Assembly (NCBI GenBank): GCA_965200245.1
Contig: CBDATS010000002.1
Span: 192,001 to 256,000 of the forward strand
Reading direction: 5' to 3'
Origin: a bacterium
GTDB lineage: Bacteria > UBA8248
Length of the DNA stretch: 64,000 bases
Under the pieces are notes generated by a model that did not search any database, was not told the DNA's origin, and saw nothing but the letters and a program-made list of their open reading frames with translations. Both the position numbers and the translations under genes were made by a program. Positions 1 through 64,000 of the stretch are shown here, one piece after another. Every line of letters begins with the position of its first letter. Within the stretch, counting starts at the first letter, position 1.

Positions 1-1558
1 GAGAAGCAGCCTGAGCCGGGAGACCAGTACCGCAAGACGTGCGCTGCTCGAAGCCTCTCTTGGCATCCTGTACGAGGAACACGACGAATCCTATCCCGCC
101 CTGATCACCTATGCGCGCGCGTTGCGGAATGATCCTGAAATTTTCGGCAAATCCCTGCTCATCGAACGAGTCAGGGTGCTGGCGAGAGAAATCGATCTCC
201 ACAGGCTTCGCGAGGCATCCAGGCAGTTCGCGGAAACGCCCGCGGGACCGCATATGCAGACAATCCTCGCCCGCCGCGAGCCGAATGAGAAACCTGAGCA
301 GTCTGAGCATACGCAAGCGTCCCCTCAAGGAAAGGCCAAAGAACCTGTCTCGCCGCCCGAGGTGAACTCCAGGCGCGTGGGCGTCATGCTTCCGCTCTCC
401 GGTGCTGTCGGTGCAGTGGGCGGGCGCGTCTATGACGGCATTCGGCTGGCACTTCGGCACAGCCTGGCGAAACACCCCCGGCTACATATTCGACTAGCGG
501 TTCGCGACACGAAGAGCACAGCGCGTTCCGCAGGCAACGCGGTGGCGGTCGCCACCGAACTGATTACCCAGGAAAAGGCCGTCGCCTTAATCGGCCCGCT
601 TCTCACCGAGGCGGCAGAAGCATCCGCCGAAGTGGCGAACCGCCTGGAAACCCCCATGCTGACGCCGTTTGCGCTCAGAATGCGCATGAAACCTGAGTTC
701 GCCTGGGTGTTCCGGAATTCGCTGACGGCCCCCCTGAAAGCGCAAGGCGTCGCCGCCTACGCCGTCGGGCATCTGGGACTTCGCCGCTTCGCCGTGCTGC
801 ATCCCGCGAACCGCGGAGGCGTGGAACGCACCGCCGCCTTCACGCAGGCGGTGGAGAGCCTCGGTGGCGAGGTCTTCAAGGTACTCTCCTTCCCCGAGAA
901 CGCCACCGACTTCGGTGCACAGATGCGTGCGCTCGGCGGCATGGACGACCGGCGGCTCAACAAACTGAAGCTCTCGCTCGGACTCAAGAAAACCGATCCC
1001 TACGAGCTTAAACTGCGTTTCGATGCGCTCTTTGTTCCCGCCCGCCACGAGCAGGCAGTCCTTATCGCACCGCAACTTCCCTTCTATAACATGCGCTCCG
1101 TGAAACTGCTTGGCGGCAGCGGGTGGAACGATCCCCGTCTGCTTGAACACGGGGAGCATTATGTGGAGGGTGCGGTGTTCGTGGACGAGTTTTTCGCGGA
1201 CTCTGCGGAACCTGTCGTCATGCGTTTCGCGAGCGAATTCGGAAGTATCTTCGGCAAGAAACCGGACGTCTTCTCCGCACTTGGCTATGACGCTGCGCAA
1301 ATCGTCTTCTCGGCCCTGGCAAGCGGCGCCAAGTCGCGTGAGGATGTGAGACGATATATCGCCTCGCTGCGGGGTTTCGAGGGCGTCACGGGTCTCACGG
1401 ACATGGGCGGAGACAACAACGTGCGCCGCCAGTTGTTCGTGCTTTCGGTTCAGGAGAGAAAAATCCGCCACCTCCAAATGGTGACACCTCACAGGACGTT
1501 CGCGGGAGGCGCACCAATTGGCGAGAACACGCGGCTTTCGCCTGCGCCGACACAATAA
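1..1558 (+). CDS. LpoA/LppC-like penicillin-binding protein activator / periplasmic binding protein type 1 (5' partial)
   Basis: The frame is open from base 2. Motifs VGVMLPLSG, IGPLL, QLPFYN, LLGGSGWN, ALGYDAA and FEGVTG match the LppC / Leu-binding fold. Confidence 0.8.
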   Translation, partial: RSSLSRETSTARRALLEASLGILYEEHDESYPALITYARALRNDPEIFGKSLLIERVRVLAREIDLHRLREASRQFAETPAGPHMQTILARREPNEKPEQSEHTQASPQGKAKEPVSPPEVNSRRVGVMLPLSGAVGAVGGRVYDGIRLALRHSLAKHPRLHIRLAVRDTKSTARSAGNAVAVATELITQEKAVALIGPLLTEAAEASAEVANRLETPMLTPFALRMRMKPEFAWVFRNSLTAPLKAQGVAAYAVGHLGLRRFAVLHPANRGGVERTAAFTQAVESLGGEVFKVLSFPENATDFGAQMRALGGMDDRRLNKLKLSLGLKKTDPYELKLRFDALFVPARHEQAVLIAPQLPFYNMRSVKLLGGSGWNDPRLLEHGEHYVEGAVFVDEFFADSAEPVVMRFASEFGSIFGKKPDVFSALGYDAAQIVFSALASGAKSREDVRRYIASLRGFEGVTGLTDMGGDNNVRRQLFVLSVQERKIRHLQMVTPHRTFAGGAPIGENTRLSPAPTQ

Positions 1559-1610
1559 GGTCAGTCGGGAATACCCTGAAAGTCTCCTGTAGGTCCAGGC
1601 ATCAAACCTC

Positions 1611-2399
1611 TTATATCTGTATTGCTCCGCAGGAGATGGTGTAGGCCTGTCCGGTAATGCCGGCCGCCTCTTCACTCGCGAGATAAAGTGCCATGGCTGC
1701 GACCTCGTCAGGCGCCAGGAAGCGACCCATCGGGATGTCGTCCCTGTAGCGATTCATCGTCGCCTCCCCGCTCTCCCCACCCTCCGTATAGCGGGCGAGA
1801 CCCTCTCTGAAGGAGTCGACCATGCCTGTGTCCACGAAGCCGGGGCAGATCGCGTTCACGGTGACACCCGCCGCCGCCACTTCAAGTGCGACCGAACGCA
1901 CGAGACCAAGCACGCCGTGTTTCGCCGCGTGGTAGGCGCTGCGGTTCGCTCCGCCTATCTTGCCCGACACCGAACTGATCGCGATGAGGCGACCCCAGCC
2001 GCGTTCACTCATTCCACTGATGGCCGCGCGAAAGGCGTAGAATGCGCCATTCAGGTTCACGCGCATCATTTCGTCCCAAAGGGCGTTGGTGGTTTCACCG
2101 AGCGGTGCATGGGCGAGCGCGCCCGCGTTTGCGACCAGCACGTCCACACCGTTCCATTCCTCCTGCGCAAGCCCAAGCGCTTTTTCGACCTCCCGGGAGT
2201 CGCCTACGTCGCAGGGCGTCACCAGAGCGCTTACGCCACGTTCTCTTGCTTCTTCCGCAACCGATTCGATTTCTGCGCGCGTTCTCGCAGCGACGGCCAC
2301 GTCCGCGCCCGCATCTGCGAACCTGAGCGCAATGGCTCGTCCGATGCCCCGCCCGCCGCCGGTAATGAACGCGCGCTTCCCGTCAAGCCGCATGAACAC
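1611..2399 (-). CDS. SDR family oxidoreductase
   Basis: TGGGRGIG, NAG, YHAAK (YxxxK), VNAICPGFVDT. Confidence 0.92.
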   Translation of the reverse strand: MFMRLDGKRAFITGGGRGIGRAIALRFADAGADVAVAARTRAEIESVAEEARERGVSALVTPCDVGDSREVEKALGLAQEEWNGVDVLVANAGALAHAPLGETTNALWDEMMRVNLNGAFYAFRAAISGMSERGWGRLIAISSVSGKIGGANRSAYHAAKHGVLGLVRSVALEVAAAGVTVNAICPGFVDTGMVDSFREGLARYTEGGESGEATMNRYRDDIPMGRFLAPDEVAAMALYLASEEAAGITGQAYTISCGAIQI

Positions 2400-3480
2400 G
2401 CCTCCCGGCCTTCACGAAGTGCGAGCGCGCGATGAGGTTGTCGAAGAAAATCTCCACTTCGCAGAGTATGGCGTCCATGTCGCTCATGCGGTTTACCCGC
2501 TCGCGCATGGCGGAACCGCCGCGCAGGCCCTTCGTGAAGGCGGGCAGATGTTTCCGGCAGTGGAGCGAGGCGAGCCGTTCGCCGAGAACTTCCTGCAAGA
2601 GCTTCAGATGGCGAAGCGCCATCTCTTTCTTCTCGAGGAGACCGGGCGGAGGGGGCAGCACTCCCGTCCTGAGCCATTGCAGCAGGCGGGAGAAAATCCA
2701 CGGATTGCCGATGGCCCCGCGCCCGATCATCAGGGCGTCCACGCCGGTGCGACGAATCATGGCGATGGCGTCCTGGGGATTGAGAATGCTGCCGTTTCCG
2801 AAAACGGGTACCTTGACCGCGCGCTTGACCCGCGCGATCGCGTCCAGATCGACCGCGCCGCTGAACATGGCCTGACGCGTCCTGCCGTGCACGGTGATGG
2901 CTTTCGCACCCGCATCCTCCACCACCTTTGCGAAGACCTCCGCCGAACCCTTTCCGATGGTGTCCCAGCCGGTGCGCATCTTTACTGTCACAGGGATGCG
3001 CACCGCACGCACCATAGCGGAGACGATTCCATGTGCCAGTTCGGGATATCGCAGAAGCGAGGAACCCGCCTGGTTTTTCGTTATCTTCCTGACGGGACAT
3101 CCGCAATTGAGATCGACGATGTCGGCGCCCGCTTCCTCCACCATGGCCGCCGCCTCACCCATCTGGGCGGGGTCCGCGCCGAAAAGCTGGATGGAGACGG
3201 GCTTTTCGGCCGCATCGTTTCGCATGAGGTCATACGTCTTCCTGTGCCGCCTTGTAAGCGCCTGACTGCTCACCATCTCGGTGGCCACCATACCTGCACC
3301 GTGCGCCTTCACCAGCGAACGAAAGGGTAGATTCGTATAGCCCGCCATGGGTGCCATGACGAGGCGGCTCTCAAGCCTGACCCCACCGACATCAAGGGGC
3401 AAATCGAAACCCGCTGGAGGCGACGGAGCGGTCTCAGGTGGCGCCTCGCATACGCTCGGGCCTGCTTCTTCGGGGCGCAT
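2383..3480 (-). CDS. dusB: tRNA-dihydrouridine synthase DusB
   Basis: APMAG, QLFG, DLNCGCP, GSSLL, VTVKMR, TVHGRT, MIGRGAIGNPW. Start placed at the ATG overlapping the tsaD stop (TGATG). Confidence 0.92.
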   Translation of the reverse strand: MRPEEAGPSVCEAPPETAPSPPAGFDLPLDVGGVRLESRLVMAPMAGYTNLPFRSLVKAHGAGMVATEMVSSQALTRRHRKTYDLMRNDAAEKPVSIQLFGADPAQMGEAAAMVEEAGADIVDLNCGCPVRKITKNQAGSSLLRYPELAHGIVSAMVRAVRIPVTVKMRTGWDTIGKGSAEVFAKVVEDAGAKAITVHGRTRQAMFSGAVDLDAIARVKRAVKVPVFGNGSILNPQDAIAMIRRTGVDALMIGRGAIGNPWIFSRLLQWLRTGVLPPPPGLLEKKEMALRHLKLLQEVLGERLASLHCRKHLPAFTKGLRGGSAMRERVNRMSDMDAILCEVEIFFDNLIARSHFVKAGRRVHAA

Positions 3481-4616
3481 CAGCCTCCCCTCCCATAAAC
3501 GGCACCGAACGTCTCTCCCAACTCCCAGGAGGGGTCCGCATCCATGTCCGTATAATCCATAAAACCCTCTCGCCTGTGTTCCCTGAACTGGAAACCACCC
3601 GCACAGGCGATCATCGCGGCATTGTCCGTGCAGTACTTGCGCGCCGGGAAACAGAGCGACCAGCCCTCTTGCGCCGCCCGCTCGGCCAGTTTCCGGCGCA
3701 GGTAGGAATTCGCGGCCACGCCCCCGCTCACGGAGACAGCGGGCAGATTCTCCAGTCGCACCACCCGGCTCACATTCTCCACTAGAACCTCCACCGCCGC
3801 CTCCTGAAAACCCGCCGCCACCATGCACGCCACGTCTTCAGGCACATCCTGGGGGCGGGCCCAGGGAGGGAGGTTCCTGTCGCTCAAGTACAGTCCTCTT
3901 TCTTTCTGGTAGTTTAGCACAGCCGTCTTGAGGCCGCTGAAACTGAAGGAGTAGGGCCTGTCCGCAAGGTGTGGCCGGGGAAACTTGACCATTTCCGTCC
4001 CGCTCCCGTTCGCCTCCAGAAATTTCGCATGCAGCCTGTCGACGATGGGGCCTCCTGGATAGCCCAGTCCCATGATGGCCGCCACCTTGTCGTAGGCCTC
4101 GCCCAAGGCGTCATCCAGCGTGCCACCCAGGTGCGTAACGTCTGCGTGCCCCTCCACGCGGTAGAAATCCGTGTGCCCACCCGAGACCACGAACCCAAGA
4201 TGCGGGAAGGGAGGCGGCGCGGCGTTTTCATCTCCGGTAGGCAGATACAGGGAATGAACGTGTCCGTCCAGGTGGTGGACTCCGATGAGGGGAACACCCA
4301 GGCTCCACGCCAAGCCCTTTGCGGCGGACAGACCCACGAGCAGGGCCACCACGAGGCCCGGGCCGCGCGTGACGGCCACGGCGTCTAGTTGTTTTACCGC
4401 AATCGCGGCTTCCCCGACCGCCGCCTCTAGTACGGGCCCTATCATCTCTACGTGGCGGCGCGCCGCGAGTTCAGGCACCACGCCGCCGTACCGGGCATGA
4501 ATCTCGTGCTGTGAGGCGACGACATTCGAGAGGATACGAGGCACGGAACTATCCCCGAATTCAAGCACGGCTGCCGCCGTCTCGTCACAACTCGTCTCCA
4601 CGCCCAGGATGTACAT
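3480..4616 (-). CDS. tsaD: tRNA N6-adenosine threonylcarbamoyltransferase TsaD
   Basis: LGVETSCDET, GGVVPELAARRH, GPGL, HHLDGH, VSGGHT, FSFSGLKT, GGVAAN, TDNAAMI. Confidence 0.97.
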   Translation of the reverse strand: MYILGVETSCDETAAAVLEFGDSSVPRILSNVVASQHEIHARYGGVVPELAARRHVEMIGPVLEAAVGEAAIAVKQLDAVAVTRGPGLVVALLVGLSAAKGLAWSLGVPLIGVHHLDGHVHSLYLPTGDENAAPPPFPHLGFVVSGGHTDFYRVEGHADVTHLGGTLDDALGEAYDKVAAIMGLGYPGGPIVDRLHAKFLEANGSGTEMVKFPRPHLADRPYSFSFSGLKTAVLNYQKERGLYLSDRNLPPWARPQDVPEDVACMVAAGFQEAAVEVLVENVSRVVRLENLPAVSVSGGVAANSYLRRKLAERAAQEGWSLCFPARKYCTDNAAMIACAGGFQFREHRREGFMDYTDMDADPSWELGETFGAVYGRGG

Positions 4617-4796
4617 TCTGATATCTCACTCCATCTTCGCCATACAAAATGACCGCAACAGACAACTCGAAACTATGGGAATACGGGAATTTGCGCGACG
4701 AATCAACGCCCGGTGGAACGAAAAGATAGGAATCAGGGCAGAAGAAATTCTCCAGCCCCGGTCAGGCCGGATTTCTTGAGAGCATCACCTCCGATA

Positions 4797-4819
4797 AGGG
4801 CGGCTTTCAAACCGCCCCT
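4797..4819. repeat. GC-rich palindrome (REP-like element or terminator stem)
   Basis: AGGGCGG-CTTTCAAA-CCGCCCCT stem-loop in the intergenic space downstream of the radical SAM gene. Confidence 0.4.
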
Positions 4820-4857
4820 GCAACGGATGGGTGAACGTGGAACCACCCGGGCAACTG

Positions 4858-5763
4858 TCAGAACGGTGGCCTGAAACCCTCCTTGCCTTCTCCCAAGCAA
4901 GGCAATTGCGCTCGCAGCACCTCAAGTGCCGTGCGATAGTGATCAAGATAGACCTGACGGAACATGCGCTCCTCGCAAGACAGTTTTTTCGCCATCAGCG
5001 AGACTGCGAGGTCGCGCGTGCCCGCAATGAATTTTCCGCGCTGGAAATGAAATGGCTGGACGATGAACCTCTCGACGCCGGTAGCCTTGAGCGCGTCAGC
5101 GAATGACTGCGGGTCACGGACGAGAAGGAGTGGTGTCATCGTGATACATGTGGACACGCCTTCGGCGGCCAGTTGTTTCGCTGCCCGGATCCGCACGCGA
5201 TTGTCCGGACAGCCCGGCTCGAACGTCCGGCGCACATCGTCATCGTCCGTGGTGACGGTCATGTTGACCTGAACCCGGCCACCTTTGTCTACCATGGACT
5301 GGAAGAGGTCGACGTCGCGGACCACGTCCGGGCTGCGGGTCTGCACCACCAGCTTCACACGATGCTTCCGTGCCATTGTCTCAAGCAGATGACGGGTCAA
5401 CTCAAGCCTGCGCTCTATTGGTTGATAGGGATCCGTGACGCTGCTCATGTATATCCGCTTTCCATCGAGACTGCCTTCTTTGCGTCGTCCGAGCAGTTCG
5501 ACGGCGTTTTGCTTGACGGTGAGCCAACGCCCCCAGGAGTCCCGTTTCGCTGTGCTGTGAGAGAAAAACGCTGCGTAGCAATATGTGCAGCCGAATGAGC
5601 AGCCGGCGTACGGATTGAGCGTAAAGTCGTAGGCGTCCATAAATCCGGTCGCCCGCGTAAGGGCGTCCCGAACTTCCGCGTAAGTTACCTCGACATCGCC
5701 GATGCGATTCGGTCCTGCCCGAGGAGCAGGCTCAGGGATGAGAGGTAATTGATGTGCGGTCAT
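4858..5763 (-). CDS. Radical SAM protein, SplB / Rv2578c-like
   Basis: LNPYAGCSFGCTYCYA (CxxxCxxC), SSVTDPYQPIE, QTRSP, RDVDL, FEPGC. Confidence 0.88.
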   Translation of the reverse strand: MTAHQLPLIPEPAPRAGPNRIGDVEVTYAEVRDALTRATGFMDAYDFTLNPYAGCSFGCTYCYAAFFSHSTAKRDSWGRWLTVKQNAVELLGRRKEGSLDGKRIYMSSVTDPYQPIERRLELTRHLLETMARKHRVKLVVQTRSPDVVRDVDLFQSMVDKGGRVQVNMTVTTDDDDVRRTFEPGCPDNRVRIRAAKQLAAEGVSTCITMTPLLLVRDPQSFADALKATGVERFIVQPFHFQRGKFIAGTRDLAVSLMAKKLSCEERMFRQVYLDHYRTALEVLRAQLPCLGEGKEGFRPPF

Positions 5764-6731
5764 CTGGCATTTCCAAAATGCAGGGTGACGAGACCACTAG
5801 GTCTCCTCGGAACCGGCTTTAGGGTTAAGAAATTGACGCTCTGACGCGACAAATGCTGTCGTTGCGAAAGGGATTTGCGCCACGTGGTAAGGCACCGCCA
5901 CAAGGGAGGTGCGTTCTCCTAGAACTCATTTCCACCAGATTCAGGGCGACATATTCCCTTACCATCAGGCTGTAAAAGTTTGAGCAATGCCAGCGCAAGA
6001 GGCTCTTTGCGCCAGTGACATGTAACCGTCATGCAGCGGACCGAATAGCGTTTGTGAATGCATTCGATTGTCTCCTCCAGTGAGGTTTTGTTTTCCTCGT
6101 AGACCACGTGCATCGCCAAGATACCAACACCGCTCCCCATCTTAGGATCTGGCTTATGGCATTCCCAGGCTGAGGGGACCATATTGCTCTCATCGCACCG
6201 GCGGTATAGGGCCGCGAGAACAGCCTTATCGTCTGAGTGTTTCGTTTCGCTGGGAGTTTCGAGACAACATTTCACCATTTGCCAGAACTCTAACCACAAA
6301 GCCTCATCGAGCTTCTTCATCGATTCGCTTGGATCCAGTCCATGGATGGCGGGACCGGCTTGCAAAGACATTTTCTCTTCCCTTGCTTCTTTCTCTGCAA
6401 ACGCGATCACGAAACCCAGATTCGTTGCGTAGGCGCCGCAACCCAGGTCGATCAAATCGCTGACGTTTTTCGTTTTTATATAAAATCGCCTGCAGATATC
6501 ATGCGCCAGCCTGACATGACCGGGCTGGTACCAGGCAAGGTAGAACAGCGATACCCACTCGCCGTTGTAGTCGGGTTGCTTCCCTATCGAAAGGCCATCC
6601 AGCGCTTTCAGAGCCTCATTAACCTTGCAAGCAATCACCTCTTGGGACAACCCTTTCGTGAGCCGCTGGTACTCCTCTTTGACAACTTTCGTGATCGCCC
6701 GGTCGAGCAACTCCACGCATATCTGTTTCAT
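5760..6731 (-). pseudogene. Class I SAM-dependent methyltransferase-like protein with in-frame TAG at 5919-5921
   Basis: DLIDLGCG motif I and a following acidic GLDPS. The frame stays open for 52 codons after the TAG and ends in an ATGA overlap with the radical SAM start. Confidence 0.5.
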
Positions 6732-6821
6732 GGCTGATCTCCGAGCAAAGCCTGCCCCGTCGCCAAACCAGACCGCGTTTGAGTAGAAAAGGAATGGAAT
6801 ACGCCAGCGGGACCTCCTGAA

Positions 6822-8138
6822 CTAGGCGCCCTTCCTGTTCAGGAAGGACTCCTTGAGATACTCCACGGCGCGGTCGAGTTGGGTGTCGGTCTTCATCTCC
6901 TCGGCCGTGCCCTGTACCTGGCCGGATGGCGCGTCGCCCGGGGCATCTTCTTTTTGCTGTCCGTTTTTCTTTGTGTCACTCGGCAGATAGCCGGGCAGGT
7001 CCTTCTCGCGAATCGCGTGCACGACACCAGACTTTCTCAACGCCTCGCTCACGATGTCGGGCTCGATTCCCTCGCCCTGAATGCGCCTGCCCTTGGGAGT
7101 GAAATAAAACGCGGTGGTAAGGCGCAGACCCGAGCCGTCCGAGAGCGGTACGACGGTCTGCACCGATCCCTTGCCAAACGTCTTGACGCCAATGAGCTTG
7201 GCACGTCCCAGGTCCTGAAGCGCGCCCGCCACGATTTCGGACGCGCTCGCGCTGCCCGCGTTCACGAGTACTGCCATGGGTATCTTCCCGTCCTCCGTCT
7301 TGCTCGTGGAGGTGAAGCGATGCTCCTGATCGCTCATACGGCCCTGCGTGTAGACGATCAGGCTGCCGGCCTTGAGAAAGATGTCGGACACGGAAACCGC
7401 CTGGGAGAGAAGACCGCCCGGGTTGTTGCGCAAATCGAGCACGAGCGCTTTGGCACCTTTGTCCTCGAGCGCCGAGAGGGCGTCTTTCACCTCTTCGGCG
7501 GTTTCGTTCTGGAAGCTGCGAACCCGGATGTAGCCGATATCTTCTGGCAACATGCGGCTCCGCACGCTCTTGATGCGGATGATCTGGCGCGTGATGGTGA
7601 AATCGATGGTATCTTTCTCGCCCTTGCGCCTGACGGTGATTTTCACCTTCGTACCGGGCTTGCCGCGAAGCTTACTGACGACATCCTGTAAAGTGAGGTC
7701 TTTCGTGGGTTCCTTCTCGATGAAGATGATCTGATCGCCCGCCTGAACGCCGGCCTTGTACGCCGGGGTGTCCTCAATGGGCGTCACCACGGTGAGAACA
7801 CCGTCGCGGATGGAAATCTCCACGCCCAGGCCACCAAAACGGCCCATGGTTTCGACCTGCATCTCCTTGAAATACTCGGGACTCAGGTAGGTCGTGTGTG
7901 GGTCGAGCGTGCGGAGCATGCCCCGGATGGCGCCGCGAATCAGTTTTCTGGCCTCCACTTTCTGGACGTAGTTCTCCTCGACGAGGCTCAAGACCTCGCT
8001 GAACGCCCGCAGTTCGGAATACGCGTTCTTCTCGCTCGCCGCCAGATTCGCGACGGGATTCACCGCCAGACCGGCGGCGAGCGACGCCACGACAAGCACC
8101 CAGATCATCCATCCGGATAAACGATATTCTTTCGACAT
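6822..8138 (-). CDS. ctpA: Carboxyl-terminal processing protease (S41, PDZ domain)
   Basis: N-terminal hydrophobic segment, LDPHT, FGGLG, LDLRNNPGG, SASASEI, TFGKGSVQ. Confidence 0.95.
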   Translation of the reverse strand: MSKEYRLSGWMIWVLVVASLAAGLAVNPVANLAASEKNAYSELRAFSEVLSLVEENYVQKVEARKLIRGAIRGMLRTLDPHTTYLSPEYFKEMQVETMGRFGGLGVEISIRDGVLTVVTPIEDTPAYKAGVQAGDQIIFIEKEPTKDLTLQDVVSKLRGKPGTKVKITVRRKGEKDTIDFTITRQIIRIKSVRSRMLPEDIGYIRVRSFQNETAEEVKDALSALEDKGAKALVLDLRNNPGGLLSQAVSVSDIFLKAGSLIVYTQGRMSDQEHRFTSTSKTEDGKIPMAVLVNAGSASASEIVAGALQDLGRAKLIGVKTFGKGSVQTVVPLSDGSGLRLTTAFYFTPKGRRIQGEGIEPDIVSEALRKSGVVHAIREKDLPGYLPSDTKKNGQQKEDAPGDAPSGQVQGTAEEMKTDTQLDRAVEYLKESFLNRKGA

Positions 8139-8413
8139 CTTCTGCTCCTCAGATGATGCGGCACAAAAAACACATTCTACTCCACGCGAAACGAAAATGC
8201 TACAAAAGAGCACGGATCCGGGTTCGGAAGAGAAATTGCTGCGCAGGCGTGCGCCGGGAGCTTCGAATTTCACATTCAAGGGGAAAATACAAGGATACGG
8301 AGGCACTGTTCCACTCCGCGCCGGGAACTACGTAAGGATACCGGGCAAGTACGAGCATGATGGCAAATACGCACAACTGCTCAGAAATGCGGGGGCCGGT
8401 TACGGGGAGGGGT

Positions 8414-10450
8414 TCAAAGCAGGTCCTTCACGCGTGAGGCGGCATTCTCCGCCGTGAGACCGAATCGGGAATAAATTTCCTGATAGGGTGCGCTCGCCCC
8501 GAAACGATCGATACCCAACACCACACCATCATCGCCCACCCACTCGCGCCAGCCCATCGTGGCACCCGCTTCCATAGCCACTCTTGCCCTGCCAGCCCGC
8601 GGCAGAACGGAATCCCGATAGGCGGACGACTGCTCGCGAAACAATTCCCAACTCGGCATGCTCACCACCCGAACGTCTATTCCATCGTTCGCCAACGCAC
8701 CTTGCGCCTCTATTGCGAGACGTACCTCCGATCCTGTGGCGATCAATATAGCTTGGGGAGTACTTCCCTTTTCCTGTGAAATGACGTAGGCCCCCCGGGC
8801 CAGCGCATCCGCTGCGTTCGTCTCGGAACGCTGCAATATGGGCAAACCCTGCCGAGTCAACACAAGCATGGTCGGGCCCTCAAGGCGCTTGATGGCCACC
8901 CGCCAGGCCTCGGCGGTTTCGTTCGCATCACATGGGCGAATGATGGTGAGGCCCGGCATCGCGCGAAGAGAGGCAAGATGTTCAATCGGCTGGTGGGTAG
9001 GACCGTCTTCGCCCAAGCCGATGGAATCGTGCGTCATCACGTAAATGACGGGTAATTCCATCAGCGCCGCGAGGCGTATCGCCGGACGGGCGTAATCGGT
9101 AAACGTGAAAAACGTGGCCGCATACGGACGCACACCCCCATGCAGGGCCATGCCCGAACTCGCGGCCCCCATTAAGTGCTCCCTGATTCCCCAATTGATG
9201 TTACGGTGGGAATAGTTTCCCTTCGCGAAATTCCCCGATTCCTTGATAATCGAATTATTCGAAGCGGCCAGGTCCGCGCTGCCGCCAACAAGCCATGGTA
9301 CCGCGGAAGCGATTTGATTCAAAACCGCGCCGGATGCAGCCCTCGTTGCGAGTACCCCGCCATTTGCTTCAAAGCGGGGAATCGTGTTTTCCCAACCGGC
9401 AGGTGGCTCACCTGAAAGCGCCGCCTGAAACCCCGAGGCCAGTTCCGGGTTTTCCGATTCATATTCCGCAAGACGGCGATTCCAGTCTTCTTCCAGCGCG
9501 GCACCTCTGGAAACCGCCTCTTCCATGTGGGCGGAGACCATGTCGGGCACCAGAAACTGTTCATCTACCGGCCAGCCATAGTTTCTTTTCGTGGCCCCGA
9601 CTTCCTCATCCCCCAGGGGGGCGCCATGCGCCCGCGCGGTGTCCTGGTACCGAGGCGAGCCATACCCAATGTGTGAACGAATCACGATCAAAGACGGGCG
9701 CCCGATCTCCCCTTTCGCCAGCCTGAGTGCATTCGATATCCGGGACAAATCCTCCGCACTATCGCCGATATCCTGTACGTGCCAGTCGTATCCCTCAAAT
9801 CGTTTCACCACGTCGTCCGAATAACTCAACGCCGTTTCGCCGTCGATGGTGATGCGGTTGTCGTCATAGATACAAATCAACTTGCCAAGGCCCAGATGCC
9901 CCGCCAGCGAAGCCGCTTCATGGGACGCACCTTCCATGATGTCGCCATCACTCATGCACACATACGTATGGTGGTCCACAATCTGGTGACCCGGACGATT
10001 GAAAACGCTCGCCAAATGGGCCTCCGCCATCGCCATGCCCACCGCGTTCATCAGCCCTTGCCCGAGCGGACCTGTTGTGGTCTCGACACCGGGCGTAAGC
10101 CCGAACTCCGGATGACCCGGTGTTTTGCTCGCCCACTGTCGAAAACGCACGAGCTCATCGAGTGGAAGCTCATAACCGGTCAGATGGAGAATTGCATACA
10201 AGAGCATAGAGGCATGACCACACGAGAGCACGAAGCGGTCACGGTCGAACCATTCCGGGTTTTTGGGGTTATAGCGCAGGTGATTCATCCATATTTCATA
10301 GGCCAGCGGCGCAAGAGCCATTGGTGTACCCGGGTGCCCGCTGTTCGCCTTCTGCACCGCGTCCATCGAAAGTGTGCGTATGGTGTGAATCGACAGTTCA
10401 GGGATGCTCGTACCGGAAAACTGTTCATTCTCTGCTGATAACTTCGTCAT
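8414..10450 (-). CDS. tkt: Transketolase
   Basis: [54 protein letters not shown]. Confidence 0.98.
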
Positions 10451-10562
10451 TCTCTATATACTCGCTTGCTGGGTGAAACCCGAAAAAATGGATAGCAGGA
10501 CATCAGAACCCGACATATCCCGACGATTCGTTCTAATTTTTCCCACACAAACACGGATTAGT

Positions 10563-11753
10563 TTATGCGTTCGCTTTGCGTCGCTGCAGAGTTTCCAGCC
10601 AACCTTTCAGAGTGTCCACGACTTTCTGGTCGGCCAGAGCAGGAATCCGGTCCGAAGGGTCTGTAGCTTCTTCCGCTTCGTGACGCAACTGTGATACGGC
10701 CAATATTTCCTTTTTTTGCTCAAGTACCGAGATTTTTTCCAAAATCCAGGGGTCATCCCGCCCCAGAACCTGTGCTTTTCGACACACGTCCAGTGCCTGC
10801 GCGTCGTTTTCCTCTTGTACATATAGTTCAACCAATTCCCGGAGAAAAGAATCGACGAGTTCTTCGTTTACAGCAACCGGCTCTTCTGAACTGGGGCCGG
10901 ATTCCCGTTCCTCCTCATCGAGTTCCAACATTTCTGCCACAGGGCTTGAGTCACCCGCTGATTTTTCAAGCCCCGGCGGCGATGTTTCGGCATCAACTAT
11001 GTCCGGGTCGATCTCATCAGGCGTGACGACATCCGACTCTGCCTTATCGGGTACGTCTGCTTCGCCTTTAACTTCACCTGCGATTAAATCGAGATTTGCT
11101 TCCATCCCAGGGTATCCCGTGGGCACATCAACCTCCCCGCCCTGGGATATTTGCTCCTGGATAGCAGCCAATCTCTCATTCCATTCGACCTTTTCGTCTT
11201 GAGCGGGCCCAGATTCCAAAAGACGCACATAGATGTCCCGTGCCATTCCCAGATGGCCCTGAGCGAAATACAACTCAGCGAGAGCCGGTGTGGCCAAGGC
11301 ATCCGACTCATCTTCGGGAACAACAACGGAGGTATCATCAGCATAAGAATCGGTCACCACACTCCGGGGCGTTACTTCATCGGCTTGGAACATATCTGCC
11401 ACTCCCAGAACGGCTTGTGTGGCTTCCTCATCACCTTTTTGCCGGTAACACTGGGACAAGAGAAGCTGACCCGAAATGTTCCAGGGAACAATTTCCAGTG
11501 ATTTTGCAAGAAAACGCGACGCCTGTTCGTATTCACCTTTCGAGATCAGTATCTCTCCAAGCAAAACACCTGCGGCCGCGTAGTTGGGGTAGGTTGCAAG
11601 TCCGTTTTTCAGGAGATTTTCTGCATATTCTGCTTCGCCTTTCTCCCACAAAAGGGAGGCCAAAGGGAAAAAAGCAGCCGAAGCAGGATATTGTTGCAAC
11701 CGCTCCTCCAGAGCTTTAATTCGGTCTTCCGGATTATCCAAGCGAAGTATCAT
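10563..11753 (-). CDS. Tetratricopeptide repeat protein with acidic linkers
   Basis: N-terminal TPR helices, TPALAELYFAQG motif and long D/E-rich low-complexity segments. Confidence 0.75.
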   Translation of the reverse strand: MILRLDNPEDRIKALEERLQQYPASAAFFPLASLLWEKGEAEYAENLLKNGLATYPNYAAAGVLLGEILISKGEYEQASRFLAKSLEIVPWNISGQLLLSQCYRQKGDEEATQAVLGVADMFQADEVTPRSVVTDSYADDTSVVVPEDESDALATPALAELYFAQGHLGMARDIYVRLLESGPAQDEKVEWNERLAAIQEQISQGGEVDVPTGYPGMEANLDLIAGEVKGEADVPDKAESDVVTPDEIDPDIVDAETSPPGLEKSAGDSSPVAEMLELDEEERESGPSSEEPVAVNEELVDSFLRELVELYVQEENDAQALDVCRKAQVLGRDDPWILEKISVLEQKKEILAVSQLRHEAEEATDPSDRIPALADQKVVDTLKGWLETLQRRKANA

Positions 11754-11898
11754 CGATACCTAGTTCTCGGTGGGAAACAGGGACGCATACTCACCATAGG
11801 GTAAATGCTAGCAAAGAGCATTCTGTTCTGACAAGAGTCCGCACATGCTGCATCACCAAACTCTATTCTCAGAATGGGTTGTGGATTCTGCTCTATTG

Positions 11899-12327
11899 TT
11901 ACGAATCAATGACGGCCAGGGCATTTACTTCGATAAGACAACGTGGATCCGTAGCAAGCTGGACTACCTGAACAGTGGTAGTGGTCGGTTTATGGTCTCC
12001 GAAATACTCCCCCCATACCTGATTCAAGGAATCTTGTTCCGACAAGTCAGTTACGAACCGGTTGGCGGAGACGACATCGCCAAAATTGCCGCCCACCGTC
12101 TCGAGGCTTCTCTTCAGATTCTCCAGCATCGCCCGGGCCTGGCCCTCCATATCCAGTGGCATGTGCTCAAACTCTTCCGGCCGATGCGGATGGTGATGAT
12201 ATACGGGAGCCGCCGTCACTCCAGCGAGAAACACCAGGCTGCCTCCGGTGACCTTGATAGCCGGAGCATAGGGCATCCACATATCGGGGGCGTCCGGCCA
12301 ATGGAGGTGTTCTACTTTTTTGCTCAT
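11899..12327 (-). CDS. Rid (YjgF/YER057c/UK114) family protein
   Basis: PYAPAI, VFLAG, QARAMLENL, LIEVNALA. Confidence 0.85.
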   Translation of the reverse strand: MSKKVEHLHWPDAPDMWMPYAPAIKVTGGSLVFLAGVTAAPVYHHHPHRPEEFEHMPLDMEGQARAMLENLKRSLETVGGNFGDVVSANRFVTDLSEQDSLNQVWGEYFGDHKPTTTTVQVVQLATDPRCLIEVNALAVIDS

Positions 12328-12642
12328 TGAAAGCTCCTTCCTCTATAAAAAACCGGTCATATACCAATACTTTTGCCCGAAAATGCACTGTCGTACTTTC
12401 GAACGATTCAGGTGAGAGAATAGCGAAACGAATCCTTTCGTCAATCAAACTACGCCTGGAGACTACCATCACATCAACAACTGACAGGATGACACCCGCA
12501 AACCGTTACAAACTCCATGCCCCAGAAACCGTATCCACGCCACGACCGGAAAACGCAAATCCTGTGAAAGGATTTACCATGCACGGAATCTATTCGATAA
12601 TTACCACCTGTAGATTTTTATCCGCATGAGAAAGGAAAGCCC

Positions 12643-13407
12643 GTGACTACAAGAATACTGGCAGACAAGCGCGTTATCATCACAGGAGCATCAACAGGAA
12701 TCGGAGCCGCCATCGCTCGCGAATACGCCAGGGCAGGAGCTCAAATATGGGGCGCCGGTGGCAGCGATATGCAAGGCCTGCAAGAAACCATGAACGCATG
12801 TACAGGCTTTGGCGGAAACGCCGATGGAAAATGTTATGATTTATCGAATGCACGCTGTGCATCTCAACTGATCCATGACGGTGTCGAATTTCTGGGGGGA
12901 CTTGATATTCTGGTCTTCTGCGCAGGCACACGCGCCTTCAAACCGATTGTCGAAATCACGGATGATGAAATCGACCTCCTGTTCGAAGTGAATGCAAAAG
13001 CCGCCTACATTGCATCCCGCGAAGCGGCGAAAGTGATGATTCCTCAAAAAAGCGGTTCAATCCTGATGATTGGCTCATCCGCCGGCCACCGAGGCAGAGC
13101 CGACACGAGTCTCTATTCGGTGACCAAATCCGTACTTCATCATCTCACGAAATGTCTGGCCCTGGAATTGGGGCCGTTGGGAATGCGCGTGAACTGCCTG
13201 GCTCCGGGCCTAGTCGCAAGCCCGCGCGTAAAGGCGAGGCTTGATGCAAAACCTGAATATTTTGAGTCCAGACTTGAAGGCATACCGATTCACCAAATCG
13301 GTACAGTCGAGAATATGGCGGCCACTGCCCTGTTTATGGTCTCTCCAGAGAACGAATTCATGAATGGCTCGATTGTACTTTCAGATGGGGGCGTCACGGC
13401 AGGATAG
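12643..13407 (+). CDS. SDR family oxidoreductase
   Basis: TGASTGIG, YSVTK, VNCLAPG, DGG. Confidence 0.9.
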   Translation: MTTRILADKRVIITGASTGIGAAIAREYARAGAQIWGAGGSDMQGLQETMNACTGFGGNADGKCYDLSNARCASQLIHDGVEFLGGLDILVFCAGTRAFKPIVEITDDEIDLLFEVNAKAAYIASREAAKVMIPQKSGSILMIGSSAGHRGRADTSLYSVTKSVLHHLTKCLALELGPLGMRVNCLAPGLVASPRVKARLDAKPEYFESRLEGIPIHQIGTVENMAATALFMVSPENEFMNGSIVLSDGGVTAG

Positions 13408-13412
13408 CAACC

Positions 13413-14768
13413 ATGCACGATGTGATGAAAATACCTGCAAGGAAGAAGATTGCATATCTGTTGGCTCTCGTCTGCACCCTCACCCTGTATCCGTATGGAA
13501 ACAGCACTGAAGGAGGAACAACCCTAGACACGCATCAGACATACACGGCACCGGTGTCAAGCAAAACGAAGTGGTTATTGACAGCTCCCGCCGAAAAAGG
13601 CTCTTCCAGGACACACACTACCCTCCTGGCCTTTACCACGGATGGCGATTTTCATCCCATTACCTTCCCCCAAAAGGGTGGTGTCTTTCGTGTACGCGTA
13701 AAGGACCATCCCACACCCTCCGACCTAGCCGCCGATGTCCCTCCCACGAAGTTGCCCGACGGGAGTTTTGTCGGCGTAGGGAAAAGCGGAATGTTTATCA
13801 ATGTCGACACCATAGAAAAACGTTGGTTGTTCGTCTGGCCCAGCATTCGTCCTTCCATCCTATCAAAACCCGCCGTGCTGGGCCGGGACGTTGTGGCAAT
13901 GGTCGGCGTCGATGGCTCCATCCTTTTGTTTCAAAAACAAGGGGACAAATGGCTCCAGACCCAACTCATCAAAGCGCAAGTCGCGAGAGCATTGCCCGAC
14001 GCCGTCTTGACGACAGCCGATCTTGACGGAGACGGGAGCAAGGAACTCATCGTGCCTGTTACATCATCAAAGCGGTACAGGCACTCCGTGTCAGGCGGCA
14101 ACACCGAGCCCACAGAAATTCACGCCTATCGATTTCACCAGAAGTCTCTCGAACTGATGGCCACTTACACGGCAAGCAAGAACAGTGTTTTCAAAGCTAT
14201 CGGTGCCCTCGCCTCAGACTTGGACAGGGATGGGAAACAGGAAATTCTCGTCACCAAAAGGGACCCCGAAAATGGATCAACCCACCTCGTTTTGGGAATG
14301 AGAAACAAAAAACTGGTACTCAAGGCTCGAAGCAAAACTATCGGAACAGGAAATCGCTGGTCACACATTTTAGGCGCATTCAACATCGACGGTGGCGATT
14401 CGAAAATCCTCGCAGTAGAAACACCACATCTGGCTGGTTCTCTACTGGCACTGAGACTCAGCGACAAAAGACTCCGCGAGCGGGCGCGTATGGGAGGTGT
14501 CACTACACATTCGGTTGATTCCCGAAACCCATGGAAATTCGCATTGCTGAGACGACGCGGCCTAGTGGAAATCGTGATCCAGGAAATCGGCCATCGGCAT
14601 TTGAACGGATTCGCGCTTTTCGGAAATCGCTGGCATTCCCGGTGGTCGCAACCGATTCCCTCACCCGTTAGATCCAATATACTCACAGCGGATTTCAATC
14701 AAGACGAGAAAGACGACATCGCTTTCGCCGATCAATCGGGACTGGTGCATATCTATTTATCAAGATAA
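13413..14768 (+). CDS. Exported FG-GAP/VCBS-repeat protein
   Basis: Signal-like N-terminus and repeated Ca-binding motifs DLDGDGSKEL, DLDRDGKQEI, NIDGGDSKI, DFNQDEKDDI. Confidence 0.75.
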   Translation: MHDVMKIPARKKIAYLLALVCTLTLYPYGNSTEGGTTLDTHQTYTAPVSSKTKWLLTAPAEKGSSRTHTTLLAFTTDGDFHPITFPQKGGVFRVRVKDHPTPSDLAADVPPTKLPDGSFVGVGKSGMFINVDTIEKRWLFVWPSIRPSILSKPAVLGRDVVAMVGVDGSILLFQKQGDKWLQTQLIKAQVARALPDAVLTTADLDGDGSKELIVPVTSSKRYRHSVSGGNTEPTEIHAYRFHQKSLELMATYTASKNSVFKAIGALASDLDRDGKQEILVTKRDPENGSTHLVLGMRNKKLVLKARSKTIGTGNRWSHILGAFNIDGGDSKILAVETPHLAGSLLALRLSDKRLRERARMGGVTTHSVDSRNPWKFALLRRRGLVEIVIQEIGHRHLNGFALFGNRWHSRWSQPIPSPVRSNILTADFNQDEKDDIAFADQSGLVHIYLSR

Positions 14769-14825
14769 TCCTGACTGATGAAACATTTCTCAACAATCGG
14801 TGTTTCCGGGAATGACGGAGTTACG

Positions 14826-16148
<1,323 letters not shown>

Positions 16149-16311
16149 TCATGACCGGCCACACAAGGTCGCCTAGGGTAGCCCATCTACGAGAATGGAG
16201 AAAAGGCTGGAAAGAACTTTTATTTCCCGATTCAATTTGCATTTTCAAAACATCGAATGATATCGCAGTCGAAACACTTTCTTTGTTTCCGAAAAACACG
16301 AGGAGCACCGA

Positions 16312-17526
16312 ATGATGCCTTTGACAGGTATACGCGTACTGGACTTGAGCCGTCTGCTTCCTGGCGGACAATGCACCTTGATGCTTGCCGATATGGGTGC
16401 GAACGTCGTCAAAATCGAAGAACCACTGCGTGGAGATTACATTCGCCTCGCATCTCCTTTTGATCAGCATGGCGTTTCTCCCCTTCACCTATGCTACAAC
16501 CGCAACAAACGCTCCCTGGTTCTGGATCTCAAAAACGAATGTGGTGTATCCACACTACTCAGGTTGGTGAAAGATACGGACGTGCTTGTCGACAGCTTCA
16601 GGCCCGGAGTGATGGAACGCCTCGGCATCGGTTACCAAAGACTCAAAGAAGAGAACCCCGCCCTTGTCCATTGCGCCATCACCGGATACGGACAGGAAGG
16701 ACCTCTGGCTCGAACGCCAGGGCATGACCTGAACTTCCAGGCCCTGGGTGGCGTCGTTGAACTCACAGGCACCGCTGGAGGGCCTCCCTATGTTCCGGGG
16801 GTACTCATCGGTGATGTGGGCGCAGGCATGTGGGCGGCTTTCGCCATACTCGCAGCCCTCCGCCTTGCAGAGCGTACGGGTGTTGGCCAATTCATCGACA
16901 TGTCGATGCTCGACGCGGTGATGGGCTTCCTATCCATTCATGGGCAGACATATCTATCGACGAAACAGAGCCCAGGGCGTGAAGAGATGCGGCACAATGG
17001 CCGAAGGCCATGTTATCGCCTCTATCCAACCAAAGACGGCAGAATGATTTCCGTCGCGTGCTCGGAACCGAAATTCTGGGTGAATCTATGCAAGCTTATC
17101 GGGCATGACGATTTTCATGAAGATTATGGCGCCAGAGGCGAGCGCCGTACAGAAGTAATCCAGGCGCTCAACAAGACTTTTCAGACGAAAACACTCGAAG
17201 AGTGGATCACGTTTTTTGAAGGCGCGGATGTATGCGTGAGCCCAGCACTGAACGTGCGGGAAAGTTTCGAGCACACACATGTGAAATCAAGTGGGCTCGT
17301 GAGGCAATACCAACACCCTGTCGATGGAACTTATCCCGGCACACGACCGGCGCCGAAGTTTTCAAACCTCTCCATAAGGGACTCCCTCCCTCCACCTCGA
17401 TTGGGGGAACATTCCGTTGAAATACTCAGGGAATACGGCTTTCAGGATGAGGAAATCGAGAATTTGATGGCTTCAGGCGCTTCCCACAGGGGTGCTGACC
17501 CAGCAGGTGAAACCATCAGCGAGTAA
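16312..17526 (+). CDS. CaiB/BaiF family III CoA-transferase
   Basis: VLDLSRLLPG, LADMGANVVKIE, NRNKRS, FRPGVMERLG, ITGYGQ, GHD, PRLGEH. Confidence 0.93.
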   Translation: MMPLTGIRVLDLSRLLPGGQCTLMLADMGANVVKIEEPLRGDYIRLASPFDQHGVSPLHLCYNRNKRSLVLDLKNECGVSTLLRLVKDTDVLVDSFRPGVMERLGIGYQRLKEENPALVHCAITGYGQEGPLARTPGHDLNFQALGGVVELTGTAGGPPYVPGVLIGDVGAGMWAAFAILAALRLAERTGVGQFIDMSMLDAVMGFLSIHGQTYLSTKQSPGREEMRHNGRRPCYRLYPTKDGRMISVACSEPKFWVNLCKLIGHDDFHEDYGARGERRTEVIQALNKTFQTKTLEEWITFFEGADVCVSPALNVRESFEHTHVKSSGLVRQYQHPVDGTYPGTRPAPKFSNLSIRDSLPPPRLGEHSVEILREYGFQDEEIENLMASGASHRGADPAGETISE

Positions 17527-17579
17527 AGCTACCCGGTAAAATTCACCAACGAAAGAACCGGGGGTTCCTTTCAGGAGAA

Positions 17580-18044
17580 TTATCCGCTACTGGTACGATC
17601 TTCCAGTTTTTCCAGCTCGGCTTCGAAGTCTTTCAGGGTCTTGAATGAACGATAGACCGATGCGAATCGCACATAGGCCACCTCATCCACATCCCGCAAC
17701 TCTTCCATCAGTCTTTCGCCTATCGCTTCCGTCAATACCTCCTTCTCGCCACTATCAAGAATATATCGCTCGACCCGGTCGACGATTGCCTCTTGATCCT
17801 CGGCAGAGACAGGCCTTTTTTCCAGCGCCTTCTTGATGCCTATGCTAATCTTCTCGCGGAGATAATTTACGCGTGTGCCATCTTTTTTCACGACGAGCGG
17901 CCAGGAGACTTCCGCCCTCTCATAGGTCGTGAAACGATGAGCGCATCTCTCGCACTCCCGCCTTCTGCGAATCGAATTCCCTCCCTTGGTCGTCCGGCTG
18001 TCGACCACCTTGCTCTCTGAGTGACTACAAATCGGACATTTCAT
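17580..18044 (-). CDS. nrdR: Transcriptional repressor NrdR
   Basis: [21 protein letters not shown]-cone, [10 protein letters not shown]. Confidence 0.98.
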
Positions 18045-18071
18045 AAGAATCCAGTCCGGGCAGTAGAATCA

Positions 18072-18530
18072 TCAGGACATCAACTGGAACGCATCTTCAA
18101 TATCAACAATCTTGTCCAAACGACGGGCGTGTCGCCCACCTTCAAATTCTGTCTCAAACCAGATGGAAACAATTTCCTTCGCTGACTCCAGGCTCACCAC
18201 CCGGCCACCCAGAGCCAAAATATTGGCATCATTGTGCAGGCGGCTCATCCGAGCTGTCCATTCGTTGTGACAGGCAACGGCGCGTACACCCGGAAATTTA
18301 TTCGCCACAATGACCATGCCCGCAGCCGATCCACAACAGAAAATTCCCCTCTCGCTGCTGCCTTCGCTTACGGAACGGGCAGCCGGTCCGGCAAAGTCGG
18401 GGTAATCACAAGACTCACCTGAATTCGTACCGAAATCCTGATATGAAATACCCCTGTCCTCAAGCAGCTTTTTGACAGTCTCCTTGAGTTCAAATCCACC
18501 ATGATCAGATGCAAGAGCAATTTGATTCAT
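18072..18530 (-). CDS. rpiB: Ribose-5-phosphate isomerase B
   Basis: ASDHGG, DYPD, CCGS, HNDANIL, FEGGRHARR. Confidence 0.96.
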   Translation of the reverse strand: MNQIALASDHGGFELKETVKKLLEDRGISYQDFGTNSGESCDYPDFAGPAARSVSEGSSERGIFCCGSAAGMVIVANKFPGVRAVACHNEWTARMSRLHNDANILALGGRVVSLESAKEIVSIWFETEFEGGRHARRLDKIVDIEDAFQLMS

Positions 18531-18735
18531 CGGGACTCTCCGGGCGATATCTGATACCTGCTGGCGGGAAACAACTATCAAAACTAGGGTTTAGCAAACC
18601 ATAAGTCAAGTGCTCGCTCGCCACCCTGCTATTCCGGTATCTTCGGGTTACGGCTGGAAGATACCCCGCAAAACAACCATTACAAACGATGCCAACGATT
18701 TTTTTCCGGCGCAAATCCCTTGTGTTCAAAAGCTA

Positions 18736-20010
18736 TCAGAATGGCTTCAATTCTGTTCCAGCAATTGATTTGCCCAAAAGAATCCTGGATGCTTCCTGCG
18801 ACGTTTTCTTGAATTCATTTTCGGCGGTCAGCCTCTCTCCCTTCTCCTGCAAGCAGCGCGCCTCGATCAAATGCAAAACCAGCCGCAGCCAGGGCTCCTC
18901 GTAATTTTCCTCAGAGGCGGCCATGGCGGACACTTGCTCCAGACTTTTTTCTGCTTTCTCGATTTGACCTGCTTCGAGCATCAACGCTGCATGCAGTACA
19001 TGATGATGGATATCTTTCTCTCGGCGCCTGCCCGCAGATTGAATGTTGGAAGCAGCTTTTTTTATCACGCTTTTTGACTCCAACGGGCCGACTGCCAGCG
19101 CAAGTCTCTGCAGGAACTCCAAACCACCGAAAGTCTGATAGCCATTTTCCCATGTACGCTGCGCGCGACGATCACGGCCTGCCGCTAACTGGGCATCGCC
19201 CAACAGGAGGTATGATTTCTTTTCATTGGCCAGATGACGTAGAGATTGTTCCAGAAAAGGAATGGCCGCTTCTGGCTCGGAATGGTTTAACTTCGCCTCG
19301 CCTGCCGCCAGATAAACGCGGCCGGCGACCTGGTTATCCGCTCGCCGATCAAGATCAGATACACTTGATTGTGAGAGTTTTTCACAAACCTCAACGGCGG
19401 CCTCAAAACGATCATTTTCAAAGTACATATCCCTGAGTTTTCGCAATACCATGGGGTTCGCACCTTTCCCCCTGCTGTTTTGTGCCAGCAACTCGAGAGC
19501 TTCTTTTGCATGTCCGGAATGACCGAGCGTCTCCGACAACCGGATGACGGAATCAGGGGAGTTGTTCGTAACAGCACGAAGGCGCTCGTTCCATCGAATG
19601 GCGTCATTCGTATTGCCGGAATCTGTCGCTAGATCCGCGGCAAGTCTCAAGGCAGGAATATAGGAGGGATTATCCTTGAGAGCGCGTCTGAGTTCTCTTC
19701 TGGCGCGTCGTCTCTTGCCCTGCACTCCAAGACTTTGCGCCCTGGCGAAACGCTCTTGTGCGCGATCCAGCCGTTTCTGTTTCCTGGCCACCTTCTTGCG
19801 TGAAAACCACCCAAGGGCGGCTTCGCCCCACCCCAGGACGGAAGCCAACAACGAACCTGCGAGAGCGGCACCGATTACCACCAGCGCCAAGGGAACCCGT
19901 ATAGACCAGGCATCAGAAAGATGCAGGTCTATGACTTCTCGATTGTAGTGAAGAAAATAAACGGCGGACGCAACCGGAATCAGCAGGATCAGGAGAGTCC
20001 GAATTCTCAT
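18736..20010 (-). CDS. LapA-domain membrane protein with TPR repeats (LapA/LapB-like)
   Basis: Two N-terminal TM segments with the LapA-like pattern (N...I.L.L...W...PLA), followed by TPR helices. Confidence 0.65.
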   Translation of the reverse strand: MRIRTLLILLIPVASAVYFLHYNREVIDLHLSDAWSIRVPLALVVIGAALAGSLLASVLGWGEAALGWFSRKKVARKQKRLDRAQERFARAQSLGVQGKRRRARRELRRALKDNPSYIPALRLAADLATDSGNTNDAIRWNERLRAVTNNSPDSVIRLSETLGHSGHAKEALELLAQNSRGKGANPMVLRKLRDMYFENDRFEAAVEVCEKLSQSSVSDLDRRADNQVAGRVYLAAGEAKLNHSEPEAAIPFLEQSLRHLANEKKSYLLLGDAQLAAGRDRRAQRTWENGYQTFGGLEFLQRLALAVGPLESKSVIKKAASNIQSAGRRREKDIHHHVLHAALMLEAGQIEKAEKSLEQVSAMAASEENYEEPWLRLVLHLIEARCLQEKGERLTAENEFKKTSQEASRILLGKSIAGTELKPF

Positions 20011-20031
20011 TCGTGACTCAACGCCGGGAAT

Positions 20032-20409
20032 TTAACTTCCGCCGCGCCTTTCAATTGCGTTTTGAGCAGCCACTGTATATCGCGCATAAGGGATCGCTTC
20101 CAGGCGGGAATAGGGGATCGGCTCATCCGACTCTTCACAAATACCATAAAGCCCATCTTCGATCCTCTGAAATGCCGCCTCCACTTCCCGCAAACGCTCC
20201 CGTTCCCTTGCTCCCAAGTCCATCAAAACCTGACGGGAACAAGTGTCAGCGGCCATGTCTGCAATATCCTGAATTCCATCGTCACCTATTTCTTTGGTGT
20301 GTATCCTGCTTTTCTCTACATCACCCAGGATTTCCCGGCGCACCTGATTCAATCTCTCTTCCAATTCTTTCAACTGTTTTTTTGTCAAATGTTTCACTTT
20401 GAACCTCAA
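20032..20409 (-). CDS. TraR/DksA family transcriptional regulator
   Basis: Coiled coil with DIADMA (DxxDxA) and YGICEES...RLEAIPYARY (only one Cys of the C4 finger kept). Confidence 0.9.
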   Translation of the reverse strand: MRFKVKHLTKKQLKELEERLNQVRREILGDVEKSRIHTKEIGDDGIQDIADMAADTCSRQVLMDLGARERERLREVEAAFQRIEDGLYGICEESDEPIPYSRLEAIPYARYTVAAQNAIERRGGS

Positions 20410-20424
20410 TGCTCATTCTTATGC

Positions 20425-20829
20425 CTAGGCACTAGGCGTCATTGGCTTGATAGCGGGTGCATGTGACCATAAATTTTCCAATCGATAGTAATCCCTGCTC
20501 TTTTCGTTGAATATATGGACAAGAACATCACCACAATCAATCAAAACCCAATTGCCCTCTTCCAACCCTTCAGTCAACAATACAGTATCACCAATTCTCT
20601 TGATTTCTTCTTTCGCCGCCTCACACAGTGCTTTCACATGGCGGACACCCGTTCCGTGACAAATCAGAAATGCATCCACCTCTGCCGACAGAGGCCGAAG
20701 ATCCAAAAGCACAAGATCCATCGCTTTCTTCGTCTCCAATGACTCTTGGAGAGCGTGGAGCCGATCCTCTAGTTTCTTAATGGGTCTGCATCCTCCTTGA
20801 TCTTCAGCAAGCAACTCCCGAACACCCAT
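20425..20829 (-). CDS. rsfS: Ribosome silencing factor RsfS
   Basis: KKAMDL, RHVKA, WVLIDCGDVLVHIF, RDYYRLENLW. Confidence 0.95.
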   Translation of the reverse strand: MGVRELLAEDQGGCRPIKKLEDRLHALQESLETKKAMDLVLLDLRPLSAEVDAFLICHGTGVRHVKALCEAAKEEIKRIGDTVLLTEGLEEGNWVLIDCGDVLVHIFNEKSRDYYRLENLWSHAPAIKPMTPSA

Positions 20830-21502
20830 ATAATCGGCGGCGAATTATAAAGAGTTCGACCTCGCGAGGCAATAAATCCTCAATGGAGGAAGATTCATTT
20901 ATACACTTCCTGATCCGGGTGGCCGAAATGTCAATTTCAGGGATCGGAACAAATCTGATGACCCGCTCACTATCTGCAAATTTGATTTCCTGCAAGGACT
21001 TATCGAAACTGCAATCCGGCCGGATTTCCCGAATCACTCGAAGAAGCGCTTCGAGATACTCCGATTCATTCTGATTTCCTCTCAGGGTTACAGCAAAATT
21101 GGCGGTGTTCAAGACCTCTTTTGGCCTGTGCCATGTACCTAACTCAAGAAAGGCATCCGCACCGATGATGAAAAACATTACGTCTTCATCCGATATCGTT
21201 CTCGCCAGTTCCTCCAATGTATCAAGAGTATAGGATGTCCCTCCCCGCTCTATCTCCATTGAATCACATACATACGCGGGGTTAGTCGCCAGGGCAATAC
21301 GAACCATTTCCAGCCTGTCGGAGGCATGGGCGACTTCGGCCTGTGGCTTATGGGGTGGCAAAGCAGACGGTACAAACCTGATTTCATCAAGCATGAGGGC
21401 ATTACGCACCTCTTCGGCGGATTGGAGGTGCCCATAGTGAATCGGGTTGAATGTCCCGCCCAGAATCCCGATGCGCAATCGTTCTCCTTGGTTCCCTGTC
21501 AT
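20804..21502 (-). CDS. nadD: Nicotinate-nucleotide adenylyltransferase
   Basis: GGTFNPIHYGH, PPHK, SYTLDT, IIGAD, ISATRIR. Confidence 0.97.
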   Translation of the reverse strand: MTGNQGERLRIGILGGTFNPIHYGHLQSAEEVRNALMLDEIRFVPSALPPHKPQAEVAHASDRLEMVRIALATNPAYVCDSMEIERGGTSYTLDTLEELARTISDEDVMFFIIGADAFLELGTWHRPKEVLNTANFAVTLRGNQNESEYLEALLRVIREIRPDCSFDKSLQEIKFADSERVIRFVPIPEIDISATRIRKCINESSSIEDLLPREVELFIIRRRLYGCSGVAC

Positions 21503-22646
21503 TCCTCAATCAGAACAAAGTTGTTCCGGTGAATGATCTCATCGTAATCCTTGCTGCCGAGGATAGAAGTGATCTCCCCGGTTTGCCTCCCCGCGATTCG
21601 GGCAACATCATCACTCGAATAATTCGCCAGTCCACGACCAAAAACCACTCCATCCGTATCCTGTATCTCCACCACATCACCAAAGCGAAAATTTCCCCCA
21701 ACAGACACGACCCCGCTGGGCAAGAGACTTTTTCCCCTTTTGAGCATGGCGTTTACGGCACCGCCATCGAGCCTGAGCCAGCCGCGGGGTTTGGCCGTGG
21801 TTCCTATCCAGCCTTTTTTTCCCTTCAGGCGCGTACCATTCGGAACAAAAAGCGTCCCTAGTGGTTCCCCCATCACTGCCCGCTCGATGACGTTGGGATT
21901 TCTCCCTTTCACGATCAGGGTGCTGATACCTATTTTATTGAGCGTATTGACGGCCTGAATTTTCGTACGCATGCCTCCGTGAGCGAGTGGATTCGGACTG
22001 GTCCCCGCAAGAGAGGCGATTTCCTTGGTCAAACCCTCGACTCGGGGAATCAATCGCGCCGTCTCTGATTTCCTGGGATCCTCATCATAGAAACCCGCCA
22101 CGTCTGACAGGATGATGACGAGACCTGCCTGAATCATCTGGGCCGTCTGTGCAGCCAATGTGTCATTATCTCCAAAACGAATTTCCTCGATGGAAACCGT
22201 ATCGTTCTCGTTCACGATTGGAACTACCCCTTTGCCAAGCAATGCCTCAAAAGTATTGCAAGCGTTCAGGAACCGGCTTCTCTCATCCAAATCAGAATGG
22301 ATGAGCAAAACCTGTGCCGTCTCAATGCCTTTTTGCCTAAACGCACGGCCATATGCTTCCATCAGGATGGGCTGGCCAACGGCAGCGGCGGCTTGACGCT
22401 CGGGAACAGCTTTTGGAATTTCCTTCAGGCCCAGTCTTTTCACTCCTGCAGCAATTGCTCCAGACGAAACCATAACGACTTGCCTGCCCTCTTCCCTGAG
22501 ACTTGCGACCTGGGAGGCGATTCGACCCAATACTCTTCGGTTTACGCCCAATTCATCGGAAGCCGTCAAAACCGAACTACCCACTTTGACAACGATGCGT
22601 CTGCTCTTGAGCGCAGGTTCATCTCTTCTGGTCATGGTCTTGCTCA

Positions 22647-22647
<1 letters not shown>
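21499..22647 (-). CDS. proB: Glutamate 5-kinase
   Basis: VVKVGSS, VSSGAIAAG, NENDTV, FGDND, GGMRTK and a C-terminal PUA domain. Confidence 0.97.
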
Positions 22648-23973
<1,326 letters not shown>

Positions 23974-23985
23974 TTTCCAATCCTT

Positions 23986-24303
23986 TTATTCTGATGCGCG
24001 GATTTCTGTCACTTCAATTTGCGTATAAGACTGCCTGTGTCCTCGTTTGACCCGAACTTTCTTGCGGCGTTTGAAGCGAAACGCAATGACTTTTTTCCCG
24101 CGCCCGTGATCACGAATCACCGCCTTCACCTTGGACCTGGCCAACGCCTCCTTGTCCGCAAACACCTCTTCCCCGTCCACGATGAGCCGGACATCGTCAA
24201 ACTCTACACTCTCACCGACATCACCGGGCAAACGTTCAACCAGGATTTGATCTCCAGTTTCAATACGCATCTGCTTGCCACCGGTTTCCACTACGGCATA
24301 CAT
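23986..24303 (-). CDS. rplU: 50S ribosomal protein L21
   Basis: MYAVVETGGKQ...GHRQ. Confidence 0.99.
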   Translation of the reverse strand: MYAVVETGGKQMRIETGDQILVERLPGDVGESVEFDDVRLIVDGEEVFADKEALARSKVKAVIRDHGRGKKVIAFRFKRRKKVRVKRGHRQSYTQIEVTEIRASE

Positions 24304-24443
24304 GCCAAAATCTCCTTACTGCCCTGAACATGCTTTAATCTTGAAAATCAAACACCTCCCCAGTTACAACGATAACGGGGAGGATATCTATCAACCCGGC
24401 ACTCGAAAGTCAATTCCGGGCACCAACAAACCGACTATCTCCC

Positions 24444-24839
24444 TCATTTTTTCTTCTTGATCAAGCTGAACGTCACCCTTTCCGTCCGATAAGACACGGT
24501 ACGTCTGACGGGCAAATATCCTTTCCTCTGAACCAATACGGTAAAGCCCTTGAAGACGTCACCCATACCCACCTTAAATTTCAGCCGCAAAGGTGTCTTG
24601 CCCTGGTAAACATCGTTAATGAAAACATCGGCCTGCGGAGGATTCGAAATCACAGTCAATTGACGATCCTTGAATCCTTTGACCGGTTTTTCAACATTCC
24701 GCTCCCACCATTTGCCAACCTGGTTCCTGGTTTTGGCACATCCACTCAGACCCGGAAGAAGCAAGAGGAACAGGCTGAAACCCAGGACAAGCCGCAATGC
24801 AGGTTTATTTCGAATTTGCCCGTTTGATTTTCGACACAT
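24444..24839 (-). CDS. PEGA-domain lipoprotein
   Basis: Lipobox LSGC and the PEGA motif SNPPQADVFIND...GKTP. Confidence 0.75.
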   Translation of the reverse strand: MCRKSNGQIRNKPALRLVLGFSLFLLLLPGLSGCAKTRNQVGKWWERNVEKPVKGFKDRQLTVISNPPQADVFINDVYQGKTPLRLKFKVGMGDVFKGFTVLVQRKGYLPVRRTVSYRTERVTFSLIKKKK

Positions 24840-24965
24840 ATCGAAACCCTAAGAAAATCCTTCGCTCACAAAGCGCCGCACAACCACGAATAATGTTCAC
24901 TTACCTCAAAAATCTTTGGAAAAGAAATCATTGTACAATGATTCCGCTAATTTGGCAGCCATCAA

Positions 24966-25889
24966 CTAGGCAGACGGGTCACCCACTTTCTGCCCAGACC
25001 ATTCTTCAAACATCTGCAGCAATTCCGTTTGGTCCGAATCAGGGCCAAATTTCTGCACACCCAGACCGTAGATCTGCCGGGCATGGTTCAGATAAAACGC
25101 CGCCACACCGTTTTCGCGCGCCAAATCGCTCCCCATCGAAAGGTCCTTGTGCATCAACCCAGTGGAAAATCCACAGGTAAAGTCTCGCGGCAGAAGAAAG
25201 CGAGGCCACTTGTCTTTTGTCGCGCTGTTCATGCCCGAACCGCCATTTAGAACCTGAAGCACTTTTTCGGAGTCAAGGCCCAATTTCTTCGCCAGGACCA
25301 TGGCCTCCATAGAGGAGAGCAAGCTCGTGGCAGAGAGAAAATTATTCACGCATTTCATGGCATGTCCAGATTCCGGCGCCTCATCGATATGAACAATTGT
25401 CTTGCCCAGTGTTTCGAAAACAGGCATCGCCGCATCCACCATCTCCTTTGGACCGCCCGGCATGATCGCCAGGGTCGCCGCTTCCGCCCCCACGACGCCG
25501 CCGGAGACCGGCGCGCCGATAAGGTGCAGGTCCTTTTCCCCTACCCGTGAGGCAATAGCTCGCGTCCTCGTGGGATAGGAAGAACTCATGTCGATTATCA
25601 ATTTTCCCTTACCAAGGTGCGTGGATATTCCGTCCGGCCCATCGACCACCCTGTCCACGACATTGCTGTCTGGCAGCATCGTGATGACGACATCGACGCG
25701 ACTTGCAAGATCGGCCAAACTGTCAGCTTTTTGAACACCATCGTCTCGCAATGCCTCGACATTTTCCGGTCGCGTGTCATAGCCGACAACCGTATAGTCG
25801 CCACGTCTCAAATTCTTCGACATGGGCGTTCCCATTTTTCCAATGCCAATAAAACCAATCGTTACACTTCCTGGCCCCAGAGTTTTCAT
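24966..25889 (-). CDS. NAD(P)-dependent beta-hydroxyacid dehydrogenase (MmsB/GarR family)
   Basis: GFIGIGKMG, DMSS, APVSGG, catalytic K in AMKCVNN, LMHKD. Confidence 0.9.
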   Translation of the reverse strand: MKTLGPGSVTIGFIGIGKMGTPMSKNLRRGDYTVVGYDTRPENVEALRDDGVQKADSLADLASRVDVVITMLPDSNVVDRVVDGPDGISTHLGKGKLIIDMSSSYPTRTRAIASRVGEKDLHLIGAPVSGGVVGAEAATLAIMPGGPKEMVDAAMPVFETLGKTIVHIDEAPESGHAMKCVNNFLSATSLLSSMEAMVLAKKLGLDSEKVLQVLNGGSGMNSATKDKWPRFLLPRDFTCGFSTGLMHKDLSMGSDLARENGVAAFYLNHARQIYGLGVQKFGPDSDQTELLQMFEEWSGQKVGDPSA

Positions 25890-26064
25890 GATTTCCTCGC
25901 TAACTAGGATGCAAATTATTTTTGACGCCGCTACTCCGTAGCATGTTTTCATTCGCTCTGAAGTTTTTGTCAATCCCCGGCCTTAGTGTTAAGCTTCAAT
26001 GATAGATATTCGCTTCTTGTATCAACCCGCCCTTCGTTTTCCCGTATCCTCAAGGAGATCCGAA

Positions 26065-26811
26065 ATGGCGCCGATTTCGGCGGACGATGTTGTATGCTAT
26101 CTGGAAGAGAATCCCGGGTTCTTCATTGAACATCCAGACTCGCTTCGCCAAAGTGGCCTGCTGACACAGGACAGCCCTTCAGCAAAGGTTCTGAACCTAA
26201 GGAACAAACTTTTCGACCGCCTGAAAGGCGAAAGAGAAGATTTGATACGACTTCTCGATGAAACAATAGCAACTGTTCGCCAGAATGAACAGATAGAAAA
26301 AGACTTCATCGCCATTGAACAACTTCTCTTCGCGCAGGCACCCTCATTCGTCGGCCTCACGGAACTCGTGAAAAACATCGAATCACGCTTTGGAATTGAA
26401 TACGCGGGCTTTCTGCTTCTGGAACCCGTCGACGGCATTCCGGTGATCGCGGCAAATCCTGACGAATCATCCCGCATTCGCCCACTCGGCAAAATAGAAG
26501 AAGAACTAGTCCCCATGGAGGGGGGAGTTGTGCTGAAAGGCAGCCTGGAGGGTGGCGGAGGCCCGTTGTTCCCAAGTGCCTTTAGTCAAAGTATTCAATC
26601 GACCGCTATCGTTCCATTGGAAATCAATGAGAGAAAAATCGGTTTTCTCATATTGGGTTCGAAAGACCCTGAGCGATATCAAGAAGGGATGGCAACCCAC
26701 CTACTCAGGCGCCTTGCTATGCGCCTGGCCCTGGGAATATCCATCTTTCAGCAATTCAACAAATGCGACTCCGGCTCAACAAATGCGACTCCGGCAAAAG
26801 CGGGCCATTGA
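26065..26811 (+). CDS. DUF484 (YigA-like) GAF-domain protein
   Basis: VVCYLEENPGFFIEHP N-terminus, STAIVPL, LGSKDPERY, GMATHLL. RBS AAGGAG upstream. Confidence 0.8.
   Translation: MAPISADDVVCYLEENPGFFIEHPDSLRQSGLLTQDSPSAKVLNLRNKLFDRLKGEREDLIRLLDETIATVRQNEQIEKDFIAIEQLLFAQAPSFVGLTELVKNIESRFGIEYAGFLLLEPVDGIPVIAANPDESSRIRPLGKIEEELVPMEGGVVLKGSLEGGGGPLFPSAFSQSIQSTAIVPLEINERKIGFLILGSKDPERYQEGMATHLLRRLAMRLALGISIFQQFNKCDSGSTNATPAKAGH
26756..26795. repeat. 20-bp exact tandem duplication (2 copies)
   Basis: TCAACAAATGCGACTCCGGC twice, near the 3' end of the DUF484 gene. Confidence 0.9.
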
Positions 26812-26857
26812 AACCAACATCATCCCGCAAGGAGCCTTCGTAGTCCGTGGCGGGTCT

Positions 26858-28236
26858 TCAGGCTGGAACACGTTCCGCCTTGCAGACAAGTTCCATCACC
26901 TCGGAGATGCTATCGAGATTTTCCAGATTCCTCACCCGCTCGATGAGCAAGTCACCCGTTTCCCTTTCGAGCACAGGAGCCGTCATTACCTGAAATCGTT
27001 CAATTAACTCATCCCAGGACAACGGATTCCGAGAATCTCCTTTGGGATAATCCTGATGCGCGTCAAAAACGCCCCGATCCGTCTCGATTTCGACATGCGC
27101 TTGCCACTTGTCCGGAAATTCCTTTTCCATTTCGGCGTCACCACAGCATTCGATTTTCCTGATGATGGAGGAGTACACCTGGGAACGCAGGAAATCGTCC
27201 GCATACTCATCAAGCCCCGCAGCGCGCCTGAGGATTGCTACGGCCACGGCGTATTGAAGGCTGAACTGGGCTGCGGATTCGTTTTCACATCACAGGGCTC
27301 GATGACCACCATCACACTCGTCTCAGGAACCCGAACCTTTACCCGCCTGATTTCCTCAGGCTGAATATCATGCGTTTTGCAAACTTCGATTGTGGCGTCA
27401 ATCGAAGCATGGTTATAGCGACAGCATGCATAGGGCTTTATGGCACTCTCGCAAATTTCCCAATACTCGCCAAAGTGCTCCACCACATACTCAGGCGTAT
27501 AATCATCACTGTGGCCATGCAAAAATCCCGTCTTGCCACCTAAGATATCTTCCGGCCCCGTATATCCCTCCAGGGCCAGATATGCTGCGATAATGCCGCT
27601 ATGCGCCGCCCATCCCGGGTGAAACCTCTTCGTCCAGGCGCCGTTATCGAGGTATTGCATCGAACCCGCCGCCTGGCTGCCCGCAATGCCCATTGCATTG
27701 GAGGTGGCTTCTGCAGACAACCCCAAAAGCTTCGATGAGGTAATCGCAGAGGCGAAGGTCCCGCATGTACCGGTGGGATGAAACCCACGCTCATAGTGGC
27801 TTGTCGGGTTTACGGCGTTTCCAATCCGATTGGTGACTTCATAACCTGCCACGATGGCGGCAATTACTCTCTTTGGATCGGGTTGATGCGCCTCGGCGAC
27901 TGCCAATGTACTGGGCATGACACTGACTGCGGGATGCAGACTCGATCGGGTGGTCACATCATCCATTTCCGTGGCGTGGCTCACGCCGCCGTTCACCAGC
28001 GCGGCATGAGGAGCGTCGGTTTTCAAAGCCGAGCCGATGATGGTGCATGGTCCGCCGCGAGGGGCGCGTTTCTCGGCGAAATTGTGAAATATCCGGGAAC
28101 TTGCCGCTTCCACCGCTCTCAATGTTACGCCGAAGTGGTCGAGCAGAAAGTATTTCGCGCGTTCCCTGGCCTCATCGGGCAGAGATTCATAGGTAATGGC
28201 GTGAACGTGCTCGACAAGCATGCGGCTGATATTCAT
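26858..28236 (-). pseudogene. MmgE/PrpD family protein, frameshifted near 27270
   Basis: The N-terminal ORF (EMDD, HP, GFHPTG, KRFHPG, KPYACCRYNH) shifts frame just before the conserved AQFSLQYAVA. The C-terminal frame carries PKGDSRNPLS. Confidence 0.85.
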
Positions 28237-28467
28237 TCGAATTCTCCTTCACAGGAATCCAATGTGTGATTTCAGGTTTTCCGCCCGCGATTACACCAAT
28301 ATTTTCACATTCGGGAAAAGTCTACCAGAACTCCCGTACATCTTGCCCTGCAGTTGAAATAGAAAACTGAGCCAGGACCCCGGGACTATGATGCGTTTGT
28401 CATGGGGCATCGCTTGCAGATAGAATTATCCATCTTTCATACACTCTCGTCGCATTGGAGACAAACA

Positions 28468-28812
28468 ATGCAATCCTGCGTATTTTGCAAAATCGTAGCC
28501 GGCGAGATTCCCTCCAAGAAAGTTTACGAGGATGACGCATTGCTTGCATTTGAAGACGTCAACCCGGCGGCTCCGGTACATATTCTGATCATCCCGAAAA
28601 AACACATGGAAACGCTCCACGAAATACAGGATGCGGACAAGAAACTGATCGGGTCGATATTCATTGCGGCGAATGAAATCACCCGGAAAAAAGGGATAGC
28701 ACAGGAGGGTTTTCGAATCGTCGCGAACTGCGGAGAAAACGGAGGCCAAACGGTCTTTCACATCCATTTTCACCTGCTAGGCGGACGCCGTATGGAATGG
28801 CCACCGGGCTAG
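28468..28812 (+). CDS. hinT: Histidine triad nucleotide-binding protein
   Basis: CVFCKI, GQTVFHIHFHLLGGR, WPPG. Confidence 0.95.
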   Translation: MQSCVFCKIVAGEIPSKKVYEDDALLAFEDVNPAAPVHILIIPKKHMETLHEIQDADKKLIGSIFIAANEITRKKGIAQEGFRIVANCGENGGQTVFHIHFHLLGGRRMEWPPG

Positions 28813-28859
28813 CAGCCGAATCTCCACAACTCGCCCCCCCGAATTGATCAAAAACGTCA

Positions 28860-28882
28860 CGGGACCACTTGTCGTGGTCCCG
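28860..28882. terminator. Stem-loop between convergent hinT and mnmA (possible bidirectional terminator)
   Basis: CGGGACCAC-TTGTC-GTGGTCCCG, a perfect 9-bp stem; no clear U-tract. Confidence 0.5.
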
Positions 28883-28918
28883 CGCAAAGGCAGCCGAGAC
28901 GAAAAGGTTCGCACCATC

Positions 28919-29986
28919 CTAGGCCACCCACCCTCCGCCGTATAGAACGTCGCCGGAATAGAACACTGCTGCCTGACCCGGCGCTACGGCTCCCAGGACA
29001 GTGGGGTCATGGGGCCTGATTTCGACCATACCACCGCTTCTGAGAATTACTTCGCAGGGAGTCGTACGGCCCCGGTGCCTCACCTGGACTTCCAGGGGAA
29101 CGGATCCGGGGGGAATGGACCAGTGCACATCCCTGGCGAAGAACACCTCGCGTGCGAGGGCATCACGCTTGCCCACCACCACAGTCGCCGAGTTCGCTTC
29201 AAGTTCCACCACGTAGCGCGGCGGGCCGCCTCCCAAGTCCAGACCCCGCCTCTGTCCCACGGTGAAGTTCGTCACTCCTCCGTGCCTGCCGAGTACGTTT
29301 CCCTCCAAATCCACGATGTCGCCCGGCCTGTCGATGCCTGGTTTTTCATCCTTGAGGAAAGCGCGGTAATCGTCTCTCGGAACGAAGCATATCTCCTGGC
29401 TCTCCGGTTTATCCGCGGTGGCGAGACCCAGTTTGCGCGCGTATTCCCTCGTTCGTTCCTTTGTGAACTCCCCCAGGGGGAAGCACGTGCGCACGAGTTG
29501 TTCCTCTGTCATGCCGAAAAGGAAGTAGGTTTGATCCTTTTCCCTATCAAGACTTCTTGCGACGCCCTGGCGGCCATCTATCTCCACCCGTCTGGCGTAA
29601 TGGCCCGTCACGAGCAGTTCCGCACCGAACGCCATCGCCCGCTCGGCCAAGTAGTCGAACTTCACCACCTGGTTGCATTTGACACACGGCACGGGTGTCC
29701 TGCCACTCTCATATTCGGAGATGAAGTCTTCGATCACGCTCTGCTTGAAGGACTTGCGCACGTCCATCACGTAGAAGTGAATGTCGAGTTGGGCCGCCAC
29801 GGCGCGGGCGTCTGCCAGATCGCGCGGTGCGCAACAACCCCTGTGGAACGACTCCTGTGCGGGCCTGTCGGTGAGGCGCAGTCCCACGCCGATGGTCTCA
29901 TGACCCGCCTCTACCATGAGGGCCGCAGCGACGGAACTGTCCACGCCGCCGCTCATCGCCACCACTACTCGCTTCTTCATCGCCAC
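28919..29986 (-). CDS. mnmA: tRNA 2-thiouridine synthase MnmA
   Basis: AMSGGVDSS, GRTPVPCVKCN, TGHYAR, KDQTYFL, ESQEICF, TVGQRRG, APGQAAV. Confidence 0.97.
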   Translation of the reverse strand: MAMKKRVVVAMSGGVDSSVAAALMVEAGHETIGVGLRLTDRPAQESFHRGCCAPRDLADARAVAAQLDIHFYVMDVRKSFKQSVIEDFISEYESGRTPVPCVKCNQVVKFDYLAERAMAFGAELLVTGHYARRVEIDGRQGVARSLDREKDQTYFLFGMTEEQLVRTCFPLGEFTKERTREYARKLGLATADKPESQEICFVPRDDYRAFLKDEKPGIDRPGDIVDLEGNVLGRHGGVTNFTVGQRRGLDLGGGPPRYVVELEANSATVVVGKRDALAREVFFARDVHWSIPPGSVPLEVQVRHRGRTTPCEVILRSGGMVEIRPHDPTVLGAVAPGQAAVFYSGDVLYGGGWVA

Positions 29987-30267
29987 CTCTGGATGATACC
30001 GTCCAAAACCAAGCCTCGTTATATACTACGTGCTTCACCCAAGACTACAGGGCACAGGGAGATGGCCCATCAGCCGCAGGGCGAGTTGTGCGCAAATGCT
30101 CCGGGGGAGAAAAATGCTTATCCAAGAAATTAGGCATACTAAACAGGTTTGGGCAAATTGTATAAATTCCTTTTTTAATTTTGGACTCTTCTGAATTCCG
30201 CTAAGTTGTTTTGCTACCACCCAATTGGGATCATCCATTCATGCGCTATCACGAAGAGGAAGTGGAA

Positions 30268-31610
30268 ATGTTCAAGAATATAGCAGCGTTTTTCCTGGCG
30301 ACAATTCTTGCTTTGGGTTGCGGTGGAGGCGGCGGTTCGAGCACGCCTCGACGCCCGGCCATTCTTCCCGAAATACCGCTGCAAACTACTTCCCATGCAC
30401 CTCAGGCGCCGATCGTTGATTTTAGTGGCACACTGCATGTCGGCAGCGGGGTTAAACCAGAGATAAACCAACTTGAAAAAGCAGGTGTACGCGGAGAAAT
30501 ATCCATCTCCTCCGGTCATGTGCAAGACGGTGTGGGTTTGAACACTCTCCTGATGTTTGGAATAGAGGTGGCAATAGATGGGGGGCAACTTTGGGGCCTG
30601 CCAACGTTTCCAAATCCACCGGTCGTTCGTATAGCAAGAGGAACCAGCGACGAACATATCAGTCACGCGGTGCGCACCGTTCAGGTTATCAACGCCTCCC
30701 TGCCTCACGACAGGCGGATATCGTTCAGCGACAACCCTGCGCCCCCCTTGGTCACCGTTGATAATGTTCCACAAGGAGAGATTTTCATCGACTTTGCACC
30801 GAAGAGAGACTAGAACATATCCACCTCTCCACCTGAAACGACGATTGGACTTTCGGAAAACCAAACGTATCCGACAATCGGGGAAGGAGGGATATCTTCA
30901 AGAATAAATCGTTCTCATATTTGGGTCGATAGCGAAATGATCAAGGATTTTTCCGATGAACGAATAATTTGGGTCCTGGCGCATGAACTTCTTCATTCCA
31001 TTGGCATTTCAGGACACATCGATCCAGGACATTTTCCCGATTCGGTAATGCGTGCCCAAGTGCCCCGTGAATTTTCCAGTCACATTCTTGGAGCAATAGA
31101 TAGAGAGGCAATCCTCGGGCTTTACAGCAGTCTTGAGCCGGGCGAGTGGACCAATACGTCGTTTCACATTCGCGGGGATTTGAGTGTTCCGGGCGGCGAT
31201 GTTTCTTTCGGCGCCGCCTTCAGGAACGGCTTGGTGCAACCCTGGGCATCGGGCCCGACACCGTGGACGAACCTGACGGGTAACCGGGCATTGTCGGGGA
31301 CCGTAACCTGGACTGGCGGATTTTGGGTATCACGCCATCGGCGGAAACTGTCGCTGGCGATTCCCGGCTTCTAGTCAATCTGGCGGACCTCGACGGACAA
31401 CTTGATTTCACCGATATGCAGTTCAATGACGGCAGAGCGTGGGGGCATGGCGGCCTCAATTATTCGGTCGAGGTACGCGGCAACACTTTCGTTCAGACTG
31501 GCGGTGATGTCGGTCGAGTCACCGGCGCGTTCTTCGGACCCCAGCACGAAGGCATCGGCGGTGTGGTTGAACGCCATGACCTCAATGCTGCGTTTGGAGG
31601 AAAACGATGA
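30268..31610 (+). pseudogene. Lipoprotein with zincin motif and TbpB-like C-terminal barrel; in-frame TAG at 30811 and frameshift near 31320
   Basis: Lipobox LGCGGGGGS. The frame after the TAG is open into the HELLHSIGISGH ORF. WTGG/LLGITP marks the shift, and the end reads GAFFGPQHEGIGG...AAFGGKR. Confidence 0.7.
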
Positions 31611-31658
31611 ACTGACAGCAGTTCGGGCATTGCTAACCTGCCCGATAGTTTTGATAAG

Positions 31659-31877
31659 GTGATAATATGCAATGGTCCCGACATGGCGTTCGAGTTCCCG
31701 ACCGAAAAGAGAGCACATGAAATGTGCGATAAGTTGATACATCTCGACCGCGACTTGGTGCTTTCTCGGGAGAAACAAATGCGATTCACGGTGAGGCCCG
31801 AGAAATCCGGCAACCAATACTGGGCAATCCATGATAAATTGGAGCAACGGGTTGTTTCGATTCACGAGGAGTTTTAG
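31659..31877 (+). CDS. Small hypothetical protein
   Basis: Short ORF with AAGGTG upstream; no recognisable motif. Confidence 0.3.
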   Translation: MIICNGPDMAFEFPTEKRAHEMCDKLIHLDRDLVLSREKQMRFTVRPEKSGNQYWAIHDKLEQRVVSIHEEF

Positions 31878-31944
31878 GGCGTGAGTATCACCAAGTGCAT
31901 AATATTGCAGACAGGATGAACGAGAAAGAAGAAAGGGTATAAGG

Positions 31945-32139
31945 ATGGACTGGAACCTGATTATATCAGCTGCTCCGACATATATAATGGTTGTCACCAT
32001 GTGGTATGGGATCTATTACATGAACAGGGGTACAGAGAAACGATCTGAAGACTCCATGAGAGTTCATGAAGAAGCCATGAAAAAACATGAGGAATCCATG
32101 GTGGCACTTCGGGCCTTGATTGAGCGAACGCGAGGGTAA
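31945..32139 (+). CDS. Small single-TM coiled-coil protein
   Basis: Purine-rich RBS, hydrophobic N-terminal helix and a repeated HEE(A/S)M pattern. Confidence 0.6.
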   Translation: MDWNLIISAAPTYIMVVTMWYGIYYMNRGTEKRSEDSMRVHEEAMKKHEESMVALRALIERTRG

Positions 32140-32356
32140 GGAAACCATAAATCCTGGGATGATTTCCCGGATTATACGGAGAGCACTTCTTCTATTCTGG
32201 ATCCAAGTCATCTCAGAAAGAATTCTGAATGATTAGGTGTAAGGGAAAGAAGAAGGGAAATACCACCGAAGGAAAGGCTGACTCCCGATTATTCAGATGA
32301 ATTCAATGAAGAATTTTTCTCCACAGTTCCAGGCGGGCCGATTGCGGAGATGAACG

Positions 32357-33490
32357 TCAGGATTTTCTTCTGAGTTGCGCTCTCTTGCTGCCTGCGCCTT
32401 CGCTGTGCGCCTCGCCTTTACGGCGGTGTCGGATAAGTTCGGCGACGATGGCGACTCCGATTTCGCCCGGCGTATCGGCACCGATATCAAGACCTATAGG
32501 CGCATGTACTCGCTCGATGAGTTCACCCCTGTCATAACCCTTGTCCTGGAGGTGGCGATACGTGAGCAGCACCTTGCTCTTCGAGCCTATCATTCCGATG
32601 TAGCGCACGTCGGTCTTCATCGCCCACTCAAGGACGACCTCGTCGTTCGCATGCCCTCTGGTAATGATAGCCATATAGTCGGACTCATCAACGGGGATTT
32701 TCTCGAAAATCTCTGGAAATTCCCCCACGTAGAACGATTCCGCCATCGGGAAGCGCTCCTTGTTGGCGAACGAAGGCCTGTCCTCGACGACCGAAACGCG
32801 GAATCCCGCGAGATAAGCCGCCTGCGCGACGCAAAACGACACGTGTCCGCCGCCGAATATATACACGAGGGGCTGGCCGGAGATAGGTTCGACAAAAATT
32901 TCAGTCGTGTCCGTGAGCTTCGAGCGCTTTTCTCCCGCGTTCGTGAACTGCATGAGCGTGGGACTGCCATTCCGGATGATTCGGGTGCTCTCCGCCCAGA
33001 CTTCCGTTGAATAGTCGGGAATCTCGCCAACGGCGCTGCCGTCACGCCGGAAGAGCATCTTTCTGTTCTTCGTATCCGGCACGTCGATATCGCCCGGCTG
33101 AACGATGGTCGCCAGCGCCGCGCTGCCACCCTCGGTTCTGATGCGGTTGATCTCTTCGAGCAACTCTTCCTGAAACGCCTGAAACGGCTCCACAAGTATC
33201 TCCACCACGCCACCGCAGATGTGCCCGCTGTCTTCGGCTTCTTGCTGGGTGAGGTCAAAGCGGAGCTTTTCAGGTGCACCCGTCTCAAGGACGCTCATGG
33301 CAGTTTCCCACACTTCGGCCTCAAGACAGCCACCGCCTACGGTACCCTCCGTGCTACCGTCCTCGCGCACGAGCATCTTCGCGTCGCCGCTCATGGGCGC
33401 GGACCCCTTGCGGGCCACGACGGTGGCGAGCGCGCCGCTCTGGCCTTCTTCCTTGAGCCTTGCCATCTCCCTGAAAACGTCCTTGCCCAT
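32357..33490 (-). CDS. xdhC: XdhC/CoxF family molybdoenzyme maturation factor
   Basis: GSAP, GTVGGGCLE, GHICGG, a second CoxI-like repeat, FGGGHV, TRGH, YIGMIGS, PIGLDIGADTP. Confidence 0.92.
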   Translation of the reverse strand: MGKDVFREMARLKEEGQSGALATVVARKGSAPMSGDAKMLVREDGSTEGTVGGGCLEAEVWETAMSVLETGAPEKLRFDLTQQEAEDSGHICGGVVEILVEPFQAFQEELLEEINRIRTEGGSAALATIVQPGDIDVPDTKNRKMLFRRDGSAVGEIPDYSTEVWAESTRIIRNGSPTLMQFTNAGEKRSKLTDTTEIFVEPISGQPLVYIFGGGHVSFCVAQAAYLAGFRVSVVEDRPSFANKERFPMAESFYVGEFPEIFEKIPVDESDYMAIITRGHANDEVVLEWAMKTDVRYIGMIGSKSKVLLTYRHLQDKGYDRGELIERVHAPIGLDIGADTPGEIGVAIVAELIRHRRKGEAHSEGAGSKRAQLRRKS

Positions 33491-33521
33491 TCCTTTCTCC
33501 GCCTACGTGAAATAACGCCCT

Positions 33522-34343
33522 CTACGGCGTGATCCGCAGGATAACTTTACATTCGCTGTTCATACAAGACGTGAAGAGAATGCCGTCCGCCAAACCATGA
33601 GGCTTGCCAGCCAATTCCCATACAGTATAGGCCGTTTTTTCGAGTTTTTCCAGTGAAGTTTCCAAATCCGTCTTGTTGATGACGATCCACTTGCGCGCAC
33701 TGGCCCCGACCCTTCGGAAAAGACCATCGGGATGCGCGCACAGCCTCCCGATTACCTCCGCAGTTATCTCCCCGCCCGCATCCAGTCCGCAGATTCGCGC
33801 CAGCGCTTCAGGGCGAAAGACGTGCTCTGCGCTCAAGGGCGTGCCCAGTGCATCCAGTCCTACGACGCCAAGTACCGTGTCCAGGCTTTCGGGCAGTACG
33901 GGTTCATCGGGACCCGGCGCCTTGATGGGCAATCTTCTCGCCCCGTCCGCCTCGATAAGCGTGATCGCGTCGGTGAGCTTCAAACCAGCGGTTTCATGAG
34001 GCGCGAAGCCGCTCAGCTTCATGCGCCGCTCGCCCTCCTGACCCGGAACCGGGGAGTTGCCCTCGCGCCTGCGGGCGATCCAGGACATGCCGCAAGCATC
34101 CATATAGGTGCGGAGGTTCCTGGCGAGCGTTTCGGCATCACCCAGGGCGAGGTGGATTCTTTCTTCGGAAAGTGGCGCGAATATCTTCGTCGTCGTCGTG
34201 AGAATCGCAGGTTTTCCGCTTTGAGCGTGAAACTCCCTGGCGATGGCCGTCAGCAGGCTCGTTTTTCCGCCTGCGCCGACAGCCGCGACGCTCTGCCCCG
34301 GATTTATACCGAGGGAGAGAACGACACCTTGTTGCGCTACCAA
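33522..34343 (-). CDS. yqeC: Selenium cofactor biosynthesis protein YqeC
   Basis: VGAGGKTS, TTTTKI, IEADGARRLPIKAP...EPVLP, HPDGLF, INK. Confidence 0.9.
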   Translation of the reverse strand: MVAQQGVVLSLGINPGQSVAAVGAGGKTSLLTAIAREFHAQSGKPAILTTTTKIFAPLSEERIHLALGDAETLARNLRTYMDACGMSWIARRREGNSPVPGQEGERRMKLSGFAPHETAGLKLTDAITLIEADGARRLPIKAPGPDEPVLPESLDTVLGVVGLDALGTPLSAEHVFRPEALARICGLDAGGEITAEVIGRLCAHPDGLFRRVGASARKWIVINKTDLETSLEKLEKTAYTVWELAGKPHGLADGILFTSCMNSECKVILRITP

Positions 34344-36109
34344 GCACGACTCTCCACGCCACCGAGCAGTTCGCGCCTCAAAATGTTTACAAGTTCGGTG
34401 GAAAGCTGGGAGAGGTCCTGCACCACGATGTGGTTGGGGTAGATTTGTTCCACGAAAGGGTCCACGACACCGACGCCTATGACGCGCACGCCCAGCTTCT
34501 GCAGCCGGTTCACCGTGTTCACGAGGTGGGTCGCGTCTCCATTGGGTTGGCCGTCGGAAGTGATAATAATTACCTTCTCCTCCTCGGGCCGCTGGATAAG
34601 CCTGCGGTATGCGAAGAGCAGGTGCTCCTCGTCCCAGTTGTTGAAGCGCGGGTAGATGTTGACGAGCCTGTGCTTCACCTGGGCAAACTGGTCCTCAAAA
34701 CCCTTGTAGATTCGGTGCTGCAGCGGCGAATGCCGGATGTGGCGGAACTTGAATGCCGGAATATGCCCCAGTGCCGCCGCCATGGCTGCTTCCGAACTCT
34801 CGGTGGAGTAGCCGATGATCTCGAAAGGCACGTCGAGACGGTCGAGGGCTTCTGCGAAGAAGATGGTCGCCTCCCTCGCTGCCATGTACTTCGACTCGCG
34901 GTTCATGCTCCCGCTCTCGTCTACCAGCAGCGTGAAGCATACGTCCAGCTTGTCGGGTTCTTCCTTGCGGTGAAAGAGATGGAATTTCCCCAGCCGCTGC
35001 TTCCAGAGCTTGGGGAGGTCCAGCTTGCCTGATCGGTGCGAACCGCTGTAGCGCGTGTAGGTTCTCTCCTGGATGATCTGCATGAGCTTCCACACCAGCA
35101 CCTTGATGTGGCTGCCGGCATTGTCGATGACCGCGGCGTATTCCTCGGCCTTCCCCTCGGGCGGCAATACGATGGTCCGCTCATCGGGATGTTCGGCGGT
35201 GGGGTGAACCTCCTTCCTGTTGCCCTCAAGTTCGAACCAGGGAGCGGCCCAGTGCCCGAGTGCCGCGAGTTCCTCGGGACTCAGGTCGACCTGCTCGCCC
35301 ACGTTTTCCTCGTCGATTTCCTCGGCCGCTTCGGGGTGGAGCATTTCGAGGGGTTCGTCATCTTCACCCTCCAGGTTTTGGCTCTCGATTTTCTGGAGGA
35401 TTTCTTCGGGAATTTCCGAGAGGTCCTGACTCTCGCTCATCTGGGCGAGTTGCTCTTCCGTGAGGTATCGCTGGATGGCGTCGTAGATTTCATTCGCGCA
35501 ATCGAAGGCAGTCTTGGGATCATCGGCAGCGCATGCGCGGTCAATCAGCGGGATGAGCCTGTGGAAAATCTGCACGACCGGGGAATCGAACCAGGCCGCG
35601 GGCAAATCTCCAGGCCGCGAGGAGGGGACACCGGGTGTCTGCCCTATTCCGGCGAGATAGAGTCCCCACTGGATCTGGAGAAACAGGGGAAGTTGCCCGC
35701 CCATATGGTTGCGCTCTGCCGCCTCGATGGCCGGCAGGATGAAGGCGCGGAAATTCTTCCTGGTGCCGGGCAGCGATTCCGCAAGGCGGTTTTCGCAGCG
35801 CGCGTCCTCAAGGGTGTGCCAGATATGGAAAAGACCCGGCCTCTCCCGGTTCGCGAGCGCGGCGCGGCCGGCCCACTGGAACGTTCCGTGGATTTTGTGA
35901 GCCACCTCGATGAGCGTCATACCCTTCTGGTACCTGAGTACGTGTTCATCATTCAGGTCACCGCCCAGGCGCGCCAGGGTCTGTTTGGGATCTTCGACGT
36001 GAATGGCGTCCTCGCCGTCCTTCGCCTTGGGGCCGAAGTTCAGGGCGAGTTCGTAATCATGCGCGGTCACCTGCGCGAGTGCCTCAAGACGGGCGCGTCG
36101 GCGTTCCAT
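34337..36109 (-). CDS. VWA-domain protein (NorD/CbbO/CobT-like)
   Basis: LEDARCE N-terminal motif, acidic linker, SGKLD, MIDAS motif LVDESGSM, TSDGQP. Confidence 0.85.
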   Translation of the reverse strand: MERRRARLEALAQVTAHDYELALNFGPKAKDGEDAIHVEDPKQTLARLGGDLNDEHVLRYQKGMTLIEVAHKIHGTFQWAGRAALANRERPGLFHIWHTLEDARCENRLAESLPGTRKNFRAFILPAIEAAERNHMGGQLPLFLQIQWGLYLAGIGQTPGVPSSRPGDLPAAWFDSPVVQIFHRLIPLIDRACAADDPKTAFDCANEIYDAIQRYLTEEQLAQMSESQDLSEIPEEILQKIESQNLEGEDDEPLEMLHPEAAEEIDEENVGEQVDLSPEELAALGHWAAPWFELEGNRKEVHPTAEHPDERTIVLPPEGKAEEYAAVIDNAGSHIKVLVWKLMQIIQERTYTRYSGSHRSGKLDLPKLWKQRLGKFHLFHRKEEPDKLDVCFTLLVDESGSMNRESKYMAAREATIFFAEALDRLDVPFEIIGYSTESSEAAMAAALGHIPAFKFRHIRHSPLQHRIYKGFEDQFAQVKHRLVNIYPRFNNWDEEHLLFAYRRLIQRPEEEKVIIITSDGQPNGDATHLVNTVNRLQKLGVRVIGVGVVDPFVEQIYPNHIVVQDLSQLSTELVNILRRELLGGVESRAW

Positions 36110-36123
36110 GCCTCATCTCCCGG

Positions 36124-37008
36124 CTAGAAATGGTTGTCCACTATGTCCTCAAGCACTTTGGCGTCGAAAGAATTCACCTTGCCGAAAATGGTCGAGACGG
36201 CGGCATCCATCGGGTCGAACCGCGCTGCCATGCGTGCCCAGTCGATGAGACGCCGGGTGCTGAACGTGCAGAACACCTTTTCGTTCTGCATGGCATCGCG
36301 CACATCGTGGCCCACGCGCACCATGCGCTTGACGAGTTCCTCGTCGCCGTTCCCGCTCTGCTGCATAATGACTTCGACTTCCGCGTCGAAGGGGAGGTAG
36401 TCCATCTTCACGGTGACAGGAAAGCGGTCCAGAAGTGCCTCATTCAATGGCTTGGTGCCGCCGTACCTGCGGTCTTCGTGCGGATTCATACTGGCAAAGA
36501 GTCGGAAGTTCGGGTGCGGTTTGACGATGCGTCCATCGTATTCGGACAGGACGATCATCCGGTCGTCGTCGAGAAGGCTGTGCAGACAAAAGGCGATTTC
36601 CGGCAGACATGCGTTGATCTCGTCGATGAGCAGCCAGTCGCCCGATTGCATGGCGTCGACCAGGATGCCGTTCACCCAGTAGGTGCCCTGTTCGTTGATC
36701 ATCAACTTGCCCACGAACTCATCGACCGTGGTCATGCCGTTCAGGTTCACGCGCCGAAAGCCGTTGTTCGTCATGTGGGCCAGATGACGCACCGATAGGG
36801 TCTTTCCAACACCCGTCTCACCCACCAGGAGAACGGGCAGGTTCTGGCTCACCGCCCACGCGATGCGCTCAAGCGCGTCGCCCGCCGCGAGATAGAACTG
36901 CGCAGGGGGAACGAAGGAGTTTCCGTTCGCCTCGTTGAGGGGAATTTCGCTGCGCCCGATACTGTAGACGCCGTTTTCCACCGTTTCGGTCAGTATTTCG
37001 GTACTCAA
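36124..37008 (-). CDS. MoxR-type AAA+ ATPase (CbbQ/NirQ/NorQ-like)
   Basis: Walker A GETGVGKT, Walker B LLIDEIN, ASMNP, LNEALLDRF and a CbbQ_C-like FSTRRL. Confidence 0.92.
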   Translation of the reverse strand: MSTEILTETVENGVYSIGRSEIPLNEANGNSFVPPAQFYLAAGDALERIAWAVSQNLPVLLVGETGVGKTLSVRHLAHMTNNGFRRVNLNGMTTVDEFVGKLMINEQGTYWVNGILVDAMQSGDWLLIDEINACLPEIAFCLHSLLDDDRMIVLSEYDGRIVKPHPNFRLFASMNPHEDRRYGGTKPLNEALLDRFPVTVKMDYLPFDAEVEVIMQQSGNGDEELVKRMVRVGHDVRDAMQNEKVFCTFSTRRLIDWARMAARFDPMDAAVSTIFGKVNSFDAKVLEDIVDNHF

Positions 37009-37859
37009 TTCGCATACTCCATCGCTGAAACGCCAAACAGGAACATCATGATGGCCTCAAGCGCGCCGCCGCCGATGGCGCGCGATTTATCGGATATCGT
37101 GTGGCAATGGGAGGGTTCGGCCCTCGGGTCGACGTCGCCGACCTTGAAGCCCGCACTCACATCGATGCCGTCCCTCAAAAGTCCGCGCAAAACGCCGTCG
37201 ATGGCGGAACACACCTCCAATCCGTCCACACGGGCGACGGCTTCTCCCGCGCGCACCGCGTCGCCGATTCGGGCAATGGAGGTAAAGACGCCCGCCCGGG
37301 GGGCGCGCAGCAGCCTCTCGGTGGTGTAGCCGCCGATGGGTCCGGGAACACCCGTATTGGGTCTGGCCGCACCCTCCAGAATCACCCTCCCCAGGTCATG
37401 GCCCCGGGAGGTTTCGACCACGGCATGGCAATCAACGCCCGCCGTGAAACCCGGCCCCAGACCGATCACGACCTGCGCATCGTCGATGCGCGTGCCGAGG
37501 TTTCGCTTCGCCAGAATCGCATCTATCACGACGGCGGGCCGGAGATAAGCTATCGCCTCTGCGCGGGGGTCCACCATCACCGGAACAGAATCCGCCTCCA
37601 GAATGGCACGCGCGTTCGCCGCTTTTTCCTCTATGGATTCGCCTTCCGCCCGGGCGGAGGTCACACCCTCTACTTTCCATTCACCGGCGTAGAGGCACTC
37701 GGCGAAGGAGACGGTGCGCCGCACCATGGTGGGGTTCCCGATTTCGGTGATCGCTACCGGAAAACCCGCGCGGTGCAGGCGGTGCGTCACACCGGTGGCG
37801 AGATCGCCACCCCCTTTGACAAGCACGAGCGTATCGGCAATGGCCCTGCGGTTGCTCAT
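37005..37859 (-). CDS. yqeB: Selenium-dependent molybdenum cofactor biosynthesis protein YqeB
   Basis: VKGGGDLATG, VRRTVSF, IDAILAKRNLG, GLGPGF, ETSRGHDLG, NTGVPG, GVLRG, KVGDVDPR, ISDKSRAIGG. Confidence 0.93.
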   Translation of the reverse strand: MSNRRAIADTLVLVKGGGDLATGVTHRLHRAGFPVAITEIGNPTMVRRTVSFAECLYAGEWKVEGVTSARAEGESIEEKAANARAILEADSVPVMVDPRAEAIAYLRPAVVIDAILAKRNLGTRIDDAQVVIGLGPGFTAGVDCHAVVETSRGHDLGRVILEGAARPNTGVPGPIGGYTTERLLRAPRAGVFTSIARIGDAVRAGEAVARVDGLEVCSAIDGVLRGLLRDGIDVSAGFKVGDVDPRAEPSHCHTISDKSRAIGGGALEAIMMFLFGVSAMEYAN

Positions 37860-37863
37860 GCTT

Positions 37864-38256
37864 CTAGTCTTCCACGAAGGCGACCACGTCAATCTCGATG
37901 AGCCATTCGGGTTTCGCCAGCCCGCTTATGATCAGGAGCGTACTCGCCGGGTAGGGTTCATTGAAGTAGGTCTGCCGCACTTCCATGCTGGCCGGAAAAT
38001 CCGCGGGGTCGGTAATATAGACCGTCAGACGGACGATGTCCTCCATCCCGGCACCCGCCGCTTCGAGTGCGGCCTTGATGTTCTCGTACACCTGCCTGGT
38101 CTGGGCTTTCATGTCATTGACCCCGACCGTGTTGCCGTCCACATCGACCGCTACCTGGCCTGCCAGCATGATGAGATGTCCGTTCGATACCTTCCAGCCT
38201 GTGGAATACGCGGCGACAGGCTTCACCTTATCGGAGTCGATTCGTTGTTTCGCCAT
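37864..38256 (-). CDS. Rid (YjgF/UK114) family protein
   Basis: YS, LAGQV, QTRQVYENI, PAST, LIEIDVVA. Confidence 0.9.
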   Translation of the reverse strand: MAKQRIDSDKVKPVAAYSTGWKVSNGHLIMLAGQVAVDVDGNTVGVNDMKAQTRQVYENIKAALEAAGAGMEDIVRLTVYITDPADFPASMEVRQTYFNEPYPASTLLIISGLAKPEWLIEIDVVAFVED

Positions 38257-38473
38257 AGGTTGTTCCTCCTGCGCCTTGTTAGAAAAGAAAGGTCATCTTC
38301 CCCAGAGGGGGAGAATCTAGCACGGGGCCGAAACCGAGGCAACGCAAACGGGGCAATCGCCTGGAAGGGGATGATTCGCCAAAACGCCGCCATTCCGGCA
38401 CATACCGAAATGATGAATGCAAAAATCACATGACCGAGAACGCATTTTTCGGGACCATCAATGATCTGGACAG

Positions 38474-38638
38474 TCAGTTCTTTTTCCTCACCAGGCAGAC
38501 TGACCGGAGGACTGCCAGTGCCAGTTCGTCAGCAGTCGCGTCGATGCGGACCGATTCCTCTGGCCCGGCCTTTGGTGGCTGATAGCTGGATGGCTTGAGG
38601 TAGACTGTTGGTTTTTCAGTTGCTGCCCGACCGGTCAT
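38474..38638 (-). CDS. Small hypothetical protein (YQP motif; possible mobile-element passenger)
   Basis: KPTVYLKPSSYQPPKAG.EESVRIDAT.DELALAVL, with RBS CAGGAAAG upstream. Confidence 0.45.
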   Translation of the reverse strand: MTGRAATEKPTVYLKPSSYQPPKAGPEESVRIDATADELALAVLRSVCLVRKKN

Positions 38639-38703
38639 TTCACTTTCCTGTTTTTTCACAACTCACAAGTTCTGGAAAACCCATCTTCTTGTGAAGACAA
38701 GAA

Positions 38704-39525
38704 TCATATCTTGATGAACTCCAGTTTCGTACGCAAGGAATCCTCGAATTCCCCGCGCCTTACAGTCTCAGCCGACAAAAGTTTGTCGTTCGAAGCTTCC
38801 AGCGACAAAACCTCCCAATGATATTCTTCCAACTGATAATCGTCGCTCATGCGGGGGACAAGCCAGACGATATCCCCATCGTTGAGATCTTGCGATGGAT
38901 TGTCAGTCGCTCCGCCTATAGCCTCAAAAAACGGAAGATCAACGGCGACAGCCAGCTTTGTGCCCCAACGCCGCAAAGTCGGTGCCTTGATCTGGAGTTG
39001 GGGCATCAACCGTTTTGCGCTTGATGATCGCCAGTCCGGCCTTCTGAATTCCGTTGGTGCCGGGGGCTGGTCACTTTCATCTGTCAACAGCATCTCGAAG
39101 TCTGACAGCATCCCTCTGCCGGAAAAGTACACGGCCTGAATCTCCAGCCCGAACCATGCAGAAGCCTCGCAGTCTTGTGCAACAACCAAATCAATGCGCC
39201 CTGCCGGTCGTCCCGTTGCCGGCGAACGCATAAACGGTACTTCCCGGGCAAGATAGACGGGAGGGAACCCGACAATACGCGCCAGCCATGTGGGCAGGAG
39301 ATTGTTCTCGTCAAACTGGCTCGGGCAGGTGATGACAGGCTGGCCATCTGTTGCCTAGATTGAACATACACCACCTTTCTTGCTGCATAACGGTTGCCCA
39401 CGCTGAAAAGGACATGGGGGAGGAGGGTCATATCCTAATGCGGAACGAGCCAGTTTCTGTCGTCGCTGCGCATCCATCGTCCGGAAGGGCTCGCCAAACC
39501 ATTCGGCAATGCCATGCCCGCTCAT
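38704..39525 (-). pseudogene. NotI-family restriction endonuclease with in-frame TAG at 39355-39357
   Basis: Read-through gives IAEWFG...CPF...CSKKGGVCSI*...VITCP...EVPFM...GRIDLV...LEIQAVYFSG...RPDWRSSSAKRLMPQLQIK...WG.K. The start overlaps the methylase stop (ATGA). Confidence 0.85.
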
Positions 39526-40383
39526 GCGAACAGCGGCTCTGAGGTGATGACCAGTTCTGACAGATTGTTGTGGTGAGTGTTTTTCATGGAACCCCCCACA
39601 GCGTCAAAGCCGTGTTCCCGTACCAATTCGATGATCTCCGGTGCTGCATCATAGGTCATCAGGAAATTCGAATCGTTCGCAGCCAGGATGCGAAACAATG
39701 CCGCATGATTGATGGTCGAGTGTGCATAGAGTCGTGTCCCTGCCTTTTTCCCTCCGGGTGCCGAATAGGGGGGATCGAGAAATACCCCGGCTTTCCGGCC
39801 CCAGCCACGCAACAGGACCGGAAGAATCTTCAGGCCGTCACCTTCCAGGCAAGCGATCCGGTCAGCGTATTCCTGTATGGCTGCAAGGCGTTTCAGGATA
39901 CCATCGTGATCCAAGCCCCTTGCCGTTCTCGCCATATCGCGAGAACGATGCACCCGGAGCAAGAATCCCGCCTCTCCGGGTCCGGTTCAGGACCAGAGTT
40001 CGAAACCCGTGTTCCGCGACAGTGCCGGGTGGTTCGCCCTGCAGCCTTTCCAGGTTCTCGTGGGTCGGCGCGAACTGACGAATCCATTCGCACAGTATCG
40101 TGCCGCTTTCCAGCGCAGACCGCCAGAAGGCAGCCACATCACGGTCGAGTTCGACCATCACAGCGGACGGAACCAGATCTTCCATGACCGCCGTGAGGGA
40201 TACGATGGCACCCCCTGCGAACGGTTCTATCAGGATTTCGGGCTTCGTGTGACGAAGCCATTCACGGATATGCGGGATCAGCCAAGTCTTGCCGCCGGGA
40301 TAGCGGAGCGGACTGCGCTGGGGGACCTGAGCGACGTTGACAACCGGAACCCGAGAGGAAGGGAATGTGACAGTTGTACTCAC
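39522..40383 (-). pseudogene. Dam-like (D12 class) DNA adenine methyltransferase, frameshifted near 39890
   Basis: SPLRYPGGK, IEPFAGG, LNRT and SRW in one frame; FLDPPY, LY.H and MTYD in another. Confidence 0.88.
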
Positions 40384-40722
40384 GACCGCGCCCCTGACAC
40401 TTTCCCGTCTCCTGCGATAATATCCATATAACAATGTAATACACTGCAATATAATGCATGAGAATAAATTTCAACATCTATATATTGGCTATTGCCTTGT
40501 CAACTGAACAATTACATGGAAATCGTAGAGTGCCTTCGGTCGGCCTTCCGTTGCCAATCCCATTATCCACCACCCAGCAGATAGTCTCATTTTGCAGTCT
40601 CATGCATTTCTTCACCACCAATCTTGCTGCGCCAGTAACGCAACAATTCGTGTGATGCTCGATGAAGGAGCAAAATCATAGAGGAAATTGCTAAAATTTT
40701 GTAGGCTTCCATGAATTACGCT

Positions 40723-41406
40723 TCACTTGTCGAATATTCGTCTAATATTCAGGGACACTTGATCAACGAAACTTTTCCAGTCTTGATAAACACGGACTGA
40801 TGCTTTTTTGACTGTCGGTGCTTCAGTAGTCCTTCGAAGTCTTTCTCGCAGAGACTACATATACTGATTAATTTCTCGTGCAGAGGAATAACGCTCACGA
40901 TTTGGTATCTTGTTGCTGTCCAAGAAGCCCTTGGGGATATTGTGTTCAGCAAATTTGAAGTTTTCTGGCCATAGATTTCTTTCACGATCGTTTCCAGGTT
41001 GGATGGATCCATTTTTGTAATCTTCATGGAACAATTTGGACGCTGCCACCAAACGCTCGAAAAGAGAAGGCGATACAATGCTGAAATCCAGGTCTGAATT
41101 TTCATTAAATTCTCTTCCGAATTTAGAAGACGCTGCCAACGAGTAACCTATTCTCGAACTTCCAATGAGGGTGATCTCTTTCGGGTGAACATCAAGTCGG
41201 TCTCCAAGCCAGCCGCGTATATCTTCATAGATTGCGGGACAATCGCGAAAAGCATATGGCACTCCTTCAGCCAACCATAGACGTACGAAAATCTCTCGCT
41301 CCCGTTCCGTGCTGTTTTCCAAAGCGTTGCGTAATTCAACAGGACAAGGGAACGGATAGGGCAGTGCCTGAAACCCCGGGTCAATTCTGAATGGTTTTGT
41401 CATCAA
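40723..41406 (-). pseudogene. Pol-beta superfamily nucleotidyltransferase-like protein with in-frame TAG at 40855-40857
   Basis: LIGSSRIGYSL...SDLDFSIVS (GS...DxD). The frame continues after the TAG as SLRERL...SVRVYQDWKSF... to TGA at 40723. Confidence 0.7.
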
Positions 41407-41994
41407 GATGCTCGTAAGTTCCGGCCTGGATATGACGCTGGTAAAGACCGAGCAGATGTTTGCTCCGTCGCTTTATCTGTCGAACAAGGGATACGGGCGC
41501 AATTCTCGCTTCTGGATATTTTAATCGAGCAACAACGAGGCGGCCTCGTCCAGTGACAAGGAATTGGGATGAAACCCAAGGCGCTGACACGCTTGAAAAT
41601 ATCCGTTCATACGCCAGCCATAGTAGGCGATAGACAAATAGACGCTTGGGAGAATGTTTTTCTGGAAAGAGGCATCGACAAGTATTGCCAAGAGAATCTC
41701 ATTCAGTTTGCGGTGAATGGTACGCTCATATCTGCACGTAATGGTACGGACAATCTGCTGTTCAATGGTACTGGCACCTTCACGTGATCGGAAAGCGATT
41801 CGCCGCCAGACAGCTCTGCAAATAGCAATGATATCGAAACCAGGGTGGCGAGAGTGTCTGTGATCTTCTCCCGAAACGAGAAGTTGTTGAGCGACCAAGG
41901 GTGGTGAATTTTCTGGATGGGCGAGTCTCGCGCGTTCTGCCTCGACACGAGACCACACGAAGTCCCAGTCTTCGCATGTTAAACGGCGCAACAT
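41381..41994 (-). pseudogene. GT51 transglycosylase-domain protein without membrane anchor, frameshifted near 41533
   Basis: GEDHRH..H.GFD, GASTIEQQ, RKLNE, KNIL..YL..AYYG, EAASL / VARLKYP (shifted). The start could alternatively be TTG at 42018. Confidence 0.8.
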
Positions 41995-42085
41995 CTTCAA
42001 GATAAAGTTTCGAACCAAGTGATGGTATCCTTTATCAATTCCCAAGCTTACAACCAACGTGGTTAAGGGAATGTAGATATTCCTC

Positions 42086-43159
42086 TCACCTATTCCTGAC
42101 CAGCCTTGCCGCGAGAATGAGCGCGTCGACCATGCTGGAGGGGTCGGCGATGCCTCGACCAGCAATGGGGTAGCCCGTTCCGTGCTCGACCGAGGTTCTG
42201 ACGATGGGCAGACCCAACGTGACGTTGACGCCGCGCACGCGTGCCTGTCCATCGGAGTCGAAGCGGAAACACATCAACTTACCCGGTATGTGGCCCTGAT
42301 CGTGATACATCGCCACCACGCCGCCGTAGTAGCCACCGCGCAACTTGCCAAAAATCGTGTCCGGCGGTTCGGGGCCGTGCGCGTCGACACCCATTTCTCT
42401 CAGGTCCGCGACCGCGGGCGCAATTTCCTGCACTTCTTCTGTTCCGAACAGTCCGGACTCACCCGCATGGGGGTTGAGACCCGCGACGCCGATTTTATGT
42501 TTCTTACCTTCGAGCCGGTGGAGGGCGTCGTCCAGAACGCGGGACACATAGACGATTCTCTTTCGCTTGACGCGCCTGAGCGCAACTTTCAGGGGGCAAT
42601 GGGTGGAAACGTGCGCGATGCGTATCCTGCGGTGTGCCAGCATCATCACGGGTTGTCCCTCGCCACACAGATCGGCGAGCATTTCGGTATGACCCGGATA
42701 GCCATACCCCCCAGCTTGCAAGGATTCCTTGTTTATCGGCGCGGTCGCGATGGCGTCCACCCAGCCTGCACGCGCCATCTTGACGGCCTTTTCGATAAAT
42801 TGGCCAGCAGCCGCGCCCAGTTCGGGGAGAACTTTTCCGTATACCCGGTGCTCACCAGCGACATTTGCGAGATCGAGAACGGGGGTGACGGTCGGGTCCC
42901 CAGGTTGCGGGAGTCTGCTCTCATCCGGCATCCGTGTCAGCCGCGCCGGGATATCCATCCGCCGGGCATGCTTCCTGAGTACAGCCATATCGCCCACGAT
43001 GAGAGGCACACACCTTTTCCGAACGCTCGGTTCCAGGGCGGCTTTGAGACATACTTCTGGACCCACCCCCGCCGGGTCTCCCATGGTCATGGCAATGACA
43101 GGTCTATGTTTCAACGGAACTTCCTTTCTTTCCCGGCACATCATTTGCGGAATATTCAT
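42086..43159 (-). CDS. pdxA: PdxA family dehydrogenase (PdxA/PdxA2)
   Basis: TMGDPAGVGPE, TAPINK, GHTE, GLNPHAGE, AMYHDQG, NVTLGLP, RTSVEHGT. Confidence 0.9.
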   Translation of the reverse strand: MNIPQMMCRERKEVPLKHRPVIAMTMGDPAGVGPEVCLKAALEPSVRKRCVPLIVGDMAVLRKHARRMDIPARLTRMPDESRLPQPGDPTVTPVLDLANVAGEHRVYGKVLPELGAAAGQFIEKAVKMARAGWVDAIATAPINKESLQAGGYGYPGHTEMLADLCGEGQPVMMLAHRRIRIAHVSTHCPLKVALRRVKRKRIVYVSRVLDDALHRLEGKKHKIGVAGLNPHAGESGLFGTEEVQEIAPAVADLREMGVDAHGPEPPDTIFGKLRGGYYGGVVAMYHDQGHIPGKLMCFRFDSDGQARVRGVNVTLGLPIVRTSVEHGTGYPIAGRGIADPSSMVDALILAARLVRNR

Positions 43160-43341
43160 CTATCCCCAAAATCCGAACTTACCAGTTCCGGAAGGTTACC
43201 ATATTCCTGCTGTCTTCGATTCCAGGTATCGTCTCCGATTCCAGATATATTCCACCCGGAACCCTTGACTTTGACGATGCCCGGCGCGGAAGATGCTTCT
43301 CGACACGAAAGAATATGCAATTCTCACCGAGAGGAAAATCC

Positions 43342-43851
43342 TTGAGCGAAACAGGCGCAAGTGCTGGTAAAACCGTCCAGAAACTTCACGAACTCGGATT
43401 CACGCATGCTCTCATGATCCCCGACAGCGAAAGCAGACTTCTATATGAGGCACTGGAAAACGACCCGGAAATCGACTTGATCACCCCCTGCCGCGAGGGG
43501 GAGTCGGTCGCTATCGCGGCCGGTCTGTGGACGGGCGGGCTCAAGCCGTTGCTCGTGATTCAGAACACAGGGCTGATGGAGGCGGGAGACTCGCTGCGGG
43601 GTTGCGGCACGGGACCCAAGGTGCCACTGCGCATGATGGTCGGCTGGCGGGGGTATGGGGGCGCAATGGCCGGAAAGCTGCCGATCGATTCGGCCTATAC
43701 TTTCACCGAACCGCTGCTGCAGGCGTGGAAAATCCCGACCTGGCGGCTCATGTCGGATGATGACCTGGGAACGCTCGCCCTGATGGACCAAACGGCGGCG
43801 GAAACTTCATATCCTGCCGCCGTCATCACCGGCTATGCATTCAGACCCTGA
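43342..43851 (+). CDS. ThDP-dependent decarboxylase alpha subunit (ComD / phosphonopyruvate decarboxylase-like)
   Basis: IPDS, CREGE..AIAAG, IQNTG, MVGWRG, TEPLL. Confidence 0.78.
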   Translation: MSETGASAGKTVQKLHELGFTHALMIPDSESRLLYEALENDPEIDLITPCREGESVAIAAGLWTGGLKPLLVIQNTGLMEAGDSLRGCGTGPKVPLRMMVGWRGYGGAMAGKLPIDSAYTFTEPLLQAWKIPTWRLMSDDDLGTLALMDQTAAETSYPAAVITGYAFRP

Positions 43852-43864
43852 AAGGTGGAATCCC

Positions 43865-44506
43865 TTGATAGAGCGCATGGAACTGTTCCGCACGGTGGCG
43901 GAGCGAAGGACAAATGAGATAGTGGTGATGACCATGACGGCCACCCTGCAGTGGCCGCTGGTTTCACAGAGTGAACTCGATTTCGATTTTCTCGCCTTCG
44001 GTATGGGACATGCCGCCGATTTCGGCCTTGGCCTCGCCATCGCCCGGCCCGAGCGAAAAACCATCGTCTGGAAAGGCGACGGAGGAATACTCATGAGCCT
44101 GGGTTCTCTGGTCACGCTGGCCAGGTATGCGCCGGAAAACCTCGTGGTATTTCTGCTTGAAAACAGGAGCTACGAGATGGTGGGCGGGCAGGAGCTTTCC
44201 CCGCGAGCCAATTTCGTCAAACTGGCGTGCGCCTCGGGCTTCGAGGGTGGCGGTGCGACGTCCAAAGGCAAGGTGGAACGCATTGATTCCCTCAAGGCAT
44301 TTCAGGACGCCCTGCCCCGCATACTCACCGAGGCGGGTCCTCACTTCATCGTATTGCCGGTTACCAACAGGGAAAAACTTCCGCCGGTGAATCATTCGGA
44401 TCATGCAGGAAGAATCCAAACCCTGAGAAACGCGCTGAACGTCTCCAGAACCCTGACACGGCTTACCCATGAATCAGTATCTTCTCCAATTCATCGAGTG
44501 AGTTGA
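43865..44506 (+). CDS. ThDP-dependent decarboxylase beta subunit (ComE-like)
   Basis: GMGHA..FGLGLA, GDGG.LM.LG, ENRSYEMVGGQ. Confidence 0.78.
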   Translation: MIERMELFRTVAERRTNEIVVMTMTATLQWPLVSQSELDFDFLAFGMGHAADFGLGLAIARPERKTIVWKGDGGILMSLGSLVTLARYAPENLVVFLLENRSYEMVGGQELSPRANFVKLACASGFEGGGATSKGKVERIDSLKAFQDALPRILTEAGPHFIVLPVTNREKLPPVNHSDHAGRIQTLRNALNVSRTLTRLTHESVSSPIHRVS

Positions 44507-45205
44507 TTTCCGCGTCGATTTCATGCGGGACGCGTTCCTTCTTTTGCCCGAATCGATTGACCCATACGACGCGGTACCCGAAATGAGAAGCGCCCGCGAT
44601 GTCCCAGCCGTTCGAGGAGAAAAAGCAGATTCTGTCGGCGGGAACTCCGAGGCGATCCACCGCAAGTTGATAGACCGATGCGTGCACCTTGAATATCCCG
44701 ACGCTCTCTACAGAGAGAACATCCTCGACATATTCCTCGATTCCGGCGTTTTCCACCGCGCTTTCAAGCATTTCGGGAGATCCGTTCGATAGAATCGCGG
44801 CCCTCATCCCGTCTGCGCGGAGCTTTTTTAGCACGCCCTTTACTTCAGGATATGCATTCAGCCGCCTGTAGAGCGCCATCAGTTCCTCACGAAGTTCCGG
44901 TCTTTCCATTCCCAGCGTTTCCAGGGCGAAATCGAGCGCATCGCCTGTCACTTGCCAGAAATCCGCGTGGCAACCCATCAGACTTCTCAGCCACGTATAT
45001 TCGATCTGCTTGGTTCGCCAGAGAGAAGAGAGCGCCTGCCACTTCTCGCCGATTTCCGATTGTTTTTCTGCCGCCGCAGCGGATACGTCAAAGAGGGTGC
45101 CGTAGGCGTCGAACAGGCATCTGCCGCCGCAGCGGATACGTCAAAGAGGGTGCCGTAGGCGTCGAACAGGCACAGGTCGATTTCGCGATCTCCCAACAGG
45201 AGCAT
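44463..45205 (-). pseudogene. Haloacid dehalogenase type II, frameshifted by a 53-bp tandem duplication
   Basis: FDAYGTLFDV, WRTKQIEYTW, ILSNG, FKVH..VY, SSNGWD..GA. Removing one repeat copy restores the frame. Confidence 0.88.
45067..45172. repeat. 53-bp exact tandem duplication (2 copies)
   Basis: TCTGCCGCCGCAGCGGATACGTCAAAGAGGGTGCCGTAGGCGTCGAACAGGCA twice. Confidence 0.93.
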
Positions 45206-45237
45206 CTGCCCTGCCTCCTCAAAATACGGTCGTTCTC

Positions 45238-46212
45238 CTAAGGGACCAAGTTTATCTTGCCCAGGAATTTTCCGCTCAGCAGAACTTCGTGCGACTCGTT
45301 GGCTTGCTCCACCGGAAATTCCCGTCCGATGTGGGGCTTGATGGTTCCACTCTCCAGCAAGGGCTCCAGACGCCTGAGGATACCCGGAACAAGAGGGCTC
45401 AAATTGCCCGAGGAGAGCGCCAGTATCCTGGCGTCCCGACCCATGGCCGCGGGCAAGGCAATCGTCACTTCCGGCCCTTTGCCGGTTCCCGTTCCGACGA
45501 CGACGATTCGGCCGTTGATGGCGTTAAGCCTGATGTCCGAAGGCAGATTGTCACAGCCCACGTTTTCGACGACCACCTCGACGCCACGACCGGAAGTCAG
45601 TTCCATCACGCGTTCGGGCACGTCTTCTTCCCTGTAGTTGATGGCCGCTTCGGCCCCTGCCGCAAGACAGAAATCCGCTTTTTCGCTTGAACTCACGGTC
45701 GCAAACACACGGCAGCCTATCGTGCGGGCAAGCTGAACCGCCAGATAGCCCACGCCGCCGGCTCCACCTTGTACGAGCACGCAGTCACCCGGAGCCGCCT
45801 CTCCCTTCACGACCAAGGCGTTCCAGGCGGTGAGCAGAGGGATGGGCAGTGCGGCCCCTTTTCCAAAGGGCATCGAATCCGGCAGCTTTCCTGTCGATTC
45901 TGCCGGCAGCAGCCCTTTTTCGGCGTATGCCCCCGTGGAAGCACGGCCCCACACCCTATCACCCGGAGCAAACGCCTCGACGCCTTCGCCCACCGCCTCG
46001 ACCTCGCCCGCGACGTCCGTGCCGCACGTATAAGGCAGCGTCATCGCCCTGGCCCGCGGATGGTTCCCGGTACGAATCGCCACTTCCAGAGGGTTCACCC
46101 CTGCAGCAACGATTCGCACCAGCATCTCACCCGGCCCGGGCCTTGGCTCCTCCACGTCTTCCACTATCATGGGATGTTCAAGCCCGAACTGCGTCACTCT
46201 CACAGCTTTCAT
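45238..46212 (-). CDS. NADPH:quinone reductase (zeta-crystallin/MDR family)
   Basis: GVNP, GAYAE, TAW, QGGAGGVG, INY, GKI. Confidence 0.9.
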   Translation of the reverse strand: MKAVRVTQFGLEHPMIVEDVEEPRPGPGEMLVRIVAAGVNPLEVAIRTGNHPRARAMTLPYTCGTDVAGEVEAVGEGVEAFAPGDRVWGRASTGAYAEKGLLPAESTGKLPDSMPFGKGAALPIPLLTAWNALVVKGEAAPGDCVLVQGGAGGVGYLAVQLARTIGCRVFATVSSSEKADFCLAAGAEAAINYREEDVPERVMELTSGRGVEVVVENVGCDNLPSDIRLNAINGRIVVVGTGTGKGPEVTIALPAAMGRDARILALSSGNLSPLVPGILRRLEPLLESGTIKPHIGREFPVEQANESHEVLLSGKFLGKINLVP

Positions 46213-46242
46213 CTCATTCTCCTTCAGCGCCTCGGCCCGCCG

Positions 46243-47217
46243 TTACGGAACCAAGACGACTTTCCCCAAAAACTGACCCTCCAGAACATAGTCATGCGCC
46301 TCGTTCGCTTCCTCGAAACCCGACGTCCTGTCAACATTGACTCGAAACGCGCCCTCTCGCAGCAAGGGCGTGAAGCGGCGCACCAACTCCGGCATTTTCG
46401 GAAACAGATTCACCACGGCCAGCCCCAGCACCACGGCGTCTTTCGTCATGACCGCAGGTACCCGGAATTCCGCCCCCGGACCTTTCCCCGTGCCCGTACC
46501 GATGACAATGATTTTTCCATCCACGCGGATGGCGTCCAAGTCCTTGTCGAAATTGTCGCACGCGCAAAGCTCGACGATGACATCGACGCCGCGCCCGCCA
46601 GTGAACTCCATGCAACGTTCAGCGAAATCCTCCTCGCGGTAGTTGATTGTCTCATCCGCACCCATGTCTTTGCAGAATTGCGCCTTCGCATCGGAACTCA
46701 CGGTAGCAAACACGCGACAGCCCAGACGTTTGGCGAGCTGAATCGCCGCCATGCCGACGCCCCCGGCACCGCCTTGCACCAGCACCGTCTCACCGGGACC
46801 CGCCTGCGCCTTGATGACGAGCGCATTCCAGGCCGTATAGAACGCAACGGTAATGCACGCGCCCTCTTCATAGGAATAAGTCTCGGGCAATTCCGCCGTG
46901 GCGTTGGCCGCAAGCCGCACGTTCTCGGCGTAGCTACCGCCGATAGCGCGACCATACACGCGCTGACCGATCTGCCAGCCCTCCACGCCCTCTCCCAGGG
47001 CAATGATTTCCCCGGCCGCCTCGGCTCCCGGAATGTACGGCGGAGTAACCAGTTTAGCGTATGGGTGTTTTGCGGCCCGTATGGCCAGATCCACCGGGTT
47101 AATGCCGACCGCCCCGGCCTGAATCAGTACTTCACCAGGTCCTGGCTTCGCGTCTTCCACCTCGTCCACCCGCATGGGAACATCCATGTTGAATTGATGT
47201 ACGCGCACTGCTTTCAT
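46243..47217 (-). CDS. NADPH:quinone reductase (zeta-crystallin/MDR family), tandem paralogue
   Basis: GINPVD, GSYAE, TAWNALVIK, QGGAGGVG, INYREED. Confidence 0.9.
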   Translation of the reverse strand: MKAVRVHQFNMDVPMRVDEVEDAKPGPGEVLIQAGAVGINPVDLAIRAAKHPYAKLVTPPYIPGAEAAGEIIALGEGVEGWQIGQRVYGRAIGGSYAENVRLAANATAELPETYSYEEGACITVAFYTAWNALVIKAQAGPGETVLVQGGAGGVGMAAIQLAKRLGCRVFATVSSDAKAQFCKDMGADETINYREEDFAERCMEFTGGRGVDVIVELCACDNFDKDLDAIRVDGKIIVIGTGTGKGPGAEFRVPAVMTKDAVVLGLAVVNLFPKMPELVRRFTPLLREGAFRVNVDRTSGFEEANEAHDYVLEGQFLGKVVLVP

Positions 47218-47314
47218 CAGAATTTCCACTCCTCAGTTTTGAGAACCAGTCCGAAAATTATCGGACAATGTAAAGAATCCGCCTCATACCTTATCAAAGA
47301 CATGCGAAAAATCG

Positions 47315-48166
47315 CTAAAACTCATCCGTCCAACTCCTGCGGCGTCTTTCGCCGGCGTCACACGCAGGAGCCGTTCTCGCTACCAGAACGGGACTTTCAT
47401 GAGGGTGCACCAAATCATTCGCCAGTCGCTTTTCCTTCTCCGGCCGTCCAACTATCTCCAGAATCAGTTTCCTGCGAATGCCGTGCCCGAAAGTCCTGAA
47501 ATCCTTTGCAACCACCAGGAAAGCGCGCCTGCCCCCGATAACGCACTTTCTGTAATACGAATCCAGATTCGGCATCGGCATTCTTCCCCAGGGGCTCGGA
47601 CGGTCGTTCACGATGGGAAGCCCGTTTATCGTGACTCCGGCTCTAATTGCCCTGTCCCGAGCTTGCACCACAAATTCCCCGCTGTTGTTCGGCCCGTCTC
47701 CTGATATGTCGATAACGCGGCGCTCACTCGTGAATCCGTTGTTGTCAAACAGCGGCAGCGCAAAATCAATCGCACCACTAATCGACGTGTAAGGCCCCAC
47801 CCCGATCGGTTCACGGGCGAGCCGGGAGGCGAACTCCTCGGCACTTGCCTCGTCATGAATCCGCTGCCAGTTCACCACTATACTCTGGGAATCGAAACCC
47901 GCCCACTCCATATAGGTGACCGCAATGCTTTTATGCCTTCCCGATCGAATGGCACGCAAGACAGAGGGGGAACGAAAAGCGTCCACATACCCCATTCGCT
48001 GGAGTTTGCCTTCTTCCTCATCGACGCTTCCGGAAACATCAACGGCCAGAACCAGTTGCAAATCCACACTGACCGGAGCAGGCCACGCGAATTGCACCGG
48101 GGCAGAAAACGCGAACGTCGCAATGAGAACCATCAGTATCCTGGCTTTACGGCTCATCTCTCTCAC
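47315..48166 (-). CDS. DUF1194 (VWA-like) exported protein
   Basis: Signal peptide, LVLAVDVSGSVD, IDISGDGPNN, TINGL, YY..CVIGG, RRKLILEI. Confidence 0.85.
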   Translation of the reverse strand: MREMSRKARILMVLIATFAFSAPVQFAWPAPVSVDLQLVLAVDVSGSVDEEEGKLQRMGYVDAFRSPSVLRAIRSGRHKSIAVTYMEWAGFDSQSIVVNWQRIHDEASAEEFASRLAREPIGVGPYTSISGAIDFALPLFDNNGFTSERRVIDISGDGPNNSGEFVVQARDRAIRAGVTINGLPIVNDRPSPWGRMPMPNLDSYYRKCVIGGRRAFLVVAKDFRTFGHGIRRKLILEIVGRPEKEKRLANDLVHPHESPVLVARTAPACDAGERRRRSWTDEF

Positions 48167-48203
48167 CTTGCCCCGAACTCTTGCAAACGGCAGGGTTTCG
48201 TTT

Positions 48204-49214
48204 CTACCTTATCGTTTCGGATACCGATTGCAGTTCGTAGCGAATCTGCTCCACCAGGGAGGCGTACATGTGTTCCGTCGTAAACAACTCCTCGGTTTCT
48301 TCATTCATTTCTTTACGTTTACCCAAGCCGTAATCGCAACGATCCACTCTCCACTGCGCAAACCGTCGATAAAGTGTCAGGATTTCACTTTCCTTTTTCG
48401 CAAGTCGCGACTGCAGCCTGACGTATTCCGATCGTGCGCGAGCGTAGTCCTTCTCGATGAAGTAGCTTTCGGCAAGTGCAATATCGTACAAGACGTTTTT
48501 CGGAAATCGCTCGCGCAGGAACCCGATGTCTTTTCTCGCCTGTTTGAATTTTTCCACCCGCAAGAGCGCCCAGAAAAGGGCCATTCGCGCCGAGTTGGAA
48601 ACCCATTTGCCTCCCTCCACGGCGCGGCGTAAATACTTTCTGCCCTTCCCGCTCGTATCACCGATGAAAAACCGGAACATTCTCACCCAGCTTTCCGTAC
48701 TCCCCCTGACGTGATAGATACCGAGCCCGTAATAGGCATCGTGAAGTTTCGAGTCGAGTTCGACCGCTTTTTCCAGGTATTTCTCCATCGAGCCTGCCCG
48801 CAGGAACGCGATCAGATAGCTGCTGTTATCGAGTGCATCGACGATACGCATGCCTTCCGTCAGACCGGCCAGGAGGAGGGCCCTCGCATCTTTCGGGTTA
48901 CTGTCAAGCAAGTCCTTGCAGATGGCGAGCGCTTTCTCCGCGTTGTTCCGCCAAGTCTCGATATAGTCCTTGCGCTGGATATGTTCTTTGAGCAGATGGA
49001 AAACGGATGCCTTGAAGAAATATCCCTCGGGACGCCCGGGTGCCGATGCGATCACGCGGTCGAACGTACCCGCCGCCTCCGAATAATCGCCAGCGGCAAT
49101 CTGCCCGAGTCCAAGATCGATTGATTTCTCATCCAGGGATGCGCCATGGGACACGTTCGTCGATACCGAGAAAACGATAAAAACAATGATTATTTTCAGA
49201 TAATGGGCCACCAT
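48204..49214 (-). CDS. Exported TPR protein
   Basis: Signal-like N-terminus and TPR motifs such as DAYYGLGIY. Confidence 0.7.
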   Translation of the reverse strand: MVAHYLKIIIVFIVFSVSTNVSHGASLDEKSIDLGLGQIAAGDYSEAAGTFDRVIASAPGRPEGYFFKASVFHLLKEHIQRKDYIETWRNNAEKALAICKDLLDSNPKDARALLLAGLTEGMRIVDALDNSSYLIAFLRAGSMEKYLEKAVELDSKLHDAYYGLGIYHVRGSTESWVRMFRFFIGDTSGKGRKYLRRAVEGGKWVSNSARMALFWALLRVEKFKQARKDIGFLRERFPKNVLYDIALAESYFIEKDYARARSEYVRLQSRLAKKESEILTLYRRFAQWRVDRCDYGLGKRKEMNEETEELFTTEHMYASLVEQIRYELQSVSETIR

Positions 49215-49353
49215 GTACCCTCCGGCGCCTGACGCGCTTGGACTTGGGCTCTGAATAGGGCGGACAACACCACAATCTACGATTTGCCCGCTTACTGGAT
49301 TAAGCCTATCGTAGTATTGATGATTCGGGTATTTCAACCAGAGAGAATCGACA

Positions 49354-50679
49354 ATGTCGGACATCAAGCCTCCAGATGCGGCGATTCGGATTATCCAGAC
49401 ATTGGAAGCGGCGGGCCACCGGGCACTCCTGGCAGGCGGATGCGTGAGGGACGCTTTATTGGGTCTCGAACCGAAAGACTGGGACATCGCCACGGATGCT
49501 GAACCAGGAATCGTACAGAACCGATTCCAGGAAACGGTTGCAGTGGGAGCGCAGTTCGGTGTGGTCATCGTGAAGGTGGACGGTTGCGACTTCGAAGTGG
49601 CGCAATTTCGTAAAGACGGTCCCTACGGCGACGGGAGGCATCCCGACTCGACCCGTCCCTCAGGTGAGCAGGGAGACGCGCGGCGACGCGATTTCACGAT
49701 CAACGGAATGTTCTACGACGTATCGGCGAATCGGGTGTTCGACTACGTGGGCGGGCGGCGCGACCTTGAAGACGGGATCATCCGGGCCATCGGAGATGCA
49801 AATCTCAGGTTCCGGGAAGACCATTTGCGGATGATGCGGGCGATTCGTTTCTCGACGAGGTTTGGCTTCACCCTCGATTCGGCAACCGCCGCCGCCATCA
49901 AGGCCAACGCAGGGCTTATCGGGAAAATCAGCGCCGAGCGGATTCGAGACGAACTGACGAAGATACTCACTGCGCAAAACGTCGACGCCGCCTTCGCCAT
50001 GCTCGACGACCTGGGCCTGCTCGAACGGGTACTGCCCGAAGTCACCGCGATGAAGGGCGTGGCGCAGCCACCTGAATTCCATCCCGAAGGCGACGTGTGG
50101 ACGCACGTGCTTGCCATGCTGCGCACCATGGGCTCCGGCTCGTCTGCACTCGCCTGGGGCGTGCTACTCCACGACGTGGGAAAACCTGTCACATATACCG
50201 AAACGGACAGAATCCGCTTCAACGGACACGACAAGGTCGGCGCGGCGATGAGCACGGAAATTTGCGAGAGGCTGCGAATGCCGAAATCGGAGGCAGTGAG
50301 AATTCACGACCTGGTCGCTCACCACATGCGCTTCATTAACGTCGAGAAAATGCGCAAGAGCCGCCTGAAACGCTTCATGCGCGAACCGTTTTTCGAGGAA
50401 TTGCTCGAACTGCACCGAATCGACTGCCTTGCGAGCCACGGGAATCTGAGGACGCATGGATTCTGCACAAAAAAACTCGCGGAATTTCGCGAGGAAGCCC
50501 TGCGTCCACCGCGCCTGCTCGATGGACGCGAACTCATGGCGATGGGCTATCCGGCAGAGCGCAGGCTGGGCGAAATCATCTTCGCGCTCGAAGACGAACA
50601 ACTTGAAGGCGGTATATCCACCAAGGAAACGGCCAGGGAATTCGTCCGGCGCAATTTTCCGCTTTCCGGCGATGATTGA
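49354..50679 (+). CDS. Class II CCA tRNA nucleotidyltransferase / poly(A) polymerase family protein with HD domain
   Basis: GGCVRD...DWDIAT, RRDFTING, EDHLRMMRAIRF, SAERIRDE, HPEGDVWTH, LHDVGK. Confidence 0.93.
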   Translation: MSDIKPPDAAIRIIQTLEAAGHRALLAGGCVRDALLGLEPKDWDIATDAEPGIVQNRFQETVAVGAQFGVVIVKVDGCDFEVAQFRKDGPYGDGRHPDSTRPSGEQGDARRRDFTINGMFYDVSANRVFDYVGGRRDLEDGIIRAIGDANLRFREDHLRMMRAIRFSTRFGFTLDSATAAAIKANAGLIGKISAERIRDELTKILTAQNVDAAFAMLDDLGLLERVLPEVTAMKGVAQPPEFHPEGDVWTHVLAMLRTMGSGSSALAWGVLLHDVGKPVTYTETDRIRFNGHDKVGAAMSTEICERLRMPKSEAVRIHDLVAHHMRFINVEKMRKSRLKRFMREPFFEELLELHRIDCLASHGNLRTHGFCTKKLAEFREEALRPPRLLDGRELMAMGYPAERRLGEIIFALEDEQLEGGISTKETAREFVRRNFPLSGDD

Positions 50680-50748
50680 ACCTTTGATTCGGGCATCCAT
50701 CGGCACCAGGATACCCCCCATCGATACCCTTATGCTATGGACACCTTT

Positions 50749-51282
50749 ATGACGCAAATATCCATCATGACGGAGCAGGAACTCGCACTTTCGCTCAACA
50801 GAATCGCCTCGGAGATGGTCGAGGCGTGTGCAGCGGAGGGGAACATAGCGCTCATCGGCGTACTCACCCGCGGAGAGCCGCTGGCGAGGCGGCTGGCACA
50901 GTACATCGAAGAACTAGAGGGAATCTCCCCTCTTCTGGGTGCGCTCGACATCGGTGTCCACCGAGATGACGGCGGTCATCCTGCCGAGCGGCGCGGCTTC
51001 GAACCCACCCTCATCGATTTCGACCTCACGAACCGCGGCGTATTCCTTGTCGACGACGTCTTCTTCACAGGCCGGACGGTACGCGCGGCGCTCGACGCCA
51101 TAATGGAGCTCGGCCGCCCGCGCAAGATATGGCTCGCCGCCCTGATCGACCGCGGCCACAGGGAACTTCCCTTCCGGCCAGACTTCATCGGCAAGAACGT
51201 GCCCACCTCGCTCAATGAGCACATCCACGTCAGGATGCGCGAGGTGGACGGCGAGGACGGTGTCTGGCTGCAGAAGCGCTGA
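50749..51282 (+). CDS. pyrR: Bifunctional pyr operon regulator / UPRTase PyrR
   Basis: TRG, HRDD, LVDDVFFTGRTVRAA, DRGHRELP, GKNVPT. Confidence 0.95.
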   Translation: MTQISIMTEQELALSLNRIASEMVEACAAEGNIALIGVLTRGEPLARRLAQYIEELEGISPLLGALDIGVHRDDGGHPAERRGFEPTLIDFDLTNRGVFLVDDVFFTGRTVRAALDAIMELGRPRKIWLAALIDRGHRELPFRPDFIGKNVPTSLNEHIHVRMREVDGEDGVWLQKR

Positions 51283-51473
51283 GTCCATCTCCCGCGAATA
51301 CGGGCAAATACGCCGTCGCGAAATTCCGGAACTACATACTTGAATCCACAAGTCTGAATACCTGAATTTTGGAAAGACGGACTCTACGGCCGCCGGTTTC
51401 CCGGGAGAGCGGGGACACACGGACGGGGTTCCGGGAGGAAGCCTGTTCCTCACCGGAAAAACCCCAAAAATTC

Positions 51474-51567
51474 TTGCGTTCCCATCGGAATATCCCATAT
51501 CCTGTTCATGATGCAAAAAAAACGGAAGCATTGGGGTATCCTCCCCACATTTTCTCGGGAAAGGAGA
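51474..51567 (+). promoter_or_regulatory. Putative sigma70 promoter and RBS of the NHLP precursor
   Basis: TTGCGT-N18-TATCCT, and AAGGAGA 7 nt before the ATG. Confidence 0.3.
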
Positions 51568-51574
51568 CAGGAAC

Positions 51575-51841
51575 ATGAAGACAGCGGCCGAGATGCGGCA
51601 GCAGCTGAGTGAGAAGGCAGGCACGGACGAGGCGTTCCGGCAGAAACTGCTCGACGACCCGCGCGGCACGATCGAAAGCGAGTTCGATGTCGCCCTGCCG
51701 GCCGGTTTTTCGGTTTCGGTGCTCGAGGACAGTGCGGATCATGCGCATCTGGTGATCCCGCCCTCGTCGCTGATCCCCGACAGCGACCTCGAGAGCGTCA
51801 GCGGCGGGGCTCCATGGTACAATGATGGTTGGCCAGAATGA
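51575..51841 (+). CDS. NHLP (nitrile hydratase-like leader) RiPP precursor, proteusin type
   Basis: KA..DEAFRQKLL.DPR..IE...V.LP....V.ED.....HLVIPP...DLESVSGG leader, followed by the core APWYNDGWPE. Confidence 0.88.
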   Translation: MKTAAEMRQQLSEKAGTDEAFRQKLLDDPRGTIESEFDVALPAGFSVSVLEDSADHAHLVIPPSSLIPDSDLESVSGGAPWYNDGWPE

Positions 51842-52820
51842 CCTGGAGACACAAGTTGAAAGACGCCAGTGACGGCGATTATTGGGACGATGCTCGCAGG
51901 TATCAGGGAGATTGGGGTGTCACGATTTCCTGCCCCGGACGGCAACTGATCGTCCAGGGGAAACAGGCCTTTTACCAAAACGCGCGGGTGAGGGTGCCTG
52001 GCGGGCGTTTCTGGCGGCCCGTGGCGTCGAAACTGTCCGGCGCGAGCCAGTGGTCGTGTGCCTGGCGGACAGCAGATCATTCCTCCCGGGTGAGGGAAAA
52101 CCAGGCCGTATCGCGGCTGCGTCCCCTGACGATCACGGTTGATATCAATAAGGGAATTTATATGCGAAACTGCCCACTTTCGGGTTACTGTCAGTTCCGG
52201 TGTATGGGCTGAATGGAAGAAGGCGGCGCATATACTGGTTCTGACAGTAATTCCGCCTGTGACGCAAAACAATACACCCGGAAAACGCAAAATCAGGATA
52301 CTCAGACCTGCGGATTAAGTAGATAATTCCCCGGAATTCTGATCCGAAAAATACCGGCAAATAATCGATAAATTACTTTAGATATTCATGATAACCATTT
52401 GATATTATTTGAATATTTATTTTATTTTACCATAAACATTTTATTGATTCATCGTATTTTCCAGAATTGTGAAATCAGCGCGCATTGATTCGATCCAGGC
52501 ATATTGAATCGCCTGAGCACCTGTTTTCGTCCCGACAGGCCTCCCGCCCTTTCCACAGGATCGGCGAGAAAATCCGTGCGTCAGATGCCGCGGCCTTGAC
52601 GTCAAATACGGGAAATTGCGTGCCGGGGGCAAAGGCCAATGCGCGGATCAGGACAAACAGCGACATGGAAACAGTGGCTTCCAGGTCCTCACGGTGTTCA
52701 GTGGTTCATACAGCCCACACTGGCAGGCAAGATGGAGCGCTGGCCCGTATCTTCAGAGTCTCGTCGGATGTGATCGGTACGTTCTGTTCCTGCAGAATCT
52801 TTTCCTGTCCCGAAAAAACC

Positions 52821-53606
52821 CTATCCTGCCGTATAGCCCCCGTCGGCGTAGAGGATGTGGCCGGTGTAGAAGTCAGACGCGCGCGATGCCAGGAACAGAA
52901 GCGACCCGGCCAGATCTTCGGGCTCGCCAAGCCGCCCCTTTGGTATCCGGCTCACGATACCCTCCCGCACCCGGACCGCCTCGGGAGCGTCGGTGAACAT
53001 CCAGTCGGTCAGGAGCGAGCGGAAGACGGTCGGCCCAATTGCGTTCACGGTGATGCCCGTCGGACCCAACTCGCAGGCAAGCGCCTTCGTGATGCCGTCG
53101 ACCGCGGCCTTCGAAGCGCAATAGGCGGTATAGCCCGCGGGGTGGCCGAGCAGCCCGCGCGTGGAGGAGGCGAGGATTATCCTTCCGCCATCACCCTGCG
53201 CCTTCATCTGGCGCGTCGCGGCACGGGCCAAAAGCCACGACTGTGTGACATTCGCATCCATCACCTCTGCGAACGTCTCAGGCGCCATCTCATCGATCAT
53301 ACCTACCCTGTTAATGCCCGACGCGACTACCAGAATGTCGAGACGGCCATGGGTCTCGACGGCTTTTTCCACCATGGCGTTGGCCACCGTCTCCGATTCA
53401 GGACGCGCATTCACCGTGGCGACTGCAGCCCCAAATTCACGGCACTCGCCCTCGACGGCGTCCAGCGCCTCCGCATTGCCTGCGGTCAGCGTGAGACGGC
53501 ATCCCGCCTCGGCCAGTGTCCGCGCGGCCACTGCGCCGAGTGCGCCCGACGCGCCGGCGACAAGCGCGGAGAGTCCGTTTACGTCGAATAGTTCAGATGT
53601 TTTCAT
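52821..53606 (-). CDS. SDR family oxidoreductase (gluconate 5-dehydrogenase-like)
   Basis: GASGALG, YCASK, VNAIGP, ADGGYT. Confidence 0.9.
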   Translation of the reverse strand: MKTSELFDVNGLSALVAGASGALGAVAARTLAEAGCRLTLTAGNAEALDAVEGECREFGAAVATVNARPESETVANAMVEKAVETHGRLDILVVASGINRVGMIDEMAPETFAEVMDANVTQSWLLARAATRQMKAQGDGGRIILASSTRGLLGHPAGYTAYCASKAAVDGITKALACELGPTGITVNAIGPTVFRSLLTDWMFTDAPEAVRVREGIVSRIPKGRLGEPEDLAGSLLFLASRASDFYTGHILYADGGYTAG

Positions 53607-54091
53607 GGCATATCACTCAAATGGAGGATCACAGCAGATGTCCTGAATGTCTGAGGAAAGGTTCCGTATGCCCCATGCTAGGTATCATTCGGTCGTCATG
53701 TCAAGAATGTCGTCAAACCCGACCGATGAGGGAAAGTCTGCCAGTGATTGAATATGGTATCGATCCCAACAGGACATAGCGACGGGTTTCGGTCTGCGAA
53801 ATGAACCTCGGGAGGGGTTTGTCCCTTTCATCCACTCAAGTGGTCGAGGGCAACGGCGTCGCCCCTGGCGAGCGGCGAGATGAGCTTCATGTCCGCAGCG
53901 GTTGGGGCAGCGTGTTCGCTGTCAGTTCATAGACTAGTGCGGTGAGATCGCGGAAGCGACCTGTGTGACCTTCCAAGAAACCTTGAAGAACCTGAAAACC
54001 CTACTGGCGAAGCATGCGGAAGAATGGCGAGCATTTTTATCTGCCCAAGGAAAACAAAGCTTCCTGAATAGTTGGATAGGGGGAGGACGTT

Positions 54092-55282
54092 ATGGTCGAA
54101 CTGAATGAATTGAGCGCACAGGAAATCGGCCGACGCCTTCGGCTGGCGCGCGAGAACGCGAACATACGACAAGATGATGCAGCCCGGTTCATTGGCATGT
54201 CACGCCCGACACTGGTCTCGATCGAAAAAGGGGCGCGCAGTGTGCGTATTCAGGAACTCCGAGTGTTGGCCCGCCGCTATGGCGTATCGGTGAACGCTCT
54301 CCTCCGCCGCGAGGCCGTTCATATCGATCTCGTGCCCCGTTTCCGGAGACTGCGGGAAACGGAGGGCAGGCATAAGGCGGAAGCCATTCAGCTTTTCAAT
54401 GACCTGATCAAGGCGGACGTCGAGTTGGAAAATGTACTCGGCATCGAACGGCGCCGGAACTATCCGCCGGACCGCGGCATCAATGAAGGCAACGTTCTGA
54501 CTTTGGCCGAGAAACACGCCCAAGAGTTGCGCGACTGGCTGGGCCTCGGTCCAGGGCCGGTTGCTGACATATTCTCGATCATGGAACTCGGCCTCGGGAT
54601 TCGTCTTTATCAGCGCCGCCTGTCATCCGAATCCAGGGTGGCAGGTATGTTCACTTACGATGATACCGTCGGCGCCTGCATTCTTCTAAACGCCAACCAT
54701 CCACTGCCTCGGCGTATCCAGTCGGCCGCGCACGAACTCGGCCACTTCTACTGTACCCGCAACACTCCGGAAATACTTGATGAGGACGAGAGGTTTTTGT
54801 CTCGCGACAAACGTTATGCCAACGCCTTTGGTCGCGCATTGCTGACGCCCGCCGAGAGCTTCAAAGAAAGCTTCCGGCAATTAAAAGAGAGCACTGGCAA
54901 AATTACCCGCCGGCTGATCATTCTGCTTTCCCGGCAATACGATATCTCCCGCCAGACGTGCGTACTTCGTCTGGAGGAACTTGGCATTGCGAGACAGGGG
55001 ACGTGGGATTGGTTTGAGAAGAACGGCGGCATTACGGAGACTCACGTGCGAGAGGTACTTGGCGAGATGGCCGATCGACCTGACCCAGCCAAGCTCGACG
55101 CCGACCGTCCGATTTCCCACCGGATGAGCCTGATTGTCCATGCCGCCTGGAAAAATGACCTCATGTCGGAAGGCCAACTGACGGAACTGTTCAAGATTGG
55201 TCGCGTCGAACTGCGGAATATAATTGACCAGATCGAGCTTGAGGATAGCGAGACGGATGACCTACTCAAGCTCCCTGACTGA
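54092..55282 (+). CDS. XRE-HTH fused to ImmA/IrrE (DUF955) metallopeptidase
   Basis: IGRRLRLARE...SRPTLVSIEKG.R HTH; SAAHELGH (HExxH); ANAFGRALL.P. Confidence 0.9.
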   Translation: MVELNELSAQEIGRRLRLARENANIRQDDAARFIGMSRPTLVSIEKGARSVRIQELRVLARRYGVSVNALLRREAVHIDLVPRFRRLRETEGRHKAEAIQLFNDLIKADVELENVLGIERRRNYPPDRGINEGNVLTLAEKHAQELRDWLGLGPGPVADIFSIMELGLGIRLYQRRLSSESRVAGMFTYDDTVGACILLNANHPLPRRIQSAAHELGHFYCTRNTPEILDEDERFLSRDKRYANAFGRALLTPAESFKESFRQLKESTGKITRRLIILLSRQYDISRQTCVLRLEELGIARQGTWDWFEKNGGITETHVREVLGEMADRPDPAKLDADRPISHRMSLIVHAAWKNDLMSEGQLTELFKIGRVELRNIIDQIELEDSETDDLLKLPD

Positions 55283-55864
55283 TGAACTTGGTCCGTTGGT
55301 TCTCGATACGAGTGTCTTATCAACCTCTACGCCTGCAGCTATGGCGTGCGTATTCTGGCGGCTATTCCCAACGACATCATCGTTCCGCAGGTCGTAGCCA
55401 CGGAACTTGAACACGAAACAAGCCGCAAGAAGGGAGAACACGGTTTTTTGAACGACCTAATAGCCGGAGGAAAGGTGACGCTCGGCGAAATGTCTGACGA
55501 GGAGAATAAACTCTTCGTCAATTTCATCTCCGGCTCACCGTCCCTCGACGATGGCGAAGCCGCGACGATTGCGATTGGGGCCAAATGCCAATTCCTTCCG
55601 CTCCTGGATGATCGAAAGGGGCGAGCACAGGCCATCCATGTCCTGCGTGGCCGAGAACCGGGCTGGCCCATCGACCTGTTTCGCCATACTTCGATAATTC
55701 CTGCCTTGGGGAACACTATTGCGATTGAAGCTCTGTATCTGGCGCTTCTCAATGGAAGAATGCGCGTCCCCGTTGAAAGCACCGAGCACATCATTGAACT
55801 CCTCGGCCGCGAGCGGGCGAAAAACTGTACCTGCCTCCCGAATTACCGGAAACTCTTCGGGTAA
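55257..55864 (+). pseudogene. PIN-domain protein, frameshifted near 55318
   Basis: MTYSSSLTDELGPLVLDTSV in one frame, then LINLYAC...V..EL...LDDGEAATIA...LLDDRKGR in the next. The start overlaps the end of the ImmA gene. Confidence 0.75.
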
Positions 55865-56146
55865 TCCATGAACCGACATTCGATAGAGAAACAAGAAGAA
55901 CACCAGAAAGTTGATGGATCAGAATCAGGTACAGGCCCGGGTGAAGGTCTGTCTGTTCATTCCAAGCAGAGATTTCCGGGTTGTCACACAGATGGCGATT
56001 GCCTTGCTTTTGATTGAGTTCCCGGTCAGTGACTCGAATGACACCACCGTGGTCGTTGGCACAGGCGAAGGTCAGGTGAACGAGATAATATAAAGGCTAC
56101 GAAGAACTGATCGATTCCGGCAACTGTTCCCGTATGGAACCCGCCC

Positions 56147-57520
56147 CTACGAAAGCATGGCGGTGAGATGAGTCAGATCCTCCGCCGTATCGAGACGATA
56201 CCAAGCGTCCCAAGCGGCTTTGGCCTTCCCTGCCGGGAGGCCAGAGGCGCATTCCAGGAATTTCTCCCGGAGTTCCAGTTCCGTCAGGGGATTCTCGACG
56301 TGGCCTCGCGCGCGGGCGAAATGGCGGGTGAGATGGCGCCCGTCTTTAAGTTCGACCCAGACTTCAGCCGCCTCGGTTTCAGGGTCCTCGCGCGACATCT
56401 TCTCGTCCAACTCAAACGCCACACGCTTCTGGAGCGCGACTATCTCGGGCCGCTGCACACTTTCCTCCCTGAACTGGTGGATACCGACCTTCCGGTCCAC
56501 AAGTGCGGAAGCAATGCAGAACGGCATGGAGAATTTCCCCTCGAGACCCGTGGTCGCTTCCCTGTAACGCAGGACCTTGAGCGTCATGGTGGATGCCCGC
56601 GCGCCCAGGGCCGCCACGTCTTCCACGTTGACATCCTCGCTCGTCACCAGATCGAGCATGGCGTCGATGCCCGGATGCGTCATTGCGCAGCAGGGATGAA
56701 TCTTGACACAGACGCCCTCTTCAATGTCCCAGGGTGCACCCCAGGGAATGACCGCACTCTCCCAGTCCGCGAATTCATGGGCTTTCGGTCCGATTCCCTC
56801 CGCCGCCATGGCCGCCGTGAAACCCGTCTCCAGCGTATCTTCTGCCGCCGTGAAGCCGCCTTCCGCGAGTTTCGCCGCCACGAGGCCCGCTCTTGCGGAC
56901 TGGCCCGCATGAAAGGGTTTCGTCATCGTGCCGAAGTTCGACACCAGCCCCGCCGAGCCGCTGGCACCCAGGCTCAGGGCGTTCATCGCCTGCGTCTCGT
57001 CCAGCCCGAGCAGATACGCTCCTGCACCTGCCACACCGACCGAACCGAGTGTGGCCGTGGCGTGGAAGCCCCGGCGATAATGCCCGGGATTCACCGCACG
57101 GCCCAAGACATGCAACAGTTCGAAACCGATCGTGTAGGCTTCCAGCACTCTGGCACCCCCGATTCCCCTCTCCTCTGCCAGTGCGATGAGCGCAGGCACC
57201 AAGGTGACGCTCGGGTGCCCCAGCATCACGAAGTCCACATCGTCGTAATCAAGCGCGTGGCCCGCCGTTCCGTTCACGAAGGCGGCCCAGGAGGCACTCG
57301 TACGCTCATCGGTACCAATCAGGCGAGCAACAGGCGCACCGCCCTCGGAGACTGCAAGCCGATGCGCGAGCCTCGTGCATTCATCCTCCCGACCGGCCAG
57401 AATCACGCCCAGCGTGTCGAGCACGGCGTTTCTTGACTGCGCGCGGGCCTCCTCGCTGACGTCGGAAGCACGAGCCGCCACGATTCTTTTCGCCAGCTCT
57501 CTCGTGGCCGGATAGGTCAT
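56147..57520 (-). CDS. MmgE/PrpD family protein
   Basis: HALDYDD, GHPS, GFHATAT, TKPFHAG, KIHPCC, GKFS, G..ENPL. Confidence 0.92.
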   Translation of the reverse strand: MTYPATRELAKRIVAARASDVSEEARAQSRNAVLDTLGVILAGREDECTRLAHRLAVSEGGAPVARLIGTDERTSASWAAFVNGTAGHALDYDDVDFVMLGHPSVTLVPALIALAEERGIGGARVLEAYTIGFELLHVLGRAVNPGHYRRGFHATATLGSVGVAGAGAYLLGLDETQAMNALSLGASGSAGLVSNFGTMTKPFHAGQSARAGLVAAKLAEGGFTAAEDTLETGFTAAMAAEGIGPKAHEFADWESAVIPWGAPWDIEEGVCVKIHPCCAMTHPGIDAMLDLVTSEDVNVEDVAALGARASTMTLKVLRYREATTGLEGKFSMPFCIASALVDRKVGIHQFREESVQRPEIVALQKRVAFELDEKMSREDPETEAAEVWVELKDGRHLTRHFARARGHVENPLTELELREKFLECASGLPAGKAKAAWDAWYRLDTAEDLTHLTAMLS

Positions 57521-57598
57521 GGAGGATTCTCCTCGCATACGGGTGAATATGGGCGGGATGGCTCCCGCAGTGCCGGGGGACCGACCTCGATTTTCAAG

Positions 57599-59233
57599 TC
57601 AAATGCCGCGCGGACGCTCGGCCGGTTCTTTCGCCCTGCGCCCCCTGCCCGCCGGTTTTTTCATGTTCTCGGTAAGCCTGAACTTGTTCACCGCGTTCAG
57701 GAAGGCCTTGGCACCCGCTTCCACGGTATCGGGACTCGTCGCGTGGCCCGCTATCTGCAAGTTGCCCTCGAACTCCACCATCATGTTCACTTCGGCGAGC
57801 GCGTCACGCCCATGCGTGACGGCGTTCACCGAGAAATCCGCCAGACGGCACTCAATCCCCACCACACGGCAGATGGCGTTGATGGCCGCATCCACAGGGC
57901 CGTTGCCCTGGCTCACGTCCGAGAATTCGTTTTCCCCCTGCCGGATGCGCACCGTGGCCGTGGAAGCAGGCTGCGTGCCCGTGGAGCAGGTAACCTGCAG
58001 GAATTCGAGGCTGTAGTAGTTTTCCCCACCCTCGGAGCGGTTTTGCTGCAACAGCGCTATCAAGTCCTCGTCGTAGACCTCTTTTTTCTTGTCTGCGAGA
58101 TCGATGAAACGCGGGTAGATGGCCGAAATATCCTCGCGCGACATCCTGAAGCCGAGTTGATAGTAGCGCTTCCTCAAACCCGCGCGGCCCGAGTGCTTGC
58201 CGAGCACGAGCGTGTTCGAGGGTCTGCCCACGGACTTGGGCGTCATGATCTCATACGTGATGGCCTTCGATATCACGCCGTGCTGGTGGATACCCGCCTC
58301 GTGTGCGAAGGCGTTCTTGCCGACCACCGCCTTGTTGGGCTGCACGGGCACGCCCGTCATGGAGGTGAGGAGCCTGCTCGTGGGATATATCTCGCGAGTC
58401 TTGACCCCCGATTTGTAGTTGAGTTCGTCGCGCCGCGTGGCGATGGCCATCACGAACTCTTCCAGTGAGGCGTTGCCAGCCCGTTCGCCGATACCGTTGA
58501 TGGTACATTCCACCTGCCGCACGCCGGATTCGATAGCCACAATGCTGTTCGCCACCGCGAGACCGAGGTCGTCGTGGCAGTGCGCGCTGAAAACCACATC
58601 GTCATAATTCGGCACTTTCTCGAAAATGTGCTCCCAGAAGCGCTTGAATTCGCTGGGGATGATGTAGCCCACCGTGTCGGGCAGGTTGATGGTGGTCGCC
58701 CCCTCCTCGATGGCGATTTTCACCGTCTCGACCAGGAAATCCCAGTCCGAGCGGGTAGCGTCCTCAGCACTCCATTCCACGTCCTTGCAGAGGTTTCGTG
58801 CGTGGCGAACCGAGGCGGCAATTTCCTTGAGAAGTGCCGTGCGCGTCATCTTGAGCTTGTGCTTCAGGTGAATGTCCGACGTGGCGATGAAGGTGTGGAT
58901 TCTGGGTTTTTTCGCGTGACGCACCGCCTCCCAGCAACGGTCGATATCCTCGCGCGCGGAGCGCGAAAGTCCGGCGACGACCGTCCTGGTTACAGCCTTG
59001 GCTACATCGCGCACCGATTCGAACTCATCGTTCGACGCGATGGGAAAACCTGCCTCGATGATGTCCACGCCCAGCTTTTCGAGTTGAAGCGCCATCTGTA
59101 CCTTCTGGAAATGATCCATGCTGCAGCCGGGCGACTGCTCTCCGTCCCTGAGCGTGGTGTCGAAAATACGGATTCTGTTCGAGGCCGCGCTTCTCGATGG
59201 TTTTTTTCGTACTGCCGTGGCTTTTCTCGCCAT
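57599..59233 (-). CDS. leuA: 2-isopropylmalate synthase
   Basis: DTTLRDGEQSPG, LPDTVG, HCHDDLGLA, GIGERAGN, AHEAGIHQ, LGKHSG, GNGPVDA. Confidence 0.97.
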   Translation of the reverse strand: MARKATAVRKKPSRSAASNRIRIFDTTLRDGEQSPGCSMDHFQKVQMALQLEKLGVDIIEAGFPIASNDEFESVRDVAKAVTRTVVAGLSRSAREDIDRCWEAVRHAKKPRIHTFIATSDIHLKHKLKMTRTALLKEIAASVRHARNLCKDVEWSAEDATRSDWDFLVETVKIAIEEGATTINLPDTVGYIIPSEFKRFWEHIFEKVPNYDDVVFSAHCHDDLGLAVANSIVAIESGVRQVECTINGIGERAGNASLEEFVMAIATRRDELNYKSGVKTREIYPTSRLLTSMTGVPVQPNKAVVGKNAFAHEAGIHQHGVISKAITYEIMTPKSVGRPSNTLVLGKHSGRAGLRKRYYQLGFRMSREDISAIYPRFIDLADKKKEVYDEDLIALLQQNRSEGGENYYSLEFLQVTCSTGTQPASTATVRIRQGENEFSDVSQGNGPVDAAINAICRVVGIECRLADFSVNAVTHGRDALAEVNMMVEFEGNLQIAGHATSPDTVEAGAKAFLNAVNKFRLTENMKKPAGRGRRAKEPAERPRGI

Positions 59234-59616
59234 GGTTCAGGACTCCTCGGGAAATTTCATTTTTTCGTGAATGTGCGCCTTGAGCGGAACGCCAGAAATT
59301 GAGTTAACGGATCGGCGCCTGCACGCAAGGCGGGTGAGCGCGCTGGTTTCCTAAGAAACCAGTGGATGGCGGGGCGTCTTGAAAACGCCCCAGGACCTCC
59401 TGCGATCCTGATGACTCATCGAATCAAAACTCCATTTTGATCAATTGGTTGCGAGGCCGCGCTACGAAACGGACTGTCACACGGAAGTCCCCGCGAAAGC
59501 AATACCGATCTTATGGGTCATGCGTGTGCCGAGGTCAAGTCGCCTTTTTCGTTTTTTTCGATTTCCAGGATCAGCACCTGGAACGCCATGACTTTCGCAC
59601 ACATGAAACCTCACCC

Positions 59617-60411
59617 CTACTGCGCATACTGCCCACCGTCGACAACCAAGGTCGAGCCCGTCATAAAGCTCGAAGCGTCGCTCGCCAGAAAGAGAATCGC
59701 ACCCTTGAGCTCTTCGGGCCGGCCGATGCGCCCCATCGGGATGTGGGCCCTGACGAGCCTCTGGCCGGCTTCCGAGTCGAAGAACCTGCTGTTGATGTCG
59801 GTGAGAAAATACCCGGGCGCCAGTGCGTTCACACGCACACCCGTTTTCGCCCATTCGAGCGCGAGCGTCTTGGTTAACTGAATCAAACCACCCTTGCTCG
59901 CCGTGTAGGCCGAGAGCATCTTGACGCCGATGTACCCTGCGACCGAGGAGACGTTCACAATGGCCCCGTCTCCGCGCTCGACCATACCCGGCGCCACGGC
60001 CTGGCACATCAGGAACGCGCCGCGCAGGTTCGTTTCCAGCACCTGATTCCATCGTTCAAGCGGAAGATCCGTGGCCCAGCCCTCGCCGCTGACCCCGCTG
60101 TTGTTCACCAGAACGTCGATGCGCCCCAATGCGTTTTCCGCCTCGCGCGCCGCCTCGCGGACCGAATCGGGTTGCGTCAGGTCGCACGCGACGACACAGG
60201 CTGCACGACCCAGGGCACGAATCTCCTCCGCCGCCTCCTCAAGCTTGTCCTTTCGCCTCGCCGCCAAGGCGATATCCGCTCCCGCTTCGGCCAGCGCATG
60301 GGCCATCGCACGTCCGAGACCGGTGCCGCCACCCGTGATCAACACCTTTCTTCCGCTTAAATCAAATAGTTGTGACAATTCAATTTCACCTGACTGGAAC
60401 ATTTCCCACAA
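59617..60411 (-). CDS. SDR family oxidoreductase (KduD/IdnO-like); true start probably a few codons downstream
   Basis: TGGGTGLG, NNSG, YTASK, VNALAPGYF, VDGG. Confidence 0.9.
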   Translation of the reverse strand: MWEMFQSGEIELSQLFDLSGRKVLITGGGTGLGRAMAHALAEAGADIALAARRKDKLEEAAEEIRALGRAACVVACDLTQPDSVREAAREAENALGRIDVLVNNSGVSGEGWATDLPLERWNQVLETNLRGAFLMCQAVAPGMVERGDGAIVNVSSVAGYIGVKMLSAYTASKGGLIQLTKTLALEWAKTGVRVNALAPGYFLTDINSRFFDSEAGQRLVRAHIPMGRIGRPEELKGAILFLASDASSFMTGSTLVVDGGQYAQ

Positions 60412-60642
60412 ATTTCGTGGAAAAGTTGTGGGTAAGTCTGCCTAGAAAGCCTCTAAACCCCTTTTTTTCCTACAGCTACTACGGTTTGACACGAATTTGC
60501 GCAAATTTTTCAACCATAATATATTCAATAAGATACACCGTATTTTCGCCTTCCGGGGCCTTGTGCCTTTGTTCTAAACATTGTTTTTGCACAAGTTTCA
60601 TGGACAATATCCCGAATCAGCGCCGAACCGACTGGAATTTTT

Positions 60643-61239
60643 TCATTTCGAAACATCATTGTCACCTGACTTCCCCGCCGGGTCCGCTTCATAGAAAAGC
60701 AAAATCGTATCACCGTAGCGCTTCTCGCGCACGAAACGTGCCCCGCACGTTTCGCTGTCCCGGTGCCCGCCCCCCCGGGGAGCCTCCATCACCAACTCCG
60801 CACATATCGGCTCGGGCGTGAAGACCGCCTTGAGAAGCGCCCTGCGCAAGTCCTGTTCTCGCCAAGGTGGATCGCCGAAGGCAAGATCGAACCTGAGCGC
60901 GGAATCCTTGCGCATGCGGCCCAGTTCGTCGATGATATCCGAGCAGCGCACCTCCAATCCTTCTGCCAAACCGAGTGCCCTGGCGTTTCGCCGTATCGCT
61001 GCACAAAGGCGCGGGTTTCTCTCCACCGCCACGACGCTTGCAGCCCCCCGGCTGAGCGCTTCCAGGGATATCGCGCCAGAGCCCGCGCACAAATCCAGAA
61101 CGCGCGCGCCGGGGACAGCGTCTCCCCAGATGCTGAACAGCGCCTCCCGCACCCTTTCGCCCGTAGGCCTTACGCCCGCCTCTTCCGGCGAGGCAATCCT
61201 CCTGCTCCTCGCCCGGCCGCCAATGATTCTGAGCGACAA
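60643..61239 (-). CDS. rsmD: 16S rRNA m2G966 methyltransferase RsmD
   Basis: LRIIGG, RPT.ERVREALF, LDLCAGSG, EALSRGA, DPPW, YG.T. Confidence 0.92.
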   Translation of the reverse strand: MSLRIIGGRARSRRIASPEEAGVRPTGERVREALFSIWGDAVPGARVLDLCAGSGAISLEALSRGAASVVAVERNPRLCAAIRRNARALGLAEGLEVRCSDIIDELGRMRKDSALRFDLAFGDPPWREQDLRRALLKAVFTPEPICAELVMEAPRGGGHRDSETCGARFVREKRYGDTILLFYEADPAGKSGDNDVSK

Positions 61240-61248
61240 GGCAAGTCC

Positions 61249-62157
61249 TCAGAGACGCTCGAAGCGGGCCAGTTCGCCAAAGGTCCGGTAGCGCGCGTCG
61301 ATTTCCTCGCGCGTGAGGGCACGCATACGATCGTAACTGAACGATTCCACGTTGAACGACGCCATGACGCTGCCGAAAACGACCGCCCGGCGCATCCCGG
61401 ACTCACTGAGGTCGCCCGTGGCGGCTAGATGGCCCATGAAGCCGCCGGCGAAGCTGTCACCGGCCCCCGTTGGGTCGCATACGTCCTCGATCGGAAGTCC
61501 GGGAGCGGAGAACACACTACCTTCATGAAAGAGCAGCGCGCCGTACTCACCCTGTTTCACCACGAGAGTCTTCGGACCGATTTCGCGGATGCGGCGCGCG
61601 GCACGCGCGATGTTCGCCTCTCCCGACAGGGCGCGGGCCTCTGCGTCGTTGATGACCACCAGATCCACCATCGAGAGCGTTTTGAGAAGTTCCCCGCGCT
61701 TGCCCTCTATCCAGAAGTTCATGGTGTCGCACGCCACGAGCCTGGGCGATTTCGTCTGGCCCAGGACATCGGCCTGAAGTTCGGGGTCGATATTCGCCAG
61801 AAAGACCAGATCGGTGCCCTGGAAACTATCCGGCAACCTGGGCGAGAAACTCTCGAAGACGTTCAACTGCGTGTCGAGCGTGTAGGCTGTGTTGAGATCA
61901 AACCCGTACTCCCCCTTCCAGCGGAAGGTCTCCCCTTCTCTCCGCTCGATGCCCGAGATATCGATTTTGCGCTCCTTCAGGAATTCAATCGTATCGGCGG
62001 GAAAATCCGACCCCACGACCGCGACAAGCCGCACATCCGTGAAATAGCTTGCCGCCACGGAGAAATAAGTGGCCGACCCTCCCACCGCCTCCTCGCGCTC
62101 GCCGAAGGGCGTCTTCACCGAATCAATCGCCATGGAACCGACTACCAGAAGACTCAT
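61249..62157 (-). CDS. PfkB family carbohydrate/nucleoside kinase
   Basis: GGSATY, DTMNFWI, INDAEA, K.GEYG, DPTGAGDSFAGG. Confidence 0.92.
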   Translation of the reverse strand: MSLLVVGSMAIDSVKTPFGEREEAVGGSATYFSVAASYFTDVRLVAVVGSDFPADTIEFLKERKIDISGIERREGETFRWKGEYGFDLNTAYTLDTQLNVFESFSPRLPDSFQGTDLVFLANIDPELQADVLGQTKSPRLVACDTMNFWIEGKRGELLKTLSMVDLVVINDAEARALSGEANIARAARRIREIGPKTLVVKQGEYGALLFHEGSVFSAPGLPIEDVCDPTGAGDSFAGGFMGHLAATGDLSESGMRRAVVFGSVMASFNVESFSYDRMRALTREEIDARYRTFGELARFERL

Positions 62158-62378
62158 TTTTCTCCACCTTATAACGATATCGGGCAGCTTGAGCCCGCCT
62201 CATCAATTGACTTCGTCCCTGCGCGTTTTCTGTCCCGCATTGCAGGAGAGCAACTCTAGCTTCAAAGCGCGCGCGTTTCAAAGAGCATATCCGATTCGCA
62301 GCAAAATATGCTATAGATTCAAAGACCCCTGACAGCAAGCAGTCCTATTTTTCTGCTTGATGGGTGAAGGAGAGCTGT

Positions 62379-63476
62379 ATGGACGCGAAACATCCCCTTG
62401 CCACGCGCGAAGAGTTGGCAAATCTCGATTTCTTCACCGACCTCGCCGACCGCTACCTCGCCGTGGACGGTCTGGAAGCACGGTGGGTGAGTTTTTCGAA
62501 AAAAGAGATTCTTCCCGACCCGGAAACCACCAGGCGCATGCACTACCTGGTTTCCCTAGCACGCGCTGTCGAGGAAACGCTCGATTCCGCCTTTCGGGCG
62601 GGCCACATCCCCGGCACCGCCTTTTTCGGGCGGGGAAACGAGGGGGCGAGCGTCGCGAGCGCGATGTGCCTGGAAGATGATGAATGGCTCGTGCCCATGC
62701 ACAGAAACTGCGGCGCGCACCTCGCCAAGGGCCATCCGCCGCGCAGCATCATGTCGCATTTCTTCGGACGCGCCGACGGGCCCTCGGGCGGGCGTGACGG
62801 GAACTTTCACATGGGCTACCGTCCCAAGCGCATCACACAGCTCATCAGCCATATCGGCACCATGGTGCCCATCGCCACAGGGGTGGCCTGGGCGGCCAAG
62901 GCACGCGGCAAGGGCGAGGCCACCATCAACTATATCGGCGACGGTGGCACGAGTTCGGGCGATTTCCACGAGGCCGTGAACTTCGCCGCCGTGCGGAAGC
63001 TCCCTCTCGTCGTCATCATCGACAACAACCAGTACGCCTACAAGACGCTTCTGAGCGATCAATACGCCTGCGACACCCTGGTGTGCAAGGCACCCGGCTA
63101 CGGGATTCCTGGTTTTCTGATCGACGGCACAAACGCGCCCCTGATGCATCACGTCTGCAGCCAGGCGCTTGCGCGCGCGAGGACGGGCGACGGACCCACG
63201 CTCATCGAAAGCATTACCCTGCGCGCGGCCGGCCATTCGGTCTACGACAAGTTCGCCGACTACGTGGACATGGCACACTTCGAGAAATGGACCAACGAGC
63301 GTGATCCCCTCAAGCGGCTGGACGAGACGCTCGTCGAGTTCGGCCTCATGACGGCGGAAGAAGTCACCGCCTCTCACGCGCGAGCGAGAAAAGACGCCGA
63401 AGACGCGCGCGATGAAGCACTGAAAAGCCCGATGCCCGATCCCGTGCACCTGACCGAGGGAGTGTTCGCAGAATGA
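62379..63476 (+). CDS. 2-oxoacid dehydrogenase E1 alpha subunit (ThDP-dependent)
   Basis: GNEG, HR, GRDGNFH, GDGG...FHEAVN, DNNQYA, IDG, GPTLIE, R..GHS, DP. Confidence 0.92.
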   Translation: MDAKHPLATREELANLDFFTDLADRYLAVDGLEARWVSFSKKEILPDPETTRRMHYLVSLARAVEETLDSAFRAGHIPGTAFFGRGNEGASVASAMCLEDDEWLVPMHRNCGAHLAKGHPPRSIMSHFFGRADGPSGGRDGNFHMGYRPKRITQLISHIGTMVPIATGVAWAAKARGKGEATINYIGDGGTSSGDFHEAVNFAAVRKLPLVVIIDNNQYAYKTLLSDQYACDTLVCKAPGYGIPGFLIDGTNAPLMHHVCSQALARARTGDGPTLIESITLRAAGHSVYDKFADYVDMAHFEKWTNERDPLKRLDETLVEFGLMTAEEVTASHARARKDAEDARDEALKSPMPDPVHLTEGVFAE

Positions 63477-64000
63477 TTACCTACCGCGAAGCCCTCAGCG
63501 AGGCCCTCTGGGAGGAAATGGAACGGGATGAGGACGTGTTTCTCCTGGGAGAAGACATCGGTCTGGGCGGCGGGGCCTTCTACATCACAAAAGGGTTTAT
63601 GGAAAGGTTCGGGCGCGACCGTGTGGTGGACGTTCCCCTGAGCGAGGCGGGCTTCACGGGCGCGGCCATTGGTGCCGCACTTTGCGGAATGCGGCCCGTG
63701 GTGGAGTTTCAGTTCGCCGATTTCGTCACGGAATCCTACAAGATGATCGTGGATTTCGCCGCCGGGAACCACTACAGACAAATGGGGCCGGTACCTGTCG
63801 TCCTGCGTCTTCCGGCGGCCGCTCTCGTGAGCGCGGGCCCGTTTCACAGCCAGAACCCCGAAATCTGGTTCTTCGGAACGCCGGGCCTCAAGATCGTAGC
63901 CCCCACCACCGCCCACGACGCCAAGGGCATGCTCAAGGGAGCGATAAGGGACCCCAACCCCGTCATCTTCATGGAATACAAGAAATTCTACAACTACCCG
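63473..64000 (+). CDS. 2-oxoacid dehydrogenase E1 beta subunit (3' partial)
   Basis: ATGA overlap with the alpha subunit. MITYREALSEAL.EEM.RD..V.LLGEDIG, DVPLSE, EFQFADF, HSQ, PGLKIV, DPNPVIFME; the frame runs off the window. Confidence 0.92.
   Translation, partial: MITYREALSEALWEEMERDEDVFLLGEDIGLGGGAFYITKGFMERFGRDRVVDVPLSEAGFTGAAIGAALCGMRPVVEFQFADFVTESYKMIVDFAAGNHYRQMGPVPVVLRLPAAALVSAGPFHSQNPEIWFFGTPGLKIVAPTTAHDAKGMLKGAIRDPNPVIFMEYKKFYNYP

Follow-up and report, generated by a model that had tools for sequence, protein, structure and literature searches.

In Afipia (Oligotropha) carboxidovorans, the xanthine-oxidase-family CO dehydrogenase is accompanied by the MoxR ATPase CoxD, the VWA protein CoxE and the XdhC-family protein CoxF. 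CoxD has been reported to be needed for the ATP-dependent sulfuration of the CO dehydrogenase Mo site (PMC4240915). Other described AAA+/VWA motors include CobS/CobT of the aerobic cobaltochelatase, NorQ/NorD and CbbQ/CbbO. Selenium-dependent molybdenum hydroxylases (SDMH) are associated with the accessory proteins YqeB, YqeC, SelD, XdhC and MocA, and the route by which labile selenium enters molybdenum hydroxylases has been stated to be unknown (PMC11448449). The AAA+/VWA pair described here is encoded among genes of the SDMH accessory system and, judging from gene context and homology, is probably a CobST-like counterpart of CoxD/CoxE in molybdenum hydroxylase maturation that has apparently not been described. 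No paper turned up in a literature search for MadB/MadC, names used in NCBIfam.

The operon and its surroundings

The pair lies within a six-gene run on the minus strand (32357..38256) of the 64 kb stretch of DNA analysed (the window), in the order Rid-yqeB-AAA-VWA-yqeC-xdhC. All of the reading frames are open, with zero internal stops, and the junctions from Rid to xdhC measure +4, -4, +14, -7 and +31 bp, the ATG start of yqeB lying 4 bp past the Rid stop codon. These coordinates and gaps agree with the first-pass annotation, which had described six co-oriented intact genes with overlapping or short junctions. The features are as follows:

37864..38256, minus strand: Rid-family (YjgF/L-PSP) protein, 130 aa, first in the run (PF01042, 99.4 bits)
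37005..37859, minus strand: yqeB, stand-alone selenium-cofactor marker, 284 aa (TIGR03309, 358.9 bits, cut-off 220)
36124..37008, minus strand: MoxR-class AAA+ ATPase, CobS-like, 294 aa (Pfam AAA_5 and CbbQ_C)
34337..36109, minus strand: CobT-like VWA adaptor, 590 aa (Pfam CobT_C)
33522..34343, minus strand: yqeC, selenium-cofactor marker, 273 aa (TIGR03172, 159.6 bits, cut-off 73.05)
32357..33490, minus strand: XdhC/CoxI-family molybdenum-cofactor chaperone, 377 aa (PF02625 and PF13478)

The window resembles the SDMH accessory system in the joint presence of YqeB and YqeC that characterizes the SDMH trait, both scoring above cut-off, and in the accompanying xdhC and Rid genes; its XdhC protein scores 313 bits against NF045664, below the cut-off of 350. 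A Rid gene is also carried by the Haloarcula SDMH locus. By contrast, the classical SDMH loci examined are without the AAA/VWA pair, which therefore cannot be a universal selenium solution, and selD, mocA and a molybdenum hydroxylase client were not found within the 64 kb window. No tRNA genes were found within the window either, and promoter and terminator scans of it stayed at chance level.

Strong purifying selection acts on the ATPase and VWA genes, whose dN/dS values are the lowest (0.02-0.08 and 0.04-0.05, respectively; yqeC, 0.21-0.27). Broken genes near the operon encode MmgE/PrpD, a DNA methylase and a NotI-family nuclease. Selection had earlier been argued from the intactness of the operon amid decayed accessory genes; selection itself is borne out by dN/dS, but none of these neighbours is an accessory gene for molybdenum or selenium, and they thus provide no argument for it.

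Two genomic contexts of the orthologous loci

A GTDB scan recovered 54 loci (L001-L054), comprising 34 orthologous loci, all carried by metagenome-assembled genomes, and 20 more distant ones. The VWA gene comes next after the ATPase gene in 32/32 orthologous loci with enough contig. yqeB lies immediately 5' of the ATPase gene in 23/34 orthologous loci, as against 0/20 distant loci in the same scan, and these include every orthologous locus outside the Chloroflexota (23/23); yqeC and xdhC come next downstream in 16/19 non-Chloroflexota loci whose contigs extend. Part of the family lacks the Rid gene, which lies upstream of yqeB in 17 of the 23 yqeB-linked loci. The 14 closest loci (at least 93% identity) form a single clade and are non-independent, but the yqeB link is also found in L015-L018, L019, L020 and L021/L022/L034, with ATPase identity down to 68%, and the distant orthologues tested (five YqeB and two YqeC) all score above the profile cut-offs. 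The linkage to yqeB/yqeC/xdhC therefore recurs across the orthologous loci, and the refutation by absent linkage foreseen in the first-pass annotation did not occur. In L021, a yqeB-AAA-VWA arrangement has a xanthine-oxidase-family enzyme 3.4 kb downstream; no hydroxylase was found in the flanks of L022 and L034, and no selD in the flanks of L001-L054. A plasmid search found no orthologue, the best ATPase identity being 38%, with no record covering 80% of the VWA protein.

The second context is provided by 11 orthologous loci in Chloroflexota; in 10 of these, the pair comes after a molybdenum hydroxylase encoded in split form. Its M subunit is encoded upstream in 10/11 loci (adjacent in nine), the F-S-L-M set is complete in 9/11, and xdhC occurs further downstream in 4/11, while in a further genome the adjacent locus tags A2Y93_14785 (M subunit) and A2Y93_14790 (ATPase) repeat the linkage. 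Neither yqeB, yqeC nor selD was found in the Chloroflexota locus flanks. Among the 120 matches listed in an M-subunit search, four name a taxon, all Chloroflexota, and no client for the window's lineage was found among the matches listed. The best solved relative of the Chloroflexota hydroxylase is the selenium-dependent nicotinate dehydrogenase of Eubacterium barkeri (3HRD), a similarity that does not by itself show selenium. As a selenium marker, the split L/M layout was dismissed, since relatives that are as close or closer (45-51%) are present on Salinigranum, Sinorhizobium and Yoonia plasmids, which gave no yqeB match. In Yoonia and Sinorhizobium, the related hydroxylases have a CoxD-like ATPase (47% and 51% identity to CoxD, respectively) in the same slot, and in Salinigranum, the third close relative, no AAA/VWA pair was found within 12 kb.

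The constancy of yqeB, and of no enzyme, as the neighbour in the 23 yqeB-linked loci, together with the overlapping junctions of a pair placed between yqeB and yqeC, would suit a motor that works on the maturation proteins YqeB, YqeC and XdhC, for example by freeing finished cofactor from its carrier, rather than on the hydroxylase, as would the placement of the Chloroflexota branch inside the yqeB-linked grade in trees (p-AU 0.006). Such a motor is considered unlikely, because in the 11 Chloroflexota loci it is the enzyme that is the fixed neighbour and yqeB and yqeC are missing from the flanks, and because the MoxR/VWA motors in the literature consulted target the final enzyme (NorQD on cNOR, CobST on CobN).

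[quoted passage not shown] The suggestion, made from the window alone, of a dedicated machine that opens such enzymes for selenium is strengthened as regards the client class, since orthologues in another phylum lie directly behind an enzyme of this family. Its selenium specificity fares less well, given that the pair is missing from the classical loci, the Chloroflexota flanks carry no markers, and CoxD/CoxE can occupy the same slot beside related enzymes. A selenium-specific insertase, in which the motor would open the enzyme for installation of YqeB/YqeC-activated selenium or of an XdhC-held selenated cofactor, is conceivable but rather doubtful; it would make the Chloroflexota enzymes unrecognised selenoenzymes, with yqeB and yqeC elsewhere in the genome.

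Relationship to described AAA+/VWA motors

By sequence, the pair is CobS/CobT-like, with an Asn-type MIDAS, and is neither CoxD/CoxE nor NorQ/NorD. The MoxR AAA+ signature set of the ATPase is fully intact, comprising Walker A (residues 63-70), the helix-2 insert (96-111), Walker B (D129/E130), sensor 1 (N175), the arginine finger (R195) and sensor 2 (249-253), and the catalytic residues are invariant in 40/40 aligned sequences. FSTRRL, previously taken for a tail, is not one: it is the sensor-2 motif, at residues 249-254 of the 294-residue protein. The VWA protein is modelled (pLDDT) with a helical N-terminal domain (~1-225), an acidic disordered linker (~246-292) and a finger region (~352-386) followed by the VWA domain, in which the MIDAS residues D397, S399, S401 and N491 are invariant in the alignment and D519 is nearly so. 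Its best PDB sequence match is CobT (E 7e-14), and its Atlas lead is a CobT-domain cluster (0.96); a Foldseek search with the model gave NorD VWA domains as top matches, and a fold search with the N-terminal domain gave weak matches only, the best being ZMPSTE24 (Z 5.8, rmsd 3.9, 135 aligned), a faint hint at most of a zincin-like fold.

Among characterised sequences, CobS and CobT come closest (30% and 28% identity), and CobT shares the order of N-terminal domain, linker, finger and VWA domain and the D-S-S-N-D MIDAS. However, the pair falls far below the TIGR01650/TIGR01651 cut-offs (88.5 vs 558.55 and 60.5 vs 759.05 bits), and sensor 2 of the window ATPase is STRR, not SPRT. A true cobaltochelatase motor, or a passenger that hitch-hikes in the operon and has some unrelated client, would be in keeping with CobS and CobT as the best non-midasin PDB matches, with the CobT-type Asn at the third MIDAS position, and with the unrelated neighbours of CobST-like pairs (35-38% identity) on Burkholderiaceae plasmids. 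It is nevertheless very improbable in view of the low scores, of the failure to find cobN among the neighbour ORFs scanned (a selection from the window and the orthologous loci), and of the two molybdoenzyme contexts in two phyla, which hitch-hiking would hardly yield. cobN is often unlinked.

The pair resembles CoxD/CoxE in combining a MoxR ATPase and a VWA protein with an XdhC-family gene and a xanthine-oxidase-family enzyme, and its position in the Chloroflexota loci, behind the large subunit, is that of CoxD/CoxE. The encoding of enzyme and XdhC alongside, a trait of CoxD/CoxE (APE2220 subfamily), is found by way of the 10/11 Chloroflexota loci; the window has xdhC and no enzyme. The two pairs are non-orthologous, with family profile scores of 18.0 bits (CoxD) and 2.8 bits (CoxE), a separate tree branch, other sensor 2 and MIDAS motifs and a VWA protein of 590 aa (window) versus 399 aa, and the window pair is tied to selenium markers, without an implied copper site.

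With NorQ, the ATPase shares a helix-2 insert that lines up with the NorQ motif GRXL(L/I)XXXXT and an STR-type sensor 2, but in a tree whose representatives of the CGN subfamily (NorQ/NorD, CbbQ/CbbO) came from four NorQ/NorD pairs, NorQ forms its own supported clade. The third MIDAS position is Thr in NorD, which reaches 5-17 bits, versus 101 for CobT, and no nor or rubisco genes lie nearby. The initial description of the ATPase as CbbQ/NorQ-like thus holds for the helix-2 insert and sensor-2 motifs, but not for its grouping, which is with CobS-like proteins apart from NorQ; that of the VWA protein as NorD/CobT-like rather than CoxE-like stands for CobT and against CoxE, while MIDAS motif and profile scores speak against NorD.

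Proposed mechanism and significance

Because the pair belongs to a selenium-linked gene set and has relatives beside molybdenum hydroxylases, the motor probably helps to assemble or activate these enzymes, possibly at a selenium step. The model is of a motor of the MoxR type that is dedicated to molybdenum hydroxylases of the xanthine-oxidase family; what has been observed is that the catalytic and MIDAS motifs are intact, that the family is small and discrete, and that its two genomic contexts both concern these enzymes. As in the CobST and NorQD structures that have been solved, the ATPase would form a hexamer with the VWA finger through its pore, and ATP turnover would rotate the VWA domain. 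The MIDAS may then hold on to the folded hydroxylase, in its apo- or inactive form, at an acidic site and loosen the molybdenum-binding subunit(s), upon which XdhC could deliver the cofactor, or the terminal sulfur or selenium ligand could be installed. In the window lineage, the cofactor handled is probably the selenium form, since YqeB and YqeC are co-transcribed with the pair; the motor itself need not tell Se from S. Counting against the model are the lack of a client and of selD in the window, the hydroxylase-free flanks of L022 and L034 and the Salinigranum relative with no pair within 12 kb; CoxD has, moreover, been questioned as a chaperone acting on the apo-enzyme (PMC4240915). A complex prediction for the L024 VWA domain with the L and M subunits and Mg scored 0.00 and weighs neither way.

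The genomic case for the client class would serve equally well for a reactivase without a role in first assembly, which would free the mature hydroxylase from an inhibitor or a damaged chalcogen ligand, as in CbbQ/CbbO, described as a rubisco activase. This is held to be quite improbable, as being co-transcribed with yqeB, yqeC and xdhC, all of them biogenesis factors, suits assembly better, and the CoxD precedent is about assembly.

Read as an assembly or activation motor, the family is a concrete candidate for the motor behind labile-selenium entry into molybdenum hydroxylases, and the Chloroflexota loci, where a single operon encodes both the motor and its candidate client, are suited to co-expression. 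Should the motor prove to be a selenium-specific insertase, labile-selenium cofactor assembly would gain its first identified ATP-driven step. Even without selenium, the family would represent a second, CobST-like AAA+/VWA lineage in an apparent CoxD/CoxE job, allowing the installation of terminal chalcogens by such motors to be tested.

The operon and its surroundings

On the minus strand of the window, six genes run in the order Rid-yqeB-AAA-VWA-yqeC-xdhC without internal stops, spaced from Rid to xdhC by +4, -4, +14, -7 and +31 bp, in agreement with the first-pass annotation, which had described six intact, co-oriented genes with two overlapping junctions. YqeB (358.9 against an NCBIfam cut-off of 220) and YqeC (159.6 against 73.05) both pass, and XdhC contains both Pfam XdhC domains. 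Pairwise dN/dS against close relatives (three comparisons) was 0.02-0.08 for the ATPase (AAA) gene, 0.04-0.05 for the VWA gene, 0.12-0.14 for yqeB and 0.21-0.27 for yqeC. Close relatives carry the labels Nitrospinota or Ca. Tectomicrobia. No selD, mocA or xanthine-oxidase-family subunit was found within the 64-kb window. The decayed neighbouring genes (MmgE/PrpD, methylase and NotI-family nuclease), earlier described as accessory, have no relation to molybdenum or selenium:

38704-40449, just upstream of the operon: degraded restriction-modification pair, a truncated NotI-family nuclease and a frameshifted D12-class adenine methylase
26858-28236: MmgE/PrpD gene broken into two ORFs
56147-57538: intact MmgE/PrpD paralogue

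In the relatives L001-L019, loci from a GTDB genome scan, xdhC is followed by comF and, on the opposite strand, by pdxA, and acyl-CoA dehydrogenase genes lie upstream. In the window (32357-43159), pdxA shares the operon's strand and lies upstream of it; the comF and acyl-CoA dehydrogenase genes are missing from the flanks, so here the operon has been rearranged as an intact block.

Anatomy and family placement of the pair

The ATPase retains Walker A and Walker B and, named as in AAA+ proteins generally, an arginine finger and both sensor motifs (1 and 2), and its catalytic residues show no variation across 40 aligned sequences. The VWA protein is modelled (mean pLDDT 77.9) with a helical domain at the N terminus, joined through an acidic, disordered linker to a finger region and a VWA domain; the MIDAS residues are D397, S399, S401, N491 and D519. 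The Asn is shared with CobT, for which 10.64898/2026.10.09.757910 gives the MIDAS as Asp-Ser-Ser-Asn-Asp; CoxE and the four NorD proteins compared have Thr instead. An N-terminal HExxH motif is present in the VWA proteins of L020, L022 and L034 and degraded in the window (35900-35930, residues about 64-72) and in Chloroflexota; fold matches of this domain to zincin peptidases are weak. The VWA gene of one relative carries a frameshift (L001:12030), either an assembly error or recent decay.

The family forms a small, discrete set: of 1.84 billion representatives searched, 10 score above 400 bits; scores then drop to about 300 and on to a broad band around 200. When annotated references were scored, the ATPase profile gave 122 bits with CobS, 72-111 with NorQ and 18 with CoxD, and the VWA profile 101 with CobT, 5-17 with NorD and 2.8 with CoxE, but the pair falls far under the cut-offs of both CobS and CobT. 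A 36-row tree was built from the window, 24 orthologues out of 34, the more distant L035 and 10 references. It unites the 25 family rows in a single clade (97/97), whose neighbours are CobS-like proteins and a phage-context ATPase; NorQ and CoxD branch separately, and several outgroup branches are long. From these scores and this position, the pair is best called CobST-like. The earlier label, a CbbQ/NorQ-like ATPase with a NorD/CobT-like VWA protein, stands for the NorQ-like helix-2 insert and sensor 2 of the ATPase and for the resemblance to CobT, but not for NorD, given the low profile scores and the Asn; Foldseek nevertheless ranks NorD top for the VWA model, and CobT is not among the matches listed.

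The closest outside relative of the ATPase (52%; L035:10001-10612) lies near a phage portal gene on a contig labelled Aquaspirillum. L036-L043, on contigs labelled Omnitrophota, Planctomycetes and Thermotogae, carry genes with a midasin-like layout, in which a VWA match comes after several AAA modules in tandem.

Two genomic contexts

The pair has intact motor motifs, is under selection and occurs in two genomic contexts. The scan, a sample, yielded at least 54 loci, at least 34 of them orthologous (ATPase identity at least 64%). Among the 34 orthologous loci listed, the VWA gene follows the ATPase in all 32 where the contig extends. The proposed linkage recurs outside Chloroflexota: among the loci listed, yqeB lies directly upstream of the ATPase in 23/23. 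In 16 of the 19 loci that could be assessed, the VWA gene is followed by yqeC and xdhC; the three exceptions, L021, L022 and L034, lack both genes there. As 14 of the 23 yqeB-linked loci form one tight clade, the independent cases number about five lineages. At L021, an unsplit hydroxylase lies 3.4 kb downstream of yqeB-AAA-VWA. Neither yqeB nor yqeC was found in the 20 more distant loci listed.

In the second context, the flanks of the 11 Chloroflexota loci listed (L023-L033) contain no yqeB, yqeC or selD, and upstream of the pair lie four genes for a molybdenum hydroxylase, encoding FAD and Fe-S subunits plus split L and M subunits (F-S-L-M). The M subunit is upstream in 10 of these 11 loci and adjacent in nine, L026 being too short to tell; the complete set is present in 9/11. 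For at least 10 ATPase matches, counted by eye, the longest contig has the same length as that of an M-subunit match, and one pair has adjacent locus tags. The top PDB match of both L and M is E. barkeri nicotinate dehydrogenase (3HRD), named selenium-dependent in PMC2276186. Monophyly of the yqeB-linked rows was rejected (p-AU 0.006; 21 rows, the group chosen after the first tree, outgroups long, root differing from the 36-row tree), a result pointing to the yqeB link as the older context.

The Chloroflexota loci share a conserved cluster (about 1-20 kb) encoding IolB, TIM-barrel isomerases, a DHDPS-family aldolase, a UlaG-like lactonase, the F-S-L-M hydroxylase, the AAA/VWA pair, an aldehyde dehydrogenase, a transketolase-like protein and XdhC. 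Its content resembles a catabolic pathway for sugars or inositol that is so far uncharacterised. In some loci (L025:3769-4794, L030:12661-13605, L023 end), the VWA gene is followed by a short gene for a MoeA-like molybdopterin-binding protein, with 33% identity to the gene beside yqeC-mocA-yqeB in Peptoclostridium. The M subunit is frameshifted at L029:9116-9146, by assembly error or recent decay.

Possible selenium specificity and proposed role

The first-pass annotation had proposed an ATP-driven machine opening xanthine-oxidase-family enzymes for selenium loading. Several results speak against a selenium-specific role. The pair was not found in the yqeB/yqeC loci of Haloarcula and Peptoclostridium, and no record in a plasmid collection, including 21 with YqeB at 45% identity or more, matched the VWA protein at 80% coverage. 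The Chloroflexota M subunit has its closest plasmid relatives (45-51%) on replicons with no yqeB match. Of the three examined, two encode a split non-CODH hydroxylase whose M gene is immediately followed by a CoxD/CoxE-type pair:

L056:11038-13001: CoxD/CoxE-type pair, Yoonia
L067:9051-11011: CoxD/CoxE-type pair, Sinorhizobium

The third, Salinigranum, has no AAA/VWA pair behind M. The simplest reading is that this hydroxylase class often needs an AAA+/VWA helper, a slot filled by two unrelated pairs. The best NCBIfam matches of the Yoonia proteins are MadB/MadC, under cut-off. In Thermomicrobium roseum, a YqeB-like gene under cut-off (196.9 against 220; L069:9905-10822) adjoins modA/modB.

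In the reports on NorQD (PMC13036017) and CobST (10.64898/2026.10.09.757910), the VWA finger is threaded through the hexamer and the VWA domain is rotated against the client. CoxD, assigned to the APE2220 subfamily in PMC3893208, is described in PMC4240915 as necessary for the Mo site to be sulfurated in an ATP-dependent manner; the authors of the latter doubt chaperone action on the apo-enzyme. The pair would grip a hydroxylase and loosen it so that XdhC can load the cofactor or the chalcogen, and in the window's lineage YqeB/YqeC would supply the selenium form. Molybdenum hydroxylases are probably the client class; that the pair acts in a selenium-specific step is less likely than not.

No description of the pair was found in a literature search that took in few subscription journals, and supplementary gene-neighbourhood tables could list it. 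The term ATPase has a count of zero in PMC2276186, PMC2432076, PMC5322559, PMC11448449, PMC13653126 and 10.1101/2025.04.24.650524. Seventeen papers name both yqeB and yqeC. Among the best 30 of 57 matches from another search, no paper mentions yqeC, and the one that names yqeB is a review in which YqeB and CoxD are treated apart. A selenium role of the pair is plausible and testable, but not universal. The pair itself is real, conserved and CobST-like, apparently undescribed, and tied to molybdenum hydroxylase maturation.
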